Source of the DNA: a virus
Taxonomy: Duplodnaviria > Caudoviricetes
Strand: one strand, 5' to 3'
DNA: 64,000 bases
IMG/VR virus record: IMGVR_UViG_3300020577_005688
Coordinates: 77,351 to 141,350 of that record
The notes under the pieces are model-generated. The model was given only the letters and a program-made list of their open reading frames with translations. It was not told where the DNA came from and searched no databases. Position numbers and translations under genes: made by a program. This document shows positions 1 to 64,000 of this stretch, piece after piece. How positions within the stretch are numbered: position 1 is the first letter of the stretch; each line of letters begins with the position of its first letter.

Positions 1-1
1 C

Positions 2-1846
2 AAAGACACCGTCGTTGTTTGGTCTCTCTCAGACGGCAAGGAGCGCATCTGTCTCCCAGCACGGTACCTTCAGATGTACAGGTATCGTCTTCTTGAGAAT
101 CCAAGTGTGACGTTCGACTTGTCGAACTGCAAGTTCGACGCTCACATGTTCGCCAACTCAGGTGTTGAAATCTACAAGTGCAAAGCATGGCGAGATACGA
201 ACGTCATGTCTTGGCTCTTGAATGAGAACAACATCGGCAGACATGGATTGAAAGAGTGTATCGAAGACCACTTCGGTCGGAAGACACCAACGTTCACAGA
301 GGTATTCGGGAAGACGAAGAAGGCAACGAAGAAGGACCCAGTCGAGTTGAAGACTGGAGACTTGATTCGAAATGCCTTCAATGATCCTGTTCGGCGTGAA
401 GTTGCGTGCGACTACGCAAGCCTTGACGCGTACAATTCGACCACCCTTCGAGCGCACTTCGATGTGCTCCTTCAGAAGGCTGGGCTGTACAACCTCTACT
501 ACGACGTTGAAGTCCCGTTCCACAAAGTTCTGTGGCTGATGGAGCGTCGAGGGGTTACGGCAGACTACGGATTCTTGAAGCAGCTCCAAGGTCCGATGGA
601 AGAAGAGATGTTGAAGATTGAGCAAGCCTTTAGCAAAGAGGCTGGGCGTGTCATCAATCTCAACTCCGTGAATGACGTCCGTTGGTTCTTCATCGACCAC
701 CTGCAGAAGAACGTCGTCAAAATGACGAAGGGTGGGAAGACTGGAATCAAGAAAGCGTCTACGGATGAAGAAGTCCTGAAGCACTGGGCCGAAGAGGAAG
801 GAGATGAGTGGGCTCAGGTTCTAATGACCCATCGTGGGATTTCGAAAATCCACGGAACGTACGTCACGGGTCTGCAGGAATGGATTGACGGACACTTTCG
901 AATCCACACGACCCTCAATCAGCACGGAACGGTGTCTGGTCGTCTTTCCTCGAAGGACCCGAACCTCCAGAATATTCCTCGAACGAGTGAAGACGCATTC
1001 ACGATTCGAGAGGCATTCATTGCAGGATTCAAGAAGCGGCTTGTCGTAGCTGACTACGCCCAACTTGAAATGAGGTTGATGGCTCACTTCTCTCGTGACG
1101 AGAAGATGATCAAAGCCATCTGGGACGGTATTGACCTTCACTGTCTTACGGTCTCAGAGATGCATGGGATTCCGTACGAAGAGGTCATCGCTGCAGTCAA
1201 AGCAGAGAAGAAGCACAAGAGAGGCGTTCTTGGAAGAGACCTCACTCCGCGAGAGATTGAGCTCCTCTTCATGCGTCAATCTGCGAAGGCAACAGGCTTC
1301 GGCATCATCTACGGAATCGCAGGGAAGCGTCTCTCTGTCAGTCTGACACAGGCGGCAAAAGCAGCGCACATCGATAAGATTGTCACTGAAGAAGAGGGCT
1401 ACGCACTCATCGATAAGTGGTTCGGCGTTTTCCCTCGGGTCAAGGAGTACATCGACGAGACTCACGACTACATGCTCAAGCATGGATTCGTTCAGACCAT
1501 CACTGGTCGGTACCGTCGATTTGGTGACGTGAAGGGCATGTCGTTCAAGGACAGGAACCGTGCGGAACGCCAAGGAGTGAACTCAATCATTCAGGGAAGT
1601 GCGGCTGACATCGCAAAGGTTGTCATGATTCATGCCGAGAATGATGAAGTACTTCGTAACCTGAACGCAGACCTTCTCCTGCAGGTTCACGACGAACTCA
1701 TCTGGGAATGCCCAGACGATGAAGCAACTCTGGAAGCAGTGAAGACACGTGTGAAGGAGTTGATGGAATCCCCTTTCCAGGAAGCACTCCTCGTGCCGCT
1801 TCCTGCTGAAGTTGGACATGGGTACTCATGGGCAACCGCAAAGTAA
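2..1846 (+). CDS. polA: DNA polymerase family A (Pol I-like), 5'-truncated by window edge
   Basis: Frame open from base 2. Motifs GRLSSKDPNLQNIP, motif A VADYAQLEMR, motif B AKATGFGIIYG, motif C LQVHDEL; 3'-5' exonuclease remnant YASLDA. Confidence 0.96.
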   Translation, partial: KDTVVVWSLSDGKERICLPARYLQMYRYRLLENPSVTFDLSNCKFDAHMFANSGVEIYKCKAWRDTNVMSWLLNENNIGRHGLKECIEDHFGRKTPTFTEVFGKTKKATKKDPVELKTGDLIRNAFNDPVRREVACDYASLDAYNSTTLRAHFDVLLQKAGLYNLYYDVEVPFHKVLWLMERRGVTADYGFLKQLQGPMEEEMLKIEQAFSKEAGRVINLNSVNDVRWFFIDHLQKNVVKMTKGGKTGIKKASTDEEVLKHWAEEEGDEWAQVLMTHRGISKIHGTYVTGLQEWIDGHFRIHTTLNQHGTVSGRLSSKDPNLQNIPRTSEDAFTIREAFIAGFKKRLVVADYAQLEMRLMAHFSRDEKMIKAIWDGIDLHCLTVSEMHGIPYEEVIAAVKAEKKHKRGVLGRDLTPREIELLFMRQSAKATGFGIIYGIAGKRLSVSLTQAAKAAHIDKIVTEEEGYALIDKWFGVFPRVKEYIDETHDYMLKHGFVQTITGRYRRFGDVKGMSFKDRNRAERQGVNSIIQGSAADIAKVVMIHAENDEVLRNLNADLLLQVHDELIWECPDDEATLEAVKTRVKELMESPFQEALLVPLPAEVGHGYSWATAK

Positions 1847-1851
1847 AAGAG

Positions 1852-2157
1852 ATGAGCGTCTACCAAGCTGAAGAAAACTGGCCGGTTGTTACGTACTTCA
1901 AAGAAGAGATGCTTCGAAAGCTCATCAAGAACAACCACAAGGGAGGATGGGAAGATGACAGCATGCATGCGCTCATCTCCCGTCTCAAGGACGAGCTTGG
2001 AGAGCTTGAGAGCGCTCTTGAGGCTTTCGAGAACCTTCCCATCAATCTGAAAGAGCAAGAGAGCATCAAGACGGTCTTCAAAGATGCAATCAGAGCGGAG
2101 GCGGCTGACGTCGGCAATTTCGCCATGATGATTTTCGACAATACGAAGAATCTCTAG
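1852..2157 (+). CDS. MazG-like/all-alpha NTP pyrophosphatase-like protein
   Basis: RLKDELGEL...EAADVGNFAMMI acidic helical pattern; ATG at 1852 after the polA stop. Confidence 0.5.
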   Translation: MSVYQAEENWPVVTYFKEEMLRKLIKNNHKGGWEDDSMHALISRLKDELGELESALEAFENLPINLKEQESIKTVFKDAIRAEAADVGNFAMMIFDNTKNL

Positions 2158-2381
2158 TGCGTTTCCTCAGTGACAACCAACGCCATCTGGTGTGCTATCC
2201 ATACTCTGTGGAGGGCCTCCACCAGATGGCGAAAGAACTGAATATTGGTCGATGGTGGTTCCATGCGGGACGACTTGCGCACTACGACATTCCAAAGAAA
2301 CGAATCGCTGAGATTGCCTCAAAAACGGAAGTCGTCAGTCCAAGGACAATCTTGAAGGTCATCAAAGGAGAGGCTCCGTGA
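2157..2381 (+). CDS. DUF4031-like small phage protein
   Basis: LHQMAKELNIGRWWFH...HYDI pattern; abuts neighbouring genes. Confidence 0.5.
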   Translation: MRFLSDNQRHLVCYPYSVEGLHQMAKELNIGRWWFHAGRLAHYDIPKKRIAEIASKTEVVSPRTILKVIKGEAP

Positions 2382-2686
2382 CCAGAGTCGAGCTTATTGA
2401 GAGGGTCTCAATCTCACTGAAGCTCAACGCCGATGTGGTTGGGCGAACTGTCACCGAGCTTCTCAATGAAATGACCGAAGCATTCAAGCGAGGAGAAGAG
2501 GTAAAGTTCGCAGGATACGGAACGTTCAGGGTCAAGACTCTCAAGCCTCGATCCTACAAGTTCAAGAAGGAAGCACCGGAGAGAACGATTGTTCGACTGT
2601 ATGTGGGAAGGAAGTCCAAATGGAAAAGTACGCAGTTGTCCAAGAAGAGCAACAAAAGCCCGGAGAGAAAGTCGCCTCCCGAGTGA
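2378..2686 (+). CDS. HU/IHF-family DNA-binding protein
   Basis: MTRVELIE...EAFKRGEEVKFAGYGTFRVK matches the HU signature; SD GGAGG upstream. Confidence 0.85.
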   Translation: MTRVELIERVSISLKLNADVVGRTVTELLNEMTEAFKRGEEVKFAGYGTFRVKTLKPRSYKFKKEAPERTIVRLYVGRKSKWKSTQLSKKSNKSPERKSPPE

Positions 2687-2787
2687 CCCACTGCCCACGT
2701 TGTAAGGAGGAGCTTGTAGAGAACAACCAGTTCCTTCTGTGGTGTCCGAACTGCGGAACCGAGCCCTTCGAAAAGAAGAACAAGTAA
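2620..2787 (+). CDS. 55-aa zinc-ribbon protein (below ORF-track cutoff)
   Basis: Manual translation MEKYAVVQEE...HCPRCKEEL...WCPNCGTEPFEKKNK* has two CxxC; fills the gap before recA. Confidence 0.6.
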   Translation: MEKYAVVQEEQQKPGEKVASRVTHCPRCKEELVENNQFLLWCPNCGTEPFEKKNK

Positions 2788-2806
2788 CCACAACTCGTGA
2801 GGCAAA

Positions 2807-4099
2807 ATGGCAGCTAAGAAAAGCTCTGAGGATAAGTCTGTCAAAAAGCAGAAGGAATCACTGCCACGTGATGAACGAGCAGCCCTTCTGATGGAGATGG
2901 TCAACAAGAAGATGAGAGGACGAGCAGTCCTCATGTCAGCGTCAGACTACGTTCTGCCGTGGCAGAGGAAGAGAATTCCAACGGGGATTCTGACCCTTGA
3001 CCTCGAACTGCGTGGAGGCTTCCCGTGTGGAGGCCTGAGTCAGATTGTCGGACGCAGGAACGCTGGAAAGAGCATGATGGCCTGGCACTGCATCCGCCAG
3101 CTTCAGCACTTCATTGGCGACAAGATGATGGTGCTGTTGGCAATGACGGAAGGAACCGCCGACAGAACTCAGGCTCGGAGACTCGGAGTTCGAATCGACC
3201 TCTCAAAGGAAGAGATCGACCATCTCCAACAGAACAGGAAGATTGCGGGCCTTCCTCCGCTCAAGAAAGAAGAGCTCAACACGTTGTTCCCACCACAAGT
3301 GGGAACGATTCACGAGCTCCATGCACTGGCTGTTGAGGACTTCTACGACGTCATCCTCGAAGCGCTCGCCTCCAATACGTACCACCTCATCGTCATCGAC
3401 AGCATCGGCAATGCTCTGTCGAATGCTGAGACAGAGAACGAATCTGTCCACGACAAGACGTACGGAGGAACCTCTGCCCCCAACACTACCTTCTTGAAGA
3501 AGATGACGAATCTTCTGACCATGAAGACTGAATGGGGAGAGGTACGGGATACTGCTCTGATTGGAATCAATCAGGTTCGAGACAACATCAAAGACCCAAA
3601 TGCTCCATACAAGTCTCCTGGAGGGAACGCGTTGGAGCACGCGAAGCTGGTAGACCTCTACGTAGAGAGTGGGAAGGCGCTTGGAGACGAAGTTCCTGTT
3701 TACACGCCTGAAGGTTGGAAGCAGCGCTTTGTCATGACCGGCAAAGAGGTCAACTGGAAGATTGTCAAAGGCAAAGCGGGCATGCACGAAGGGGGACGAG
3801 GTTCTTTCGTCTTCGACCGCTCAACTGACAACGTTGACTTCTACCTCGACTACCTCATGGCAGGAATCACTCATGGTGTGATTGAGACTGCTGGTGCTTG
3901 GCTCGGTGTCCGAGACCCGGAGAATCCAGCAGAGTACATCGGTCGTGCGAACGGACGAGACGCCTTCATCGAACTCATGAAGAAGGATGCCATCGAGAAA
4001 GCACAGGCAGGAGACTCCGCGAGCATCCTCAACCACATCCGAGACCAGTGCTTCAAGAAGCTTGGAATCGATATCAGGTACGAGGACTTGATTTCATGA
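2807..4099 (+). CDS. recA: RecA-like recombinase
   Basis: IPTGILTLDLEL, Walker A GRRNAGKS, Walker B LIVIDSI, INQVRD, SPGGNALEH. Confidence 0.92.
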   Translation: MAAKKSSEDKSVKKQKESLPRDERAALLMEMVNKKMRGRAVLMSASDYVLPWQRKRIPTGILTLDLELRGGFPCGGLSQIVGRRNAGKSMMAWHCIRQLQHFIGDKMMVLLAMTEGTADRTQARRLGVRIDLSKEEIDHLQQNRKIAGLPPLKKEELNTLFPPQVGTIHELHALAVEDFYDVILEALASNTYHLIVIDSIGNALSNAETENESVHDKTYGGTSAPNTTFLKKMTNLLTMKTEWGEVRDTALIGINQVRDNIKDPNAPYKSPGGNALEHAKLVDLYVESGKALGDEVPVYTPEGWKQRFVMTGKEVNWKIVKGKAGMHEGGRGSFVFDRSTDNVDFYLDYLMAGITHGVIETAGAWLGVRDPENPAEYIGRANGRDAFIELMKKDAIEKAQAGDSASILNHIRDQCFKKLGIDIRYEDLIS

Positions 4100-4494
4100 G
4101 ATCGACAAACTTCAAGTCTGCCATCGTCATCACTCCACCTCCAAAAGGGAGTACCATGACGGCTCTGGCGCACAGTGAGTGGTTGCTCCGTCCATTCATG
4201 CTTGGAGCGGGGCTCGCAAAAATCAGTCAGAAGAAAATCAAGATGCTCCTTCAGCACGACTTGAAGCGAGACGTTTTCGCTATCTCCGTCTCCTTCGGGA
4301 AAGAAGAGACAGTCGTCTATCACAAGAATCCCAAGAAGGTCTTTGCTGCTGCGAGTTCTTGGATTGCCCAACAAACAGCGGCAGAGATTGGAGCGGTGAG
4401 AGATGAACCGAAACAAACGAAAGAGCGTCCTTCAGGAGAGACGGGCAGCAGAGGACATCGGAGGAAGAATTCAACCAGGGTCAGGAGCACCTGA
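4096..4494 (+). CDS. hypothetical protein
   Basis: ATGA overlap with the recA stop; overlaps the next gene by about 90 nt. Confidence 0.4.
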   Translation: MRSTNFKSAIVITPPPKGSTMTALAHSEWLLRPFMLGAGLAKISQKKIKMLLQHDLKRDVFAISVSFGKEETVVYHKNPKKVFAAASSWIAQQTAAEIGAVRDEPKQTKERPSGETGSRGHRRKNSTRVRST

Positions 4495-4732
4495 GTTCTA
4501 CAAGGGGGATGTTCGAAAAGCTGGAGAACTTCGAGTAGAGTGCAAGACGACTTCATCAAAGTCATACACTCTCAAGCTCTCTGACTTGGAGAAGATTAAG
4601 GCTGAATCCATCATGGGGAACGACGCGGGGTGGGCGTTCCAGATTGAGTTTCAAGGACCTGTTTCTGGAAGACGGTTCGCCGTCATCGATTGGCAGGAGT
4701 ACCTCGATTTGAAGAAAGGAAGTAGTCAGTGA
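4403..4732 (+). CDS. PD-(D/E)xK Holliday junction resolvase-like nuclease
   Basis: QERRAA...PGSGA...GDV...RVECKTT motif. Confidence 0.7.
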   Translation: MNRNKRKSVLQERRAAEDIGGRIQPGSGAPEFYKGDVRKAGELRVECKTTSSKSYTLKLSDLEKIKAESIMGNDAGWAFQIEFQGPVSGRRFAVIDWQEYLDLKKGSSQ

Positions 4733-5589
4733 CAAAGCCAATCGTCCAGGCGCATACGATCGATCAGTGGATGGAGATTGACCCGGAGATTCGAGGTCTC
4801 ATTCTCAAACAAATCAAACTGAAAGACCGTCTCTTCAAGTTCCTAAAGGATAGGAACGACTCGAAGGGACCAACTCAAAAACTGGGCGATTGGAACCCGT
4901 GTGCGAAGTGTGAGACGAAGGGTTGGGTTCCTGCAGAGCCAAGGCTTCCGGGAATCCACCCTTCTCAGCTCCCACATCCGTGCATGCTGAAGATCTACTT
5001 CGAACTCATCGGAGCTCCGTCATCCGGTTCGTTCGAAGCGAGACTCCAACTGATCTTCGACCTCGGTCACGCCGTTCACGACATGTTCCAGTCGTACGGA
5101 AAGTCCGGTGCATGGGGTCCTATCTATACCCCCGAAGCGACCATCTCTCAGACTCTTCAAGAGAAGAGTGAGCAATTGATGATCGAGGGTCATGCAGACG
5201 CAGAGAACGTGCTCACCGTCGACATTCCAGGTTCCTCTGTTCTGTATGAAGTCGGTGTCATCCACGAATACAAGACGATGAACAATCGCAACTTCGAGAA
5301 GCTGACTCAACCAAAGCCTGAGCACAAAGTACAGGCAATGGTCTACGCAGCATGCTTGAACCGACCCGTGGTTGCGTACTTGTACTTCAACAAGGACAAC
5401 CAGAACCTTGCTGACTTCCCAGTTCAGTTCAACACAGACCTGTGGATTCAGATCGAGGCAAAGGCGTTGATCATTTTGGACGCATTCAAGAAGAAGGAAC
5501 CGCCTCCTGGAAGCACTGGGTTCCACTGTCAGCAGTGTCAGTTCGTTCTGACCTGTCCTGCATACAAGCAATCTCTGAAGAAGGGGTGA
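4729..5589 (+). CDS. Cas4/RecB-like PD-(D/E)xK exonuclease
   Basis: HPSQL..C, G..VH, GHAD, EYKT, QxxxY and C-terminal CxxCxxxxxC. Confidence 0.75.
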   Translation: MTKPIVQAHTIDQWMEIDPEIRGLILKQIKLKDRLFKFLKDRNDSKGPTQKLGDWNPCAKCETKGWVPAEPRLPGIHPSQLPHPCMLKIYFELIGAPSSGSFEARLQLIFDLGHAVHDMFQSYGKSGAWGPIYTPEATISQTLQEKSEQLMIEGHADAENVLTVDIPGSSVLYEVGVIHEYKTMNNRNFEKLTQPKPEHKVQAMVYAACLNRPVVAYLYFNKDNQNLADFPVQFNTDLWIQIEAKALIILDAFKKKEPPPGSTGFHCQQCQFVLTCPAYKQSLKKG

Positions 5590-5592
5590 AGA

Positions 5593-6171
5593 ATGCCATC
5601 TCTCGGTATGGTGAGAATTGCAGAACCGATGGATATGGATACTGGACTCAAGCAACTGGACGTTGCTGAGGACGTTCAGAGAGCAGTTCTGGAGAAAGGG
5701 TATTTGATTCAGAACCGTCCGGGCTCTGGCTTCATCGGAATCTTGCCCGACTCCATTACAACCCTCGACGATGACGAACTCGGCGAACTGCTCAACAAAC
5801 TCAGCGGTTGGGGTGCATACGTTCAATCAGACCTTGTTGCGGCTGAGACCAAGATGCAGGTCGTGAAGGAGCAGTTGGAGTTCATCCAAAGTCAGATTCG
5901 AATTGCTGTGCGAGCTCAAGAAGGAAAGATGACCGCACAGGATAAGACGGACATGATGAACACGCACCCAAAGGTGGTTGAGGCAAAGGCAAGGTACATC
6001 TACTGCTACAGCTACTACGAGTACGTGAAGGCTATCCGAGACAAAGCCCAGAAGGACTGGGAGACCGTGTCACGTCGAATCACTCAACGTGGGCAGGGCA
6101 TCGACCGAGCCAGAAGAGCAGAGAGTGTCGCGAACGTAAGCCCTCAGTTCACAAAAGCGTTCCGGAGATAA
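5593..6171 (+). CDS. coiled-coil protein, possible recombination mediator
   Basis: Helical 192-aa ORF in the recombination operon; function inferred from context only. Confidence 0.45.
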   Translation: MPSLGMVRIAEPMDMDTGLKQLDVAEDVQRAVLEKGYLIQNRPGSGFIGILPDSITTLDDDELGELLNKLSGWGAYVQSDLVAAETKMQVVKEQLEFIQSQIRIAVRAQEGKMTAQDKTDMMNTHPKVVEAKARYIYCYSYYEYVKAIRDKAQKDWETVSRRITQRGQGIDRARRAESVANVSPQFTKAFRR

Positions 6172-6174
6172 CAG

Positions 6175-6813
6175 ATGATCGTCTGTATTGAGGGAATCGA
6201 TGGCTGCGGAAAGTCAACGCAAGCGGCCCTCTTGACCAAGTACCTTGGGGCGAAGTTCTTCAAGTTCCCAAACAAGGATTCACCAACTGGGAAACTCATC
6301 TACGAACACCTCGAACACAGGTGGAACGCAAAGTTCAGTGAAGAGGAAAAGAGAAGTGTCTTTGAGGAGCACAATCTCAATGCACTTATCTTCCAAGCAC
6401 TGCAAGTTGCCAATCGAATGGAGCTCGCAGTTGAGTTGAGCAAACTGAAGAGCAAGAACGTTGTCTTGGACCGGTACTGGCCGAGTGGGTATGCCTACGG
6501 TAAGGCAGATGGACTTGATGGACAGTACCTCATCGACCTTCACGAGTACCTCCCACAGCCTGACTTGTTTCTTCTGCTAGATGTTGACCTCAAGGATAGC
6601 TCTGAGAGGCGGCCGGAAAGGCGGGACCGTTACGAGAAGAATCCGGGTCTCTTGGAGAAGGTCGTAACCAACTATCGAATGCTGTGGCAGACGATGGCTC
6701 AGTCTCAGCCCTCGAAGTGGATGGTCATTGATGCTAGGAAGTCAAAAGAGGAAACGACTTCTGCAATCAACCAAGCCATCGCAGAGTGGCGAATGAGAAA
6801 CTCGGAGACGTAA
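6175..6813 (+). CDS. tmk: thymidylate (dTMP) kinase
   Basis: IEGIDGCGKSTQ P-loop, LDRY..SGYAY, PDLFLLLD. Confidence 0.93.
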   Translation: MIVCIEGIDGCGKSTQAALLTKYLGAKFFKFPNKDSPTGKLIYEHLEHRWNAKFSEEEKRSVFEEHNLNALIFQALQVANRMELAVELSKLKSKNVVLDRYWPSGYAYGKADGLDGQYLIDLHEYLPQPDLFLLLDVDLKDSSERRPERRDRYEKNPGLLEKVVTNYRMLWQTMAQSQPSKWMVIDARKSKEETTSAINQAIAEWRMRNSET

Positions 6814-6816
6814 ACC

Positions 6817-7083
6817 ATGACTCTTCAACCAGACTGGCTCAAGAGATACTACGGAGATTCCTTTGCCGAACTGAATCCTGATGTTGTTACTGAGGGGAAT
6901 CAGTGGGCTATTGTGAAACTCAATCGAGTTGCGGAACGCGGCTACCGAGGAATCGGCTATGTCCTGATTAAGAAGAACGGCTCACATGCTTCTTCGAATT
7001 ACCACATCCTCGGAGAAGGAGTTCAGACGTTCGAGGCAATGCTGAAGATGAAAGAGAAGTTGAACGAGATTGACTCCCAATAG
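6817..7083 (+). CDS. hypothetical protein
   Basis: 88-aa ORF tightly packed in the operon. Confidence 0.65.
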   Translation: MTLQPDWLKRYYGDSFAELNPDVVTEGNQWAIVKLNRVAERGYRGIGYVLIKKNGSHASSNYHILGEGVQTFEAMLKMKEKLNEIDSQ

Positions 7084-7091
7084 GAGAGAAC

Positions 7092-7955
7092 GTGGAAAAA
7101 GGTCATGTGATTGATGTGCTCGACCACGGGTACGTGAAGTACGTAGACTCGATGGGCTCAGATGAGAATGTCATCGAAGCAGCTCGAATGAGCACCGGAA
7201 GAGGCTTCGAAGGCTGGGAAAAAGATGCCGGGCTTCTCGATTTTCTCTGGAGAAAGAAACACTCAACTCCGTTCGAGATGGTGGAACTTGCCTTGGAAAT
7301 TCAGGCACCCATCATGGTCTTCCGAGAGTGGCAACGACACAGAACCCAAAGCTACAATGAGTTCTCTGCTCGTTACTCACAGATGCCGAACCTTCACTAC
7401 CTGCCAGACGCAAGTCGTCTGAAGAAGCAGAGCTCAACCAACAAGCAGGGTACTGGAGACGAAGAGTTCCCCCAAGAGTACATCGACATGACGTTGGAGG
7501 AACTTGAGTACGAGCAGAAGCAGACGTACAGCCACTACGAACAGATGTTGACTGAGGGTGTGGCGAAGGAGATTGCTCGACTCAATACTCCCGTCAGTCG
7601 GTACTCAAAGATGCGGGCCAAGGCCAACCTCAAAAACTGGCTTGGGTTTTTGAACTTGCGTCTTCGACCAAACGCTCAGTTCGAGATTCGAGTGTTTGCT
7701 GAACCTGTTGCTGACATCATCCGGAAGCTCTTCCCAAGGTCATACGACCTTTTCGAAGAGTACGACCTCTACGGCGTTTCCTTCTCAAGAACGGAGATGG
7801 CTGCAATCCGAGATGTCATCAAGACCATCCAGATGTCTCGTCGAGACATGATGGAACCATTCGTCACGAGTGCGAAGAAGCACAACATCGATGGACGGAA
7901 GTTGCAGGAGTTCATCGAGAAACTCGAAAAGGGTGGACTGGAGATTCTGTCGTGA
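7092..7955 (+). CDS. thyX: FAD-dependent thymidylate synthase
   Basis: AARMS, HSTPFE, RHRTQSYNEFSARY ThyX motif, AQFEIR. Confidence 0.95.
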   Translation: MEKGHVIDVLDHGYVKYVDSMGSDENVIEAARMSTGRGFEGWEKDAGLLDFLWRKKHSTPFEMVELALEIQAPIMVFREWQRHRTQSYNEFSARYSQMPNLHYLPDASRLKKQSSTNKQGTGDEEFPQEYIDMTLEELEYEQKQTYSHYEQMLTEGVAKEIARLNTPVSRYSKMRAKANLKNWLGFLNLRLRPNAQFEIRVFAEPVADIIRKLFPRSYDLFEEYDLYGVSFSRTEMAAIRDVIKTIQMSRRDMMEPFVTSAKKHNIDGRKLQEFIEKLEKGGLEILS

Positions 7956-8410
7956 GTGGGGAGAAGAAGTACAGGCAGTACATGAAGATGGTGTACCCAG
8001 TGCTTCCTCCGACCTCGAACAAAATCTACTACCGAGGAACCATCCTCACAGGCGTATCCAGGGAGTACGCAGAATCTTTCGCTGCCTGGGCTGCGAAGAA
8101 CCACCTGCATGAGATCAATGAGCTCAATCCAGATGGACTCTTCGCGCTCCATCTTCGCTTCTTCTTCAACACTCTCGTGAATGAGACCTACCAAAACGAG
8201 AACTTCCCTCCGTCAAAGAGAGCGAAGGAGAGGTATAAGAGGATAGACCTGACGAACAGGATTAAGCTTCTTGAGGACTGCGTTCGAGATGCAATCGATA
8301 TCGATGACTCTCGAACATTCGCAGCATCTCAAGAGAAGCATCAAGACCCAGATAAGGAAAGGGTCGAGATTGAGATTGAGGAGGTCAGCCCAAAGCTGTT
8401 CGGGGTCTAG
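7952..8410 (+). CDS. RusA-like Holliday junction resolvase
   Basis: PPTSNKIY and DLTNRIKLLEDC...IDDS motif. Confidence 0.7.
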   Translation: MSGEKKYRQYMKMVYPVLPPTSNKIYYRGTILTGVSREYAESFAAWAAKNHLHEINELNPDGLFALHLRFFFNTLVNETYQNENFPPSKRAKERYKRIDLTNRIKLLEDCVRDAIDIDDSRTFAASQEKHQDPDKERVEIEIEEVSPKLFGV

Positions 8411-8422
8411 TAAAGGACACCT

Positions 8423-8839
8423 TTGAGCGAAGACAAGAAGGTCATTCTTGGGGAAGTTTCAAAGTACTCGAACTGCCGACCCATCAAAGAAGACCCACAC
8501 ATCATTGAAGCCAAGCACAAGTCCATGTGCCTCATGAGACTCCGTGCTGAGTGCCACACTTGTCCGAACAGTAAGTTCACTCTTCTTTTCGACGTTCCAG
8601 AGAAGCGTTTGGAACAAGTGATGTGCCCTCGTTGGAAAGACGTAAGAGAGTTGTGGCAGGGAAAGAACCCAGAGTCCTACGTTGTAACGGAGCTTGCGAC
8701 CTGCAAAGAGAGACCATTCCCATTCTGCGGCTCGTGTCCATCCGTCGAAGAACTCAACGACCTTGGAATCGACAAGACGAAGGATGGGTGGTTATCGAGA
8801 TGGAAGCGCTTCAGAGATGAAGATGCATTGGAGGAATGA
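8423..8839 (+). CDS. Cys-rich hypothetical protein
   Basis: TTG start with SD AAGGA; several CxxC. Confidence 0.6.
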   Translation: MSEDKKVILGEVSKYSNCRPIKEDPHIIEAKHKSMCLMRLRAECHTCPNSKFTLLFDVPEKRLEQVMCPRWKDVRELWQGKNPESYVVTELATCKERPFPFCGSCPSVEELNDLGIDKTKDGWLSRWKRFRDEDALEE

Positions 8840-9159
8840 TGGACGACTCACTCTTGTGGGAGTGCAACGAGACTGAACTCCTGCATCTTGCTTATGAGCA
8901 GGGCCTCGGACGGTTGAAAGTGGGCCTCCCAAAGGAGACTCTCTTTCAAATCGTCCGTGGTGAAATCAACCCATCACCAGAGCACCTCTCGGAAACGAAG
9001 AACACGAGGGAGTTGCTTGAGAAGTTCATCGAGCGCCACTGGGAGAAGACCCGTAGCCAACTTCCTGGGTGCAATGGAAAATGTACTTCTTATCCTTGCT
9101 CTGATGGACGTCATGGGGCATGTTACGCGCCCAACAAACACCTCGTGAGTCTCGGATGA
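8836..9159 (+). CDS. hypothetical protein with C-terminal Cys cluster
   Basis: SD GGAGG; ATGA coupling. Confidence 0.65.
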   Translation: MMDDSLLWECNETELLHLAYEQGLGRLKVGLPKETLFQIVRGEINPSPEHLSETKNTRELLEKFIERHWEKTRSQLPGCNGKCTSYPCSDGRHGACYAPNKHLVSLG

Positions 9160-9371
9160 GGGGCTACTGTCTTAGCTGTACGCGAATCGCAGACTGTAAT
9201 GAAACAGATGTAGAGAAGGTGAAGTCAGACTACACGTGCCTCAGGTACGAGCCAGTCGAAGAAGCGGTGTTTCGTGCGAGAGAGTTCACCATCGCAAAGT
9301 ACGGAGACTCTCTCGCAATTCAGGCCATGCTGAATCGGCCATTACTCTCCAAAGGAGAAGATGATGAGTGA
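9156..9371 (+). CDS. small Cys-containing hypothetical protein
   Basis: ATGA overlap; YCLSC...C...C. Confidence 0.55.
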   Translation: MRGYCLSCTRIADCNETDVEKVKSDYTCLRYEPVEEAVFRAREFTIAKYGDSLAIQAMLNRPLLSKGEDDE

Positions 9372-10422
9372 GGGCATTAAGCTTCCTCCCGAGACTACGG
9401 GTCAAAAGTACTCGGAAAGGGAGCAAGCGTTCAAGAACTGTACGTTCTTTACGCTTCGAAAAGTTGCAACGGAAGGTCTGAAGATCGACACGGGTCAGAC
9501 CATCTACGTAAACGCGGACGGGAAACCGTTCTGCGACTACAACGACACCATCCGTGACCGCAATCTCGTTCGACAGAGGATCCTCGACTACGAGCTTGCC
9601 CAAGGTTGGATTGTCGATGACCGTGGGGCACAACAAGCTGTTGCTCAAATCGTCCAACCCGTTCCTCAACCCGCTGTTCCTGTGCAGGAGACCATGTCAA
9701 CTGTTCCAACTGTTCCCATCGCTGCTGCAATGATGACCATCAACTCCGCACCGGCTCCTACTCCACAGCCTCAACCGCAGCCACCTCCTGCAAGCGATGC
9801 CGGAGCTCCCACTGGAAAGAAGCGCCCCGGACCTCGTCTTCCTTCTGCAGTTGCCCCTCCGACAACGGCAGTCGCACAACCACAACCGCCTCCAGGAGCA
9901 ATGACGGTTCACGCACCCGTCGTCACTCCCGCCCCTGTTCAGGCAACTGCCACGATGACACCAACCATCATCGTGCCGGAGCAGACCCAAGTGCAGCCGT
10001 TCACTCCTCCCACTGCGATGCCAGCTCCTGTCTCAGTGAGGCCGTTCACTGTTCCTGCCGCCCCAGTTGCACAGGCTCCAGTGGCCGCCCCAGCCGCTCC
10101 TGCGGGTTCCGACAAGAAGCTGGACGCCATCGGAAGTGGTCTCGAAATCATCTCAAGGGATGTCGAGTCACACCGGAAGGACTTCTCCCAGTTCGTCAGC
10201 AACATGTCGGAGCAGGTCAACACCAACAACAAGAGCATCAAGGCACATGATGAGGCCCTGAAGGAAATCCAGAGAAGCCTCGATATTGTGTTGACTGCGA
10301 TTCACCACATCTACCTCACCATTCCTGGACTCCAGGCTGGGGCAGTTGAGGCGAAGGCCAACATCGGAACAGCTCCTGAGTTCCGAGAGTACATCGCGAA
10401 GTTCACTGTTCCGCGCCCTTAA
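9361..10422 (+). CDS. Pro/Ala/Gln-rich protein with C-terminal coiled coil (short frameshift product)
   Basis: 353-aa ORF, SD AAGGAG, low-complexity central linker. Confidence 0.8.
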   Translation: MMSEGIKLPPETTGQKYSEREQAFKNCTFFTLRKVATEGLKIDTGQTIYVNADGKPFCDYNDTIRDRNLVRQRILDYELAQGWIVDDRGAQQAVAQIVQPVPQPAVPVQETMSTVPTVPIAAAMMTINSAPAPTPQPQPQPPPASDAGAPTGKKRPGPRLPSAVAPPTTAVAQPQPPPGAMTVHAPVVTPAPVQATATMTPTIIVPEQTQVQPFTPPTAMPAPVSVRPFTVPAAPVAQAPVAAPAAPAGSDKKLDAIGSGLEIISRDVESHRKDFSQFVSNMSEQVNTNNKSIKAHDEALKEIQRSLDIVLTAIHHIYLTIPGLQAGAVEAKANIGTAPEFREYIAKFTVPRP

Positions 10423-10655
10423 GTGGGACGCAGCAACAGCCTCAGCAGGAGCCAACAGTTCCTGCTGGACTGCGTCCAAACACTCAACAACCAACAACCT
10501 TGTTGGAAGTTGCGGCTGAGGATTTGTGGAAACTGACGAATGCCCAGCTCATCGAGTTTGCTGAGATGGCGCTGGGGATTCTCATCAAGCCAGATGAAGA
10601 GCGTTCCACCATCATGAGGAAGCTCGTGAACGCAGCATCTGGGATTCGAAAGTAG
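10416..10655 (+). other. candidate programmed -1 frameshift extension (78 aa) of 9361..10422
   Basis: C-CCT-TAA can re-pair as CCC-TTA. The -1 frame is open 10380-10655 (LSGTQQQPQQEPTVPAG...AASGIRK*). A strong stem-loop lies at 10426-10477. Confidence 0.65.
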
Positions 10656-10657
10656 AG

Positions 10658-10692
10658 GAAAGGGCCTCGGTTCAATGAGGCCCTTTCTTTTT
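10658..10692 (+). terminator. intrinsic terminator between convergent modules
   Basis: GAAAGGGCCTC-8nt-GAGGCCCTTTC followed by TTTTT. Confidence 0.85.
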
Positions 10693-10948
10693 AGCTTTCA
10701 TCCTCATGACCAAAGAGCCATTTCGGAAGACCGGTGTCGTTGATGCCGCGTACGACAACCTTACGACCAGTGACAGTGTCCTGCAGAAGGATCTCAAGAG
10801 GCGTGATATCGACCACGGTCGTCGTGTGGTTCGATAGAACTGTTCTCTCCATATGCGTCAACAACTGCTGCGAATCCGCCCAGTAGATGACCAACGTGGC
10901 GAGTTTCTCCTGATTCCCAACCCCTAGCAACCGCTCCTTGATTCCCAT
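10691..10948 (-). CDS. hypothetical protein
   Basis: 85-aa ORF, last of the minus-strand operon; SD-like GGAG upstream. Confidence 0.6.
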   Translation of the reverse strand: MGIKERLLGVGNQEKLATLVIYWADSQQLLTHMERTVLSNHTTTVVDITPLEILLQDTVTGRKVVVRGINDTGLPKWLFGHEDES

Positions 10949-10999
10949 AGAAGAACTCCTTCCACAGAGCCAAAGAGCTCTCTGCGATGTCGTACGAGT

Positions 11000-11299
11000 T
11001 TAGTATCCAGAGGGAATTCCACCATCAGAAGGACCACAACGAATCCAGGCCTCCTTCGCATAACGACGAAGTGCTCTTGTGTTTCTTTCAAGAGCACTCC
11101 CGGCACTGGAATCGAGACAGTAAGCGAACTCCAGAGGGCAGTTCGCTTCACTGTCATTTACCGCTTCGAAGCTCGGAGGCGGCTCCGTCAGACAGTTCTC
11201 ACGTGGAGGAAGAATTACTTCCTTCCGACACAGTGAACAGCTTACGAAGACGAGAGCGGACGACAGCAGGATCGCGACATGACTCAAGGTCTTTCTCAA
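11000..11299 (-). CDS. o-spanin (Rz1-like lipoprotein)
   Basis: Signal peptide with lipobox-like LVFVS|C, Pro-rich, extra Cys; overlaps the 3' end of the upstream TM/coiled-coil gene. Confidence 0.7.
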   Translation of the reverse strand: MRKTLSHVAILLSSALVFVSCSLCRKEVILPPRENCLTEPPPSFEAVNDSEANCPLEFAYCLDSSAGSALERNTRALRRYAKEAWIRCGPSDGGIPSGY

Positions 11300-11522
11300 G
11301 GGTTTCGATCTCCTTTTTTAGCTCTGAGATCAAACTCTCGCGTCTTCCAACCTCTCCGTCAAGTTTTGCCTGGATGTCGCCCTTCTCTTTGATGAGCTCT
11401 TTCTTTTCTGTCGTGAGAGAGCCGATCTCAGCCTTCTGAATTTTCACCTTCGAAACCATGGAGGCAGCAATCACACCTGCAATCGCTGCCAACACGGTCA
11501 TGCCAAGAGCGAAGTAGAGCAT
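11199..11522 (-). CDS. i-spanin (Rz-like)
   Basis: N-terminal TM helix, coiled coil, C-terminal Cys; overlapped-spanin arrangement. Confidence 0.7.
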   Translation of the reverse strand: MLYFALGMTVLAAIAGVIAASMVSKVKIQKAEIGSLTTEKKELIKEKGDIQAKLDGEVGRRESLISELKKEIETLEKDLESCRDPAVVRSRLRKLFTVSEGSNSSST

Positions 11523-12133
11523 TAGGACACCGGCTTTGCCTCTTCAGGCTTTGGCTCAGCAGCCTTCTTCTCCTTAGCCGCCTTAATCCAATCATTGATG
11601 TCCTTCACGAGGCCCCAGAGAGCGGCTGCGGTGAGTGACACAGAAAGGATTGGCTTCAGGAGAGCCCACGTAATTTTCTCTCCAGCCAGAAGCGAGAGAC
11701 CAACTCCAGCACCAGTCGAGGTGAGGAAGTTCATCAACCAACCACCCGGCTTAGTATCCAAGAGGAACCAAAGAGGCTTATCGAGAGGACTCGTGTCTGG
11801 GAGGAAGTCGTGGAGACGCTTTCCGAAGACCTTGAGGAGGGCAACAATCAAGACGAGAAGAGCGGCTGCAGCTGCAACCCAGTCACCTGCCTTGACTGCA
11901 TCGACAATCACTTTTACGAATACCATGGGATTGTCGAGAGTAGCTGGATTGATGACAGGAGCAGTTGGAACTCCGGCATCGACAACAACCCCAGCATCCA
12001 CGATGTCATCAAGAACAACGGTCACGACACCGGCGTCAATCACGCCACCAGAGGACTCGATGACAACTCCAGAGTCTTCTGACGCAAAAGAGGCAGTTGA
12101 AATAAATGCACTGATAAAAAGATACCTGAACAT
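11522..12133 (-). CDS. multi-TM membrane protein, holin candidate
   Basis: Signal peptide, three DAG repeats, 2-3 hydrophobic helices, basic C-tail; directly upstream of the spanins. Confidence 0.5.
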   Translation of the reverse strand: MFRYLFISAFISTASFASEDSGVVIESSGGVIDAGVVTVVLDDIVDAGVVVDAGVPTAPVINPATLDNPMVFVKVIVDAVKAGDWVAAAAALLVLIVALLKVFGKRLHDFLPDTSPLDKPLWFLLDTKPGGWLMNFLTSTGAGVGLSLLAGEKITWALLKPILSVSLTAAALWGLVKDINDWIKAAKEKKAAEPKPEEAKPVS

Positions 12134-12145
12134 GACAATCTCCTT

Positions 12146-15100
12146 TTATGGAACGCTGTATGGTGCGGTTGTGGAGGCGATCTTAAAGGATGAGCCTTCG
12201 TAAGGGGAGCTATTTGCCTCCCAAGCCCCCGATGACCTCCTAAGAGTGTTTCCAGACCCCGCAATTTCGAGGGAGGACTCGAATCTCCAGTAGTGGTAAA
12301 AGATATCCTCAACAGGCGGTCCGATGAATGACTTGTTGTTTGGAATGATGCAGTGATTTGAAGAGATCGTAAAGTAGTCGTGATTACCAGAGGCCCCTCT
12401 TACACATGCATATCTGAAAGTCCCTCCAATCGCTGGGGCGCTTGCAAGATCTTTGATCTCAATTCGATTTCCAACAATGTTAGCCCCATTCATGGATCCG
12501 AGAAAGACGATCCCATTTGCCATAGTGGCTACCCCTGAAACAGTGAGGTCTCCGACGAGGATAGCATTATTGCAAATGTGAAATGAGTTTCCGGTGTTAG
12601 ATCCGTAATTGAAGAACTGAATTCCTGGGATGTCACGGGCGGTTCTAATTCGATTACCCTGAATTGAGAACCGCAGAGAGCTAGTATCTCCAGTAAAGTC
12701 GATTCCACCGTCGATGACGTTTCCATCCACAACCGCACGTTGGAGGAATACAAAAGTCAAACGATTTGAGATCCTACAGGAAGACACTTGAGCATTGTTC
12801 GAAGTAATGGAAGTCCCAGAAGAAGAACTCAGAGAACAACCCGAGAGATTGACCTCACCTGCATTCGAGATCGTGAACTGACCTTCGAAGGAACATCCAG
12901 AGATGTTGAGGTAGTTCCCCGCAACTCCGGAAGACCCGAGAAGAGTGGTGCCGTTGACCTTCGACCCATCCATCACAAGTCGTCTATCGTGGATGCCATC
13001 AATCGAGAGGTTACCACCGATGTTGTTTCCAACAAACTGAATGTCTCCTCGAACTGTTGTGAAGGTAGAGTTCCCCCCAACTTGATTATTAGAGAACGTG
13101 AAATTGACGTCAGAGCCAGATGAGCTTGAGACGTTAAAGACACCAGAAGAAAAGTTCGAGTCTACCAAAGAAGGAACAGTGTACTCAGTAACGAGATACG
13201 AAAACGTAGCTCCCTCTGAGTGGTTACCTCTCACGATACCTGGCCCGTAATTCGCGCTCAGAGTCTGGGCTCCTCCCGTCCCGTTCCAGTAGAAGCGGTT
13301 TCCCTCAACACGACCCCAAATACGGTCAATGAGAGAAGCCGCTCCTACCGCTGTCGTAGAGACAAATTCATTTCCAAGCCAAGCCATCCCAGTGCTTGAG
13401 GAGACTCCTCCACCGTTGTGAACCGGCTTTCCGAATGAAGAGATTCGGTTATTCGAAATAGTGCAGTTTGAGTTGTCTCCGAACTGGATGCCCTTCCAAG
13501 ACTTGGTTCCGAAGATGGACCTAAGGTCAACCGTGTTCGAGTTTACGACTGCTCCATTGCAACCGGAAAGGTAGATGCCGGTCATGTCCTGATTGGAGGC
13601 ATCTGTTCCTCCGTCAGTTACAACGAGATTCTCAGAGCAGGTGACAGTGGATGCAGACCCAAGTCGAATACCAAATCCAGAGGTGTTTGCCAGATCTGGA
13701 TTTCCCATGAAGATCTGATTTCCAATGATGGTCAGTTGATCTGTAGTCCCTCCAAGGTCAGGAGTGATCCCATGGTAAGTTCCAAAAACGCCCCCAGAGA
13801 TGCTGATAGCGTTTGAGAGAACCTCCACAAAGGTCGCTCCATCTCCAGTCTGGATGGCCGCGAAGAATCCGCCAGAAGTGTTAGCAGTGGAGTTTGTGAG
13901 GGCCGCAATCTGAATACGGTTGTTGGAGATGACAAGGAACGAAGTTGAGAGGGCGTTTCGAATCCCAACGTAGTACCCACCAGAGAGTGAGTTTCCTTCG
14001 ATTCTACCACTGTCTCCAATTGGACGAATACCAGAGCCGGAGAACCCGGCAGCTGCAATGTCCTGCTGACTCAGAGTACAGCCTCGAACGACATTGGCGG
14101 TAACAGCGTAGTTGTTGAGAGGAGTGGTTGTGGTGAATGTACTGTTCTCAACAACAGAAAGAACACCAAGGCTCAGAGCAACCGGAATGGTTCCAGAGGT
14201 CATGGTGAAATTACTCACCAATGTCCTCGCAGACGGGGCATTGACCAGATAGCAAACATTGGTCGAGGGAGTCGAACCATTCGCCCAAGTCACATCACGG
14301 ATAACGATGTGGGACGAGACGTTGGAAGCGATCAGGAATGAGTGACCTCCAGTCCATGCGGTGCTGCCGCCCCAAGAGCTAAGGAACCTGCAGTTCGACA
14401 TGTAGAAAGTCGAACCGTTCCAGTTGTTAGGGCCAAGAGCACTGTAAACAAATCGAGGTGCAGCAGCTCCGGCACCTGCATAGGAGAAGGTCGAGTTCTC
14501 AACGCGGACCGTTGGGATTCCAGTGCCTGCCCCTCCAGTACAAGAAGACAGTCCTCTTGTGATGAAGGAGCAATCCTCGACAATAAGCTCTGAGACTGGC
14601 GCTTCGAATACGTCGTGAGCAACGACAGTTTCAAAAGAGCCAGTTGTCTGGATGAGGTTCTTGAGCTTGATTCTATCGACGGTGTTCCCAAGACCAGAAG
14701 AGTTGATAAATGACGACAGTCCGATCGGTGCTCCGAGACGGAGGTCTCGAATCTCCAAGAACTTCACGTTGAACTCAAGACCAGTAATCAACGTCCCAAG
14801 GTCAATTGACACCTTTTCGTTGATGCCTCGAATGGTCAACCCAACCGTTGTAAACCTTGCGACTGGGGTGGACCCAGCCCAGGTGTTACTGACGAGGATG
14901 ACCTCGAAGTGTGGGAAAGACCCACTGAGAGTAGTCGTCTCACCTGCATAGTTCGCTGAGATGTTTGAGATGAAGCTGGCGACTGCAGGAAGGTTTGCGA
15001 ACTGACCACCCTCTCCAACAGTCAGAGGGATTGCTTTCTCTGCCCTCATTCGAATGTTTGGAATGACATTCGTGATTGCCCCAGCACTCAAATCAACGAC

Positions 15101-16681
15101 CGCGATTTGGTGTCCCTTGTTGGTTGTTGCAACCGAGTCGAGGACGTTCGCGAATGCGGACACCGATGTTGAGATGGCGTAGTTCGCCGTGGCCTCATCC
15201 CAGTAGAGATAGTTACGAGCATTGTTGGTAAATGCTCCTGGGGTGAACGTTCGAGCTGGGAGAGTGAAAACCTTGCCGTTCCAACGGATCTTGCCTTCCG
15301 TAACAGCCACATCAGCACCGGAAGGAGAGGCAAGGAGACCACTGATGGTCCAGTTCTCTACGAGGTCTTCATCTGAGACAAGTCCCGAAGTGAGAGTCGA
15401 AACAGAAGAAGCAAAGTCCGCAGGCTGTAGGTCGCGGAGAGACTTTGGAACTGCACAAACAGCAGTGTAGGTTCCATTGACCGGCAGTGGAGGATTTACG
15501 ACCAGCTGGACCTGCGAACTAAACAGACCGCTGTAGACAGTAATGTTACCCCACGACTCGACAGGGGACTTTGTGCTGTTGAGCTCGACCAGCGGCTGTA
15601 CCTCAGTCGTTGGAGTCGCTCCAACAGCCGTAACTTGCGCCGCCGTCATTGGACGGAGAACGAGTGTGGTGTTGCTGATGACTTGCTCAACAATCCACTT
15701 GTCACCGTTGTTAGAAGTCGGAGAAGTGTTCGTCGCACCAGTGATCTCTGCAAAGTCTCCTGGAACAACATCAGAGAAGTTGGCAGCAGAGCATTGAACA
15801 ACTCGTCCGTTCTCAATACTGGTGATGACCGCAGATGTAACCTTATCGATGGTCGTGTTCAGAACAGAGCCAGAAGAACCTCCACCAGACCAAGCCGTAG
15901 CCGCTGCAAAAGGAGGAAGACCTGCTGGAGAGCCACGAACAACACCAACAACTCGGCTCTGCGCGAGCTGACCGGAGGAATCGATAATCTGAAAGAACCG
16001 TGCGAGTTCTTCTTTTGTCGGGTTCGCTCCAGAGAAGAAAGCTGGACCTCCAATGAACACTCTCTGAGAAGCGGTCAGCGTCAGGAGTCTTCTATCTGAT
16101 GTCGTAAAGGAGACCGGCTTCAGAACAACGAAGTCCTTCATGTCATCCGCAAACAAGACGTCCGTGTTTGCTGAGACTCTTGCGAGAGCTCTATTGAGCG
16201 TTTCTGTGTTCAGGTTCTCAGAAGGATTTGGGAATGCAACCCCAAAAGGGTTACCAAGACGAGCTTCTGGAGAAGACGGAATGTCTCCACCTGTCGCACG
16301 AAGCGCCCCAAGAGTGACATTGAATCCGAGAGCAGTGGAGGCAGTACCACCTGTCACTTCGACAGAGGATAGAGTGCCGCTCGTTGTGGAACGAATCGCG
16401 ATGACTCCATCTGCATCGAAGGCAGAACCCGCGCTACCGATGGCAGTATTGATGTCACTGATGACCGTATTGATTCCATTCCCTGTCAGAGTGACAACGA
16501 ATGGAGAACCATCAATCGTGACGTTGAGTGTCTGAGCAGCTGCTGCAGCCGAGAAGTACGGAACAGCGCTCACACCATCGGCGTTTGCCCGACGAACAGA
16601 ACCACGAAGAACCGCGTTGGTGGTCTTTGAGATGTTCTTTCCAGCAATCTGCGGCCTACGGAAATAGTCCATTGATGGCAT
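12146..16681 (-). CDS. large tail fibre/tailspike with right-handed beta-helix region
   Basis: 1511 aa, Ser/Gly/Thr/Asn-rich; repeated I.GN.I / ISNNRI beta-helix rungs after TVGEGGQF. Confidence 0.75.
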   Translation of the reverse strand: MPSMDYFRRPQIAGKNISKTTNAVLRGSVRRANADGVSAVPYFSAAAAAQTLNVTIDGSPFVVTLTGNGINTVISDINTAIGSAGSAFDADGVIAIRSTTSGTLSSVEVTGGTASTALGFNVTLGALRATGGDIPSSPEARLGNPFGVAFPNPSENLNTETLNRALARVSANTDVLFADDMKDFVVLKPVSFTTSDRRLLTLTASQRVFIGGPAFFSGANPTKEELARFFQIIDSSGQLAQSRVVGVVRGSPAGLPPFAAATAWSGGGSSGSVLNTTIDKVTSAVITSIENGRVVQCSAANFSDVVPGDFAEITGATNTSPTSNNGDKWIVEQVISNTTLVLRPMTAAQVTAVGATPTTEVQPLVELNSTKSPVESWGNITVYSGLFSSQVQLVVNPPLPVNGTYTAVCAVPKSLRDLQPADFASSVSTLTSGLVSDEDLVENWTISGLLASPSGADVAVTEGKIRWNGKVFTLPARTFTPGAFTNNARNYLYWDEATANYAISTSVSAFANVLDSVATTNKGHQIAVVDLSAGAITNVIPNIRMRAEKAIPLTVGEGGQFANLPAVASFISNISANYAGETTTLSGSFPHFEVILVSNTWAGSTPVARFTTVGLTIRGINEKVSIDLGTLITGLEFNVKFLEIRDLRLGAPIGLSSFINSSGLGNTVDRIKLKNLIQTTGSFETVVAHDVFEAPVSELIVEDCSFITRGLSSCTGGAGTGIPTVRVENSTFSYAGAGAAAPRFVYSALGPNNWNGSTFYMSNCRFLSSWGGSTAWTGGHSFLIASNVSSHIVIRDVTWANGSTPSTNVCYLVNAPSARTLVSNFTMTSGTIPVALSLGVLSVVENSTFTTTTPLNNYAVTANVVRGCTLSQQDIAAAGFSGSGIRPIGDSGRIEGNSLSGGYYVGIRNALSTSFLVISNNRIQIAALTNSTANTSGGFFAAIQTGDGATFVEVLSNAISISGGVFGTYHGITPDLGGTTDQLTIIGNQIFMGNPDLANTSGFGIRLGSASTVTCSENLVVTDGGTDASNQDMTGIYLSGCNGAVVNSNTVDLRSIFGTKSWKGIQFGDNSNCTISNNRISSFGKPVHNGGGVSSSTGMAWLGNEFVSTTAVGAASLIDRIWGRVEGNRFYWNGTGGAQTLSANYGPGIVRGNHSEGATFSYLVTEYTVPSLVDSNFSSGVFNVSSSSGSDVNFTFSNNQVGGNSTFTTVRGDIQFVGNNIGGNLSIDGIHDRRLVMDGSKVNGTTLLGSSGVAGNYLNISGCSFEGQFTISNAGEVNLSGCSLSSSSGTSITSNNAQVSSCRISNRLTFVFLQRAVVDGNVIDGGIDFTGDTSSLRFSIQGNRIRTARDIPGIQFFNYGSNTGNSFHICNNAILVGDLTVSGVATMANGIVFLGSMNGANIVGNRIEIKDLASAPAIGGTFRYACVRGASGNHDYFTISSNHCIIPNNKSFIGPPVEDIFYHYWRFESSLEIAGSGNTLRRSSGAWEANSSPYEGSSFKIASTTAPYSVP

Positions 16682-16691
16682 TTGGATTCCC

Positions 16692-17390
16692 TTAGAAACG
16701 GATTTCCCAGTTCACTTCAAACTCAAGAGAGTCCGTCTTACCGATGGGTTCGAGAGTCTTGTATGCGTTCGGAGATTGCGAACCAGCCGTTGCAATTCCC
16801 GTCTGGCGGGTTCCAGGATTGAAGGCAGGAACTGCTGTTGGAGATCCATTTGTAAACAGACCCATCTCCGTAATGTTCACCTGCGTGCCTGGAGAGAGCG
16901 TGATTTCGTTCTCTGCAAACGTTCTGGAGTATCGAACAGTGGTTCGTGAGGGAGTCAGTGGGAACGTCGGTGGAACGTTCAGAGGTGCCAAGAACTGGCC
17001 GGTCTGGTACTCAATAGGAGTGACCAATCGAAGAACACCGACATCCTCGGTGGTGGCTCCTGTTCCGACACCAATGTAGGCCATTCGGTCGTTTCGAAAA
17101 GCGGTTGTAGGACCGGTCTCAATGCTCATCAACAGAGCAAGAAACTCTCGACCTGTATTGGTCCAGATGTTGAAGCCCTCTCGAACACTTCCAGGAACCA
17201 CCTTTCCACGCTCTCGACAGAACGCGTGGATCCATCCCTTAATCTCAACAACACTCTTCTCGTTGTCCTGAGGACTGACCCAAGAGCTCCCTGCGATGGT
17301 TCTTCCCATTTTGTCGACCAACCTCAGAAAACCCTGGTCAGCGATTCGAACGATATCTTTGAACATCAGCGTCTCCGGGAGATGCGCCAT
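16692..17390 (-). CDS. tail fibre attachment/baseplate-associated protein
   Basis: TNTGRE...YIGVGTG...ITEMGLF...W.IRF pattern seen in fibre-proximal proteins. Confidence 0.6.
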   Translation of the reverse strand: MAHLPETLMFKDIVRIADQGFLRLVDKMGRTIAGSSWVSPQDNEKSVVEIKGWIHAFCRERGKVVPGSVREGFNIWTNTGREFLALLMSIETGPTTAFRNDRMAYIGVGTGATTEDVGVLRLVTPIEYQTGQFLAPLNVPPTFPLTPSRTTVRYSRTFAENEITLSPGTQVNITEMGLFTNGSPTAVPAFNPGTRQTGIATAGSQSPNAYKTLEPIGKTDSLEFEVNWEIRF

Positions 17391-20300
17391 GAGACGCTCT
17401 CAGACGTCCCAAGTGAAACAACGAGTCGAACATCCGAACCGCCAGGAAGAGAGGCGATTGGGTATACCCCAGCCCCGTAGCCTACATCTACAGTGCCGTT
17501 TGTACCACCAAGAATCAACAAGTCACCAGGAAGAACTCCCAAAGTGGTTGGAGAGACTGCGGAGGGACCTGAAGCAGGAGCAACAAGCCTCTGCATTGAA
17601 AGAGAAACCAGGTTTGATCCACTCGTGCAGGTTGCAAGAGCCTGGGTCTCTCTCAACTGAGAGTCTGAGAAGTCAGAAGGATTTGTCCTTCCAAGAACAT
17701 CCCAAGTCAGTCCTGATGGGTTCTTCTTCAAGAGCTTGACGGCATAGGACCCCGCCGCGAGAGCTGGCTGTGTGTACCCATGAATCGGAGAAATGAGTGT
17801 CACACGGGTGAGAGCCGTATTTTGAACTTGGAGTTCATCCCCAATCTCACCGATTGCTTTGATGAGAGGATCCACCGCAGTCAACGTATTCGAACCTGAT
17901 GAAGTGACAGACAAGGTTCCTGATACTGGGAACGGCCTCTCAATCAAAGAGGCTCTATAGACCGACCAAGCAACAGTCGAAGTAGCTGTTGGAGTCGGTG
18001 ATACCCGAACACGGTCCCACGTTGAGATGTTCTGGATGACTTCGAGAATAGAGTACCGGTCTCCCGTCACTGTGTTGATGAGGAAGTCTCCAACCGCGAC
18101 CCCATTCGACCGAAGGCCACCTTGAAGGACGACAATCGGATTCCCGGATACAAATGCTCCAGAGACTCCGCTATGGATGAGGGAGGTCATCTTCCGCTTG
18201 ATGAAGAACCTTGCATTCGAGGAAGTCTCGAATCCAAAAGCAGGAGCATCTGAGAGTGTGATGGTCGTATCTGTTGCGGATGCAACAGTGTACGTCCCTG
18301 AATTGATGCCATTTGGAATGGTCACCAAGTCGCCAGCTCTGGTGAGAGGACCCTCAAAGTCCTCACCAGTTCGAGGATTGAGAACTCCACCGTTTGGAAT
18401 CGTCAGAACTCCGGAACCGTCTGTAGTTGAGAGCGTGGACCCAGACCTTCGAATCCAGAACACTCCCTCATCCCAGACAATCTGTGGAACGGCAGAAGGA
18501 CTCCTTGAGCTGTAGTTCATTGAAGGAGGCATCGCCAGAGACACATTGTCAACGAAGTCTCCGCTCCCTACTCCAATCCGGAAGAACGTGGAGTCACGAA
18601 TCACTACCTCATCAGCAAAGTCAGAGACGGAGGAGATGAAGAAGGCAACGTAGCTCGGAGTAATCTTCTTCAAGAATCCAGATACCAGACCAATCTCATC
18701 CAACGTGAACAGATTGTCATTCACGCGAACCCGAATAGAATGGAACTGCTGCAGCAATCTCGTCAAAGAGAAGTTTGTCGAGGGCAGTGGGTTCGAGACG
18801 TAATCTGATACTTCGACTCCCCTACTGAGAGCTGCAAACCTCTCGACAATGTCTCCTACCTTGTACTCAAGGCCCGTAGATGGATTGATATCCAGCCCGG
18901 CCAAATCTGAAGCTGGGTCAATTGGATATGTGTAGACTCTCAGAGTACCGAGCGCTTCTCCGACATTCGAAACGTCTTCAATGAGGAGTCTTCCGAGGAT
19001 GGGGCTTCCATCGATTCCAAGACGGTAGTCTGTCTCGATTGAACGGATGATTCCTCGATGCTCTGAGAACGGAAGGCCAAGAAGGATTTGAGCCCCAAGA
19101 CGGACCTTCTCCAACGCAGAACCCTTCAAGAACGCGTACATCAAACCCGAAACTGCTTGTCGGTAATTGATGTTCTCTGAAACTGCTTCGATGTCTTCTC
19201 TGGTCAATCCAACCAAGATACCGAAGTTGTTCTCGATGTTCTCGTTGTTATCGAAGAAAGTCACCTCTGCCCAGAAACGACTTGGGGCAGGTTCCTTTGC
19301 AGTAAAGGTTCCTGGAGTGAATCGAATGAAGTTTCCAGACCTCTTCCTCTTGATTCGAACCTTGGCAGTCACGAACCCAGTAGGAGGGTAAGTAGGGATA
19401 GCTCGGGTTAGCTTGAGTCTGGTTGGGCTTAGAACGGCTTGGACGTAGTACGTCCTTGCAAGCGTGATGGGCTCTACAATGACAATCTCATCACCAGGAC
19501 GGATCCCACGGTCAATGAAGTCACCATCATCGACTTCGAACACATCGGACCCAGTCTGGAAGGTCATCTGGCCTTTGAAGGCGAACTGACCATCAACGAT
19601 GTAGTCGATGTTTTCTCGAAGCGTAATGGGAGGAGCCGGGACCTCGTATTCCTTTCCGTTCTTCTGCTGGAAGAACTTCCCATCACGCTCTTGAACACGA
19701 GCTGGGACGATGAAGTTCTGAAGAACAGGAATGCTGCGAACAGTCTCATCAATTGGAATCAGACTGTTTCGTACAATGATGCGTGGCTTGATTCTGAAAG
19801 TCGGGTTTACCTGAATGTCAGAGTCAGGGGTGAGTCGCTGATTCCAGTACTTCCTCTTGAACAGACCAGAATTGATGGTGTCGATGTAGGTAGCGGCATC
19901 TCCAGAAAAGGAGACGGTGCCATCGGCATTCAATTTGACGCCATCGATGCCAAGGTCATTCGCCAGCTTCGTGAAGAAAGAACTTGGAATGGATGGAACT
20001 GTTCCGGGAACGACTGTTTCGTTTGAGAAGACGAAACCGAGACGCCCTCTATCCACTCCAATGACCTGACAAGGCAAGGAGCAGACCTTCTCCCCATCCA
20101 TGACGACATCGAAAACAATCAAGTCACCGGGAGACACTCCCTCAGCTTCAAAGTCTTGAGTCGTAGAAATCAGAGTTGGAGGAGTTCTCCAAGACTGATT
20201 GGTAAGTCCGGACTGAAGAAGTGGCCTGTCGACTGTGATGATGACAGTTGGGACCCTTTGCCGAGAGTCGACAGAGGAGCGAAGGATTGTGTAACACTGG

Positions 20301-21601
20301 CCACCAATCAAAACGACTCTGCCTGGAGCGACTACACTGACATCTGAGGCAGAGTTGAGAGGAATCCCAATTGTGTCGGTCAGGAGCGCATCAGGCTGGT
20401 CGATTGAGAAACGAACTGGACGATAGACGTCTGCAGTGTACGTCGCACTCGTCGTCGCATTCGAGAAGCTTGGGGCGGCCTTCTCAACCGTGACAAACGA
20501 CCCCGTCTTACTGAGGATTCGATAGAATCCTTTGTTGGGTCCCGCCTTGTAGTGGATGACGTCACCAGCTTGAACGTTCAGAATTCCAGCTGAGCCGTTA
20601 CCCATGAAGAGAGGGAGAAGGTAGTCGAGAGGGGAGCCGTACTCAGACATGAGCTGAGCGTAGGGCTTTCCTCTTGCTCCATTCACACTCCACAACGTTG
20701 CGCCGGTTTCAAAGAGGAAGGCAACGTTTGTATCGACGCGGTCTGCAATCGGGCTCGATACACCGTCATTCCTTGCAATCTGGTACCCGTTCTTGTTCGT
20801 GTTCAACCCAGACAACGAGTAGGAGCGGTTGTTTGCTGGGTCGGAGCTCGACAAGAGTCTCAGCGTGTTGCCACCGACGTTCTGAAGAATCGACCCTTCT
20901 ACTAGCACCAGATCATTCGAACCGAGAATGATGACGGAGCCGTTCAGTCCCAGGTTCAGGGTCGTTGCATCTGTTCCAGCGTAGTGAGACCCAAAGTAGA
21001 AATCGGGACCATTGACCAAGATCTCTCGTTCGGGCTCATACGAGAGCCACCTTCTCTGAAAGAAATCTTGAATGTCTCTGATGCTCTTGTTGAAGTCTAC
21101 TTGGTACAACTTCAAAAGCTCTGCACCTGCGATTTGAATGAGTGCAGACCAGAGACTCTCGAAGAGTTCCTTGCCCTCTACTCCCTGCCACACATCTCTG
21201 ATGTAGCTCCAAATCCACTTCCCATCTGGAACAATACCACGAGCATGTGGAACGAGAATCGAACGAATGCTTGAGACCGCCTGAGACTTGTCAGACGTGA
21301 ACACCCCATTTGAAACTGTAAGACCAATCACATACTCGCCGACTACGTCAGGCGAGAATGAGACAACAGAACCATCTGGGTCGACGACCTTGAATCCCTC
21401 TCCAATGACTTTCGAGCCAATGGGGACAGAATCAAAGGACCATGTGTAGGTCAGGAGAGAGCTATCCGGATCCGTGCTCTTACGACCATCAATCTTGACG
21501 ACAGAGCCAATGACACCGACTTCCGGGTCACAGACAGCGACCGCCTTTGGGAGACGAATCTCAGGAACTACTGAGGAGGTCTGAAGAGAGGTCAGGCTCA
21601 T
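17366..21601 (-). CDS. large virion structural (baseplate wedge-like) protein with N-terminal PKD/Ig-like domain
   Basis: IDGRKSTDPD..LTYTWSF...GEYVIGLTVSNG PKD-like segment; structural operon. Confidence 0.65.
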   Translation of the reverse strand: MSLTSLQTSSVVPEIRLPKAVAVCDPEVGVIGSVVKIDGRKSTDPDSSLLTYTWSFDSVPIGSKVIGEGFKVVDPDGSVVSFSPDVVGEYVIGLTVSNGVFTSDKSQAVSSIRSILVPHARGIVPDGKWIWSYIRDVWQGVEGKELFESLWSALIQIAGAELLKLYQVDFNKSIRDIQDFFQRRWLSYEPEREILVNGPDFYFGSHYAGTDATTLNLGLNGSVIILGSNDLVLVEGSILQNVGGNTLRLLSSSDPANNRSYSLSGLNTNKNGYQIARNDGVSSPIADRVDTNVAFLFETGATLWSVNGARGKPYAQLMSEYGSPLDYLLPLFMGNGSAGILNVQAGDVIHYKAGPNKGFYRILSKTGSFVTVEKAAPSFSNATTSATYTADVYRPVRFSIDQPDALLTDTIGIPLNSASDVSVVAPGRVVLIGGQCYTILRSSVDSRQRVPTVIITVDRPLLQSGLTNQSWRTPPTLISTTQDFEAEGVSPGDLIVFDVVMDGEKVCSLPCQVIGVDRGRLGFVFSNETVVPGTVPSIPSSFFTKLANDLGIDGVKLNADGTVSFSGDAATYIDTINSGLFKRKYWNQRLTPDSDIQVNPTFRIKPRIIVRNSLIPIDETVRSIPVLQNFIVPARVQERDGKFFQQKNGKEYEVPAPPITLRENIDYIVDGQFAFKGQMTFQTGSDVFEVDDGDFIDRGIRPGDEIVIVEPITLARTYYVQAVLSPTRLKLTRAIPTYPPTGFVTAKVRIKRKRSGNFIRFTPGTFTAKEPAPSRFWAEVTFFDNNENIENNFGILVGLTREDIEAVSENINYRQAVSGLMYAFLKGSALEKVRLGAQILLGLPFSEHRGIIRSIETDYRLGIDGSPILGRLLIEDVSNVGEALGTLRVYTYPIDPASDLAGLDINPSTGLEYKVGDIVERFAALSRGVEVSDYVSNPLPSTNFSLTRLLQQFHSIRVRVNDNLFTLDEIGLVSGFLKKITPSYVAFFISSVSDFADEVVIRDSTFFRIGVGSGDFVDNVSLAMPPSMNYSSRSPSAVPQIVWDEGVFWIRRSGSTLSTTDGSGVLTIPNGGVLNPRTGEDFEGPLTRAGDLVTIPNGINSGTYTVASATDTTITLSDAPAFGFETSSNARFFIKRKMTSLIHSGVSGAFVSGNPIVVLQGGLRSNGVAVGDFLINTVTGDRYSILEVIQNISTWDRVRVSPTPTATSTVAWSVYRASLIERPFPVSGTLSVTSSGSNTLTAVDPLIKAIGEIGDELQVQNTALTRVTLISPIHGYTQPALAAGSYAVKLLKKNPSGLTWDVLGRTNPSDFSDSQLRETQALATCTSGSNLVSLSMQRLVAPASGPSAVSPTTLGVLPGDLLILGGTNGTVDVGYGAGVYPIASLPGGSDVRLVVSLGTSESVSWRISRRR

Positions 21602-24300
21602 GGCGACTCGTTGAACTCAGAGAGAATGAACGCCTTTCCACCAAAGGCGTAACTAGGTACACCAGAGCTGAATTTCTGCCCAACTGCCACCTCATATCCG
21701 TTCGAGTGGCCCCATCGGAAGAACTTCCACTTTGTAGTACTTGAGCTCGGCAAAGTGAAGTGGTTGAAGTGACCGAAGGCAACCCCAGGCGTAGTTACGT
21801 CAAGGGGGAGGTCAAAGCCATCGGTTGCGTTTCTCCAAGGAATCGTAATCAGCGGCTCTGCCATGAACGACCCAGCCCACACACGAATGCTCTGGAAAGC
21901 TTGAACCACTACTCGGTATTGATTCAAGACAGTCCAATCGACCTCACTTGAGAACTTAATGCCGAGTGGAGTCTGGTTGAGGATGTCAGATTCGGAACCA
22001 GAGCCAGGCACCACTCCGATCTTCCTTCCACCAATTCCACAATCGAAGAAGGCCAAACGAAGTCTCTTGTTCCCAAGGAAGATACAAATTCCGGCGTCTA
22101 CTGAAGTCGAGGGCGCGTTCACTCTTCCAAGGTCGTCGGTGTAGCCAACGACTTGCATCTTGAAGTCGATCTGAGCACTTCCAACATCTGTGAGAGATTG
22201 GTCCTTCTTATAGAATGCCTTGAAGGAGCTGTTGGAGAATTCACCCTTTGTAAGAGTGAACTCAGTTGGAGAGGCGGTCTCAATGTTGAGACCTGTTGTG
22301 TTGTACGTAAATCGAATCGAAGAAGGAAGCGCCACACTGTCTGGCTTGAGTGAGTCTTCAGAGTGCCAAGAAAGGAATCGACTCAGGTAGGTCAATGATG
22401 AAAGATTGAACTTCGATTCGTATGCGAGAGAAGAAGGATGCCCAAACTCGACTCTTCCTGTCGTGGAGCCCGAAAGAGGAAATGATGTCTGGCTTCCGAA
22501 GGAGTTTTGAATAGTCAGTGCCAGTTTCCCTGTTCCGATGGCTGTTGAAGCGAGCACTCCGATTCCAAGGAGGGAGCCTGTCCCAATGGTACGAATGGAG
22601 AAGAAAGAGCCTCTATCGACTGCTTCGATTTGCGATGGCCCCGACCCCGTCCAAACCGCATTCCCATTGAGTGCCGAAACGATTCCGGCGATGTCAGTCG
22701 GAGTTGAAGAGAAAGTATGAGAACGCGGGATCCAGGTAGTCCCACCATCTGTGGACACTTGGGTGTTCAGAGTGGTCCCTGTGAACGAGGTCAAAGGGAA
22801 TGCTTGGGTAGTAGAGGAGATTTGTGCAGGAGCAGAAGTTGGTGCGGATACCACTTCAACGTCATCAATCTCCATCGACACCTTACCGCGTCTTCTATCA
22901 AGGAGCACGCGAAGCAGTTTTGGGCTTCGGAAATCATTCTCAAGAGCAGGAGTGAGGTACCCGGCCGTTGATGTAGCAAGTGCTGTGGAAGTCAGAAGAC
23001 CCCAATTCCGCTCAGTGACCGTCTCAAGAGGAGCCACTTGGTAGAGGTTCAGTCCGTCATTGAAACCAAATCCACCACCAACCAAGTCTCCAATTCGAGA
23101 AATGCTCTCAGCAGAAACGAAAGCCTCCATCATGACCCCATCGGCACGCTCTTCAAGACGCGGCTCAGTTCTCTTGAACGTCATGTCGCCACCCGTGCTC
23201 TTTGAGAGCGAGAGGTGCTGAGGCTTGAGGAATGTCCCTGGTTGGTAGAAGAAACTGGAAGCCATTGGAAGACTTCCGGCCTCGAACCATCTTCCGACCT
23301 TCACATCTGTCGGCGATACAGAGTCCTTCGCACGGAACTGCAAAGGGAGGTCTGGAAGTGTCAGGACTTCTGAATCAGAGGTAGCGAGGCCATTTCTGAT
23401 AGACGAACGAAAGTCTGGGAACAGGCCCCAGTCATCCAATTGAAGAATGTCTCCAGAGCGACCGATGTTTCCAAAGAACAGGGAAGCGGTCTCAGAAGTT
23501 CCCTCCCTTCCATTCGTAAACAACATAGATGGAAACTGACCGAGAGCTCCGACAAGAATAGAACCCTGGAACACCGGGAGCGTACTGGAGGCGATTCGAG
23601 TCCAGAGCTCGGCTCGGAAAGGATTTACGAATGTGTTGAAGCGGATGAAGAGCTCAAGAACAGAGTCGTTCGCAAGACCCATCCATCCTTGAGAACCTCC
23701 AGTAACGGGGTCGAGGTCCTGAGCGATCTCCGTCTGACCAGGTCTTGCTGTACTGTACGACTGAAGAGGGCCTCCAAATACAATCGAGCCACCGGATCCA
23801 TTGTCACGCAGAAATGCGTAAGCAGCCGTATTGAAAGTCCCATGCTCAAGACCGAAATACATCCCAACCATGTTGGTCAGAGAGCACCAATCTGGATTGT
23901 AGGTTGTCCAAGCCGACTTCTTTCGAAACTTGAAGTAGCCAAGAATCGAGGCACCTTGCTGAATCGGAAACTTCAGCCGGTAGATACCCTCCTCAAAGAG
24001 AGAGTTGGTCGTCTTCGTGAGAACGACGCTCCCAGACGAGAGAGACTTCGTCACTGACCCAGAGACAGGAGCACGGTTCTCTGACGTCGAGAAAGATGTC
24101 TCAACACCAATACGCTCTGAAGTGGTATCGTTCTCGGGGAGCACTCCGTGGTTCTGAATGTTGGAGAACCCAGAATCAACTTGTACGGAAGCCAGTTGAA
24201 CGTTTTGAGTTTCGGACTTAAGTCCGAGATGAAACAACTGTCCAGGACGGACAGGCGAGGAAACATCACCAGGAACTGTGTTCACGAGTCTCAGAGCCAC
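21598..24300 (-). CDS. virion structural protein (beta-rich)
   Basis: 900-aa ORF coupled to neighbours in the tail operon. Confidence 0.6.
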   Translation of the reverse strand: MALRLVNTVPGDVSSPVRPGQLFHLGLKSETQNVQLASVQVDSGFSNIQNHGVLPENDTTSERIGVETSFSTSENRAPVSGSVTKSLSSGSVVLTKTTNSLFEEGIYRLKFPIQQGASILGYFKFRKKSAWTTYNPDWCSLTNMVGMYFGLEHGTFNTAAYAFLRDNGSGGSIVFGGPLQSYSTARPGQTEIAQDLDPVTGGSQGWMGLANDSVLELFIRFNTFVNPFRAELWTRIASSTLPVFQGSILVGALGQFPSMLFTNGREGTSETASLFFGNIGRSGDILQLDDWGLFPDFRSSIRNGLATSDSEVLTLPDLPLQFRAKDSVSPTDVKVGRWFEAGSLPMASSFFYQPGTFLKPQHLSLSKSTGGDMTFKRTEPRLEERADGVMMEAFVSAESISRIGDLVGGGFGFNDGLNLYQVAPLETVTERNWGLLTSTALATSTAGYLTPALENDFRSPKLLRVLLDRRRGKVSMEIDDVEVVSAPTSAPAQISSTTQAFPLTSFTGTTLNTQVSTDGGTTWIPRSHTFSSTPTDIAGIVSALNGNAVWTGSGPSQIEAVDRGSFFSIRTIGTGSLLGIGVLASTAIGTGKLALTIQNSFGSQTSFPLSGSTTGRVEFGHPSSLAYESKFNLSSLTYLSRFLSWHSEDSLKPDSVALPSSIRFTYNTTGLNIETASPTEFTLTKGEFSNSSFKAFYKKDQSLTDVGSAQIDFKMQVVGYTDDLGRVNAPSTSVDAGICIFLGNKRLRLAFFDCGIGGRKIGVVPGSGSESDILNQTPLGIKFSSEVDWTVLNQYRVVVQAFQSIRVWAGSFMAEPLITIPWRNATDGFDLPLDVTTPGVAFGHFNHFTLPSSSTTKWKFFRWGHSNGYEVAVGQKFSSGVPSYAFGGKAFILSEFNESP

Positions 24301-24321
24301 GGAATTCCTCAGGAGAGAGCA

Positions 24322-24603
24322 ATGGGTGTTTTCAAGGAAATGAAATCAGAAGATGTTTGGAAGGCAGTTGAGGGTCATGAGGACGTTATCACTCCTGAGC
24401 TCAAAAAGGAGGAGGCCTTCTTTAGGAATCAGGTATGCCCTCTATGTCGAAGCTCCAATCATCAGTCTTTCGTAAATCCGTCGACACCATTTGCCCCTGG
24501 TGCTGTGCTGCCGAGCAAGTTCTTGAGATGTCTTGCTTGCTCGGCAGAGTTCGACCCTTACAGTCGAATGATTACAAAAGCACCTACTGACGAACGAGGT
24601 TGA
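24322..24603 (+). CDS. 93-aa zinc-finger protein oriented against the structural operon
   Basis: SD AGGAG before ATG 24322; CPLC...CLAC; fills the 24300-24584 gap. Confidence 0.7.
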   Translation: MGVFKEMKSEDVWKAVEGHEDVITPELKKEEAFFRNQVCPLCRSSNHQSFVNPSTPFAPGAVLPSKFLRCLACSAEFDPYSRMITKAPTDERG

Positions 24604-27600
24604 TTCGTTCACCAGAAGGAAGAGGGTCCTGGCCAGAGACGTCAGGACCTGGAATAAAGTATGAGACCCGTGCAGTTCCATCGTAAGGAACCTGAGTCTC
24701 AACGCCTCCAAGCTGGTTCGAGCTGAACTCCAACCAGACCCTACGACCCCAATCGTGGAGAACTGTCACGACGCTCGTTGGGGTAATCGGGTTTCCGCCT
24801 CTCTTGGCAATGATGTCTTGAATCTCTGAGACGTCGACGGCAGTCTCGATTGGGAGGTTGTCGAGGTATGTGATGACGTCAGAGGCAACGACACTCGGTG
24901 CGCTCCCTCCAACATAGGTAGCGTCGTATGAGACGTACGTTGGCAAGAAGTGACGAACGAGAATGTTTGCCGAACTAATCCGGTCCTGTCCTGAGTTGGC
25001 AAACTCCTGGATCCTTCGAACCAAGTCAGACTGCTCGTACGTGACTTGAAGAGAGGAGCCGACAAGGTTCAAGAAGTTCTCGGCACTGTCTGTACTTCCA
25101 GTGGGGAGGATCTGAGGAGAGATCTCGATGAAGCCCTCTTCCTTCATCGAGTAGGTCAACGTCCTGTCATCTACCTTGTGACGATATCCGACGCTGGAGA
25201 AGGACTCAGGAGCAATTTCAAGATAGGAACCGTCCGACAAATTCGAAGACTCTTGAGGGTTCAGAGAGACGACTTCTGTATCGAAGAAGACGGTAGGCCC
25301 AAAGGTGTTCTGCTCCATCTCAGATGGAGTAACTCGTCGAACGTCTCTTCTGTAGATGCGGAAAGGCTGCTTCAGTCCCTTCCTCAAGACTGCCCCCAAG
25401 GGGATTGCTGCCCTGGAGATGGAGAGGTCTGTGTACGTGATGGAGGAAAGAGCATGCTCTTTCACAACCGACTCGTACATCCTGAAGGGACGGGCTGCGT
25501 AGTTCTCCGTACCGCTCAGCAAAGCGGTCGGTGCAGTTGCAGGAGCCTCTGTGATGAGGAAGTTCGCATCTGACTCAGTCTTCAGTGTCGGACTTCCAGG
25601 GAAGTTTGACGTTCTAGAGATGACGGCAGTACCAAGGACAGGCGCAGAGGTGATTTGGTACGAGCCTTGGAACGGGTACGGAAGACCGAAGACGGAAATG
25701 TACTTATTGACGTACGGAGTGAAGTCAGTTCCTGTCGAGATGAGTACGTTGTTTGTTCCGTTGTGTCCCCACTGATTCAGGGTTCCCTGGAGAAGAATAG
25801 TCGGAGTGGATTCAGTCATTGCTTGGTCGAGAATCAAGTTTCGACCATCCACATACTTCACAACACGGTAGCTTCCCTTGTCGGTTCCCTCTTCGATGAA
25901 GAAGAGATTCCCAACCATGTCTGCATTGAAGATGTTTCCTGCAGAGGTTGGGGCAGTTACTTGGTTGGACCCAGCGATAGTCTGAACGACAGACTGTCTT
26001 GCGTAGGTGGTTCCGTGGAAGAAAACCTCTTCGTGCGTGGAGAGGATATCACCATCCCGTACTCCAAGACTGAAGATGGACACTCTTCCTGGATCTGTGA
26101 ACGAGACAATGAGACCTTGAGTCAGCGCTCCGGCGACCGTAGCAGAACCTGGAGCTCCGTTATCGTCTGTGATGATTTCACCGACAACGAATTCTCCCTC
26201 AACATTCGCAAGACCGAGCGTACCTGTAAGACCCAGGTCCAGGTCACTGAGAATTGTCGCTGTTGCGCCGCTCGTTGCGCCAGTGAGTTTCCTACCAACA
26301 GTGAAGTTTGCAGTTTGGGTGGAGTAAGTGAGTGCTCCACTCAAATCCAAGTCACGAGGAAGGTCCTTTGGATCCGTGTCGCTGACCAGTCGAGGAGGGA
26401 CGATCTCCTGCTGACGATACCGATTGGGGTCAGGTCGAAACTTCACCAACTCCCCGGACTCTGTCTTGTAGATGAACTCAGTTGACTGACTGTCTCCTGT
26501 TCTCTGCTCAAGAACAGTTGGAGACATCATATATGTTCTGAGAACTCCACGAGCCGGGTCTCCCCACTCATAGTCACAGAATGCCAATGAGTCGATTGCG
26601 GTTTGGAGTGTTGGAGCAGAAGGAACAGCGGTCACTCCCAGAGTGGTAAGAGCAGAGTTGAGCTTCGTACCAAGTGAGTTGTGAAGATTCTGGAAGAACG
26701 ATGGGTAAGAGATGGCTCCCGTGATTGGAAACTCGGTTACCGAGGCACCACCGCCCACGTCGTTCAAGAAGTCGAACAACTGGCCATACACATCAACCGG
26801 GAACTTCCCGTAGATCTTGATGAAGTAGGTCCAGACTGTACGGGTTGGAGAAGCAAGCCTGTGCTTGAACTTCACAACTTCTTTGATGAGGTAACTTCCC
26901 TTGTTTGGGCCATTCTTGATGGTCAGACACTCACCAGGACGTGGATCGATTGGAGGGAAGTTCTCGGCGTCATCTGAGACTTCTGACACAGAGACGAAGT
27001 AGCTGGCCGGGTCAAAGGCATCTCCATTCCCTGCCCCATCTCCACGGAAATCGAGCTCCGAGTAGGTTGCGTCTGGGAACAGCATCGGGAAGTACCAACC
27101 GATTGCTGTGTCGAATCCAAGAGAGTACCTACGGTCTCCGGACGGGGCCGCTACTGGACCAAGTGACAGGTAAGTGGTCAGAGTGGAAGTAAGGCTTGGC
27201 AAAACAAAGCCACTCACCCTCTGAGAACCACCACGAACACGCGCAGAGGTGAAGGCCTTCGTCGGAACAACTCCAACAGGGTCAGCGAGTGGGATTTGAA
27301 TTCCAGTAGACTGACTTGAGGAGTCGAGAAGCAGCAGCTCTTTGATACGAACAAGAGGACGCTCTACAGGTTCGAGAGCAGAGAAGATCTCATACTCAAG
27401 ACCTGTGAGAGAGGCAGAGGCAGGTCTATCGAGCAACAGTCCCTGTCCTCCCAACACAGGATCAAACCCAGTGATGGTGTAGTCTCCAGCAAGGATGCCA
27501 GTCTTGACGCGAAGGATGTCACCGACTGCAGCTCCAAAACCAATCACATCATTCGACAGCAACTGGAAGAGGTTCGAACCGATGACTGTTTGAAGATCAT

Positions 27601-29239
27601 TGGCGAGGATTCCTCCGAAGGGGAACTTCGGAATCTTTGGTTCGAAAGGATCGACTTTGATCTTTCGAATGATCCGATACCTCAAATTGCTCTGGGAGTT
27701 GGCCAGATTTGAAGTGAGATACAGATTGGAGGAAGTGACCTTCATGATGACATACACACCAATGTCATCACCTGTCTCAACGCTGAGAAGGTCTCCGGGC
27801 AGAATTCCAACTGCTTGGAAATCAATCGAAGGAGTTCCAGGGTCTGCAACCTTGTTCTTCTCAGTCGTAAGCCCGAACGTCTGAAGAGTCAGACGTTCAA
27901 CAAAAGACCCTGAATCTGACAATCCCTCAAAGACAGAAGTCGAAGCAGGCTGGAGGATTGGGCGAATGTAGAAGTCAGTGTGGCCAAAAACGTGAACCTC
28001 TCCAGACGGAACAGAGAAGTTCGATTGACCAATCGAGGGCAGAGAGGAGATCTGAACGGTCCCAGGACGTGTGAACCCACCCTCGAACCCGTACCCATCG
28101 GCTACAACAACTCCTGAAGGGAACTCTCCAGAGAATCGAACCAAGTACGTCATCTGAAAGGTAGTTCCGCTCGGAACAGGGCCGACGAGAACTTCCTCAA
28201 CAGTCAGCCGAACGAGCCGAGTTGTCTGAAGAAGAGCTGGGTAGGTTGCAGTGTCGAGATACAAGTACAGAACATCTCCAGCTTTAGGAGCTTCCGCCTC
28301 TGGTCCCTCAATCGTTCTTGCCTGAACGAGGGCCAGCTTCTTCCAGATCGTCACACGTCCCGTAATCCACTGGTGTCCAGGAGATGATGCGACGAGAATG
28401 TCTCGCTGCATTTCCGGGTCTTCAGAACCGATGACTTGAACCGCTCGAAGCTCTGTTTGGAACACATCGTTCAAACGAGCGGTTGCTCCTCTTCTTGTGT
28501 TGAGGGACCTCTCGTTGAGAGCCTGTCGTGCCTGAGCAACGAAGGTCGTTGTGTCGACTCTTGCAGAACCATTCCTGAACTTCTGAAGGTTCCCAACTCG
28601 AATCACACCAAACAGACCATCAACCCCTGTGAGTTGGTTGACGTCAATGTTGTAGTCGACTCCCTCGCTCTCTGCCTTCAAAGCAACATCAAAGAAGTAC
28701 TGAGACCCAGAACGATTGAAGGCCATCTCCTCAGCAGTGATGGAGACTGGATTTGTTGGGAAGAAGCCGAGCCCAGAGGCAGTGAAGAAACGGGTCGTAA
28801 TCTCAACCTGAATATTGGTTGGGTTAGAAAAGTACAAACGACCGGTTCCCGTCGAGAATGAGCCTGCGTCTCTCTCATCGAAGACGTTTGCAACCAATGC
28901 ATCAGCGTCATCATCAGAAAGAACAGAGGGGTCTTTGAGTGATTGATTCCTCTTGATGGACTGCGTCTCTCTCTGGAACGGAGTGAGGAGCAGGATGAGA
29001 GGCTTGACGAACGTGTCTCGAATGACGCCTGGATCAGTCGCAATGAGGTCTGGAAACTCCTGAGCAAACCGGTCGGTGATGAAACTATCGATATCCGTCT
29101 CGAACGGATCCGTCCCGAGGTACGTCATCACTGGCTCGATGAATTGAATCTGAGCCGGTGACCCGGAATCCAAGTCAATCGTTGGATCGAGGGCGCGGAG
29201 ACGGTCCTCAAGGAAGGTCTTCAAATCGGTAGTGGCCAT
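24584..29239 (-). CDS. giant baseplate J (gp6/wedge)-like protein
   Basis: N-terminus LDALVANVF..R..GS.STG..RLYF, FDV...AESEG.DYNI, V.N...F.NG is baseplate-J-like; follows a gp25-like gene. Confidence 0.75.
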   Translation of the reverse strand: MATTDLKTFLEDRLRALDPTIDLDSGSPAQIQFIEPVMTYLGTDPFETDIDSFITDRFAQEFPDLIATDPGVIRDTFVKPLILLLTPFQRETQSIKRNQSLKDPSVLSDDDADALVANVFDERDAGSFSTGTGRLYFSNPTNIQVEITTRFFTASGLGFFPTNPVSITAEEMAFNRSGSQYFFDVALKAESEGVDYNIDVNQLTGVDGLFGVIRVGNLQKFRNGSARVDTTTFVAQARQALNERSLNTRRGATARLNDVFQTELRAVQVIGSEDPEMQRDILVASSPGHQWITGRVTIWKKLALVQARTIEGPEAEAPKAGDVLYLYLDTATYPALLQTTRLVRLTVEEVLVGPVPSGTTFQMTYLVRFSGEFPSGVVVADGYGFEGGFTRPGTVQISSLPSIGQSNFSVPSGEVHVFGHTDFYIRPILQPASTSVFEGLSDSGSFVERLTLQTFGLTTEKNKVADPGTPSIDFQAVGILPGDLLSVETGDDIGVYVIMKVTSSNLYLTSNLANSQSNLRYRIIRKIKVDPFEPKIPKFPFGGILANDLQTVIGSNLFQLLSNDVIGFGAAVGDILRVKTGILAGDYTITGFDPVLGGQGLLLDRPASASLTGLEYEIFSALEPVERPLVRIKELLLLDSSSQSTGIQIPLADPVGVVPTKAFTSARVRGGSQRVSGFVLPSLTSTLTTYLSLGPVAAPSGDRRYSLGFDTAIGWYFPMLFPDATYSELDFRGDGAGNGDAFDPASYFVSVSEVSDDAENFPPIDPRPGECLTIKNGPNKGSYLIKEVVKFKHRLASPTRTVWTYFIKIYGKFPVDVYGQLFDFLNDVGGGASVTEFPITGAISYPSFFQNLHNSLGTKLNSALTTLGVTAVPSAPTLQTAIDSLAFCDYEWGDPARGVLRTYMMSPTVLEQRTGDSQSTEFIYKTESGELVKFRPDPNRYRQQEIVPPRLVSDTDPKDLPRDLDLSGALTYSTQTANFTVGRKLTGATSGATATILSDLDLGLTGTLGLANVEGEFVVGEIITDDNGAPGSATVAGALTQGLIVSFTDPGRVSIFSLGVRDGDILSTHEEVFFHGTTYARQSVVQTIAGSNQVTAPTSAGNIFNADMVGNLFFIEEGTDKGSYRVVKYVDGRNLILDQAMTESTPTILLQGTLNQWGHNGTNNVLISTGTDFTPYVNKYISVFGLPYPFQGSYQITSAPVLGTAVISRTSNFPGSPTLKTESDANFLITEAPATAPTALLSGTENYAARPFRMYESVVKEHALSSITYTDLSISRAAIPLGAVLRKGLKQPFRIYRRDVRRVTPSEMEQNTFGPTVFFDTEVVSLNPQESSNLSDGSYLEIAPESFSSVGYRHKVDDRTLTYSMKEEGFIEISPQILPTGSTDSAENFLNLVGSSLQVTYEQSDLVRRIQEFANSGQDRISSANILVRHFLPTYVSYDATYVGGSAPSVVASDVITYLDNLPIETAVDVSEIQDIIAKRGGNPITPTSVVTVLHDWGRRVWLEFSSNQLGGVETQVPYDGTARVSYFIPGPDVSGQDPLPSGERINLVRQ

Positions 29240-29241
29240 GG

Positions 29242-29889
29242 TTAGCTCAAGGAGACTTCTGCAGACTGATTGATGAGATTCTTCAGACGCACTGTGGCAG
29301 ACAGAGTACCAGTTGCGTCATCAAAAGAAAGAGATTCAAGGTCAGAGGAAAGGAGCTTCTCCTCTGGCGGGATGTTCTTCCTAGAAGCCTGCAATCGAAG
29401 AATCTCCGTCTCAGTTCTCTCGATTGCAACAGTGAGGTCAGCAGCTGCTGATGAGTGTCTTCTGTCTGTCCTGGAGCCAATGATAGCTGCAGCCCCACCA
29501 CCGCTCGACGGAGTGAAGACGTCAGAACCTGGAGTGGTCAAGAACACCATCATCCAAGCCTGAACAAGTCTATCGATTCCCGAGACGGGTTTGAGCGGTT
29601 TCATGAGCTCAAGAACGACAGCCGCGCTCTTGTTCAGGATGGAAACCCCGGCGTACGCCTTGAAGTCAATCAGGTCCTTCCCGACCTGACTCGAAGGAAT
29701 TCGAACTACCAATCGAGAGTCAGACGAAACAAAGAACTCATTCGCCGTAACGCCGTTGTAGAGAATCTCAGATACAGAGTTCAGCTTTGAACCGACGACG
29801 ACAATCGAAGGAGGGTTGAACCCACGGATGGGTGCAATGGAGTAGATATCCAAGAGAGTCTTCGCCTGTACGATTCGAAAGTCTTTCAT
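29242..29889 (-). CDS. baseplate wedge gp25-like protein with N-terminal IPT/Ig-like domain
   Basis: VSGIDRLVQ...LTTPGSD.F.P..G pattern. Confidence 0.65.
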   Translation of the reverse strand: MKDFRIVQAKTLLDIYSIAPIRGFNPPSIVVVGSKLNSVSEILYNGVTANEFFVSSDSRLVVRIPSSQVGKDLIDFKAYAGVSILNKSAAVVLELMKPLKPVSGIDRLVQAWMMVFLTTPGSDVFTPSSGGGAAAIIGSRTDRRHSSAAADLTVAIERTETEILRLQASRKNIPPEEKLLSSDLESLSFDDATGTLSATVRLKNLINQSAEVSLS

Positions 29890-30203
29890 GTCGATGTACC
29901 CGAAGAATCCGTCTCAAAGATGCCAAGCTTCTGAAGCTTCGCTGGGTCTGTCCCAGCATCTTTCACAGCCTTTACTACGTCCGTGACTTCCTTCTCCAGG
30001 GCGTCCAAGGAGTCAATGAAGGAGATACGACTCCCAACACTGCTTCCCTTTGAATCAAGGAGAGCTCGCTCCTCCCCTTTCTTCAATCGAGCCACCTGCT
30101 CCTGAATCATGTGGTCGAGGGTCAAGGAGGCAGAGGCTTTGTTTACCTCAACACTTCGAATGAGGCTATAGGCCGAATGAAGAACTCGTCTCAAGTCGCT
30201 CAT
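29886..30203 (-). CDS. hypothetical protein
   Basis: ATGA-coupled 105-aa ORF. Confidence 0.6.
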   Translation of the reverse strand: MSDLRRVLHSAYSLIRSVEVNKASASLTLDHMIQEQVARLKKGEERALLDSKGSSVGSRISFIDSLDALEKEVTDVVKAVKDAGTDPAKLQKLGIFETDSSGTST

Positions 30204-32353
30204 AGGCCTGTATTCTCCTGTGATGAGGTTCCTTCGACTTCTTCATCCAGAGCTCGGTTCGGGACCTTGATATCAGACTGAGCGAAGGTAGACGAGGCTT
30301 TCAGGAATGAGCCGCCATATGAGGCCGTCTCAAAATCAGAATCCAGAGCCTCTTGAATCTGACACCTCAAAAACAGATCGAGTGCTTTGTCGAACTTACG
30401 CTCCTCCAAGGAAGCAACAATTCCAGAAACAACCTCCCTTTCTGAAGTTGCCGAGCGAGGGTCGAGAACTGGAACAGCATCGATGAGAGCTAGAAGCGAC
30501 TGAAGAGAGGTCTCAAGGGATTCGAGAAAACTTAGAGAAACATCTCTCTGTGACTGAGGAGCGCCTGCTCGAAGGCTTGAGATTGATGAATCCAAGGAAT
30601 CGAGGTTCACCGCGAAAGGTTGCCGCGCGAACGAGGTTACGAACCCACCCAGCGCGGCGCTGAAGTTTTGGAAAAGCAGATAAAGCGCACTCTGGATGGT
30701 AATCGCGCCTCGCGCGGTTTCGAGAGGGATAGATACCTGGATGCGGTCGTTGGTAATAGAAACGACGGTAGCCTGGCTATTCGAGAATTCTACCCTATCT
30801 CCGATATCGACAATCCCGATCGGATTGATTGGGTCGGTAGAAACTCCAAACACTGTCCCAAACAATCTCAAACTATCTGACGCAGCCCTTGAAGTCCCAG
30901 TCAGTCCAAGGACTGCAGGAGCTCCAACGGTCAAGAAAGTTCCGACCGAGGTAGAGAGAGTCGTAAGCGTTACACCCGTCTCAGTGGTCTTTGCAGAGAT
31001 GAGAGAAGGGAACTGCAATGCAAATCCATCTCGAACCATCTGGGCACTCGTTGACCCAGAACGACCGACACCACTCAGACCGAGTACAGAGATAGGAACT
31101 CTGATTTCGTAGTTTGCAGGAGGTGGTGATGGGTTCGTTACGAGAGTACTTGTTGCCTCGGAGACCGTCAGAATCGATGCAGTCGGATGACTGATCATGA
31201 TCCTGTTGGACGCAGAAGAAATGTAGAAGTCTGCCCTCAGTGTCGAGGCAGGAGCGGGAGCAGCCGCCGCAAGCGAGTTGAAGTTCGAGATGACAGAGGC
31301 AAGGGTTACAAAGCCAGATGTAAGAGGACCAATCTTGAACTCAGTCCCATCAATCTGACCAACGATGTAGTAGTTTGCAGGAACCGAGAGACCCAGCATG
31401 TCGATCGGACTGACAACTGCAGCTCGATTCAAGAAGTCGAAGTTTGACTGTGGGAAGAATGTCGCCGTCTGTGTGGTGCCGTTTACGTTAACGGAGACGA
31501 CCGGTGAAGCGCTGAAAACGAACGGACCGCTTACAGATGTTCGAGAAGCAGCAGCCGGGTCAGACTCAGCTTGAATAGAGTAGCCGGTTGGTGAGTTCGC
31601 GCTGACGACAGGAGTTGAGAGGGATGGCAGGTCTCCAATAACCTTGAGAGCTGACCTATTCGTAATCAGACGAACAGCCATGTCTCTTGAGGCTGGAAGC
31701 GAACCAGCTGCCTCAATGTCAGAGATGAGTGACTCGATATCAGCTCGTGCTCTTGCGGCGGTTGTAAGACCGATGATGGTCGAGAGAGGGGACTCCAGGA
31801 AGTTCTCTACGCCAACTGCCAATGCGTAGAGACGATTGATGAGCTCAGTATGGACCTCTTTCAGAGATGCAAAGGAGGTCACAATGTCAGAAGCAGCTTC
31901 CGTTCCCGGACGTGTGAGCTCTGTCGCTCTCGGCCGCCTCAGGCTCTTTCCGAGACTCTTCGACAAGAACTCAGAGATGGATGAGTCAAATTTCTTGAAC
32001 TGATTGCTGCTTACGGAGACTTTGCTAAGTTGCTCGATTTGAAGAAGAGCTTGGCGTGCTTGGCTCAGTGATGTCGTGTCTTTGACACTGAATACAACGT
32101 TACTGAGGTCCCGGATGGCTGTCCGGAGCTCAGAGATGTTTGAGAGCTCTGTCTGGACTGACTGCCTGAGACCGTTCTTTGCCAGGAGGGCAAACAGAAG
32201 AACGGCTCTTGGCTGAAGCATCAAGTTGAGTGCAATGCTTTCGAAGAGCGCAATAGCTTCTTCTTCAGGAGAAAGAGCTCCTTGTCGACGAGCCTCTGCC
32301 ACTCTTCTCGATAGAAGAGATGTTGCTTGCTCGGTTGTCGACTTCATCGTCAT
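30200..32353 (-). CDS. putative virion structural protein
   Basis: 717-aa coupled ORF with helical ends and a beta-rich middle. Confidence 0.6.
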   Translation of the reverse strand: MTMKSTTEQATSLLSRRVAEARRQGALSPEEEAIALFESIALNLMLQPRAVLLFALLAKNGLRQSVQTELSNISELRTAIRDLSNVVFSVKDTTSLSQARQALLQIEQLSKVSVSSNQFKKFDSSISEFLSKSLGKSLRRPRATELTRPGTEAASDIVTSFASLKEVHTELINRLYALAVGVENFLESPLSTIIGLTTAARARADIESLISDIEAAGSLPASRDMAVRLITNRSALKVIGDLPSLSTPVVSANSPTGYSIQAESDPAAASRTSVSGPFVFSASPVVSVNVNGTTQTATFFPQSNFDFLNRAAVVSPIDMLGLSVPANYYIVGQIDGTEFKIGPLTSGFVTLASVISNFNSLAAAAPAPASTLRADFYISSASNRIMISHPTASILTVSEATSTLVTNPSPPPANYEIRVPISVLGLSGVGRSGSTSAQMVRDGFALQFPSLISAKTTETGVTLTTLSTSVGTFLTVGAPAVLGLTGTSRAASDSLRLFGTVFGVSTDPINPIGIVDIGDRVEFSNSQATVVSITNDRIQVSIPLETARGAITIQSALYLLFQNFSAALGGFVTSFARQPFAVNLDSLDSSISSLRAGAPQSQRDVSLSFLESLETSLQSLLALIDAVPVLDPRSATSEREVVSGIVASLEERKFDKALDLFLRCQIQEALDSDFETASYGGSFLKASSTFAQSDIKVPNRALDEEVEGTSSQENTGL

Positions 32354-32820
32354 TAGAAGTCCTCATCAAAGTCCGTCGGAATCATCCCACGCCTCTTCCC
32401 GATTCTATCTTGCTCATCTCCGAGAGGTCGTCGATCGAGATGCTCCATCTTCATCACATCTTCTTTGGTCAGACCTGAAGCCCAATCCCTGATTGGGTCT
32501 GGATTCAAACCAAGCATTGCACAAATGTTCTCGAAAGAATTGAAGAGAAAGCTCTTTTCGAAGAGCCATTTGTGAGCATTGTCCGCATACTTACGGAGCG
32601 CGAGCCGATTGTCGTTTTTGTATGAGGCAAGGTCAAAGGCCGCTCGAACAATGACACGCATCCAGAGCGCTTTCGGACCGGAGTACCTGTCATCAACTCT
32701 GGCGTCTCCCCTGACTTTAGGGGAAAGGCACGACTGAGCTGAAAGCCACTCAACGAAGGCATCTTCGACAAAGACCTCTGCCCTGGTAAGGGCTTTCAAC
32801 TCTCTCATGATTCCCCTCAA
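32353..32820 (-). CDS. conserved-type hypothetical protein
   Basis: ALW..VI.RA..D...A.KWLF...SFENIC..LGL.PD.IR pattern, recalled from phage/deltaproteobacterial hypotheticals. Confidence 0.55.
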   Translation of the reverse strand: MRGIMRELKALTRAEVFVEDAFVEWLSAQSCLSPKVRGDARVDDRYSGPKALWMRVIVRAAFDLASYKNDNRLALRKYADNAHKWLFEKSFLFNSFENICAMLGLNPDPIRDWASGLTKEDVMKMEHLDRRPLGDEQDRIGKRRGMIPTDFDEDF

Positions 32821-33809
32821 GAAACGGTGACAACCAAAGGAACAAACGTAATGGAGTACGCAGGAACTCGTGCTGGGGTCATGTTCGGTCGAACAGAGAC
32901 GGTCACTTCCAGGGTCCCTGCCTGCTTACCGGTGATGACGACGTTTCCATTTGCAGAATCGTAGGACACATCTCCAACATCGGAGTCTGAGTTCGTGAAT
33001 TCGATGATATGCCCGAGCTCTTTTGAGTAGCCGTAGAAGTTTGAAAAGAGCAGTTCAAAGCTCACGTTTGCAGTGGCCCCAACAGTCAAGGCAACCGCAT
33101 TGTACGGAGCATCGACACTATCCCACGTTAGTGTCACGGGCTGAGGATGGATGAGGTCGATCAAGTTTACGGAGGACCTGTCTGGGACTGATACGCACCA
33201 GGGGACATCCTCCTCACCAGCAAAGGAGATGTAGAACTGACCGAGGCGAATCAGGTCAACACTGATGCGGCCGTTTTGGTCTGTCTTCGCTTCAATCGTT
33301 TGAGACGCCACCATCTTCCCGTCCAGGACTTTCGGAACTTGAAATCCAGAGAGGAGAGTCGGGGGAGTTGGTGAGTACGATGAAGCAGGAGTGAGAGAGC
33401 CTACGTCTTGAATGGCTGTGATTCTGAGAAGATTGCCAACAAGAGGCAGTCCTCTGAAATCGACGAACTGCCCAGTACATCGACAGAGACGTGGGTCAGT
33501 AGCAACTGGAAGGGTTGTCAGAGTCCCTGAGACGTCGAATACATTTGATTGGGGAGGCGTGATGGGTTCGATGACTGCGATTCTCTGCGGGTTCGAGAAC
33601 AAGACTCCAGCCTTGAAGAATCGAACTTCGTAATTTGTCCCAGGAGACACACTCCCAGGAAGAAGGAAGGCAGCCTGTCCGAGAGCGTCAGTAGTCCCAC
33701 TTGCGACCAAAACAAGAGTCGTCGCATCATAAACATTGACGACGACACCCTCGATAGGACGTGAGGGCGCTTGGGTGTCCTTGACGAAGATGTCAACACT
33801 GATGGCCAT
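32817..33809 (-). CDS. Ig-like/beta-sandwich virion protein
   Basis: PIEGVVVNVYD...GTTDALG prealbumin-like repeats; C-terminal Big-like domain. Confidence 0.6.
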   Translation of the reverse strand: MAISVDIFVKDTQAPSRPIEGVVVNVYDATTLVLVASGTTDALGQAAFLLPGSVSPGTNYEVRFFKAGVLFSNPQRIAVIEPITPPQSNVFDVSGTLTTLPVATDPRLCRCTGQFVDFRGLPLVGNLLRITAIQDVGSLTPASSYSPTPPTLLSGFQVPKVLDGKMVASQTIEAKTDQNGRISVDLIRLGQFYISFAGEEDVPWCVSVPDRSSVNLIDLIHPQPVTLTWDSVDAPYNAVALTVGATANVSFELLFSNFYGYSKELGHIIEFTNSDSDVGDVSYDSANGNVVITGKQAGTLEVTVSVRPNMTPARVPAYSITFVPLVVTVS

Positions 33810-34738
33810 TAGATGTTCCTTCTAATCAAGTAGGGAGGAACTGACTGGACGGTGAACGGGTCAGAGGCCACCGACAGAACCGACAAAAGGTCGAAGCTCG
33901 CAGTGTTCGGAACGATAAACTCTCTCACGAAGGAGGTTCCTTCGATTGCCACTCGAACCTTCGCGCCCCGAACCAGGGTAAACTGAATGAATCCGTCCAC
34001 CCCACTCTCAAAGATGAGAGGTTGGTGATTTGTGACAGCGTATCCGCTGAGAGCTGAGGGTGGTTGGTCGGCAACTACAATGACCTTGGTCTTGACCGGC
34101 TGACCGTTCAAACCGATGAAGGTCGTTGAGCAGACAGAGACCTGTCCAGAGCCAACGAGAGGAACCTCAGAACCGAAGACATAAGAAGAGAACTCGGAGA
34201 GAGGGTCTACTCCGTTGGCTGAGAACCTCCACCTGTATCGAGCAGAGGTGAGTCCTGATACATCCGAGTACAGGTAGGAAAGAGTGGAAGGAGTCAGAGT
34301 GATTCTTGGGTCCTTTCCAAACACCTTCACAACGGGGAACCCAAGGTCTGCCCCATCCGAGTAGGTAACCTCAACGCTCGAAGCACGACCCGTGGAGGAG
34401 GAAGAGAGACGAACCTTGTTTGAGACGAGAGTCGCAACGCCAGGAGCGACTTCATTGATTCGGTCTACGACCTGCTGCGCAGTCCAGTAATCGACAAGAG
34501 GGCTAAACGAGACAGATACCTCTGACCCGCCGTTGATGATGAACTTGAGGAGCTTCCCGCCCTGTCTAAACGTCGTTTGAGCGGCGAATGACTCCAGGTA
34601 GGCCGCCTGAGCAGAAGAGGCCGTGAGTTCCTGGTAAGTGTCCCCACTGTCAATCGACTGCCACACCTCGATTCGGGTGTAGCCCAAGCCGATGAGGCTA
34701 TCGTTATTGGCGACCAGAATCGAGAGTTGAACAGTCAT
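33809..34738 (-). CDS. putative virion structural protein
   Basis: TAQQVVDRIN...RLSS..TG..SSVEV..G...LGF module is also present in the 12146..16681 N-terminus. Confidence 0.6.
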   Translation of the reverse strand: MTVQLSILVANNDSLIGLGYTRIEVWQSIDSGDTYQELTASSAQAAYLESFAAQTTFRQGGKLLKFIINGGSEVSVSFSPLVDYWTAQQVVDRINEVAPGVATLVSNKVRLSSSSTGRASSVEVTYSDGADLGFPVVKVFGKDPRITLTPSTLSYLYSDVSGLTSARYRWRFSANGVDPLSEFSSYVFGSEVPLVGSGQVSVCSTTFIGLNGQPVKTKVIVVADQPPSALSGYAVTNHQPLIFESGVDGFIQFTLVRGAKVRVAIEGTSFVREFIVPNTASFDLLSVLSVASDPFTVQSVPPYLIRRNI

Positions 34739-34745
34739 CGTTTTC

Positions 34746-34940
34746 TCACTTCTTCAGTTTCGTTGGAGGAACGCTGTCCTTCAACTTCTTTGAAGTTGAA
34801 GAGTAGGTCTCATGTACTTCTTTGTTCTTCTCGATCTCTTGGTCGAGTTGCTCCATGCAGATCTTGAATTCGCCTGTCGATGACCTCTTCTCTTTGGGCT
34901 CCTCAACAACAGGCGTTTCCTTCTTTTTGAAGAAAAACAT
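34746..34940 (-). CDS. hypothetical protein
   Basis: 64-aa ORF with SD AAGGA. Confidence 0.55.
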   Translation of the reverse strand: MFFFKKKETPVVEEPKEKRSSTGEFKICMEQLDQEIEKNKEVHETYSSTSKKLKDSVPPTKLKK

Positions 34941-34942
34941 AG

Positions 34943-35254
34943 CTATCCTTTCTTCGACTGCTGGGTGGACGACAGGTACGACCCAAGTCGTTCAAGAAGG
35001 ATGTTGGTCTCTGCTGTTGTTGAGGTATTCGTCGAGATGACCTTCACGAGCCGCTCGGAGATCTCCTTCAGGTCATTCACTCGCTTCTCATTGACCTGAT
35101 TCAGACTCTCTTGCATCTTCGCTCTCTCGGTGTCGGCTGCAGCTTGAATCTTGTGGCTGTGACGCCAAACGTAGACAATCCCAACAAGAGGGCTCAGCAT
35201 GATGAGTCCGACCACGCCGTACGACTTCACAATGAGTTGAACGAGCTCTTCCAT
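34943..35254 (-). CDS. small membrane protein (TM plus coiled coil; holin-like candidate)
   Basis: YGVVGLIMLSPLVGIVYVW TM helix. Confidence 0.55.
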   Translation of the reverse strand: MEELVQLIVKSYGVVGLIMLSPLVGIVYVWRHSHKIQAAADTERAKMQESLNQVNEKRVNDLKEISERLVKVISTNTSTTAETNILLERLGSYLSSTQQSKKG

Positions 35255-35460
35255 TATGAATCCCTCAGGTAAGAAGCCAAATCTGCGTTTGCTACAGAGG
35301 CAACGACCTTGACCCCAATCTTCTGAATACCCGCTCCGCCAGTTCTTCCACTCAGAACAGCTTCAAGGACCTTCACTTCATTCTCTGCTCTCTTCCTCTC
35401 AGCAGAGATGTAGTCCTTGGCTGTCTGCTCAAGGTCAGCAAGACGGCTTTGACGAGACAT
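35254..35460 (-). CDS. hypothetical protein
   Basis: 68-aa coupled ORF. Confidence 0.55.
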   Translation of the reverse strand: MSRQSRLADLEQTAKDYISAERKRAENEVKVLEAVLSGRTGGAGIQKIGVKVVASVANADLASYLRDS

Positions 35461-35463
35461 GGC

Positions 35464-36306
35464 TTACTCCAAATGAGGTTTCATCTTCCGAAAGATGGAA
35501 GACTTGAGCTTTGAAACTTTGGAGCTGTCCATCTTGAGCTGCTTTGCAATCTCCCCAGGCTTCAGAGAAGGCTTTCCAAAGAGGCCAAAGGTGTACTCGT
35601 GAACAGCCCTCTCCTCTGGAGTGAGCTGGTGATAGATGAGATGAATCACTTCCTGGTCTCTTGAGGATAGGAAGGCAGCCGGAGAGGCATCCATAGAGCC
35701 AGAGGCAATCAAGCCCTTTCTCTGGTCCTTGGAGAGGCGCTTAATCTCCTTCATCGAGAACCCTGTGTGTTCTGCCAGGGTGTGTGCGTCTGGTTCGAAG
35801 CCAAGCCTCTCGGTGAGCTCCGCTTTGGCGGAATTGAACTTACCAATCTTGGCAGCAATCGGTTCTGTAATTCGAGCTACATTCTGATGTGTCTGGATGA
35901 ACCGATTGGCCTTCTTCAGGTAGTTCTGAACCCAAGTTCCGAGCTGAGTACCCTTGTCAGGGTCGTACCTGTGGAGAGCCTCTACCGCTAGTCTCTTGTG
36001 TTCAAAGTCGATGGCCGCGTTTGGGATCTCAACATTGTTCTTGTAGATGCGAGCTCTGTTCTCAATCAGAGGCTGCATCGACTTCAACAACGGCTCAAGA
36101 TGCTCAGGCTTCTTACCGCCTGTATTCCATGTCTTCCAGAGTTCGAGCTCGGTGTGCTTCTTCGCACCGAGTTCCTTCTTCTTCTCGTCCTTCGTCTTCT
36201 CGAACTTGAAGACAGGAATAGGCTTCGGGCTGGGCACACGATTCGCCGCCGAGATCTTCTCAAGGACCCACTGAATGGCCTCTGAATTTTCGGTGGCAGA
36301 GTTCAT
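35464..36306 (-). CDS. phage RNA polymerase sigma-70-family factor
   Basis: Region 2 ALHRYDPDKGTQLGTWV, region 3 LTERLGFEP..LAE, region 4 LTPEER.V...FGL...EIAKQL HTH. Confidence 0.85.
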   Translation of the reverse strand: MNSATENSEAIQWVLEKISAANRVPSPKPIPVFKFEKTKDEKKKELGAKKHTELELWKTWNTGGKKPEHLEPLLKSMQPLIENRARIYKNNVEIPNAAIDFEHKRLAVEALHRYDPDKGTQLGTWVQNYLKKANRFIQTHQNVARITEPIAAKIGKFNSAKAELTERLGFEPDAHTLAEHTGFSMKEIKRLSKDQRKGLIASGSMDASPAAFLSSRDQEVIHLIYHQLTPEERAVHEYTFGLFGKPSLKPGEIAKQLKMDSSKVSKLKSSIFRKMKPHLE

Positions 36307-36310
36307 GTGA

Positions 36311-36766
36311 TTACTTTGAAGCTCCTGAGAGGATGTTGCTATCTCCAGAAGGACCTGAGGTGGGTGCTGTCGTTGGCTTCTTCAATGAGATAGCCGGACG
36401 AGCCACACTTCCAGACCTTCCGGCTACCTTCAGCAACTCTGGAAATCTCCTCTGAGCCTCTGTGAGGTGAGCGCCCGACTCGAAGAAGTGGTGAACGTTG
36501 TAGGCGATTTTGATTTTCTCAAAACGCTCAAACTCCTGCTCACTGGCGGACGCCATCTTCAACAAGTTATCGGCCATCGTCTGAGCACCGGGTGCTTGGA
36601 CAAAGAGCTTGTTCATCAAGTCCTGGTCACGCTTACGGCTTTGAGGAACGTTCTCAAACAGCGCATTCGTATCCCTTCGAGTGTCCTCTCGGGTCAAACG
36701 AACGTACTTCATGAAGTTCAGTTCTTCTTCGCCGAGGTTACCGACTGCTTCTTTGTTCTTACTCAT
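36311..36766 (-). CDS. hypothetical (possible internal virion) protein
   Basis: 151 aa with LLKMA, KIA and LLKVA motifs. Confidence 0.6.
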   Translation of the reverse strand: MSKNKEAVGNLGEEELNFMKYVRLTREDTRRDTNALFENVPQSRKRDQDLMNKLFVQAPGAQTMADNLLKMASASEQEFERFEKIKIAYNVHHFFESGAHLTEAQRRFPELLKVAGRSGSVARPAISLKKPTTAPTSGPSGDSNILSGASK

Positions 36767-37152
36767 TTTGGGCCCACCTTTGGGAGAAGCCCCTTTCGAC
36801 CAATCTTGGGGGCAAGTTGATGAATGCTCTTTGACTTGCTGGCCATCCCCAAGAACTGAGATGGGGTCTTTCCAACCAAGGCCGCTGTCTTCTTCAATGA
36901 CTCTCGATATGCCTTGCGTCTCTTTTCCTTCTCAGTCTGTGCTTTGTGCCAGCCAAAGCCACCAAGCGCACCTACGAGGGTTCCGACAGTCTTTCTACGA
37001 GGGGAGGCTCCCTGAGACGTAGACAGGGAAAGGTCCGCCAGCGTCCTACCAACGACAGAGCCCGTCAACATCGGAGCCCCGACATCGACTGCCTTCTCGC
37101 TGAGCGGCTTCTTCCTCTCAGCTGTCTTGAAGAAGATGGAAAGGGATTCCAT
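36763..37152 (-). CDS. hypothetical basic (possible internal virion) protein
   Basis: FFKTA, KKTAA; glycine-rich hydrophobic stretch. Confidence 0.6.
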   Translation of the reverse strand: MESLSIFFKTAERKKPLSEKAVDVGAPMLTGSVVGRTLADLSLSTSQGASPRRKTVGTLVGALGGFGWHKAQTEKEKRRKAYRESLKKTAALVGKTPSQFLGMASKSKSIHQLAPKIGRKGLLPKVGPK

Positions 37153-37154
37153 GA

Positions 37155-37481
37155 TTACATCCCCTGCTGACGACGGACCTCTCGGCCCATTCTCCAGTCA
37201 TCCTTGGCCTTCTTGAGCTGGTCTCCGGCAAGAGCGCCAGTCGCAAGGAGTGCCAGAGCCTTACCCTTGCCCTTGAGCAAGGACTTGCTCTCCCCAGAGC
37301 TCATCTTTGACATCGTCGCCTTCTTCACCAACTTCTTCTTGGCCAACAGTGTGGAAGCCTTGAAGGGGCGAACGCCGCTTCGAGAGAATCCAGCAATCTT
37401 CTCCAGCTCATCATTGAAACCACGACGAAGTGCGGTCAGCTCAGTATCTGTCATGTTCATGGGGGTCCTCACGGGTGTCAT
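37155..37481 (-). CDS. hypothetical basic (possible internal virion) protein
   Basis: GFNDELEKIAG motif. Confidence 0.6.
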   Translation of the reverse strand: MTPVRTPMNMTDTELTALRRGFNDELEKIAGFSRSGVRPFKASTLLAKKKLVKKATMSKMSSGESKSLLKGKGKALALLATGALAGDQLKKAKDDWRMGREVRRQQGM

Positions 37482-37519
37482 CCGAATCTACAAGGTCAAA
37501 CTTCCAGTGCCAATGGAGC

Positions 37520-40500
37520 TTAGCCCCTCAAACCTGGACCTCCTGAAAGGGCTTCGACGTATGCTCGGACTTGATCCAATTTCTCTTTCCGAACGTCGTA
37601 TCCAGGAGGGATTGGGGACTTGTCTCCTGTGTTGTTGATTCTTGGGAGCAATTTATCCGGTTCTTGGAGAAGTCCTGCGAGCTTACCCTGATCGATAGCC
37701 TTTTCGTCAATTGCAAGACTATGGAATCCGGGCTTTCCTTTCGTAACCGTCGGAACTCCCTTTCCATCGTACGAGATGTCGAGGTCGGAGGTTCCAAAGA
37801 TGTCTGCCATCGTTGCAATCGGTCGGTAGGTGAACGACCTCACAAACTGATCGATGTCTTTTCCTTGAGACCTCACCATCCCGTAAAAGTAGGCGACAAC
37901 ATTCACAGCACGTTCAATCGACAGCTTGGAGATGTTGTCCTGCCTGGTCGCGAGGGTTGCTTGAATTTCTTCGAACTTTGTCTTTGCATCGAACACATCC
38001 CCTTCAGGAGATTCGGAAGCTGAGACGATTTGTTCAGCCAACCCAGAGAAGGCGAGCTCATCAATGATTGAGGTTGTCCCGAAGAAAGGACGATAGATTT
38101 CTTCCCCAATCTTTGCGTTTGCATACTTTGGAGAGAACCAAGTCGGACGAATGACTTCTTCAACAGGCACTTGCTGAGTCACAGTAATATTGACGTCCTC
38201 GTGTACGATGACAGAGCGAAACACCTGCTTCCCTGCATACGTACCAGTCTTCACTGTCACAAGGTCTGGTGATACGACCTCGATGCCGACGATGGTCCCA
38301 GAGGCACCGAACAGGGCCTTTGACCCGGTCGTGATTGTGATGCCAGGTCCTTTTGGAATCGAGACAGTCCTCTGAACTCCAGCGATTCGACCATTTGGGT
38401 CGACTAGATTGTTATCTTGGGATTCAGTTGTCTGTGAAGTCTGAGGAATCTCTTTTGTCAAAGTTGTGGAAGGAACTGACGGATTGGCGGAGTTCCTTCG
38501 GTACGATGCCTTCGCAGTCGTCTTCTGTGACTTCACTTTAGAGGTCTTCGCTGTCTTGACCTGTGGGGTCATTCCAACGAGAGCGGCCAACAGGCTGTCT
38601 CTGGACGAAGCATTGGCCTGTGCGAGTGCTGAATCAGATGTGATAGCAACTCGAATTCGACGAGTCTTCTTTCCAGTGTTCTCGGAGAAGATTCCTACGA
38701 ACTCATCATCCGACCCAAGGTGACGTCGAGCATGGTGCATCTCGACAGTGGTTGTTCCACCATTCTGGTCGATGGTGTGACTGACAGCCCCAATCATTCC
38801 CAACAACTGGTACGGCGCTCCAAGTAGGCTCTTATCCGTTCCATTCCTTTGAACCAGGTCGAGGACCTTCTTGTCTGTGGAGTCAATCGTATCCGATTCT
38901 TGAACCTGTAGGGCGGTGCGAAGAACAGATTCCTTCGGCATGAACGGCTTGAGAATGACAACGCCTGGGAATCCGCACACGATGAACGGATTCAACTTCC
39001 CGGCAATGGCTACTTTCCTTGGACCGAATCGGTACTTGAAGAAGTGGAACAGAGCGGCTCGATTGAGCCAGCTAAGGCGAGCGCCTCTGACTTTATCTCC
39101 CTCTGCTCCGGTCTTCTTGTCTACGGTTGCTGTATTTGCAAGCCACTCTGTTCTTGGAATAATCCCAGTATGCCTCTCATGAGGCATGAGGACTCTATAG
39201 CCACCAACTCCGGCTTGTTTTTGGATCTTCTCCATGTCTAGGCCGATGCTCGGGGCCATCACTACGCCACGACCAAACTGGTCCCTTCCGGTAAGAGTGT
39301 CATATGCTTGAGTGAGTGACCTGGTCACCTCACTCAAATACATTCTGTCAAAAGATACCTGAGTAAAGTGCTCAGGGAAGATGACGTTGCAACGTGGAGC
39401 TGGCGCGAAGAAACAGTCCGGGCGGATGATTTGAGAGCGGAGCCTGGCCGATGAGGAAGTCGACTGAACACCAGTCTTGAACGTTACCTTTGGCTGATCT
39501 GGGGATGCGATTGCATTGAGTGCTTTTTGGATGGAGATGATAGAGTCGTTCACGGACCTCGTGAAGTTGTTTACAGAAGGATTTTGGTAGGAGAGATCAG
39601 CCGCTAGGTTTTGCAGAACATACTTGGCCTGCTCAACAAAAGACGAGATTGTCTTTGCGATAGAACCCACGGCGTTCAACTTCAGAACAACTCCGCCAAG
39701 CTCATCAGACGTCTGCGTTGCAAATCGAATGATTGGAGTCTTGTTAGAGAAGTCAAAGTCCAACGCACTCAGGCACCTATTCTTGATGGTTGAGAGAGTG
39801 GCCGCTGCGGCTTTAACATTCGGATTTTGAGAGAGCTCTGTAGTTGCGTATGTCCCCGTCTCGGTTCCCTCGATTGTTGCGTCGTACTTGGCTGCGGGGT
39901 TCGGAACAACATCATAGTAAATATACTTACAGAGCAAGTTCAACATGTCTCTGAAGGTTACTTGTTGACCGATGTTCTGAAGACCATTTCGAAGCCACTC
40001 GTTGAATACCGTCCCTGAGAACAGTCTCGATGCGGAGCTGTCGTTCTCTTCGGCTACAATTTGAGAGAGGAGTCGAGTTCTGAGTTCTGCAACGGTAAAG
40101 AAATCATTGACTCCTTTATGATGTGTTGGAACTCCTCCCATTGCTTCCAACATGACGATAATGCCACCAGCGAGACCAGACACATTTTGAAGCCCAGGTG
40201 TTTTTGGTGTCTGATTCAGCCACTTGGTGATGACATTACCCTGCTGATTGACAATGTCATCGAAGAGAGAGGCGTTCGAACCGTAGACTGCTGACTGGTT
40301 GTAGAACGCGTTTCCGTTCGGGCCGTACTCAATTGCAGTAGCGTGACAGGCGTCCCAATAACTGGAGAAATCGAGACATTGCAGAACGAGGCTTCTCTGA
40401 CTCGAACTCTGTCCAAACGCAAATCCAATGACTTCTCCACAGAAGAGGAGATGGTACTTCAGTCTATCTTCTGTCTCAGGAATTCCCCGTTGCTTAGCGA

Positions 40501-40717
40501 GTGCAGCTTCTTCTGGAAGGAGAGAGGTCTGGTCCAAGAAGAAGAGATGAACCATCGTCCTAGGCTTCAGGTCCATACCTTCATCAAGAGGGATGACTTG
40601 AATCGAAGCTGTAGCTGGTGAGTTCGGGGTGATGTTGACGGACGCAGAGATTACGGGAACCTCCTGTCCCTCCAAAAACAGTCGAAGCTTGAGCGGCCTT
40701 CCAATCCCTTCAGGCAT
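37520..40717 (-). CDS. baseplate hub/tail protein
   Basis: LRLFLEG.EVPV.S...A.I...VHLFF...LF.GEV...L.C.D hub-like N-terminus; two genes downstream of the TMP-adjacent small ORF. Confidence 0.6.
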   Translation of the reverse strand: MPEGIGRPLKLRLFLEGQEVPVISASVNITPNSPATASIQVIPLDEGMDLKPRTMVHLFFLDQTSLLPEEAALAKQRGIPETEDRLKYHLLFCGEVIGFAFGQSSSQRSLVLQCLDFSSYWDACHATAIEYGPNGNAFYNQSAVYGSNASLFDDIVNQQGNVITKWLNQTPKTPGLQNVSGLAGGIIVMLEAMGGVPTHHKGVNDFFTVAELRTRLLSQIVAEENDSSASRLFSGTVFNEWLRNGLQNIGQQVTFRDMLNLLCKYIYYDVVPNPAAKYDATIEGTETGTYATTELSQNPNVKAAAATLSTIKNRCLSALDFDFSNKTPIIRFATQTSDELGGVVLKLNAVGSIAKTISSFVEQAKYVLQNLAADLSYQNPSVNNFTRSVNDSIISIQKALNAIASPDQPKVTFKTGVQSTSSSARLRSQIIRPDCFFAPAPRCNVIFPEHFTQVSFDRMYLSEVTRSLTQAYDTLTGRDQFGRGVVMAPSIGLDMEKIQKQAGVGGYRVLMPHERHTGIIPRTEWLANTATVDKKTGAEGDKVRGARLSWLNRAALFHFFKYRFGPRKVAIAGKLNPFIVCGFPGVVILKPFMPKESVLRTALQVQESDTIDSTDKKVLDLVQRNGTDKSLLGAPYQLLGMIGAVSHTIDQNGGTTTVEMHHARRHLGSDDEFVGIFSENTGKKTRRIRVAITSDSALAQANASSRDSLLAALVGMTPQVKTAKTSKVKSQKTTAKASYRRNSANPSVPSTTLTKEIPQTSQTTESQDNNLVDPNGRIAGVQRTVSIPKGPGITITTGSKALFGASGTIVGIEVVSPDLVTVKTGTYAGKQVFRSVIVHEDVNITVTQQVPVEEVIRPTWFSPKYANAKIGEEIYRPFFGTTSIIDELAFSGLAEQIVSASESPEGDVFDAKTKFEEIQATLATRQDNISKLSIERAVNVVAYFYGMVRSQGKDIDQFVRSFTYRPIATMADIFGTSDLDISYDGKGVPTVTKGKPGFHSLAIDEKAIDQGKLAGLLQEPDKLLPRINNTGDKSPIPPGYDVRKEKLDQVRAYVEALSGGPGLRG

Positions 40718-40727
40718 CTATTACTCC

Positions 40728-42041
40728 TTAACCAACGACTGGAACTGGGGATACAGCTCTGATTGCCTCAAGAGGGGAGGTGTTCACGACACTGAGAGTT
40801 GTGTTTGCTGCTTGAGCCGTTTGCCAGACGGCAGAGCTTCCAACTGGAATGAGGCCAACTCCGTTTCGAATGATGAAACTCGAAACAAGAGCTTCGCTCT
40901 CTGAAGGAATGCTAAATCCTGCACGAGCCCAGGAGACCCGAGCCTGGTTAACCAAGTCTTGGTTTCTCTTTTGAGTGAGAGTTGGGTCCTCGTAGAGAAC
41001 GTTCGAAACGAATGATGAGCCGTACTGAGAAGACGAGCCAACGAACTCATCTACGTTTTGATTGAACTCAGAATAACGAAGAACTCCATACCATGCTTGA
41101 GGAGTTTGTTTTGAGCGCACAACATCTGCTGCATCGTAAGCGAATGCACCAGCAAATCCAACCGGCACTCGAAGAATGTCCCCACGAGCAAGATTCGAGA
41201 GAGTCTGAGCGGCTGAGTTGGCGATGTCTTGAGCTCTCTGCCAGGTTTGCTGTACAGCTTGAAGACCCGCAGTCAGTCCGTCAAAGAGAGAGGGCGGGTT
41301 TCTGATCTGTTCCGGGGTCTTCGTGTCTCCAGTTGAGGTGAGAGTCGGAGTCTGGACAATCTCTCCGATCGCATCCAACTGCTGCCTATCTCCACGTGTG
41401 ATGTATCTGTCTTCAATTGACGTCCCATCGCCGAGATTGGAGAACGATGAGTAACCAGTAAGGAACATCGTAAATTGAAAATTGACGAAGTTCTTATCGT
41501 TTGAATTCTTCGATGCAGAACTCGCGATGATGTACCCACTGACAAGGGTTTGATCGAAAGCGATGTATACCCGAGCCTCATTCTCGACACACTTCGTTCC
41601 TCGGAGATAGTTCTCATAGTTATCCCACCACTCGGCTTCCCAGTTGAAGTCGAAGGTGTTGAGGAGAACTCCTCCAAACGTCACCATTCTAGGACGCTCG
41701 CCGAAGAGGAAGATGTAAGGCTCTCCGAAGGTCTCTAGAATCTGTTGCTTCTCCATTCTCTCTTCAGAAACCTGTTGAAGTAGGAAATTGGAGTACACGT
41801 CTGTCTGGCGAGCCGTTCGAGATCCCTGAGAACCTGCGGCGTCTGTGAGCAAGATTGTACGACCATCTCCACGAACTACTCTCATGGTTGCGTAGGTGTC
41901 TTCTTTGATGGTAATTCCACGAGTCGGACGTCGGACGCTCTTCGACGTAAGTCCCGCTCCAGGAGACTTTGCAGTCGAGAGTTGAGAGTCGAATTGCTGA
42001 CGCTGTCGGTCTGGGATGACTTGAAGGGTTACGAGACTCAC
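40728..42041 (-). CDS. tail tube initiator/baseplate-associated protein
   Basis: FLLQQVSEERMEK.QI.ETFG..YIFLFGERP motif; downstream of the TMP. Confidence 0.55.
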   Translation of the reverse strand: MSLVTLQVIPDRQRQQFDSQLSTAKSPGAGLTSKSVRRPTRGITIKEDTYATMRVVRGDGRTILLTDAAGSQGSRTARQTDVYSNFLLQQVSEERMEKQQILETFGEPYIFLFGERPRMVTFGGVLLNTFDFNWEAEWWDNYENYLRGTKCVENEARVYIAFDQTLVSGYIIASSASKNSNDKNFVNFQFTMFLTGYSSFSNLGDGTSIEDRYITRGDRQQLDAIGEIVQTPTLTSTGDTKTPEQIRNPPSLFDGLTAGLQAVQQTWQRAQDIANSAAQTLSNLARGDILRVPVGFAGAFAYDAADVVRSKQTPQAWYGVLRYSEFNQNVDEFVGSSSQYGSSFVSNVLYEDPTLTQKRNQDLVNQARVSWARAGFSIPSESEALVSSFIIRNGVGLIPVGSSAVWQTAQAANTTLSVVNTSPLEAIRAVSPVPVVG

Positions 42042-42247
42042 AGTTCAATCCCCAATCGAATGAGATAATCCCTCAGAGACCTCTGAACTCGTCTGTCTGT
42101 CAATTCTTTACCAGATTCAATCGACGAAGCTTGGACTCTTGCTTCTGTATTGATGACATCATCAATTGTTGGGTTGTTGATGAGTTTGATGATGACAGGC
42201 TTTCCTTCGACATTGAAGCGACTCTCGATTTCATCTCGAACACTCAT
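42038..42247 (-). CDS. hypothetical protein
   Basis: Coupled 69-aa ORF after the TMP. Confidence 0.55.
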   Translation of the reverse strand: MSVRDEIESRFNVEGKPVIIKLINNPTIDDVINTEARVQASSIESGKELTDRRVQRSLRDYLIRLGIEL

Positions 42248-45200
42248 GTCTTTGTCTCCCCTGGGAGTGCTGTCTGTCCTCCCTTACCTGCACTGTCACT
42301 CTCTCCAGAACCGCCCCACGGAAACCAACCTTTTTTCTCCGTTGCAAGTTTAGTATCCAGACTGCGGAGAATCTTATTTTGCTCTGTAAGAGTATCGATG
42401 AGCGTGTCATCTTTGCTCTTTGCCTTAGAACCGGAAGCTCCTGCTTGCGTTGTAGACAGGGCCTTACTTGCACCGGTCTGTTTAGAGAGTTTCTCAATCG
42501 CAGACTCAGATAGTTTGCCCCCAGCTTTGAAGTCTGTAGAGAAGACATCATTGGTGCTGACGCCGAATTCTTTTGCAACCTCTTCCGCAGAAGAGAAGCT
42601 CTTAGAGGATAGTCTCTTTCTACGTTCATCCTCTGCAGCCGCCGCGATTGCTGTATCCCCACCCGCTTCGATAGCTGCTTCCCTATCTTTCTTACTGAGA
42701 CCTCTAAAAGACTTAGAGTACTTAGAAAATGCGCCTGAGAATTTCTCAATAACTTCGTCTCTCTTTTTCACATCTGAGCCGGCCGCCACTAGTTCAGACC
42801 TATAATCTGCCATGGCCTTACCGAATTCTCTCTGAGCATCCCCATTCGGACCTTCTGCTGCGTTGTCGATCAAGGTCTGGCCTTGAGACGTCACGTTCTT
42901 GAAAAATTCATCTGCAGCAGCCGAGTTAGCATCAGAGGTGTAATTCTCAATTGCTTTTTGGGCTGCTGCGACCTTCTTCTCATTACTTGGATCAAATCCT
43001 TTTGTCGCTTCAGCCAGACTCTTGACCTCACTCTCTGATAGTTTCTCACCTGGCTTTAGCTTCGAGTTAATGAGCTTTCTTGCTCCAGAGTAATCTCCGG
43101 TCTCAATGGCATCTCTTAGAGCCACAGCGATGCTTGAGTCTTTGATTACCTCTCCAAACGCTTTGGCATGCTTTGAGGAAGACTTAACAAAAGAAGACGC
43201 TCCCTCTCCAAGAACAGTACCAAGCTCTTCAGTTGATGCTTTGAGAGATTTCTGAATTTCTACGCTCGACCTAGATCCGGCAACCGAACCAATGAGATTA
43301 CCGGCCCCAGAAGCAGCCGCCATCTGAGCAAAGACATTCTTACCTGTTGGATCGTTCGACGCGTCTTGATAAGACCGTAGGAGATCCTTCTCACTATCAG
43401 AGAGGTTGTTCGCGCTCATCTGGCCTTCGAGAGTTTCCCTACTGATGTTCTTGATTCTTGTTGGGTCTCTGAATCCACTCTTCTCTGCCGCAGATTGGAC
43501 TTTCTTCTCCATTCCTCTTGAGATGATGTCTACCTTTTGAGCTGCACTCTTTCCTGTCATATCTGACCCGGATAGGACAGATGCGAGAGCTGCCTCTGCG
43601 CCCTTTCCTGCTACATTCCCAGATCTGAGTTTTGCGGCCATCGCAGCTTGCCCAGAAGCGGAGTCAGTTCCGTAGAGGCGAGATGCGAACTCTGCCTCCT
43701 GACCCTCAGTCATTCCCCCAGTGAGGCCAGTCGTAAACCTTGCAAGAGCAGAATCCGAACCTCCAAACTCACGAACAAAAGAACGAGCGCCACTAAGAAG
43801 TCCAGCACCTCCAAAGAGAGTGTCTTTACCAACTCTGAGAAGCCTATCTCCAGTAGATGCTGAGGAGCGGGAAGAGGTCTTCATCAGACCGGCGATGAGT
43901 TCCTTCGACTGAGCAGAATTTGAACCTGAGAATGCCTTTGAGATTGCAGAAGCTCGTTCTTCTGTAAGAGTCGAGACCTCTCTCCCAACCAAGTCGTCAA
44001 AGAATGAATCTACACTCTTTGCGATTGAGTTTTGAATCTCCGCGCCTGCTTGTTCTAGTTTTCCAATCGTTGCGCCGTGGAGCCGTGTCTTGATCTTCTG
44101 CATGATTGCAGATGGATCTGTCCGTTCACGCTGGGAGGCCTGCCTCTGCCTCATCTTGGCAAAAGACGCAGCTTCCGAACCTCCTAGATTTCCTTGCATT
44201 CCCTCAGCAATATCAATCTCACCAGCGCTCATATTGGTCAATCGTTGCATGACCAAATTCGTGCCGTCATTATCTCCTCGAAGACCGAGAGCGCCCTTCA
44301 TCATTGTGAAGGCACCACCAGGCCCAATCTGACCAGCGAGGGATGCAACGAGGTCAGATTGGCGAGCAGTGAATGATTTCTTCTGGGCATCCGTAAGTTG
44401 AGAAGCCTTTGCTTTCAGTTCATCGATGCTCAGCTCGCCTGCGTTGAATCTCTTGGAAAGAGACTCGTCAACACCAATTGCACGACCAGACTCGTCGTAC
44501 TTCATCATTCCTGCCATCGCGAGACGACCGGCCGAGGTCTGACCAAACCTCATCATGCCGCCAAACATCTTCTGGGCCAGCGCCATTTGCGCGTCTGCAC
44601 CTTGAAGGCCTGTTACATCTTCAACTGCCCCTTCACGGAGCCTCCCAGACATCTGAGCCAGGCCGATGCTTTGTGCAATGTTGGTAACTGCTGTTGCACC
44701 GAGACCACGGCGAGCCCCAAATGACATTGCCATGTCTGCGCCTGCTTGCTGCAGACCGGCAACTTGCCCAACCGACGCACCAGTTACTGAGGAAGTAAAC
44801 TGAGCACTGACCGCGTTCTTGAGCTGGGCTCCTCTGTTGTAGAACCCAGAGCTCCGACTTGCTGAGAAGAACTGTTCTGCCTCTTCCATCGTCGTGCCGA
44901 GAACCTTCGACATGTCTTTGATGGTAGTGAGGGCCTCCCTGAATCGAGACTGGAACTCAGAGGCATTCTTTACTCCCTGCATTACTCCAGAGCTCTTCAT
45001 CCTCGACATTACGCCCTGAAGCTCTTCAAACGACGTCATCAGCTCCGGAATGTGCGAGAGAGAACGCGTCATGTCTCCGATTGACTTTGCATCGTCTCTA
45101 GAGAATCCAGCCCCAGTTCGAGACGACATGTTGGCAAAGTTGTACTGAGACCCGAGCATCGTATTCATGGAGGCTTGCTGATGAGCGCCCCCCATGACTG

Positions 45201-45570
45201 CACCAATGCTCGCCTGTCCGAGCATTGCACCAGCCGCGATTGGGAGTCCAAATCCGGACCCCGCAAGAGCCATCATCCCAAGGCCGCCGCCAATTCCCAA
45301 ACCTGCATGCATCGCGGCACCACCGGCAGACATGATACCACCAGCAATGGCATTCCCAGCTCCGTAGCCCATCATTCCAGAGGGGGCGTAGTTGAAGCCG
45401 CCGCCACTTCCTCTTGGAGGTCCTCCCATTCCGTACCCTCCCAGACCACCAGGAGTCGTCGTCATCGACGGTGGAACTGGAACTCCGATGGATTGGGAAA
45501 ATTGGGCCTGCCCCAAGAACATCTGGTTCTGTTGGGCAAACATTGAAGCGATTTCGTAGCTCGTTGGCAT
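42244..45570 (-). CDS. tail tape measure protein
   Basis: 1108 aa, Ala/Gly/Ser/Met-rich helical protein with a Gly-rich hydrophobic segment; heads the baseplate operon. Confidence 0.75.
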   Translation of the reverse strand: MPTSYEIASMFAQQNQMFLGQAQFSQSIGVPVPPSMTTTPGGLGGYGMGGPPRGSGGGFNYAPSGMMGYGAGNAIAGGIMSAGGAAMHAGLGIGGGLGMMALAGSGFGLPIAAGAMLGQASIGAVMGGAHQQASMNTMLGSQYNFANMSSRTGAGFSRDDAKSIGDMTRSLSHIPELMTSFEELQGVMSRMKSSGVMQGVKNASEFQSRFREALTTIKDMSKVLGTTMEEAEQFFSASRSSGFYNRGAQLKNAVSAQFTSSVTGASVGQVAGLQQAGADMAMSFGARRGLGATAVTNIAQSIGLAQMSGRLREGAVEDVTGLQGADAQMALAQKMFGGMMRFGQTSAGRLAMAGMMKYDESGRAIGVDESLSKRFNAGELSIDELKAKASQLTDAQKKSFTARQSDLVASLAGQIGPGGAFTMMKGALGLRGDNDGTNLVMQRLTNMSAGEIDIAEGMQGNLGGSEAASFAKMRQRQASQRERTDPSAIMQKIKTRLHGATIGKLEQAGAEIQNSIAKSVDSFFDDLVGREVSTLTEERASAISKAFSGSNSAQSKELIAGLMKTSSRSSASTGDRLLRVGKDTLFGGAGLLSGARSFVREFGGSDSALARFTTGLTGGMTEGQEAEFASRLYGTDSASGQAAMAAKLRSGNVAGKGAEAALASVLSGSDMTGKSAAQKVDIISRGMEKKVQSAAEKSGFRDPTRIKNISRETLEGQMSANNLSDSEKDLLRSYQDASNDPTGKNVFAQMAAASGAGNLIGSVAGSRSSVEIQKSLKASTEELGTVLGEGASSFVKSSSKHAKAFGEVIKDSSIAVALRDAIETGDYSGARKLINSKLKPGEKLSESEVKSLAEATKGFDPSNEKKVAAAQKAIENYTSDANSAAADEFFKNVTSQGQTLIDNAAEGPNGDAQREFGKAMADYRSELVAAGSDVKKRDEVIEKFSGAFSKYSKSFRGLSKKDREAAIEAGGDTAIAAAAEDERRKRLSSKSFSSAEEVAKEFGVSTNDVFSTDFKAGGKLSESAIEKLSKQTGASKALSTTQAGASGSKAKSKDDTLIDTLTEQNKILRSLDTKLATEKKGWFPWGGSGESDSAGKGGQTALPGETKT

Positions 45571-45639
45571 TCACGAAACCTTGGAAAGGGGTCGAGGGAA
45601 CAGTATCACCTGGACGGTAGCAACTCCAGGGATGGGGAG

Positions 45640-45647
45640 GGCATAAG
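45640..45647 (+). promoter_or_regulatory. GGNATAAG candidate phage promoter element (also 8232, 48482, 50907, 62347)
   Basis: Same 8-mer in four intergenic regions about 45-65 nt upstream of + strand starts. Confidence 0.45.
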
Positions 45648-45685
45648 ACTATAGTGCAATCTACCTGTTTCCATAGGGGTTTTTC

Positions 45686-46120
45686 ATGGTTTCTTTGCTC
45701 GGTGCCCTAGGCATTGTCTACGGGTCGACTTGGTTCATCAGACAGACTCCCAAGCTCCTTACAATGACGACGGGATTCCTCTTGGTGAGAGAGAAGGAGA
45801 AAACGAAGCATTACGAAAGAATGGCAAGACTCGGGTTCGACATCATCAGAGACAGGTCCGTCCTCTCCAACCAAGAAGATGAAGTCGAATTCAAGGTGAT
45901 TGATTTCAGGGCTGGGTCGCTCCACCGCCGACTTCGTTTCTTGGAGAAAGAAGTGCTGTTTCTCAAAGAAGATGAAATCTTCATCCTCGACAAGGCAATG
46001 CGTGAGATAGAGCAAGGAGGAGTCATCCCTGGAGATGAATTCACGAGGCTTATCTCCATCAGTAAAGAACGCCTTGCCGATGAGGAGTTCATGAAAAGCT
46101 TCGAACCAAAACGAAGCTGA
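45686..46120 (+). CDS. hypothetical protein with N-terminal TM segment
   Basis: 144-aa ORF followed by a terminator. Confidence 0.65.
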   Translation: MVSLLGALGIVYGSTWFIRQTPKLLTMTTGFLLVREKEKTKHYERMARLGFDIIRDRSVLSNQEDEVEFKVIDFRAGSLHRRLRFLEKEVLFLKEDEIFILDKAMREIEQGGVIPGDEFTRLISISKERLADEEFMKSFEPKRS

Positions 46121-46172
46121 GTTTCGGTACAAGTGAAGCTACCAGGCCTCACTTGTATCTTTGATGAACGAG

Positions 46173-46194
46173 GAGCGGCAGCCCCGCTCTTTTT
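46173..46194 (+). terminator. intrinsic terminator
   Basis: GAGCGG-loop-CCGCTC followed by TTTTT. Confidence 0.7.
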
Positions 46195-46229
46195 ACATCG
46201 CAGACTTACGAGCCTGCAGCAGTAGAAAG

Positions 46230-46258
46230 TTGTCACGGGTCGACCGCAGCCCTATAAC
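46230..46258 (+). promoter_or_regulatory. sigma70-type promoter of nrdJ
   Basis: TTGTCA-17 nt-TATAAC. Confidence 0.6.
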
Positions 46259-46434
46259 GCTTGGACGGCCACGCCCTGCAAGGCGTGACTGGTGACTAGG
46301 GACATTCATCGTGCCGACACCGCAGCCCAATCAATCAAAGGGCAGAAGTACAAACCAACACCCACAGTAAAACCTCAGTAAACGTGTGTCCCGACACGTT
46401 TAAGGGGGTTTTGTCGTCTCAAGGAGCTGGGAAT

Positions 46435-48474
46435 ATGAGCAAGAGCCTCTCACCAGAAACAATCTCGAAGTACGCAGTAAAGTGGGGTCCTATCGGGGAA
46501 CCCGTCTACAAACGGTCATACAGCAGAGTGAAGGAGGACGGCTCAAAGGAAACCTACCCTGAGACTGTCGTCCGAGCAGTTGATGGAAATATCGGACTCG
46601 TCGATAAGAAGTTCATCGAAGAAGGAGAGCGAGAGAAGCTCATCGAACTTCTCTTGGAGTTCGCAGCAATCCCAGCAGGCCGTCATCTTTACGCTTCAGG
46701 GGTAAAGGGCCGACAGTTCCTGTTCAACTGTCATGCGGCTGGATGGGATGCAAAGGCTCCCTGGGACCACTTTGGGTTCCTCTTCGACGAACTCATGCAG
46801 GGCGGTGGAGTCGGTTCAAATTACTCAAATCGATACATGCAATCATTGCCATCGATTGAGAGGTCTGTAGACTTGCACGTCGTCTGCCGCCCGGACCACC
46901 CCAACATTGAGGAGTTCCAGGATCTCCTTTGCCGAGTGACGCAGGGTGACGTCAACGCACACTCAAACGTGTTCAAGGTCCCGGACACTAGGGAGGGATG
47001 GGTCGAGGCCGTCGAGCACATCCTCCGTGCTGCGTGGGGTGAGCACAAGAACGGAGAAGCGAGACTCGTCATTGACGTCTCTGACATCCGTCCTCGTGGG
47101 GAGTTGCTCAAGACTTCTGGTGGCATCGCGTGCGGTCCGGGTCCACTGGTCTCGATGCTCCATGACTTCACGAAACACCTCAACGGCTGCATTGGTCGTA
47201 CTCTCACATCACTCGATGCGATGGTTCTGGACCATGCTCTTGCTTCGTGCGTGATTGCAGGAGGGAAGCGCCGCTCAAGCCGGATGTCAGTGAAGAACTG
47301 GAAGGACAGTGACATCTTCGAGTTCATCAACTGCAAGAGGCAAGACGGAGCGCACTGGAGCACGAACATCTCTGTTGAGGTCGATGACGATTTCATCATT
47401 GCGTACAACATGGGAGATGAGCACGCGAAGTCGGTCATGCGTGCAGTCATTCTCGGAAAACGCAGCAACGGAGAGCCAGGTCTCTGGAACCGCAGCTTGG
47501 CGATGAAGGATGAGCGCGACCCAGAGTTGATGTTCTGCCCAAACCCATGCGGAGAGATTGGGCTTCAGATGTGGGAGAACTGCAACCTCGGCCACATCAA
47601 CCTGCAGTACTACGCCTCGAAGCCAAATCGCGAAGCTGCAGAGGCTTTCCGTCTCATGACTCGTTGGTTGATTCGCGCCACGTTCGGGGACATCCCACAA
47701 CCTCGCCAACGTGAAGTCGTGGACCGCAATCGTCGTATTGGCGTCGGCTTCTTCGGATACCACGGATGGTTGGCTATTCGTGGTCTGAAGTACTCTGAGG
47801 CGTATAAGGACGCTTCTGTTCAGAACGCACTCAACCTGTTCAGGACGACTGTTCAGAACGAAGCTCGTGAGTACTCAGCTGCTCAGGGAATTCCTTGTCC
47901 AGTGAAGAACACGACACTCGCACCGACGGGGACGATTGTGCTGATGCCTGGCGTGTCCGCAAGTGGACAGGCGGTCATTTACAGACACTTCAAGAGGCTG
48001 GTCCGCTACGCAGACACGGACCCCGAACTCGAAGTGAAGAGGAAAGAGGGATACAAAATCTTCAAGGATGATGATGCTCGCAATACTCAGATTGTCGAGT
48101 ATTGGTGCGAGGATCCACTTGTCTCCATCCTGAAGGCGAAGGGCCTGGATGCTGATGACCTTGTTGAGTGCCAGGACGAGTTGAAGTTGGAGGACTCTCT
48201 TGGGACGCAGAAGATGATTCAGTCTTGCTACGCAGACAATGCCATCTCCTTTACCATCAACATGGGAGAGGACAAGATGCCGACAGAGGATGCAATGGAG
48301 AAGGCCTTCTTCGAGGCTCTCCCATTCATCAAAGGAACGACATTCTTCCCAGAAAAGAGCAGGAAGAACGCCCCATACCAGAAGCTCTCTCGTGCAGAGT
48401 GGGACGCGTACACTGGCCGAAAGGAAACCATCCAGGTCGAAGACGAGTGCAAGACGGGATGCCCAGTGCGTTGA
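46435..48474 (+). CDS. nrdJ: class II (adenosylcobalamin-dependent) ribonucleotide reductase
   Basis: PAGRHL, FNC, GGGVG, GG.RRS, NPCGEI..C..NLGH, APTGT, C-terminal CKTGCP; SD AAGGAG; no NrdB partner nearby. Confidence 0.92.
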   Translation: MSKSLSPETISKYAVKWGPIGEPVYKRSYSRVKEDGSKETYPETVVRAVDGNIGLVDKKFIEEGEREKLIELLLEFAAIPAGRHLYASGVKGRQFLFNCHAAGWDAKAPWDHFGFLFDELMQGGGVGSNYSNRYMQSLPSIERSVDLHVVCRPDHPNIEEFQDLLCRVTQGDVNAHSNVFKVPDTREGWVEAVEHILRAAWGEHKNGEARLVIDVSDIRPRGELLKTSGGIACGPGPLVSMLHDFTKHLNGCIGRTLTSLDAMVLDHALASCVIAGGKRRSSRMSVKNWKDSDIFEFINCKRQDGAHWSTNISVEVDDDFIIAYNMGDEHAKSVMRAVILGKRSNGEPGLWNRSLAMKDERDPELMFCPNPCGEIGLQMWENCNLGHINLQYYASKPNREAAEAFRLMTRWLIRATFGDIPQPRQREVVDRNRRIGVGFFGYHGWLAIRGLKYSEAYKDASVQNALNLFRTTVQNEAREYSAAQGIPCPVKNTTLAPTGTIVLMPGVSASGQAVIYRHFKRLVRYADTDPELEVKRKEGYKIFKDDDARNTQIVEYWCEDPLVSILKAKGLDADDLVECQDELKLEDSLGTQKMIQSCYADNAISFTINMGEDKMPTEDAMEKAFFEALPFIKGTTFFPEKSRKNAPYQKLSRAEWDAYTGRKETIQVEDECKTGCPVR

Positions 48475-48545
48475 AATTTGTGGGATAAGAATTTAGACAC
48501 GATGCCAAGGCGCAACTTGCCTTGGCATTTGTGTTTGGAGACTCG

Positions 48546-48803
48546 ATGGCCGCTTCTCAAAATGACATTGAAGGATGGGTTCGAAGCGCTCTCAAGAAAG
48601 GATGTACTCACCTTCTCGTCGTGTGTGACGACTTCGACTACGAGGATTACCCAGTCGAGGTAATGGAAGGGGAGGACATCAGAACCAAAATGGAGGAGTA
48701 CAACTTCAAAAACATGCAACGAATCATGGAGGTGTACTCCATGAAAATGCCAATCGATCTCCAGCTTCTGGAGAGAAAAGCATGGCACCCCGATCACAAG
48801 TGA
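48546..48803 (+). CDS. hypothetical protein
   Basis: SD GGAG; THLLVVCDDFDYEDYPV phage-type motif. Confidence 0.65.
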   Translation: MAASQNDIEGWVRSALKKGCTHLLVVCDDFDYEDYPVEVMEGEDIRTKMEEYNFKNMQRIMEVYSMKMPIDLQLLERKAWHPDHK

Positions 48804-48811
48804 GGACTGAA

Positions 48812-49069
48812 ATGGAACTGATGAGTTCTGAACAGCAGACATTCCGAGGCGAGATCGCCGTCATGGACGGAACCGGTGACTCGAAGTTCATGTGGGACCC
48901 GAAGAACCCTGACGAGGTCGCGGCTGCGAAGGCACAGTTCGATGCGCTGAAGAAGAAGGGATACATCGCATTCACCGTCGACAAGAAGGGAGATAAGGGG
49001 GAGATCATCCGTGAGTTCGATCCAGAGCTCGAAAAGATCATCATGACTCCTCCGATTGCCGGAGGGTGA
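48812..49069 (+). CDS. hypothetical protein ending in IAGG
   Basis: SD GAGG; D.TGD.K..WD...EV..A...F...KGY.AF...FDP...PPIAGG. Confidence 0.7.
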   Translation: MELMSSEQQTFRGEIAVMDGTGDSKFMWDPKNPDEVAAAKAQFDALKKKGYIAFTVDKKGDKGEIIREFDPELEKIIMTPPIAGG

Positions 49070-49070
49070 C

Positions 49071-49979
49071 ATGAGAAGCTCAGGTGCGGAGAGGTTCAAA
49101 CCTTCCATCGGAGAGAGGCTCAGACAGTCCTCAGAAGACAAGAAGTTGAGAGGATCCAGGAGGCCCAAGAAGGAAAAGCCAGAACCACAACCTCCTCAAC
49201 CTGCGCCAATCGGCCCAACTCTCGTCTCAATCACAACCAACAATCCCGACGGATTCTTCAGGCCTGGGGGTGGTATCATCCGAATCAGAACTGCAACAAC
49301 AGACTGTAACAACACCGTCTGGTATCAGTGGACGCAGACTGGTTGCACTGGAGATACGTGGGACCAGTGGCAGTCACTTCCCATCACCCTCACCACAACA
49401 AGCGCTTCTACTGTGTGGGAGTCTTGGGTCGATACAGGCACTGGACGCGGGAATCGGCTTCTCAGACCAGATCCACGACCGATTACACGAGCGGCTCCCA
49501 GACCCGCAATCGAAGTCATCGAAACTGAAGAGGAGAGAAGGAGACGGAACGAGCAGTTCGAGCGCTTCCGCCGTGAGGAAGAAGAGAAGAATCGCAAAAT
49601 CCGTGAGGCGTACGGACGAGCGATGGATCTCCTGAAGAGTTGCTTGAACAATGAACAGCGGGACTCTTTGGAGAAATCGAAGTTCTTCTACGTCACTGCA
49701 CCGTCTGGTCGTAAGTACAGAATCGATGAAGGGACGCACGGAAATCTCAAGGTTGTGAACAAAGAAGGAAGAGTCATCGAAAGACTCTGCGTTCAGCCGA
49801 ATGATGTGCCAGCGGGAGACGCAATGCTGGTACAGAAACTCATGATCGAAACTGCAGAAGACGCTCTCCGGAGACATGCCAACATCACGTTGGAGAATGG
49901 GCAGATGTTGTACGGAGATCGAGCTCTTCTCGACAACCAGAAGCTCGCAGACATCATCCCCATCAGGAGAGCAGGGTGA
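49071..49979 (+). CDS. hypothetical protein
   Basis: SD GGAGG; C-terminal globular domain (F.V...SGR.YRI...LC.QP...P.GD..L.QKL). Confidence 0.7.
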   Translation: MRSSGAERFKPSIGERLRQSSEDKKLRGSRRPKKEKPEPQPPQPAPIGPTLVSITTNNPDGFFRPGGGIIRIRTATTDCNNTVWYQWTQTGCTGDTWDQWQSLPITLTTTSASTVWESWVDTGTGRGNRLLRPDPRPITRAAPRPAIEVIETEEERRRRNEQFERFRREEEEKNRKIREAYGRAMDLLKSCLNNEQRDSLEKSKFFYVTAPSGRKYRIDEGTHGNLKVVNKEGRVIERLCVQPNDVPAGDAMLVQKLMIETAEDALRRHANITLENGQMLYGDRALLDNQKLADIIPIRRAG

Positions 49980-50191
49980 AGACGTTCGGGATGAAGAAAG
50001 CAATCGAAGGAGTCGACAGCGTCGATGTTCCTGTCGGTGAGCAGTGCTTCAACTGTGAGAAGACGCTCACAGTTGAAGACTGTGGCTTCATTCTCCCGTA
50101 CCACTTCGTCGAAAATGACGAACACCTGGTACGGGAGGTTTCGTATCACCGAGCATGTCTCATGAAGAATCTGTTCGGTGAAGATGGGTAG
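49976..50191 (+). CDS. small Zn-binding hypothetical protein
   Basis: CFNC...HRAC; GTGA coupling. Confidence 0.55.
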   Translation: MKTFGMKKAIEGVDSVDVPVGEQCFNCEKTLTVEDCGFILPYHFVENDEHLVREVSYHRACLMKNLFGEDG

Positions 50192-50245
50192 GGGCTCATG
50201 GTAAGCCGCGCAATCTACCTATCTCCACAAATTACATAGACGAAC

Positions 50246-50280
50246 AAAAAGAGCGTCAGGGGCTGCAACCCCTGACGCTC
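50246..50280 (-). terminator. intrinsic terminator (minus strand)
   Basis: 12-bp perfect stem GAGCGTCAGGGG/CCCCTGACGCTC with AAAAA on the + strand left side. Confidence 0.85.
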
Positions 50281-50318
50281 AAGCCCTTTCCGACGGGGAC
50301 GCGTTGGAAGGGTAGCGC

Positions 50319-50621
50319 TTACTTCTTCATTCCAGCATGAGGCTTTGGAGGGCTGAAGTCTGGTGCTGCAGTGACTGGAGGAGCCTCGTTGGCCTGAATT
50401 TTAGGCCCCAGAAGAGAGTTCAATTCTCGTTCCCATTCTTTGACTCGTCCAAGATTGGCCTTCACAGTTTCAAGACATCGGGCGCAGAGGTCAAAGTACG
50501 ACAACTCGTCGCCCAAGAACTTTGAGGTAAAGTCGGGTTCGGACTTCTCTCCGACAGCAGGCTTTAGTTCCTCTCGCCCGCACCTATCACACTTAATCAT
50601 CACGACTTGTTGTCGAGCCAC
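50319..50621 (-). CDS. Zn-ribbon protein resembling an Lsr2-type dimerisation domain
   Basis: GTG start at 50621 with SD AAGGAG; MARQQVVMIKCDRCG...SYFDLCARC. Confidence 0.55.
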   Translation of the reverse strand: MARQQVVMIKCDRCGREELKPAVGEKSEPDFTSKFLGDELSYFDLCARCLETVKANLGRVKEWERELNSLLGPKIQANEAPPVTAAPDFSPPKPHAGMKK

Positions 50622-50622
50622 T

Positions 50623-50844
50623 TCATGTCTCCTTGTCGAGCTTTCCGTTAAGCTTGTGGACCAAGTAGGTCTTGATGAGAGTACGTTCAGGGGCGGACAG
50701 AGGGCCCGCTGCCTTCCAGTCTCCAATGGTTGCCATGAAGTTCGAGAATCGATCGATCTCAGCATCGAGAATCTTTGAGACCTCTTCTTTGGACTTCAGT
50801 GCATGCCAGTCACCGAGGATCACATTTACGTCTTTCATTCTCAT
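50623..50844 (-). CDS. hypothetical protein
   Basis: 73-aa ORF upstream of the previous gene. Confidence 0.6.
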   Translation of the reverse strand: MRMKDVNVILGDWHALKSKEEVSKILDAEIDRFSNFMATIGDWKAAGPLSAPERTLIKTYLVHKLNGKLDKET

Positions 50845-50952
50845 CCTGATTGCCTTTCGAGGTTCTGCAACATACTGATGAGGCGGTCAAGTAGTACCCG
50901 TAGGTAGGTATAAGGGTACTGTACACGGAAAAGTCTACATCTGAGAGGCATC

Positions 50953-52305
50953 ATGACATTCGAAGACAGAAACCTCAACTGGAACGGGAACACACGGGAG
51001 TTTCGTCAAATCAACTCCAGGTCAACCGCTCCACGAGTTTGGCGTGTAACTGTCGTAAACAACATCATTACGACTGTTTGGGGGCAACTTGGGGGTGCGG
51101 AGCAAGTCGCCCAAGAAGTGTCAGAAGCCATCAACAAAGGCAAGTCGAATGAGAAGACTCCAGATGTAGCAGCTCTGGAGAAGGCCAAGAGAATGGCTCT
51201 TCTGAAGTACCGCGAGGGCTACCGAGAATACGTGAATGGAACCGCTCTCGACGTAGCCGAGTCGACAATCGACTTCGACGACCTCCCCAACAATCTGTGT
51301 TTCTACAAACCAGATAACTCGATGGGAGCGGGGATCACAAAGAAAGCAGAAGCTGGGAACGTTCTGTACTCACGAAAAAGGAACGGACTCGCTTTTGTTA
51401 TTACGCGTGGGAAGCGGCACCCTCTCATCTACTCGCGTCGGATGATGCGTCAGCATGATGATGAGGTCGGAACCTCCCTCACGTGGAACGATCGATTTCC
51501 TCAAATCGTTGAGGCGGCTGCGAAGGTCATGCCTCAGAACTCAATCATGCTGGGGGAGCTTGTTGTCGATAGAAAGGGCTACGACGACTTTGCAGCCATT
51601 CAGAGCCTCACAAAGTCTCTCACCCTGGAGAGTCTCACACGTCAGAAGCAAGACAAACCAGCAAGCTTCTACATCTGGGACATCGCTTTCTGGGATGGTC
51701 AGGACTTGGTCACCAAGAGTCCAGTCATGTCGAGGTACTCCCTCATCCACGAATTGGAGTTCAGCGACGAGTCTCTCATCCCAGTTCAATTCTTCGACTC
51801 CTCCATCTTCCCAGTCCCACAGGCGGCACTCACCATCGCCAAGCACAACAAGTGGGAGGGTTTTGTCGTCATTGACCCTGAAGGTGTCTATGGAGACAAA
51901 GGATACAACTTCAAAGGCAAGCCAGATAGACCTGCTGCGTTCTGCGCAAAGCTGAAGCCATCTTTTGAGGATGACTTCATCGCAATCTGGGACCCGGAGG
52001 CCGGGCACGGTGAGAGAAGTACAAAGAAGAGCAACGACCGTGGCATCAAGAGCGTAGCGCTCTATCAAAGAGACTCAGAAGGAGAGCTCGTCTACATCTG
52101 CAACGTCTCTTCAGGTCTCTCGAAAGAGCAGATTCGAGAATGGTCAGACCCCAAGAAATTCCCGATGGTCTGGAAGGTCGAGTACACCGAGCGGTTCTTC
52201 AAGAGCCAAGGGGATGATACAAACGCTCTCATCTTCCCTCGCTTCGTCGAGGTGCGAACTGACAAGAAGGTCGAGGAATGTATCCTCCAAGAACCCGCGT
52301 CGTAA
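50953..52305 (+). CDS. lig: ATP-dependent DNA ligase with N-terminal WGR-like domain
   Basis: Motif I RKRNG, YSR, motif III GEL, IIIa FYIWDI, IV WEGFV, V KLKP, OB-fold FPRF..R.DK. Confidence 0.88.
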   Translation: MTFEDRNLNWNGNTREFRQINSRSTAPRVWRVTVVNNIITTVWGQLGGAEQVAQEVSEAINKGKSNEKTPDVAALEKAKRMALLKYREGYREYVNGTALDVAESTIDFDDLPNNLCFYKPDNSMGAGITKKAEAGNVLYSRKRNGLAFVITRGKRHPLIYSRRMMRQHDDEVGTSLTWNDRFPQIVEAAAKVMPQNSIMLGELVVDRKGYDDFAAIQSLTKSLTLESLTRQKQDKPASFYIWDIAFWDGQDLVTKSPVMSRYSLIHELEFSDESLIPVQFFDSSIFPVPQAALTIAKHNKWEGFVVIDPEGVYGDKGYNFKGKPDRPAAFCAKLKPSFEDDFIAIWDPEAGHGERSTKKSNDRGIKSVALYQRDSEGELVYICNVSSGLSKEQIREWSDPKKFPMVWKVEYTERFFKSQGDDTNALIFPRFVEVRTDKKVEECILQEPAS

Positions 52306-52577
52306 ATCTCCAGGCCTCCCCTTACGACGTGTACATCGGTAGGGCTGGAAGAGGGCAGGATGGATACTTTGGGAATCCGTTCAAGCTCTACGACGAGTCG
52401 AGAAGATTGGAAGTTGCCCTGAGCTACGAAGAGTGGTTCAGGTTTCGACTTCTTATCGACCCAACCTTCAAACAGAGAGTACACGCTCTCAAAGGAAAGA
52501 CTCTGGGATGTTTCTGCAAGCCGCATATCTGCCATGGAGACGTGATTGCGGACTACCTGAATTGGGAAGTTCCATGA
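52278..52577 (+). CDS. DUF4326-family protein
   Basis: YDVYIGR...FGNPF...LKGKTLGCFCKP..CHGDV. Confidence 0.85.
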   Translation: MYPPRTRVVNLQASPYDVYIGRAGRGQDGYFGNPFKLYDESRRLEVALSYEEWFRFRLLIDPTFKQRVHALKGKTLGCFCKPHICHGDVIADYLNWEVP

Positions 52578-52900
52578 CCGACAAAGAGCTGTTTGACGTT
52601 ATCTTCGCTGGCATCCATACGTACAAGACTCGGCACTACGAAGACATGGATAAGAAGGGAGAAGATAGGCATCCGTACCACTTCCCTTTTGAGGCTTACG
52701 TTGAGCTTGCCAAAGACATTACAAATGGGAATGGAGAATCCTTTCAAGCAGGGACGAAGTTTCGAGTTCGACTCGCTTCGAACATGGGGGACCTCTGTCT
52801 CAGCCGTAACTTCAAAGACGAGAATGGATACGAATTGAGGATCCGTCCTGGAGAGGGGCTCCTCACAAATTGCCACATCGTGAGCATGGGGAAAATCTAA
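52574..52900 (+). CDS. hypothetical protein
   Basis: ATGA-coupled 108-aa ORF. Confidence 0.6.
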   Translation: MTDKELFDVIFAGIHTYKTRHYEDMDKKGEDRHPYHFPFEAYVELAKDITNGNGESFQAGTKFRVRLASNMGDLCLSRNFKDENGYELRIRPGEGLLTNCHIVSMGKI

Positions 52901-53383
52901 ATGGCGATTGAACGAGAGAGAAAGTTCCTGGTGATTGCTTCCAAGCTCCCACCGTTGGATCCTGAGCAGGCCCACGTCATCGAGGCTGGGTACTTCACGC
53001 AGACTCCACCAGCGATTCGAGTCACCGTTCGAGATCACGGTCGACCTGGGAAGGAACCTCGATACAAGGTCTGCTTCAAGGGACCTGGTACCGACGTTCG
53101 AGCTGAGTACGAGTACTCGGTACCAGCTCAAGACGCTCTGGAGCTTCTCGCACTGAGCCCGACTTACATCAAGAAGCAACGCTTCTTCATCGATGGGTGG
53201 GAAGTGGACCGATTTGACTTCCCCGGCCACGACACTCTATGGACTGCAGAGTGGGAGGAAGATGAAGAAAAGGGCACCTTGCCTGCAGTTCTTCCTGAGT
53301 GGGTTGGTGGGGAGTTGACCGACAACTTCTTGTTCACCAACATGCGACTCGCCTGGGCACACGGAAAACGTCTGGGGCGATGA
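52901..53383 (+). CDS. CYTH-domain protein (triphosphate tunnel metalloenzyme)
   Basis: E.ERKFLV, RV..R, K, EYEY, IKK.R, WEVD.F, AE.E, PEW.G.E.T. Confidence 0.88.
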   Translation: MAIERERKFLVIASKLPPLDPEQAHVIEAGYFTQTPPAIRVTVRDHGRPGKEPRYKVCFKGPGTDVRAEYEYSVPAQDALELLALSPTYIKKQRFFIDGWEVDRFDFPGHDTLWTAEWEEDEEKGTLPAVLPEWVGGELTDNFLFTNMRLAWAHGKRLGR

Positions 53384-54264
53384 AGAAGGGCGACATGATT
53401 GTCTCAATCACTGGCCACCGACCCAACAAGCTCGGTGGATACAAAGTCCCAAACCTTCTGTACAACTCGGTCATCAACGGCCTGAATCAGACATTCGACA
53501 TTCTGAACCCGGACTTTGTGATTTCTGGGATGGCTCTCGGAGTCGACCAGTGGGCAGCTGAGTTGTGTGTGAAGAGGGGAATCAAATTCATTGCGGCTAT
53601 CCCTTTCCAAGGGCAAGAGTCGCAGTGGCCTTCTCACGCACAGGTCAGGTACGAGCAGTTGGTGAAGAAGTCTCATGCAGCATACATCATCACTCCTGGC
53701 CCTTACGCTGCTCACAAGATGCACTTGAGGAATCAGTGGATGGTGAACTCATGTGACGTTCTTGCTGCTGTCTGGGATGGAACTCCTGGAGGAACTGCTT
53801 CCTGTATCGAGTTTGCGCAGGCTCGGAAGAAGAAGATTTTCTGGGTTCCGTTCGACAACGCCAGCAAGGTTCCAAAAGTAGAGCCAACTCCTGTGATGCA
53901 GCACATTCCTCTCCCGAAGGTGGTCGTCCAGGCACCCTACAAGAAGGATGAGGCCTCGAAGTTCTTGGAGAGCGTAAAAGCCAAAGCCAAGGAACAAGCT
54001 GAGGAATTCAAGAAGACCATCGAGGTTCTGAAGAAGCAGCAGGCGAAAGAGAACGAAGAGAAGGAAGCTGCTCAGAAGTCCAAGAACAAAAAGTCGAAAC
54101 CTCTCTACGAGGTGGTGAACACTCTCTCAGAAGAACAGTTGCTCGAACTGAAAGAGCTCCTGATGGAGAAGGGTGTTGTCGGCGAAGGAGATTCGAAGAA
54201 GGAGTCAAAGGGGAAGGGTACGACTCCGAAGCACATCTATGGGCGTATCATCGATATCGACTAG
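53380..54264 (+). CDS. YspA/DUF1273 SLOG-family protein with charged C-terminal tail
   Basis: ITGHRP.KL, ISGMALGVDQWAA, RNQWMV..CD...AVWDG..GGT. Confidence 0.85.
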   Translation: MKKGDMIVSITGHRPNKLGGYKVPNLLYNSVINGLNQTFDILNPDFVISGMALGVDQWAAELCVKRGIKFIAAIPFQGQESQWPSHAQVRYEQLVKKSHAAYIITPGPYAAHKMHLRNQWMVNSCDVLAAVWDGTPGGTASCIEFAQARKKKIFWVPFDNASKVPKVEPTPVMQHIPLPKVVVQAPYKKDEASKFLESVKAKAKEQAEEFKKTIEVLKKQQAKENEEKEAAQKSKNKKSKPLYEVVNTLSEEQLLELKELLMEKGVVGEGDSKKESKGKGTTPKHIYGRIIDID

Positions 54265-54281
54265 GAACGTCAGAATAGTTC

Positions 54282-54310
54282 TTGACGTCTCGTCGCCTGC
54301 TCGCTACCCT
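54282..54310 (+). promoter_or_regulatory. sigma70-type promoter for the tRNA island
   Basis: TTGACG-17 nt-TACCCT. Confidence 0.5.
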
Positions 54311-54314
54311 TCGC

Positions 54315-54510
54315 TGAGTTGTCGGACCTGGAGACGCGGATTCAATGTTCGCCGAAACCTCACTCTGGCAGAAGCATGGGATCGCAAAATCCCAAGCAGG
54401 CTTTTGCCTTGAGTGCGGTTACCAGCTCAATCCAGCCACAATTGCTTCAGGGTCATCCAGGAACTAATCAGAGGTCGTCAAAAACCTCGCCTGGATGACC
54501 CGAAGAATCC
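54315..54510 (+). ncRNA. structured RNA/leader before the first tRNA
   Basis: Long hairpins at 54356-54420 and 54445-54505 (12-bp GGGTCATCCAGG/CCTGGATGACCC). Confidence 0.5.
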
Positions 54511-54523
54511 TGAGTCAAAATTT

Positions 54524-54597
54524 ACGGCAGAAGCCCCACTGGTAAGGGTACGGGCCTCCAAAACCCGCCGCTACAGGTTCGAATCCTGTCTGCCGTG
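54524..54597 (+). tRNA. tRNA-Trp(CCA)
   Basis: Acceptor ACGGCAG/CTGCCGT, loop CT-CCA-AA, T-loop TTCGAAT; no encoded CCA end. Confidence 0.88.
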
Positions 54598-54598
54598 C

Positions 54599-54898
54599 AT
54601 GGAATCTCTAGAATGCGCTCTCACTTACAATCCCCAAGGATGGGGAATCTCAGACATTGAGTCTGTGGCACTTGCAATCGACAACTCACACGAGAAGGAT
54701 GAACCAGACTACACCTGGATTCTCGGAATGAAGTCTGGAGAGTGGTACGCTGTACGTGGGTGGCACGATTACACCGGATGGGATTGTCAGTCTGGTTTGA
54801 GCACGGAGAAATACAAAACAAGAGAAGAAGCGTTCGCAACTCTTGTTGACTGGGAACGAGACATCGTAGAGAAGAACGCGGTCGTAGCTCAGAGGTAG
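54599..54898 (+). CDS. hypothetical protein (starts 2 nt after tRNA-Trp, stop inside tRNA-Gly)
   Basis: 99 aa; W....MKSG.W....GWHDYTGWDCQ motif. Confidence 0.65.
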   Translation: MESLECALTYNPQGWGISDIESVALAIDNSHEKDEPDYTWILGMKSGEWYAVRGWHDYTGWDCQSGLSTEKYKTREEAFATLVDWERDIVEKNAVVAQR

Positions 54899-54949
54899 AG
54901 CGTCTGCTTGCCATGCAGAAGGACGAGGGTTCAATTCCCTCCGGCCGCT
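54878..54949 (+). tRNA. tRNA-Gly(GCC)
   Basis: GCGGTCG/CGGCCGC, TCTGC-TTGCCAT-GCAGA. Confidence 0.92.
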
Positions 54950-54955
54950 TCATAT

Positions 54956-55038
54956 GGGGATGTTGAGAGTAAGGTCACTCGGTTAGACTGTAAATCTGAC
55001 GTCTTCGGAACAACTCGGTTCGAGTCCGAGCATCCCCA
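54956..55038 (+). tRNA. tRNA-Tyr(GTA)
   Basis: GGGGATG/CATCCCC, CT-GTA-AA, long variable arm. Confidence 0.88.
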
Positions 55039-55141
55039 ACGCGAACTCTCAGACGGAAATCTGAGAGAGTTCATTGAAATTCGAATAGTAGTGGCATTGT
55101 CTTCTGGATTGGTTCTGTCCTCTCCAGTCTGGAAGACATTT

Positions 55142-55214
55142 GCGTCCATAGCTCAATCGGTAGAGCAAGCGCCTCTTAAGCGCGAGGTTGTGGGTTCAAT
55201 TCCCTCTGGACGCA
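55142..55214 (+). tRNA. tRNA-Lys(CTT)
   Basis: GCGTCCA/TGGACGC, CT-CTT-AA. Confidence 0.92.
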
Positions 55215-55215
55215 C

Positions 55216-55404
55216 ATGAGTGATGAAAAGAAGGAAGGCTGGGGTGTCTTGAATCTCGTGACAAAGAAGTACGAGCAGGCCAAGAAGACGAAGAAGGAGG
55301 CGATGGAAGTCGTTGACGACTTGAACTCAGTAAGCACCGCCTTGAAGTCGGAGACAAGGTACGCAGTCATTCCTGGCAAATTCAGCGAGGATCTCTTCAA
55401 GTGA
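55216..55404 (+). CDS. hypothetical protein
   Basis: ATG 2 nt after tRNA-Lys; coupled to the next gene. Confidence 0.6.
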   Translation: MSDEKKEGWGVLNLVTKKYEQAKKTKKEAMEVVDDLNSVSTALKSETRYAVIPGKFSEDLFK

Positions 55405-55652
55405 AATACGAGATTGTCAGTACCGAAGTGTTCATCTACCCACTTGGATTCGACATTCATTGGGTCGCAAAGAACTGGGCAGCCCTTCCTGGGAGCCCAC
55501 TCAGGGATATGCCGGTGTCCGGCATTTTGTCGTTTCAAAAGACTCGCGACGGTTTCACGAAAGTCAATACTGAGACCATGGGCGAGGAGTTTTGTACTGC
55601 GGTCCTTACTCAGTTTCTTCGAGACTCTCTGAAAGAGAGCGAGGAAAAGTGA
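55401..55652 (+). CDS. hypothetical protein
   Basis: GTGA coupling. Confidence 0.55.
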   Translation: MKYEIVSTEVFIYPLGFDIHWVAKNWAALPGSPLRDMPVSGILSFQKTRDGFTKVNTETMGEEFCTAVLTQFLRDSLKESEEK

Positions 55653-55891
55653 AGAAACTTCTAAGTGATAAGAAGAAGGTGGAGTTCATTCGCATCTGGA
55701 GTGACTGGTTCTACGACCACTCTTCTTCTTACCGAGGAGCACTCGGAGTTCAATTGGCCTATCTTTGGCCCGCAATAATCAGAGAACACCAAATCGAAGT
55801 CTCAGAAAGGAGCGCCATCGTGAAATTGCTTCGTAAACAGAAGGTAGCTCCAGACTCCGACATTTGGGGCTACCTAGACATCGTCGGATAA
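55649..55891 (+). CDS. hypothetical protein
   Basis: GTG with SD GAGG; stop 2 nt before tRNA-Lys(TTT). Confidence 0.55.
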   Translation: MKKLLSDKKKVEFIRIWSDWFYDHSSSYRGALGVQLAYLWPAIIREHQIEVSERSAIVKLLRKQKVAPDSDIWGYLDIVG

Positions 55892-55892
55892 G

Positions 55893-55965
55893 GGATCCAT
55901 AGCTCAGTAGGTAGAGCAGCGGACTTTTAATCCGAGGGTCGTGGGTTCGAGCCCCACTGGATCCA
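55893..55965 (+). tRNA. tRNA-Lys(TTT)
   Basis: GGATCCA/TGGATCC, CT-TTT-AA. Confidence 0.93.
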
Positions 55966-55966
55966 T

Positions 55967-56694
55967 TCTCACATTGTTGGAGGACCAATGGCTTGAGATA
56001 ACCTTTTAAACGTGGCGCATCCGAAACGCTCTGGCTTGGTGTAAGCGAGCTGAAGTGGTCAGCCCTCTCAAATCAAACCATGTACCGGTGTCGATATCGA
56101 GAGACGCACAAACTCTGCAGTACTCGTCAAGGCGTGGCTGAGCGGACCGTCGACTTATCAATCGATAGGCGGGATGGCACCTGCCGAAAATCCAGGGCAA
56201 AAATTCTAAGACGAGAGAGTTGAGGAGAGAACTCGCGATTCTCAGTAGGCGAGTTGGATGTTGGCCAGCATATAATTTGACTGAAACCTTTGAGATAGAT
56301 TGACTCCAATGATCATTACACAATGCGAGGCGCTCGGGACTGTGGTGTAAGCGAGCCGTGTTGACCCACGCGGTGGGCCGACGACATACGGACAACGGGG
56401 AAGGAACAGTCGAGACTACATGTTGACCGGGATCCGCCCCTCCTCCAAAGGAGACAGGCGTGAAGGTCGGGGTGAGAGCAATCACTGCGGATAGTTTCTC
56501 CGTTTACGCACAGGGCCGACAGTCCGGGTATTTACCGGAAGTTGGCTTGGGGATGCAGAGGTCGCGTTCTGCACTGGAACGAGCATAGCAGCTCCCAACA
56601 TGAGTGGAGCTAAAGAAGTGAACATCTTTCCCTCATATCTCAGCCTATTGTACATCCATGCGTGTACACTATGTTACTGGGATATTGAGGCATC
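55967..56694 (+). ncRNA. large (~730 nt) structured non-coding RNA candidate (GOLLD/ROOL-like context)
   Basis: No + strand ORF of 60 aa or more; many helices with G-U pairs; 14-nt direct repeat TGGTGTAAGCGAGC; bounded by tRNAs. Confidence 0.6.
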
Positions 56695-56695
56695 T

Positions 56696-56766
56696 GCGGG
56701 TGTAGCTCAATGGTAGAGCCACAGCCTTCCAAGCTGAGGACGAGGGTTCGATTCCCTCTACCCGCT
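56696..56766 (+). tRNA. tRNA-Gly(TCC)
   Basis: GCGGGTG/TACCCGC, CT-TCC-AA. Confidence 0.92.
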
Positions 56767-56780
56767 CTCTCTCAAGACAC

Positions 56781-56852
56781 AATTGATTCGTCTAGTGGTT
56801 AGGATACTGCCCCTTGAAGGCAGTGACGTTGGTTCGAATCCAACATCGAGAG
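56781..56852 (+). pseudogene. degenerate tRNA-Gln(TTG)
   Basis: Intact D, anticodon and T arms, but C33 (loop CC-TTG-AA) and unpaired acceptor positions 1-2. Confidence 0.65.
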
Positions 56853-56854
56853 TG

Positions 56855-57003
56855 AGGCGAGAATTCTGCATCGTGAGGTGCAGACAAAGAGTACCGCATT
56901 ACTGAAGCGTGAAACCTTCTGGAAGTGCGGAGGCAAGGGGGCCATGAGTACACGAACATCTTCGTGTATTGAATCCCCTAGGTCTCCAAGGTACTCTTTG
57001 CCT
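56855..57003 (+). ncRNA. ~150-nt multi-stem structured RNA candidate
   Basis: Perfect 11-bp CAAAGAGTACC/GGTACTCTTTG enclosing two hairpins; GTGA-capped hairpin 5' of it. Confidence 0.5.
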
Positions 57004-57065
57004 ACGGGACTTAGTGGTAAGACAAGAATCGAGAGGTATTCGGTTCTCACAAGAAGAGTCGACAA

Positions 57066-57329
57066 ATGGGCGTTCGTGCGAAGATGCGTTGTGTCGAAGT
57101 GTCAGAGAGAACCAGCGTGACTGGGGCCGGTCTTGTCGAAGCGAAGTACATCCGTCTCCAAGCTGTGTACGGTGGAGACGACGACAAGGAGAACAGGGAC
57201 TGGTCGAAGTGGACACCCTCAGGAGAGTTGGCAATGACAGTCACCAACCCTGACGCCTTCAATCAGTTCAAGATCGGCAAGTGCTACTTCATCGACATGA
57301 ATGAAGTCATCGTCGAGCCAGTCAAGTAG
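57066..57329 (+). CDS. conserved-type phage hypothetical protein
   Basis: VRAK.RC...L.AVY...EN..WSKWTPSG.L.M...NP.A...F..GK.Y..D. Confidence 0.75.
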   Translation: MGVRAKMRCVEVSERTSVTGAGLVEAKYIRLQAVYGGDDDKENRDWSKWTPSGELAMTVTNPDAFNQFKIGKCYFIDMNEVIVEPVK

Positions 57330-57437
57330 TTCAGATCGTCAGCAAACCCGTGCCCTGCGAAGAGCGATTGGCCTTGGTGATTCCACAAGAGTCTCTACGG
57401 GAATGTCGCGAGCCCCGGCGAAACTGGGGTGTAGTTT

Positions 57438-57510
57438 TGGAGAGTGGCGCAATTGGTAGCGCAGTGGATTCTGACTCCAAAGGTTGAAGGTTCAAGTCCT
57501 TCCTCTCCAG
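57438..57510 (+). tRNA. tRNA-Gln(CTG)
   Basis: TGGAGAG/CTCTCCA, TT-CTG-AC. Confidence 0.88.
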
Positions 57511-57511
57511 C

Positions 57512-57916
57512 ATGACCATTCAATACAAGAAGGACGCTTTTGTTTTTGTGTTTGGAAGTAACCTTGCCGGTGTACATGGGGCTGGGGCTGCTCTCTTTGC
57601 GAGAAGGCATAGAGGTGCAGTACCTGGGCAAGGAGTGGGGCCACAAGGAGAGTCGTACGCCATCCCAACCAAAGACGAGAGAATCGAGACTCTCCCTTTG
57701 GAACTCATCAAACCTCACATCGAAGACTTCTTTCGATACGCGGCGGCCAACCCGACAGTCTTGTTTCAAGTGACTCGAATCGGATGCGGTCTCGCCGGAT
57801 TTACAGACGAGCAAATTGCTCCGTTGTTCAAGACTGCACCCAAGAACTGCATCATGCCACTTGAGTGGCTTCCATTCGTTGGAGACTTCAAAACGTGGGG
57901 TTCATTTGACGCTTGA
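57512..57916 (+). CDS. A1S_2505-type phage protein (macrodomain-like)
   Basis: VFVFGSNLAGVHGAGAA...SYAIPTK...FQVTRIGCGLAGF..EQIAPLF. Confidence 0.8.
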   Translation: MTIQYKKDAFVFVFGSNLAGVHGAGAALFARRHRGAVPGQGVGPQGESYAIPTKDERIETLPLELIKPHIEDFFRYAAANPTVLFQVTRIGCGLAGFTDEQIAPLFKTAPKNCIMPLEWLPFVGDFKTWGSFDA

Positions 57917-58205
57917 AAGCATCCCGACCGACGTTCCTCAGATTTGCCCAAAGTGTGACTACGTGTTCGATCACGTCACTGCCGCCGACTCGGAGATGGG
58001 GAAACCGTCACCAGGAGACTTCTCCATCTGCCTCAACTGTGGGGTCGTTCTTCAGTTCAGTGAGAACATGACACAAGTAGATGCGTCCCCAGAAGACTTC
58101 GAGAAGCTCGAAGAAGGCGACAAGACTCTCATCTTGCGGATTGTCCACGCAGTGAAGAGTAGTCCGAGCTTCGGAAAACTCGTCCGAAGAGACAAGATTC
58201 AGTGA
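57906..58205 (+). CDS. small zinc-finger protein
   Basis: CPKC...PGDFSICLNCG; start uncertain (TTG 57906). Confidence 0.6.
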   Translation: MTLESIPTDVPQICPKCDYVFDHVTAADSEMGKPSPGDFSICLNCGVVLQFSENMTQVDASPEDFEKLEEGDKTLILRIVHAVKSSPSFGKLVRRDKIQ

Positions 58206-58212
58206 GCAGTAT

Positions 58213-58285
58213 TGGGGTGTAGCTCAATTGGTAGAGCGGCGGACTTTGAATCCGTAGGTTCTAGGTTCAAGCCCTAGCACCCCAG
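58213..58285 (+). tRNA. tRNA-Gln(TTG)
   Basis: TGGGGTG/CACCCCA, CT-TTG-AA. Confidence 0.92.
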
Positions 58286-58289
58286 TAGA

Positions 58290-58361
58290 GCCGACGTAGC
58301 ACAACGGTAGTGCATCTGATTTGTAATCAGGAGGTTGTCGGTTCAAATCCGACCGTCGGCA
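58290..58361 (+). tRNA. tRNA-Thr(TGT)
   Basis: GCCGACG/CGTCGGC, TT-TGT-AA. Confidence 0.92.
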
Positions 58362-58375
58362 TAGGCGTAGTGATG

Positions 58376-58384
58376 TGGTATAGT
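58376..58384 (+). promoter_or_regulatory. extended -10 promoter (leaderless geometry)
   Basis: TG-G-TATAGT ends 6 nt before ATG 58391; no SD. Confidence 0.5.
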
Positions 58385-58390
58385 AGCGGT

Positions 58391-58756
58391 ATGTCCAAGA
58401 AAATCCTCATCGTCGAAGACGACGAATCAGTTCAGATTCTACTCAAGCTCTTCTTGATTCGATTGAGCCACAACATCATCGAAGCAAAGAACGGACTTGA
58501 GGGAATCGGGATGGCGAGACAGTTCAAACCGGACGTCATCATTGCGGACTTGAACATGCCTATCTTGGATGGGATTGAGATGTTGAAGGTCTTGAAGGCA
58601 GACCCATCAACTTCCCATATTCCAGTTGTAATCTTCACTGGGTCTTCAGGCGAGCAGCAGCAGAGAGCATCTGAGGCAGGAGCCGTCACTGTTCTCTCAA
58701 AGCCCATCTCAAGACAAGACCTCATTCAGGTCATCGACTCAGTTCTTCAGAAGTAA
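58391..58756 (+). CDS. single-domain response regulator (CheY-like receiver)
   Basis: ILIVEDD, phospho-Asp in IADLNMP..DG, IFT, SKP. Confidence 0.9.
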   Translation: MSKKILIVEDDESVQILLKLFLIRLSHNIIEAKNGLEGIGMARQFKPDVIIADLNMPILDGIEMLKVLKADPSTSHIPVVIFTGSSGEQQQRASEAGAVTVLSKPISRQDLIQVIDSVLQK

Positions 58757-58831
58757 GTATCTCAAGCTAATCTGGTGAAAGCGACAGGCTGTTAACCTGT
58801 GTCAAGCAGGGTTCGATCCCCTGGAGATACG
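58757..58831 (+). tRNA. tRNA-Asn(GTT)
   Basis: GTATCTC/GAGATAC, ACAGG-CTGTTAA-CCTGT; A at position 8. Confidence 0.85.
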
Positions 58832-58834
58832 CAC

Positions 58835-58866
58835 GGCGTGGTTGCCAAGTGGGAAGGCGTCGGTCT
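58835..58866 (+). pseudogene. 5' half of a tRNA (Cys-like), broken at the anticodon loop
   Basis: GGCGTGG-TT-GCC-AAGTGGGAA-GGC-G-TCGGT-CT, then unrelated sequence; no 3' half found. Confidence 0.6.
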
Positions 58867-58879
58867 AGGATCCTGTCCT

Positions 58880-59374
58880 ATGACCAGAACCATTAAAAGA
58901 CCAGGAGTCGCGAAGGCAAACGTTGCCCGTCGTGAAGCGACGGATTCTAGTACAAGGATGAACGCACTCTACGAGTGGGAGAAATGGAAGCAGAATCCAC
59001 ATTTCACACTCGGGCTTGGTCTGTACATAGGAGAAGGGACTAAGACTCACCGAGAGTTAGTGTTCACAAACGCAGACCCTAACGTCATGCGTCTCTGGCA
59101 AGCGTGGTGCTCCGTATTCCTTCCAGAAGTGCCAATGAGTCTCTCCATCCAGATACCAACGGACGTGGATCCTTCAGAAGCTAAGAGGTTCTGGAAGAGA
59201 AGGCTTGGAATGGTACCTAGAATCTACCAAAGCAAAGGTGGGACAAAAGGGGTCGGGAAATTTAAGCATCGAAAGCTACCATTCGGAACAGCTCGTCTGA
59301 GAGCCGGAGTCGGTGGAACAGACGCGTTCGTGAAAATGGAATACTGGATCTCTCTTTGCCTTATGACCACATAG
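58880..59374 (+). CDS. LAGLIDADG-like homing endonuclease
   Basis: LGLGLYIGEGTK helix followed by LVFTNADP, as in single-motif LAGLIDADG-like proteins. Confidence 0.6.
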   Translation: MTRTIKRPGVAKANVARREATDSSTRMNALYEWEKWKQNPHFTLGLGLYIGEGTKTHRELVFTNADPNVMRLWQAWCSVFLPEVPMSLSIQIPTDVDPSEAKRFWKRRLGMVPRIYQSKGGTKGVGKFKHRKLPFGTARLRAGVGGTDAFVKMEYWISLCLMTT

Positions 59375-59395
59375 CGTGCTTCCGAGTGAGACCTC

Positions 59396-59626
59396 ATGGA
59401 CATCCTGAAGCTCGTTGTCTTGATACAGAGGTACAAATCCCTGTATGGGAAAGTTCAAGTAGTAACCATAGACAAAAGAGTTCCTGCTGGGAGCGGCGTA
59501 GCCTTCGTAGATACCAACAGCCTATTTACTCTTGCAGTGGATTCTGAAGAAAGTCGCCTCGTAGCCATAGACCTTCTTGAAGAGAAAAACCTCGTTGAAC
59601 TCAAAGGAGAGACCGCCATGACATAA
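59396..59626 (+). CDS. hypothetical protein
   Basis: 76-aa ORF. Confidence 0.45.
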   Translation: MDILKLVVLIQRYKSLYGKVQVVTIDKRVPAGSGVAFVDTNSLFTLAVDSEESRLVAIDLLEEKNLVELKGETAMT

Positions 59627-59644
59627 CCCTAACAAGAGGTTGTC

Positions 59645-59818
59645 ATGAAGAGAGGTCAGCAGTTCGGAACCTTCATCCGTGGTAAGGCTCGACTTCGAAA
59701 GAACAAGAAGAAAGAACTCAGTCGAGCAGAGAGGACTGAAGCGAAGAGGCAGTTGAAGAAAAACCCAGAAGAGGTAGAGACGAAACCTCGAAGGCGATAC
59801 TGGGGGTATGACGACTAA
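59645..59818 (+). CDS. 57-aa basic protein (below ORF-track cutoff)
   Basis: SD GAGG; MKRGQQFG...RRRYWGYDD*. Confidence 0.55.
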   Translation: MKRGQQFGTFIRGKARLRKNKKKELSRAERTEAKRQLKKNPEEVETKPRRRYWGYDD

Positions 59819-59824
59819 GAAGTA

Positions 59825-59897
59825 GGCCCCATCTTCTAATGGCTAGGATGCTAGATTCTCAATCTGGCGATCGAGGGTTCAAATCCCCGTGGGGTCA
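59825..59897 (+). tRNA. tRNA-Glu(CTC)
   Basis: GGCCCCA/TGGGGTC, TT-CTC-AA. Confidence 0.9.
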
Positions 59898-59899
59898 AC

Positions 59900-60250
59900 A
59901 TGAAATCCGGCATACACAGGAGCACACGAGCGAAGAGGCTCGCAGAGGTCCGAGCAGTCCATAAAGAAATAAACGACAGAACGGGCCTTATCGATTTTGA
60001 GGGAGCGGGGTATATCCCAGAGTCAGCGCATTCGTTCTTTCCTGGAGTAGATCGGATTGCCACGTACCCGGTCACTGACATGTGGAGTGCTATCCACTCA
60101 CTTCAGGTACTGGATGAACTTGATGAGTTCGAGCAGAGTGCATTGAGTGATTCGCATCGATTCGATGCAGGAGTGGCGAGCTTGATGCGTCGATATGACG
60201 AAGTGAGAGAACCCGAAACTGGTCATTGGTTTATCGGCCCTATCGACTAA
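59900..60250 (+). CDS. hypothetical protein (starts 3 nt after tRNA-Glu(CTC), stop inside tRNA-Glu(TTC))
   Basis: 116-aa ORF filling the space between two tRNAs. Confidence 0.55.
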   Translation: MKSGIHRSTRAKRLAEVRAVHKEINDRTGLIDFEGAGYIPESAHSFFPGVDRIATYPVTDMWSAIHSLQVLDELDEFEQSALSDSHRFDAGVASLMRRYDEVREPETGHWFIGPID

Positions 60251-60307
60251 AGGTTAGGTCGCCACCCTTTCAAGGTGTGAATCCGGGTTCGAATCCCGGT
60301 AGGGTCA
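60236..60307 (+). tRNA. tRNA-Glu(TTC)
   Basis: GGCCCTA/TAGGGTC, CT-TTC-AA. Confidence 0.9.
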
Positions 60308-60321
60308 TCTGAACGAAGTAT

Positions 60322-60395
60322 CTGGGTATAGCTCAGTTTGGTAGAGCGCTTGCCTTGGGCGCAAGAGGCCGCTGGTTCGAATCCAGCTACCCAGA
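60322..60395 (+). tRNA. tRNA-Pro(TGG)
   Basis: CTGGGTA/TACCCAG, CT-TGG-GC. Confidence 0.92.
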
Positions 60396-60396
60396 C

Positions 60397-60630
60397 ATGA
60401 AGACAGCAGAGAAGGAAGCAATTTGGGTGTGGCGTTTTGAGGATGCTCCAGAAGAGTATCAAGCTCTCTCAAACAATGGAGGAGATGAGGACTGGCTTGC
60501 AGTTGTGCCTTCCTCCTTCAAGGGAGTTTGGATTCCGTGGCTCGAAGGTGGGTCACCTTTCGGAGTCTGCGACGTCCAGATTTACACTCTGGAGAGTGGG
60601 CACCAAGTCTACATCGGGTCTCATTCATGA
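60397..60630 (+). CDS. hypothetical protein
   Basis: ATG 2 nt after tRNA-Pro; W.F.DAPE.YQ.LS.NGGDEDWLA motif. Confidence 0.65.
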   Translation: MKTAEKEAIWVWRFEDAPEEYQALSNNGGDEDWLAVVPSSFKGVWIPWLEGGSPFGVCDVQIYTLESGHQVYIGSHS

Positions 60631-60830
60631 AGTACGTACACACGAAGACCGGCAACATCTACGAAGTCCTCTCAAAAGAAGCTAAACACACGGAGACTCT
60701 CGAAGAGCTCGTTGTGTATAGGAGCCTCAAAGATGGCCGAGTTTGGGTGCGGCCACATGTGATGTTCTTCGGCTCCGTGAAAATCAATGGGGAGGAAGTT
60801 CCTCGGTTCCAGCCCATGTTCGAGGAGTGA
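60627..60830 (+). CDS. DUF1653-family protein
   Basis: Y.H.K.G..Y.V...A.HTET.EELVVY......WVRP..MF. Confidence 0.85.
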   Translation: MKYVHTKTGNIYEVLSKEAKHTETLEELVVYRSLKDGRVWVRPHVMFFGSVKINGEEVPRFQPMFEE

Positions 60831-60832
60831 AG

Positions 60833-61183
60833 ATGGCAAAAAGAAAACTGGGACTCTACTTCGACAAGAACGGAGTCGAGATCTCAATGCAGGAGATGGC
60901 GGCTCTAAGAGCCAACGAAGAGTACTCAACGATTCGGAGAACGGTCCTTCCGAATGGTTCTCTAGTCTCCACCGTGTGGCTTGGAATCGACCATGGATAC
61001 CAGTCGCCGGTACCCATCGTGTTCGAGACCATGAGCTTCAAGAGGGGCGAGAGTGGGGAGATCGATTGGGGTGGGGTCCACTCAAATCGTTACGCTACAG
61101 AGGAAGAGGCAATCAAAGGCCACGAAGAAATCGTGAAGCTGATGATGGAAGAAATCCCGCCACGTTCGATCGATCTGACATGA
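60833..61183 (+). CDS. conserved-type phage hypothetical protein
   Basis: SD GAGGAG; VSTVWLG.DH...P..FETM.F...RY.T.EEA..GH. Confidence 0.75.
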   Translation: MAKRKLGLYFDKNGVEISMQEMAALRANEEYSTIRRTVLPNGSLVSTVWLGIDHGYQSPVPIVFETMSFKRGESGEIDWGGVHSNRYATEEEAIKGHEEIVKLMMEEIPPRSIDLT

Positions 61184-61461
61184 CCAAAAAGCTCCGACCA
61201 ACAGACCTTCCGAAGTTCAGGCCAGGAGACAAGGTCATCCTCCAGCACGCAGATAAGGATGACCCCGAAGCTGCAGAGTTCGGAATCATGACGGGGAGGG
61301 AGTACGGAGTCATCGTTGCTACTTGGTGGGATGACTTCCTTGGAGCATATGACTGTTGGATTGCGTTCTACGGAAAAAGAGGCTTTCCGAAAGACCCTAG
61401 CAAGACAAAACCGTACATCTTGAAGTACTTCGAGACGAGCCTCACTGCGTGGAAGAAATGA
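61180..61461 (+). CDS. hypothetical protein (SH3/KOW-like)
   Basis: PKFRPGDKV; ATGA coupling. Confidence 0.6.
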   Translation: MTKKLRPTDLPKFRPGDKVILQHADKDDPEAAEFGIMTGREYGVIVATWWDDFLGAYDCWIAFYGKRGFPKDPSKTKPYILKYFETSLTAWKK

Positions 61462-61667
61462 GACTGAGCCTACGGTTCTTCAAATCAAGTGACGGGAAGT
61501 TCGGGTACAACTCAATCTTCGTTGGAGAGTTCAAGGAGAGGGAGCTGTGGTTTCAAACTCTGCCAATGAGTGAGTGGTACATCGGTCCTCGGCAGGTGTG
61601 GTACGACGGACCCATCAAGCTCTTTGGATTCGGGTTCTGCGAGTTTCTATGGCACTACCCAATGTGA
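61458..61667 (+). CDS. hypothetical protein
   Basis: ATGA coupling; aromatic-rich 69 aa. Confidence 0.5.
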   Translation: MRLSLRFFKSSDGKFGYNSIFVGEFKERELWFQTLPMSEWYIGPRQVWYDGPIKLFGFGFCEFLWHYPM

Positions 61668-61861
61668 AACGAAATCAACCCCAAGAACCTATCAAGCTCA
61701 GTGATGGGGTTGAGCCATGCGGAAAGCTCGGATGTGCCAGTCTTGCAGTGTTTGGCTACAGACTTTGTAGACCTCACATTGAAGAATGGAGAAAGAGCAA
61801 AGAGGCGTCAGAGAAAGTCTACGACCTCAGACCGCTCTTCGAGCAATGGCGGAAGAGATGA
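61664..61861 (+). CDS. small Cys/His protein
   Basis: GTGA coupling; C...GC......LC..H. Confidence 0.45.
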   Translation: MKRNQPQEPIKLSDGVEPCGKLGCASLAVFGYRLCRPHIEEWRKSKEASEKVYDLRPLFEQWRKR

Positions 61862-61866
61862 AGGAT

Positions 61867-61937
61867 GCGCCCGTAGTACAATGGTAGTACAATCGCCTGA
61901 TAAGCGATAAACGAAAGTTCGATTCTTTCCGGGCGCA
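61867..61937 (+). tRNA. tRNA-Ile(GAT)
   Basis: GCGCCCG/CGGGCGC, ATCGC-CTGATAA-GCGAT. Confidence 0.9.
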
Positions 61938-62018
61938 CTGTGGTCTCCTGAACTCGACATACGGAGGTGCTGGGAGCGTAAGCAGGGATGGCTGTCCCGG
62001 CCACACCAATGTATAAAT

Positions 62019-62091
62019 GGCGTTGTTCGTCTAATGGCTAGGACACGAGATTGTGGATCTCGTTATACGGGTTCGACTCCCGTACATCGCC
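62019..62091 (+). tRNA. tRNA-His(GTG)
   Basis: G-1:C73 identity pair, CGAGA-TTGTGGA-TCTCG. Confidence 0.9.
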
Positions 62092-62092
62092 C

Positions 62093-62233
62093 TGATTTAC
62101 CCGGCCGAAGAGTCCCTACACGCAAACTATCTAGGTTCGAGTCCTAGTTCTCGCGAAAGCGAAAATAGCCTAAGGGTAAGGCATCTGACTCTTAATCAGA
62201 CCAAACTTGTGGATTCCTCACTCGGGTGAATCA
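62093..62233 (+). ncRNA. Y-RNA (YrlA)-like RNA containing a circularly permuted tRNA-Lys(CTT) module
   Basis: Outer stem TGATTTACCCG/CGGGTGAATCA with GCCGAAG; inside, in order: T arm, acceptor stem capped by GAAA, D arm, anticodon arm; T-run after. Confidence 0.7.
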
Positions 62234-62249
62234 ATTTTTAAGTCGCAGA

Positions 62250-62321
62250 GGTTCGTTACGCATCTGGTGAGGCGACCGCCCTGTCACGGCGATGAGATGG
62301 GTTCAATTCCCATACGAACCG
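62250..62321 (+). tRNA. tRNA-Asp(GTC)
   Basis: GGTTCGT/ACGAACC, CT-GTC-AC. Confidence 0.88.
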
Positions 62322-62403
62322 TTCGAGCTAAATGTCAGACCACCTCGGTATAAGGAGGTTGGCGAGCATATCGTTCGCCTTCAACCAACACGAGGGGAAG
62401 TTC

Positions 62404-63276
62404 ATGTCCAAGAAGAAGATCCCGACGAAGACGGAGACGTTCAACAAGGAGAAGGCCGAGCAGACGGTGAAGGCTGCCTCCAACGTGACGATCGAAGGTG
62501 CTGTCAAGAAGATCACCGAGGTGAACCTCACCATCGGCAAGACGTTGAACGATGTCAGCCAGCAGCTCACGCAGCAGGTCAACGAGTTCACCAACATCTC
62601 GACGGCGGTCGAACTCAAGAAGACGGAGCTCGAACAGCTGCACGAGAAGGAGCTCGTTCTCCAGGACATCGAAGACCTCAAGGCACAGAAGGCCGAAGAA
62701 GAAGCGGCATACGAGACCCGTCGCATCGAGCTCGCCAACGAGCACGCGCGAGAGAAGAAGCAGTGGGAGTACGACTTCAGCATCGAAACCCGCAACAGGA
62801 ATGACGAGCTGAACGAGCAGATTCGCCTCAAGAAGCTCGAAGAGCGGAATCGCCAGGACGACCTCGAACGTGAGTGGAAGCGTCGTGGTGAAGAGCTGAC
62901 GGCCAGGGAGACCGAGTTCATGAACCTGAAGGCTCAGGTCGCCACCTTCCCCGAGAAGCTCGAAGCGGAGAAGAAGGAAGCCTCCAACGCTGCTGCCGCT
63001 GCGGTCAGGCGCGACTACGACCACAAGCTCGCCCTCCTGGAGAAGGACCGTGCCACGGAAAACCAGATCAACCTGTCGAAGATCGCGCAGCTCACCGACA
63101 CCAACAACAAGCTGGCTGCTCAGCTTTCTGCTGCCGAGGCTCGCATCGCCGAGAGCGAGCGGAACGTGAAGTCGATCGCCGAGAAGGCGCTGGAGAGCTC
63201 GGGTTCTCAGAAGACCCTGTCGGAGCTCCAGCTCATGCAGAACTCGCCGAACGGCTCCAACCGCAAGACGGTGTAA
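62404..63276 (+). CDS. long coiled-coil protein
   Basis: SD GAGGGG before ATG 62404; E/K/R-rich heptads; strongly G/C-ending codons. Confidence 0.8.
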   Translation: MSKKKIPTKTETFNKEKAEQTVKAASNVTIEGAVKKITEVNLTIGKTLNDVSQQLTQQVNEFTNISTAVELKKTELEQLHEKELVLQDIEDLKAQKAEEEAAYETRRIELANEHAREKKQWEYDFSIETRNRNDELNEQIRLKKLEERNRQDDLEREWKRRGEELTARETEFMNLKAQVATFPEKLEAEKKEASNAAAAAVRRDYDHKLALLEKDRATENQINLSKIAQLTDTNNKLAAQLSAAEARIAESERNVKSIAEKALESSGSQKTLSELQLMQNSPNGSNRKTV

Positions 63277-63283
63277 GAAGCAC

Positions 63284-63311
63284 AACCTGGAGGTCACTCC
63301 TCCAGGTTTTT
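63284..63311 (+). terminator. intrinsic terminator
   Basis: AACCTGGAGG-TCACT-CCTCCAGGTT followed by TTT. Confidence 0.8.
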
Positions 63312-63312
63312 A

Positions 63313-63385
63313 GCCAGTATCGCGTAGGTGGTCCGCGCGTCTGCCTGAAGAGCAGAAGGAGACTGTTCGATTCAGTCTACTGGCA
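63313..63385 (+). tRNA. tRNA-Phe(GAA)
   Basis: GCCAGTA/TACTGGC, TCTGC-CTGAAGA-GCAGA. Confidence 0.88.
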
Positions 63386-63386
63386 C

Positions 63387-63785
63387 ATGAGATCGTGTAG
63401 GCTATGTAAGAAGGACTTTCCATGGACGAGAGAGTTCTTTAATGGCTCTTCGAACATTCTCTCAACAACGTGCAAGCAGTGTCACAATGAACGGATGAAG
63501 AGAGTTGCGAGAGAAGTCAAATTACAAGCCACTCTCTACTACTCCAACGGCACAGGCGAATGTGAGTGCTGTGGAGAGTCTCATCTAGAGTTCCTAACTC
63601 TAGACCATACCGAGGGTGGAGGTTCTCTCCAAAGACGGTCCCTAAAGAGTGCCAGAAATACTGCTTACTGGGTGAGGAAGCACGGATACCCAAAAGGATA
63701 CAGAGTTCTCTGCATGAACTGTAATTTCGCAATTGGAAAGTTTGGGAAATGCCCTCACAATGACCGACCAAGTACCAGAAGTTGA
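63387..63785 (+). CDS. HNH-type endonuclease with N-terminal Zn finger
   Basis: CRLC...CKQC; CECCGE...LTLDH...YRVLCMNCN. Confidence 0.8.
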   Translation: MRSCRLCKKDFPWTREFFNGSSNILSTTCKQCHNERMKRVAREVKLQATLYYSNGTGECECCGESHLEFLTLDHTEGGGSLQRRSLKSARNTAYWVRKHGYPKGYRVLCMNCNFAIGKFGKCPHNDRPSTRS

Positions 63786-63963
63786 ACTTCCGAAGCTGTG
63801 TCCGAAGTGTGGAACAAAGACCATCTTCGGGTTCGGTCTGGCAGGAGGTGGAATGGGTCCTTATGTGGTGTGCGATGGGCCTCTGGGACAAGGTGAGTGC
63901 GACTTCTTCTTGAAGAAAACATCTCAAAAGAAAGACAACCGTGAAGATTCTCGTTCTCGATGA
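63760..63963 (+). CDS. small zinc-ribbon protein
   Basis: CPKCG...GFGLAGGG.G.Y..C....C. Confidence 0.55.
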   Translation: MTDQVPEVELPKLCPKCGTKTIFGFGLAGGGMGPYVVCDGPLGQGECDFFLKKTSQKKDNREDSRSR

Positions 63964-64000
63964 CGATCAAAAGAGACACGAAGCGTTCAAGTTCCATCTC
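63941..64000 (+). CDS. N-terminus of a receiver-like protein (truncated)
   Basis: GTG start; MKILVLDDDQKRHEAF resembles cyclic-phosphate-processing receiver domains. Confidence 0.4.
   Translation, partial: MKILVLDDDQKRHEAFKFHL

What the first reader, a model, noticed from the sequence alone, without database searches (positions are those of the whole stretch)
62093..62233. Circularly permuted, un-chargeable tRNA-Lys(CTT) mounted on a Y-RNA-like stem
Seen, 5' to 3': T arm CTAGG-TTCGAGT-CCTAG (62131-62147); acceptor 3' strand TTCTCGC, GAAA tetraloop and acceptor 5' strand GCGAAAA (62148-62165); TA; D arm GCCT-AAGGGTA-AGGC; anticodon arm TCTGA-CT-CTT-AA-TCAGA (62184-62200). The cloverleaf is opened at the variable loop and enclosed by TGATTTACCCG...CGGGTGAATCA plus GAGTCC/GGATTC, with GCCGAAG at 62104-62110. 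It begins 2 nt after tRNA-His and ends at a T-run. Established (from memory): bacterial YrlA Y RNAs have a Ro60/Rsr-binding stem with a GNCGAAN(0-1)G motif and a permuted T/acceptor/D module. Unusual here: a full Lys anticodon arm is retained. No Ro60 gene is in this window. Inference: a phage Y RNA that recruits Ro60/RNA-repair machinery, or a decoy for tRNA-Lys anticodon nucleases (PrrC- or AriB-type defences).
Basis: partly seen in the sequence, partly recalled or inferred. Interest (0 to 1): 0.88.

Follow-up and report, generated by a model that had tools for sequence, protein, structure and literature searches.

The report
Orphan phage Y RNA, full-cloverleaf type
This 141-nt phage gene encodes an inside-out tRNA look-alike on a conserved stem, one member of a large, apparently uncatalogued class of Y RNAs that in myxobacteria sit beside the gene of a cryptic Ro60-like ring protein; this phage carries only the RNA, so it probably acts on a Ro60-like protein made by its unidentified host.

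Summary
The element (62093-62233, +) is not a chance fold. I found about 50 homologues, and 32 of its 41 base pairs show compensatory changes in a 37-sequence alignment. The family has an invariant "handle": terminal stem, GCCGAA-type motif, ACACGC, and CACUCGG on the 3' side. The handle encloses a tRNA body of T arm, closed acceptor, D arm and a complete anticodon-like arm. The tRNA is therefore opened in the variable region, whereas published YrlA is opened in the anticodon loop.

In Myxococcota the RNA co-occurs with a ~590-aa "VWA domain-containing protein". All 19 protein-positive genomes have the RNA, against 2 of 132 protein-negative ones. In 14 of the 19 a copy lies 9-170 nt upstream on the same strand. 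The predicted fold of that protein matches Ro60 first and over its full length.

Neither this phage contig nor its complete relative encodes TROVE, this Ro60-like protein or any vWA domain. One other ~200-kb phage encodes both the protein and the RNA.

The "Lys" triplet is incidental. The closest relative has AUU, and the family shows 18 different triplets.

Verdict: a Y RNA, a new variant of a known kind. Binding and function are inferred, not shown.

The parts
62020..62092 (+). tRNA-His(GTG) immediately upstream; its 3' processing would create the 5' end of the element
   Evidence: ARAGORN; Rfam tRNA 55.6 bits. The relative G001 has the same arrangement.
62093..62103 (+). Terminal stem, 5' strand (pairs with 62223-62233)
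   Evidence: Helix 1 covaries strongly; for example one pair shows GC:11, AU:9, CG:6, UA:4.
62104..62110 (+). GCCGAAG, a GNCGAAN0-1G-type motif. The family-invariant G-C and A-U pairs to the 3' strand lie inside an internal loop.
   Evidence: The motif is defined in PMC4201824. G16-C268 is invariant in 37 of 37 sequences and A17-U267 holds in 34 of 37.
62110..62115 (+). Helix 2, 5' strand GAGTCC (pairs with GGATTC, 62211-62216)
   Evidence: G-C becomes C-G in G001.
62118..62125 (+). Single-stranded ACACGCAA. ACACGC is nearly invariant in the family and absent from canonical YrlA.
   Evidence: Alignment columns. Used as the search pattern.
62131..62147 (+). T arm CTAGG-TTCGAGT-CCTAG
   Evidence: Three of five pairs covary and the G53-C61-type pairs are invariant. 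The T loop is UUCGANU throughout the family.
62148..62165 (+). Acceptor-like hairpin, 7 bp, closed by GAAA; no free ends and no CCA
   Evidence: All 7 pairs covary. Loop length in the family is 1-46 nt.
62166..62182 (+). U8-A9 linker and D arm GCCT-AAGGGTA-AGGC
   Evidence: The position-15 to position-48 (Levitt-type) pair covaries: A:U 22, G:C 7, of 37.
62184..62200 (+). Anticodon-like arm: 5 bp plus the 7-nt loop CT-CTT-AA
   Evidence: All 5 pairs covary. In the family the loop is 7 nt in 31 of 37, has U at position 2 in 32 of 37 and A at the last position in 34 of 37, and the triplet is not conserved.
62211..62233 (+). 3' half of the handle: GGATTC (helix 2), CTCACT (family motif CACUCGG) and the terminal stem 3' strand
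62235..62239 (+). T5 run after the stem. The consensus scan does not call it a terminator.
62250..62321 (+). tRNA-Asp(GTC) downstream; the element is embedded in the phage tRNA array

Best explanation
The element is a stand-alone small RNA gene of the Y RNA kind. A conserved handle closes a complete tRNA-shaped body. The handle consists of the terminal stem, a GCCGAA-type internal loop with two invariant pairs, helix 2, ACACGC on the 5' side and CACUCGG on the 3' side. The body's acceptor stem is sealed by a loop, and its chain is opened in the variable region. The RNA is made as part of the phage tRNA-array transcript and released by tRNA-end processing of tRNA-His and tRNA-Asp (inferred). 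The handle is the docking site of a Ro60-type ring protein (inferred from synteny and co-occurrence). The tRNA-shaped body presents a tRNA surface to a second, tRNA-recognising factor, as proposed for YrlA (inferred by analogy). The phage encodes no Ro60-type protein. Its RNA therefore most likely loads onto, or titrates, a Ro60-like protein of the host during infection and redirects or blocks that protein's RNA-surveillance activity. Shown here: the fold, its covariation, family membership, the genomic link of the family to Ro60-fold proteins, and the absence of such a protein from the phage. Not shown: the transcript, binding, the identity of the host, and the effect on infection.
For: Structure: the fold is. 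The close homologue in the complete relative G001 has compensatory changes in the T stem, acceptor stem and helix 2. Covariation holds in all five helices across 37 sequences, and there is Levitt-pair covariation.

Family: pattern searches and the covariance model found about 45 full-length copies in metagenomes and Myxococcota genomes, and 13 more in viral contigs. Family model R2 scores the window copy 139 bits (it is one of the model's training sequences), G001 118 and L048 98. TROVE-linked canonical YrlAs score 29-39 and tRNA dimers 22-27.

Partner: a conserved ~590-aa protein gene follows the RNA at 6-350 nt on the same strand in 8 loci. In a sample of 151 Myxococcota genomes the protein is present in 19, and all 19 have the RNA. 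Only 2 of the 132 others have a strong RNA hit, and 14 of the 19 have a copy 9-170 nt upstream. The protein's AlphaFold model (pLDDT 77) has Ro60/TROVE structures as its 13 best PDB matches over the full length. A profile comparison with TROVE proteins gives E 2.9e-5 over 226 collinear columns.

Other links: the same RNA type lies about 1 kb past a canonical TROVE gene on contig C175 of G043. It lies about 3.4 kb downstream of a phage-borne Ro60-like gene in G217. A more distant relative of this phage, G002, has a canonical YrlA plus TROVE.

Orphan status: no TROVE, Ro60-like protein or vWA domain in G000, in G001 (complete, with direct terminal repeats) or in G032. TROVE and the Ro60-like protein are also absent from the complete or near-complete phages G211, G213 and G220.
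Against: There is no expression, end-mapping or binding data of any kind. The host is unknown, so the presence of a Ro60-like protein in it is an assumption. Phage GC is 52%, against the high-GC myxobacterial loci (RNA copies 49-68% GC), and a phage marker protein was not found in three Myxococcota MAGs that carry tRNA arrays with the RNA. G000 is only about 75% complete, so absence of a partner gene rests on its complete relative. The Ro60 assignment of the partner rests on a predicted fold (TM 0.4-0.6) and a modest profile score; Pfam sees only the vWA domain. Some bacterial copies lie far from the protein gene (G046), so synteny is not universal.
Confidence: 0.65

Rival explanations
1. Decoy or sensor for anticodon nucleases. 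The exposed anticodon-like loop draws tRNA-cleaving defence enzymes away from real tRNAs, or reports their activity.
For: The loop keeps anticodon-loop geometry across the family: 7 nt in 31 of 37, U at position 2 in 32 of 37, A at the last position in 34 of 37. Tandem copies in one locus carry different triplets. One related phage (G213) has CU-UUU-AA.
Against: The triplet is not conserved even between the two closest phages (CUU against AUU). Several triplets are not used by bacterial tRNAs (AUG, AUU and AGA, all with A34). L048 has a non-anticodon loop. The invariant parts of the family are the handle motifs, which a decoy would not need. A Lys-specific version (PrrC, AriB) has no support.
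Confidence: 0.1
2. The conserved handle binds some other protein, phage or host, not a Ro60-type ring. The link to Ro60-like genes holds for bacteria but does not carry over to this phage.
For: The phage has no Ro60-type gene. Most phages that carry the RNA lack one. Two Myxococcota genomes have the RNA without the protein.
Against: The handle of the phage copy is nearly identical to that of the gene-adjacent bacterial copies, which are its best matches (L055, L073, L078, L074 and L095 at 86-99 bits). No alternative conserved neighbour was found next to the phage copies.
Confidence: 0.12
3. A passenger with no role in the phage. The RNA travelled with a block of tRNA genes acquired from a host or another element and is merely tolerated.
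For: The family is embedded in tRNA arrays of similar gene order in several contigs (Glu-Pro-...-Ile-His-Asp). tRNA dimers can give rise to such folds (model discussed).
Against: G000 and G001 keep the fold through compensatory changes. At least eight large phage genomes retain one to three copies.
Confidence: 0.08
4. A circularly permuted tRNA gene that is processed into a working tRNA-Lys(CUU).
For: All tRNA core features are present: 7-bp acceptor, U8, a GG-containing D loop, a T loop, and a 7-nt loop with U33. Mycobacterium smegmatis YrlA can be cut by RNase P and receive CCA (PMC4201824).
Against: The phage already has tRNA-Lys(CTT) and tRNA-Lys(TTT). The relative carries AUU. No CCA is encoded, acceptor loops range from 1 to 46 nt, and no RtcB is present. 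A bacterial counterpart of the archaeal/eukaryal splicing endonuclease has not been reported. The invariant handle would be discarded in such a pathway, yet it is the best-conserved part.
Confidence: 0.03

Closest known systems
YrlA (Y RNA-like A; Rfam RF02553; Chen et al. 2014, PMC4201824; structure in Wang et al. 2018, bioRxiv 10.1101/312249)
   Same: Both are small RNAs with a terminal stem carrying a GNCGAAN0-1G-type motif. Both have a circularly permuted tRNA-like module with T arm, loop-closed acceptor stem, UA and D arm. Both occur in bacteria and phages, next to Ro60-type genes on the same strand. Tandem Y RNA copies beside Ro60 also occur.
   Different: YrlA is opened in the anticodon loop. 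Its anticodon stem runs into the Ro60-binding stem, it has no anticodon loop, and it has a V hairpin 5' of the T arm. Here the chain is opened in the variable region and a complete anticodon-like arm is kept. The V hairpin is replaced by single-stranded ACACGCAA, and the 3' side carries CACUCGG. The Rfam model matches only the T/acceptor/D core (19 bits against a gathering score of 69). The usual partner is a protein that Pfam's TROVE model does not detect.
Deinococcus radiodurans Yrn1 Y RNA
   Same: It is a Ro60 (Rsr)-bound RNA with tRNA-like features, and it can be drawn with an anticodon-like arm (PMC4201824).
   Different: [quoted passage not shown] Here the order is T, acceptor, D, anticodon arm, and the full core is present.
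Phage Ro60/Y RNA pairs (mycobacteriophage Ro60 with YrlA, PMC4201824; Thermus phage phiLo Ro60, PMC12135203 / PDB 9l5y)
   Same: They are phage-borne components of the Ro60/Y RNA particle, often inside or beside tRNA arrays. Sixteen of 30 IMG/VR contigs hit by my first motif encode TROVE, usually within about 1 kb of a YrlA-like RNA.
   Different: Those phages encode the protein. This phage and most of its relatives carry the RNA alone.
Permuted tRNA genes of Cyanidioschyzon merolae and Thermofilum (cited in 10.1101/312249)
   Same: The 3' half of the tRNA lies upstream of the 5' half, and the acceptor stem is initially closed.
   Different: Those are processed through a circular intermediate into working tRNAs by a splicing endonuclease. 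No such pathway is reported in bacteria, and nothing here points to one.

Membership tests
YrlA (Rfam RF02553) | Score at or above the curated gathering score (69 bits) over the whole model | tested here: not met
   19.1 bits, model positions 30-81 of 114 only. Caveat: TROVE-adjacent phage YrlAs also reach only 34-50 bits.
YrlA (Rfam RF02553) | GNCGAAN0-1G motif near the 5' end within the closing stem (PMC4201824) | tested here: met
   GCCGAAG at 62104-62110. In the family the motif relaxes to NNCG(A/U)N with invariant CG.
YrlA (Rfam RF02553) | tRNA-like module of T arm, loop-closed acceptor stem, UA and D arm | tested here: met
   covariation.
YrlA (Rfam RF02553) | The closing stem takes the place of the anticodon stem, with no anticodon loop and the V arm 5' of the T arm | tested here: not met
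   The closing stem enters between the anticodon-like arm and the T arm. A 5-bp/7-nt anticodon-like arm is present and there is no V hairpin.
YrlA (Rfam RF02553) | Encoded within about 4 kb of a TROVE (Ro60/Rsr) gene on the same strand | tested here: not met
   No TROVE in G000 or in the complete relative G001.
Y RNA in the functional sense (a small RNA bound by a Ro60-type protein) | Genomic coupling of the RNA family to a Ro60-type gene | tested here: met
   Co-occurrence in 19 of 19 genomes against 2 of 132, with 14 of 19 adjacent on the same strand. The partner has a Ro60 fold. The RNA also lies beside a canonical TROVE gene in G043 and beside a phage Ro60-like gene in G217.
Y RNA in the functional sense (a small RNA bound by a Ro60-type protein) | Physical binding to the Ro60-type protein | not testable with these tools
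   Needs immunoprecipitation or gel shift.
The ACACGC/CACUCGG-handle family defined here (model R2) | Full-length match to the family covariance model, well above canonical YrlA and tRNA dimers | tested here: met
   The window copy scores 139 bits but is a training sequence. G001 scores 118 and L048 98, both also in training. Independent phage copies score 63-109 bits, against 29-39 for canonical YrlA and 22-27 for tRNA dimers.
tRNA (functional, chargeable) | Free paired 5'/3' acceptor ends with a discriminator/CCA site; detected by tRNA finders | tested here: not met
   The acceptor is closed by GAAA. ARAGORN finds nothing, and Rfam tRNA gives 23.9 bits (below 29) on a wrong register.
Permuted tRNA gene (algal/archaeal type) | Processing into a mature tRNA through a circular intermediate | not testable with these tools
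   No RtcB in the phage. The triplet is not conserved.

The most novel reading that the evidence does not exclude
The RNA is a phage counter-measure. The myxobacterial Ro60-like protein, with its downstream JAB peptidase, small protein and ThiF-like enzyme, would be an RNA-guided surveillance or defence module whose own Y RNAs gate it. Phages carry orphan copies of that RNA, a full tRNA mimic with the cognate handle, to saturate or mis-programme the host protein during infection. This would be an RNA-based anti-defence factor, and a new Y RNA architecture paired with a cryptic Ro60 family.
Probability: 0.15. Interest if true: 0.85.

Novelty: new variant of a known kind. Interest (0 to 1): 0.66.

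Why it matters
Bacterial Y RNAs have been found by looking next to genes annotated as TROVE. This element leads to a Y RNA class with a different permutation point, a complete cloverleaf including an anticodon-like arm. It also leads to a widespread Ro60-fold protein annotated only as "VWA domain-containing protein". The Ro60/Y RNA system may therefore be more widespread than annotation suggests. The family gives a natural test of which part of a Y RNA is the protein handle and which is exchangeable cargo: the same handle encloses permuted tRNA bodies, a tRNA-like body in normal order, or just a small hairpin. Phages that carry the RNA without the protein raise a testable idea, that a virus manipulates host RNA surveillance with an RNA alone. 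Cultured myxobacteria (Archangium, Hyalangium, Myxococcus) encode the protein, so experiments are feasible.

Tried and rejected
- Megablast and blastn of the region against 50,697 GenBank phages gave no match.
- A first exact pattern on the handle found nothing. A second pattern recovered only the close relative plus two chance hits in coding sequence, L002 and L004.
- The single-sequence model R1 gives 20-34-bit false hits on tandem tRNAs (window 58237-58356, L012). I recognised these as tRNA dimers and discarded them.
- Thirteen of the 22 genome-contig pattern hits and 8 of the 23 metagenome hits have no covariance-model match. This is about the number expected by chance, and I discarded them.
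- RtcB (PF01139) is absent from the phage contig.
- Host link: the phage's 450-aa marker protein (A3) was not found in three Myxococcota MAGs that carry tRNA arrays with the RNA, so I make no host claim.
- A link between the phage's ubiquitin-like gene pair (48812-49979) and the operon downstream of the bacterial Ro60-like gene has no sequence support.
- The 2026 preprint on three tRNA-mimic families (skipping-rope, DUF2693-FD, salivarius-1) covers unrelated motifs.
- The T5 run is not called a terminator by the consensus scan.
- The review PMC10870794 is not held, so I could not check whether it mentions this architecture.
- Literature searches found no paper that links Myxococcus to Ro60 or Y RNA. 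That is absence from the held library only.

Full report
**1. The observation**

The sequence at 62093-62233 is exactly as described. It contains, in order:
- an 11-bp terminal stem;
- GCCGAAG;
- a 6-bp second helix (GAGTCC/GGATTC);
- a T arm;
- a 7-bp acceptor-like stem closed by GAAA, with one C.A mismatch;
- UA;
- a D arm;
- one A;
- a 5-bp arm with the loop CU-CUU-AA.

tRNA-His ends one base before the stem, and tRNA-Asp starts 16 bases after it. RNAfold recovers this architecture (-45.3 kcal/mol, z -3.4). ARAGORN finds no tRNA here. Rfam at gathering score finds nothing. At relaxed thresholds the YrlA model matches only the T/acceptor/D core (19 bits, positions 30-81 of 114), and the tRNA model gives a sub-threshold, wrongly registered hit.

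**2. Where the window comes from**

The window is the last 64 kb of a 141-kb IMG/VR phage contig estimated at 75% complete. Earlier notes of this scan describe the phage as an uncultured ~200-kb freshwater/wastewater phage with its own RNA polymerase. I did not re-test that.

A complete relative, G001 (196.8 kb, direct terminal repeats), has the homologous element in the same place after tRNA-His. Its neighbouring proteins are 72-89% identical to those of the window phage.

The two copies differ by compensatory changes:
- T stem: CUAGG/CCUAG against GUUGG/CCAAC.
- Acceptor: a different 7-8-bp stem with a CAUA loop.
- Helix 2: G-C against C-G.

The G001 loop reads CU-AUU-AA, not Lys, and an extra small hairpin follows the arm.

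**3. Relation to canonical YrlA**

A more distant relative, G002 (complete), carries a YrlA of the published architecture in its tRNA array: stem, GCCGAAG, V hairpin, T, acceptor, D. It gives a full-length Rfam YrlA match at 36 bits. A 547-aa TROVE gene lies 4.4 kb downstream on the same strand.

A loose motif (GCCGAA..GGTTCGA..TAGCNNAA) hit 30 further IMG/VR contigs. Sixteen of them encode TROVE, usually within about 1 kb of a YrlA-like RNA. None of those RNAs reaches Rfam's gathering score. So the window's handle is of the Y RNA kind, and Rfam's threshold is too strict for phage YrlAs.

The same scan found one contig (L048, 40 kb, no TROVE) whose RNA matches the window over its full length. 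It shares two extra motifs with the window that canonical YrlAs lack: ACACGCAA eight bases after GGCCGAA, and UCACUCGGG on the 3' side.

**4. The family**

I searched metagenome and genome collections for GCCGAA-N7-9-ACACGCAA-N5-20-GGTTCGA. This gave 23 and 22 contigs.

The covariance model built from the window alone then found about 45 full-length matches (45-99 bits), often as 2-5 tandem copies. In genomes they occur only in the Myxococcota contigs: Polyangiaceae, Nannocystaceae, Myxococcaceae, Haliangiales and Kofleriaceae. The pattern hits without a model match number about what chance predicts.

A 37-sequence alignment supports every helix:
- 93.4% of cells are paired, against 32-48% when partners are slid.
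- 32 of 41 pairs have changes on both sides.
- 0 of 500 shuffles reach the observed values.

The alignment was fitted to the model, which favours the structure. The compensatory changes are nevertheless plain in the raw sequences.

Tertiary tRNA features are kept:
- The T loop is UUCGANU.
- The D loop contains GG.
- The base before the T stem covaries with D-loop position 15 (A:U 22, G:C 7, of 37).

The fourth hairpin is anticodon-like in form. It has a 5-bp stem in which all five pairs covary. The loop is 7 nt in 31 of 37, with U second in 32 of 37 and A last in 34 of 37. Its triplet is free: 18 different triplets in 31 loops, some never used by bacterial tRNAs.

The order of the arms is closing helix, T, acceptor, D, anticodon-like arm. 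The tRNA is therefore opened in the variable region. Published YrlA is opened in the anticodon loop and lacks that loop. A model of the family separates it cleanly. Window-type copies score 98-139 bits (these are training sequences) and independent phage copies 63-109. Canonical TROVE-linked YrlAs score 29-39 and tRNA dimers 22-27. No Rfam family other than tRNA reaches threshold in the bacterial loci.

**5. The partner**

In eight loci a conserved gene starts 6-350 nt after the last RNA copy on the same strand. Its ~590-aa product is annotated only as "VWA domain-containing protein". Pfam sees a C-terminal vWA domain and nothing in the first ~380 residues. The protein has over 1,100 homologues at about 70% identity across Myxococcota.

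An AlphaFold model (pLDDT 77) has Ro60/TROVE structures as its 13 best PDB matches, aligned over the full length. They include Xenopus and human Ro60, Deinococcus Rsr and Thermus phage phiLo Ro60 (E 5e-8 to 2e-6, target TM 0.42-0.61). A profile comparison with eight phage TROVE proteins gives E 2.9e-5 over 226 collinear columns. I take it to be a remote Ro60 homologue. This rests on prediction.

In a sample of 151 Myxococcota genomes:
- 19 have the protein, and all 19 have full-length RNA matches.
- Only 2 of the other 132 have a strong RNA match.
- In 14 of the 19 a copy lies 9-170 nt upstream on the same strand.

Other copies lie elsewhere, often inside tRNA arrays. On one contig of a Haliangiales MAG the same RNA type lies about 1 kb past a canonical TROVE gene inside a tRNA array.

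**6. Phages**

A handle-based pattern found the RNA in 11 more viral contigs. These include five genomes of 180-200 kb: G211, G213, G217, G218 and G220. G213 shares the window phage's marker protein.

None of them has TROVE. G217 encodes the Ro60-like protein, with three tandem RNAs about 3.4 kb downstream on the same strand. A 529-kb provirus record, G212, has the pair too.

The window phage, its complete relative G001 and L048 encode neither TROVE, nor the Ro60-like protein, nor any vWA domain. G001 has a second, divergent copy about 2.8 kb downstream. The corresponding place in this contig lies beyond its end.

**7. Reading**

The element is a Y RNA of a new architectural variant, carried as an orphan by this phage.

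The most likely mechanism has four steps:
1. The RNA is transcribed with the tRNA array.
2. It is released by tRNA-end processing.
3. The handle docks onto a Ro60-type ring protein supplied by the host.
4. The tRNA-shaped body is presented to a tRNA-recognising factor, or the RNA simply occupies the protein.

Every step after the fold is inferred. The Lys-specific decoy idea loses its basis because the triplet is not conserved. A broader decoy or sensor role for the anticodon-like loop is not excluded. A permuted-tRNA-gene reading is unlikely for three reasons: a duplicate tRNA-Lys(CTT) is already present, the acceptor loops vary in length, and the most conserved part would be thrown away.

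The host is unknown. I could not tie the phage to Myxococcota. Its GC content (52%) does not suggest that phylum.

**8. Literature**

Chen et al. 2014 (PMC4201824) and Wang et al. 2018 (10.1101/312249) define YrlA as summarised above. I found no paper in the held library that describes this architecture, or a Ro60-like protein in Myxococcota. The 2020 review by Sim and colleagues could not be read.

Within this scan, note e1-3207503 had already described a myxobacterial Ro60-like locus with Y RNAs joined to a JAB peptidase, a ubiquitin-like protein and an E1. I reproduced part of it: a JAB protein two genes downstream in three of three loci checked, and a ThiF-like protein in one.

Noticed in passing
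L065:4122-4263 (metagenome contig JADMIO011121653.1): The same handle (…CCCUACACGCAA … GGCUUGUUCACUCGGG…) encloses a tRNA-like body in normal, unpermuted order. ARAGORN calls it tRNA-Pro(tgg) at 4161-4234, but its anticodon loop is abnormal (C33, U37). The handle is the constant part and the tRNA-shaped cargo can be inserted in either permutation.
   Followed up: partly
L055:8158-8231 and L098:1574-1691: These are minimal or odd family members. One is a 74-nt copy with the handle around a single small hairpin. The other is a 118-nt copy with non-tRNA cargo. They recall YrlB-type short Y RNAs beside YrlA.
   Followed up: no
L034, L035, L041, L042, L046 (TROVE-linked phage YrlAs): The V hairpin of canonical phage YrlAs often has a 7-nt loop of anticodon-loop form (CUGUUAA, CUUGUAA, CUGCUAA). 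Rfam's YrlA gathering score (69 bits) misses all of these TROVE-adjacent RNAs, which score 34-50 bits.
   Followed up: partly
L078:2981-7172; L099; L101 (Myxococcota): The operon after the Y RNAs runs: Ro60-like protein, then a conserved 330-455-aa protein with no Pfam hit, then a small JAB-domain protein (three of three loci), then in L078 a 91-aa protein and a ThiF-like protein.
   Followed up: partly
window 48812-49979: The phage's ubiquitin-like protein (ending PPIAGG) and its partner, noted earlier by the scan, sit 12 kb from the Y RNA. Since the bacterial Ro60-like operon also has ubiquitin-type genes, I compared them and found no sequence similarity.
   Followed up: partly
window 54524-63386 versus L065, L079, L094: tRNA arrays with embedded Y RNAs share gene order (…Glu, Pro, [Y], Pro, [Y], Ile, His, Asp…) between this phage, a 59.7-kb metagenome contig and contigs binned into Myxococcales MAGs. 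One array has an HNH gene between its tRNAs. This suggests a mobile array module.
   Followed up: partly
window 60236-60307 and L065:6651-6723: ARAGORN calls a 72-nt tRNA with anticodon TCA (labelled SeC) in the window, and a tRNA with anticodon TTA in L065. These are possible stop-codon suppressor tRNAs in phage arrays.
   Followed up: no
window 56783-56849: Rfam tRNA match (45.4 bits, model positions 3-68) that ARAGORN does not call, right after tRNA-Gly(tcc).
   Followed up: no
L003:1895-2042 (G001), L104:8150-8299 (G211), L113:347-499 (G220): A second subtype of the family occurs in the large phages (handle CCGGCAGUACAGCGCACACACGCAAA … UGUACACUCGG). It appears to lack the anticodon-like hairpin.
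   Followed up: no
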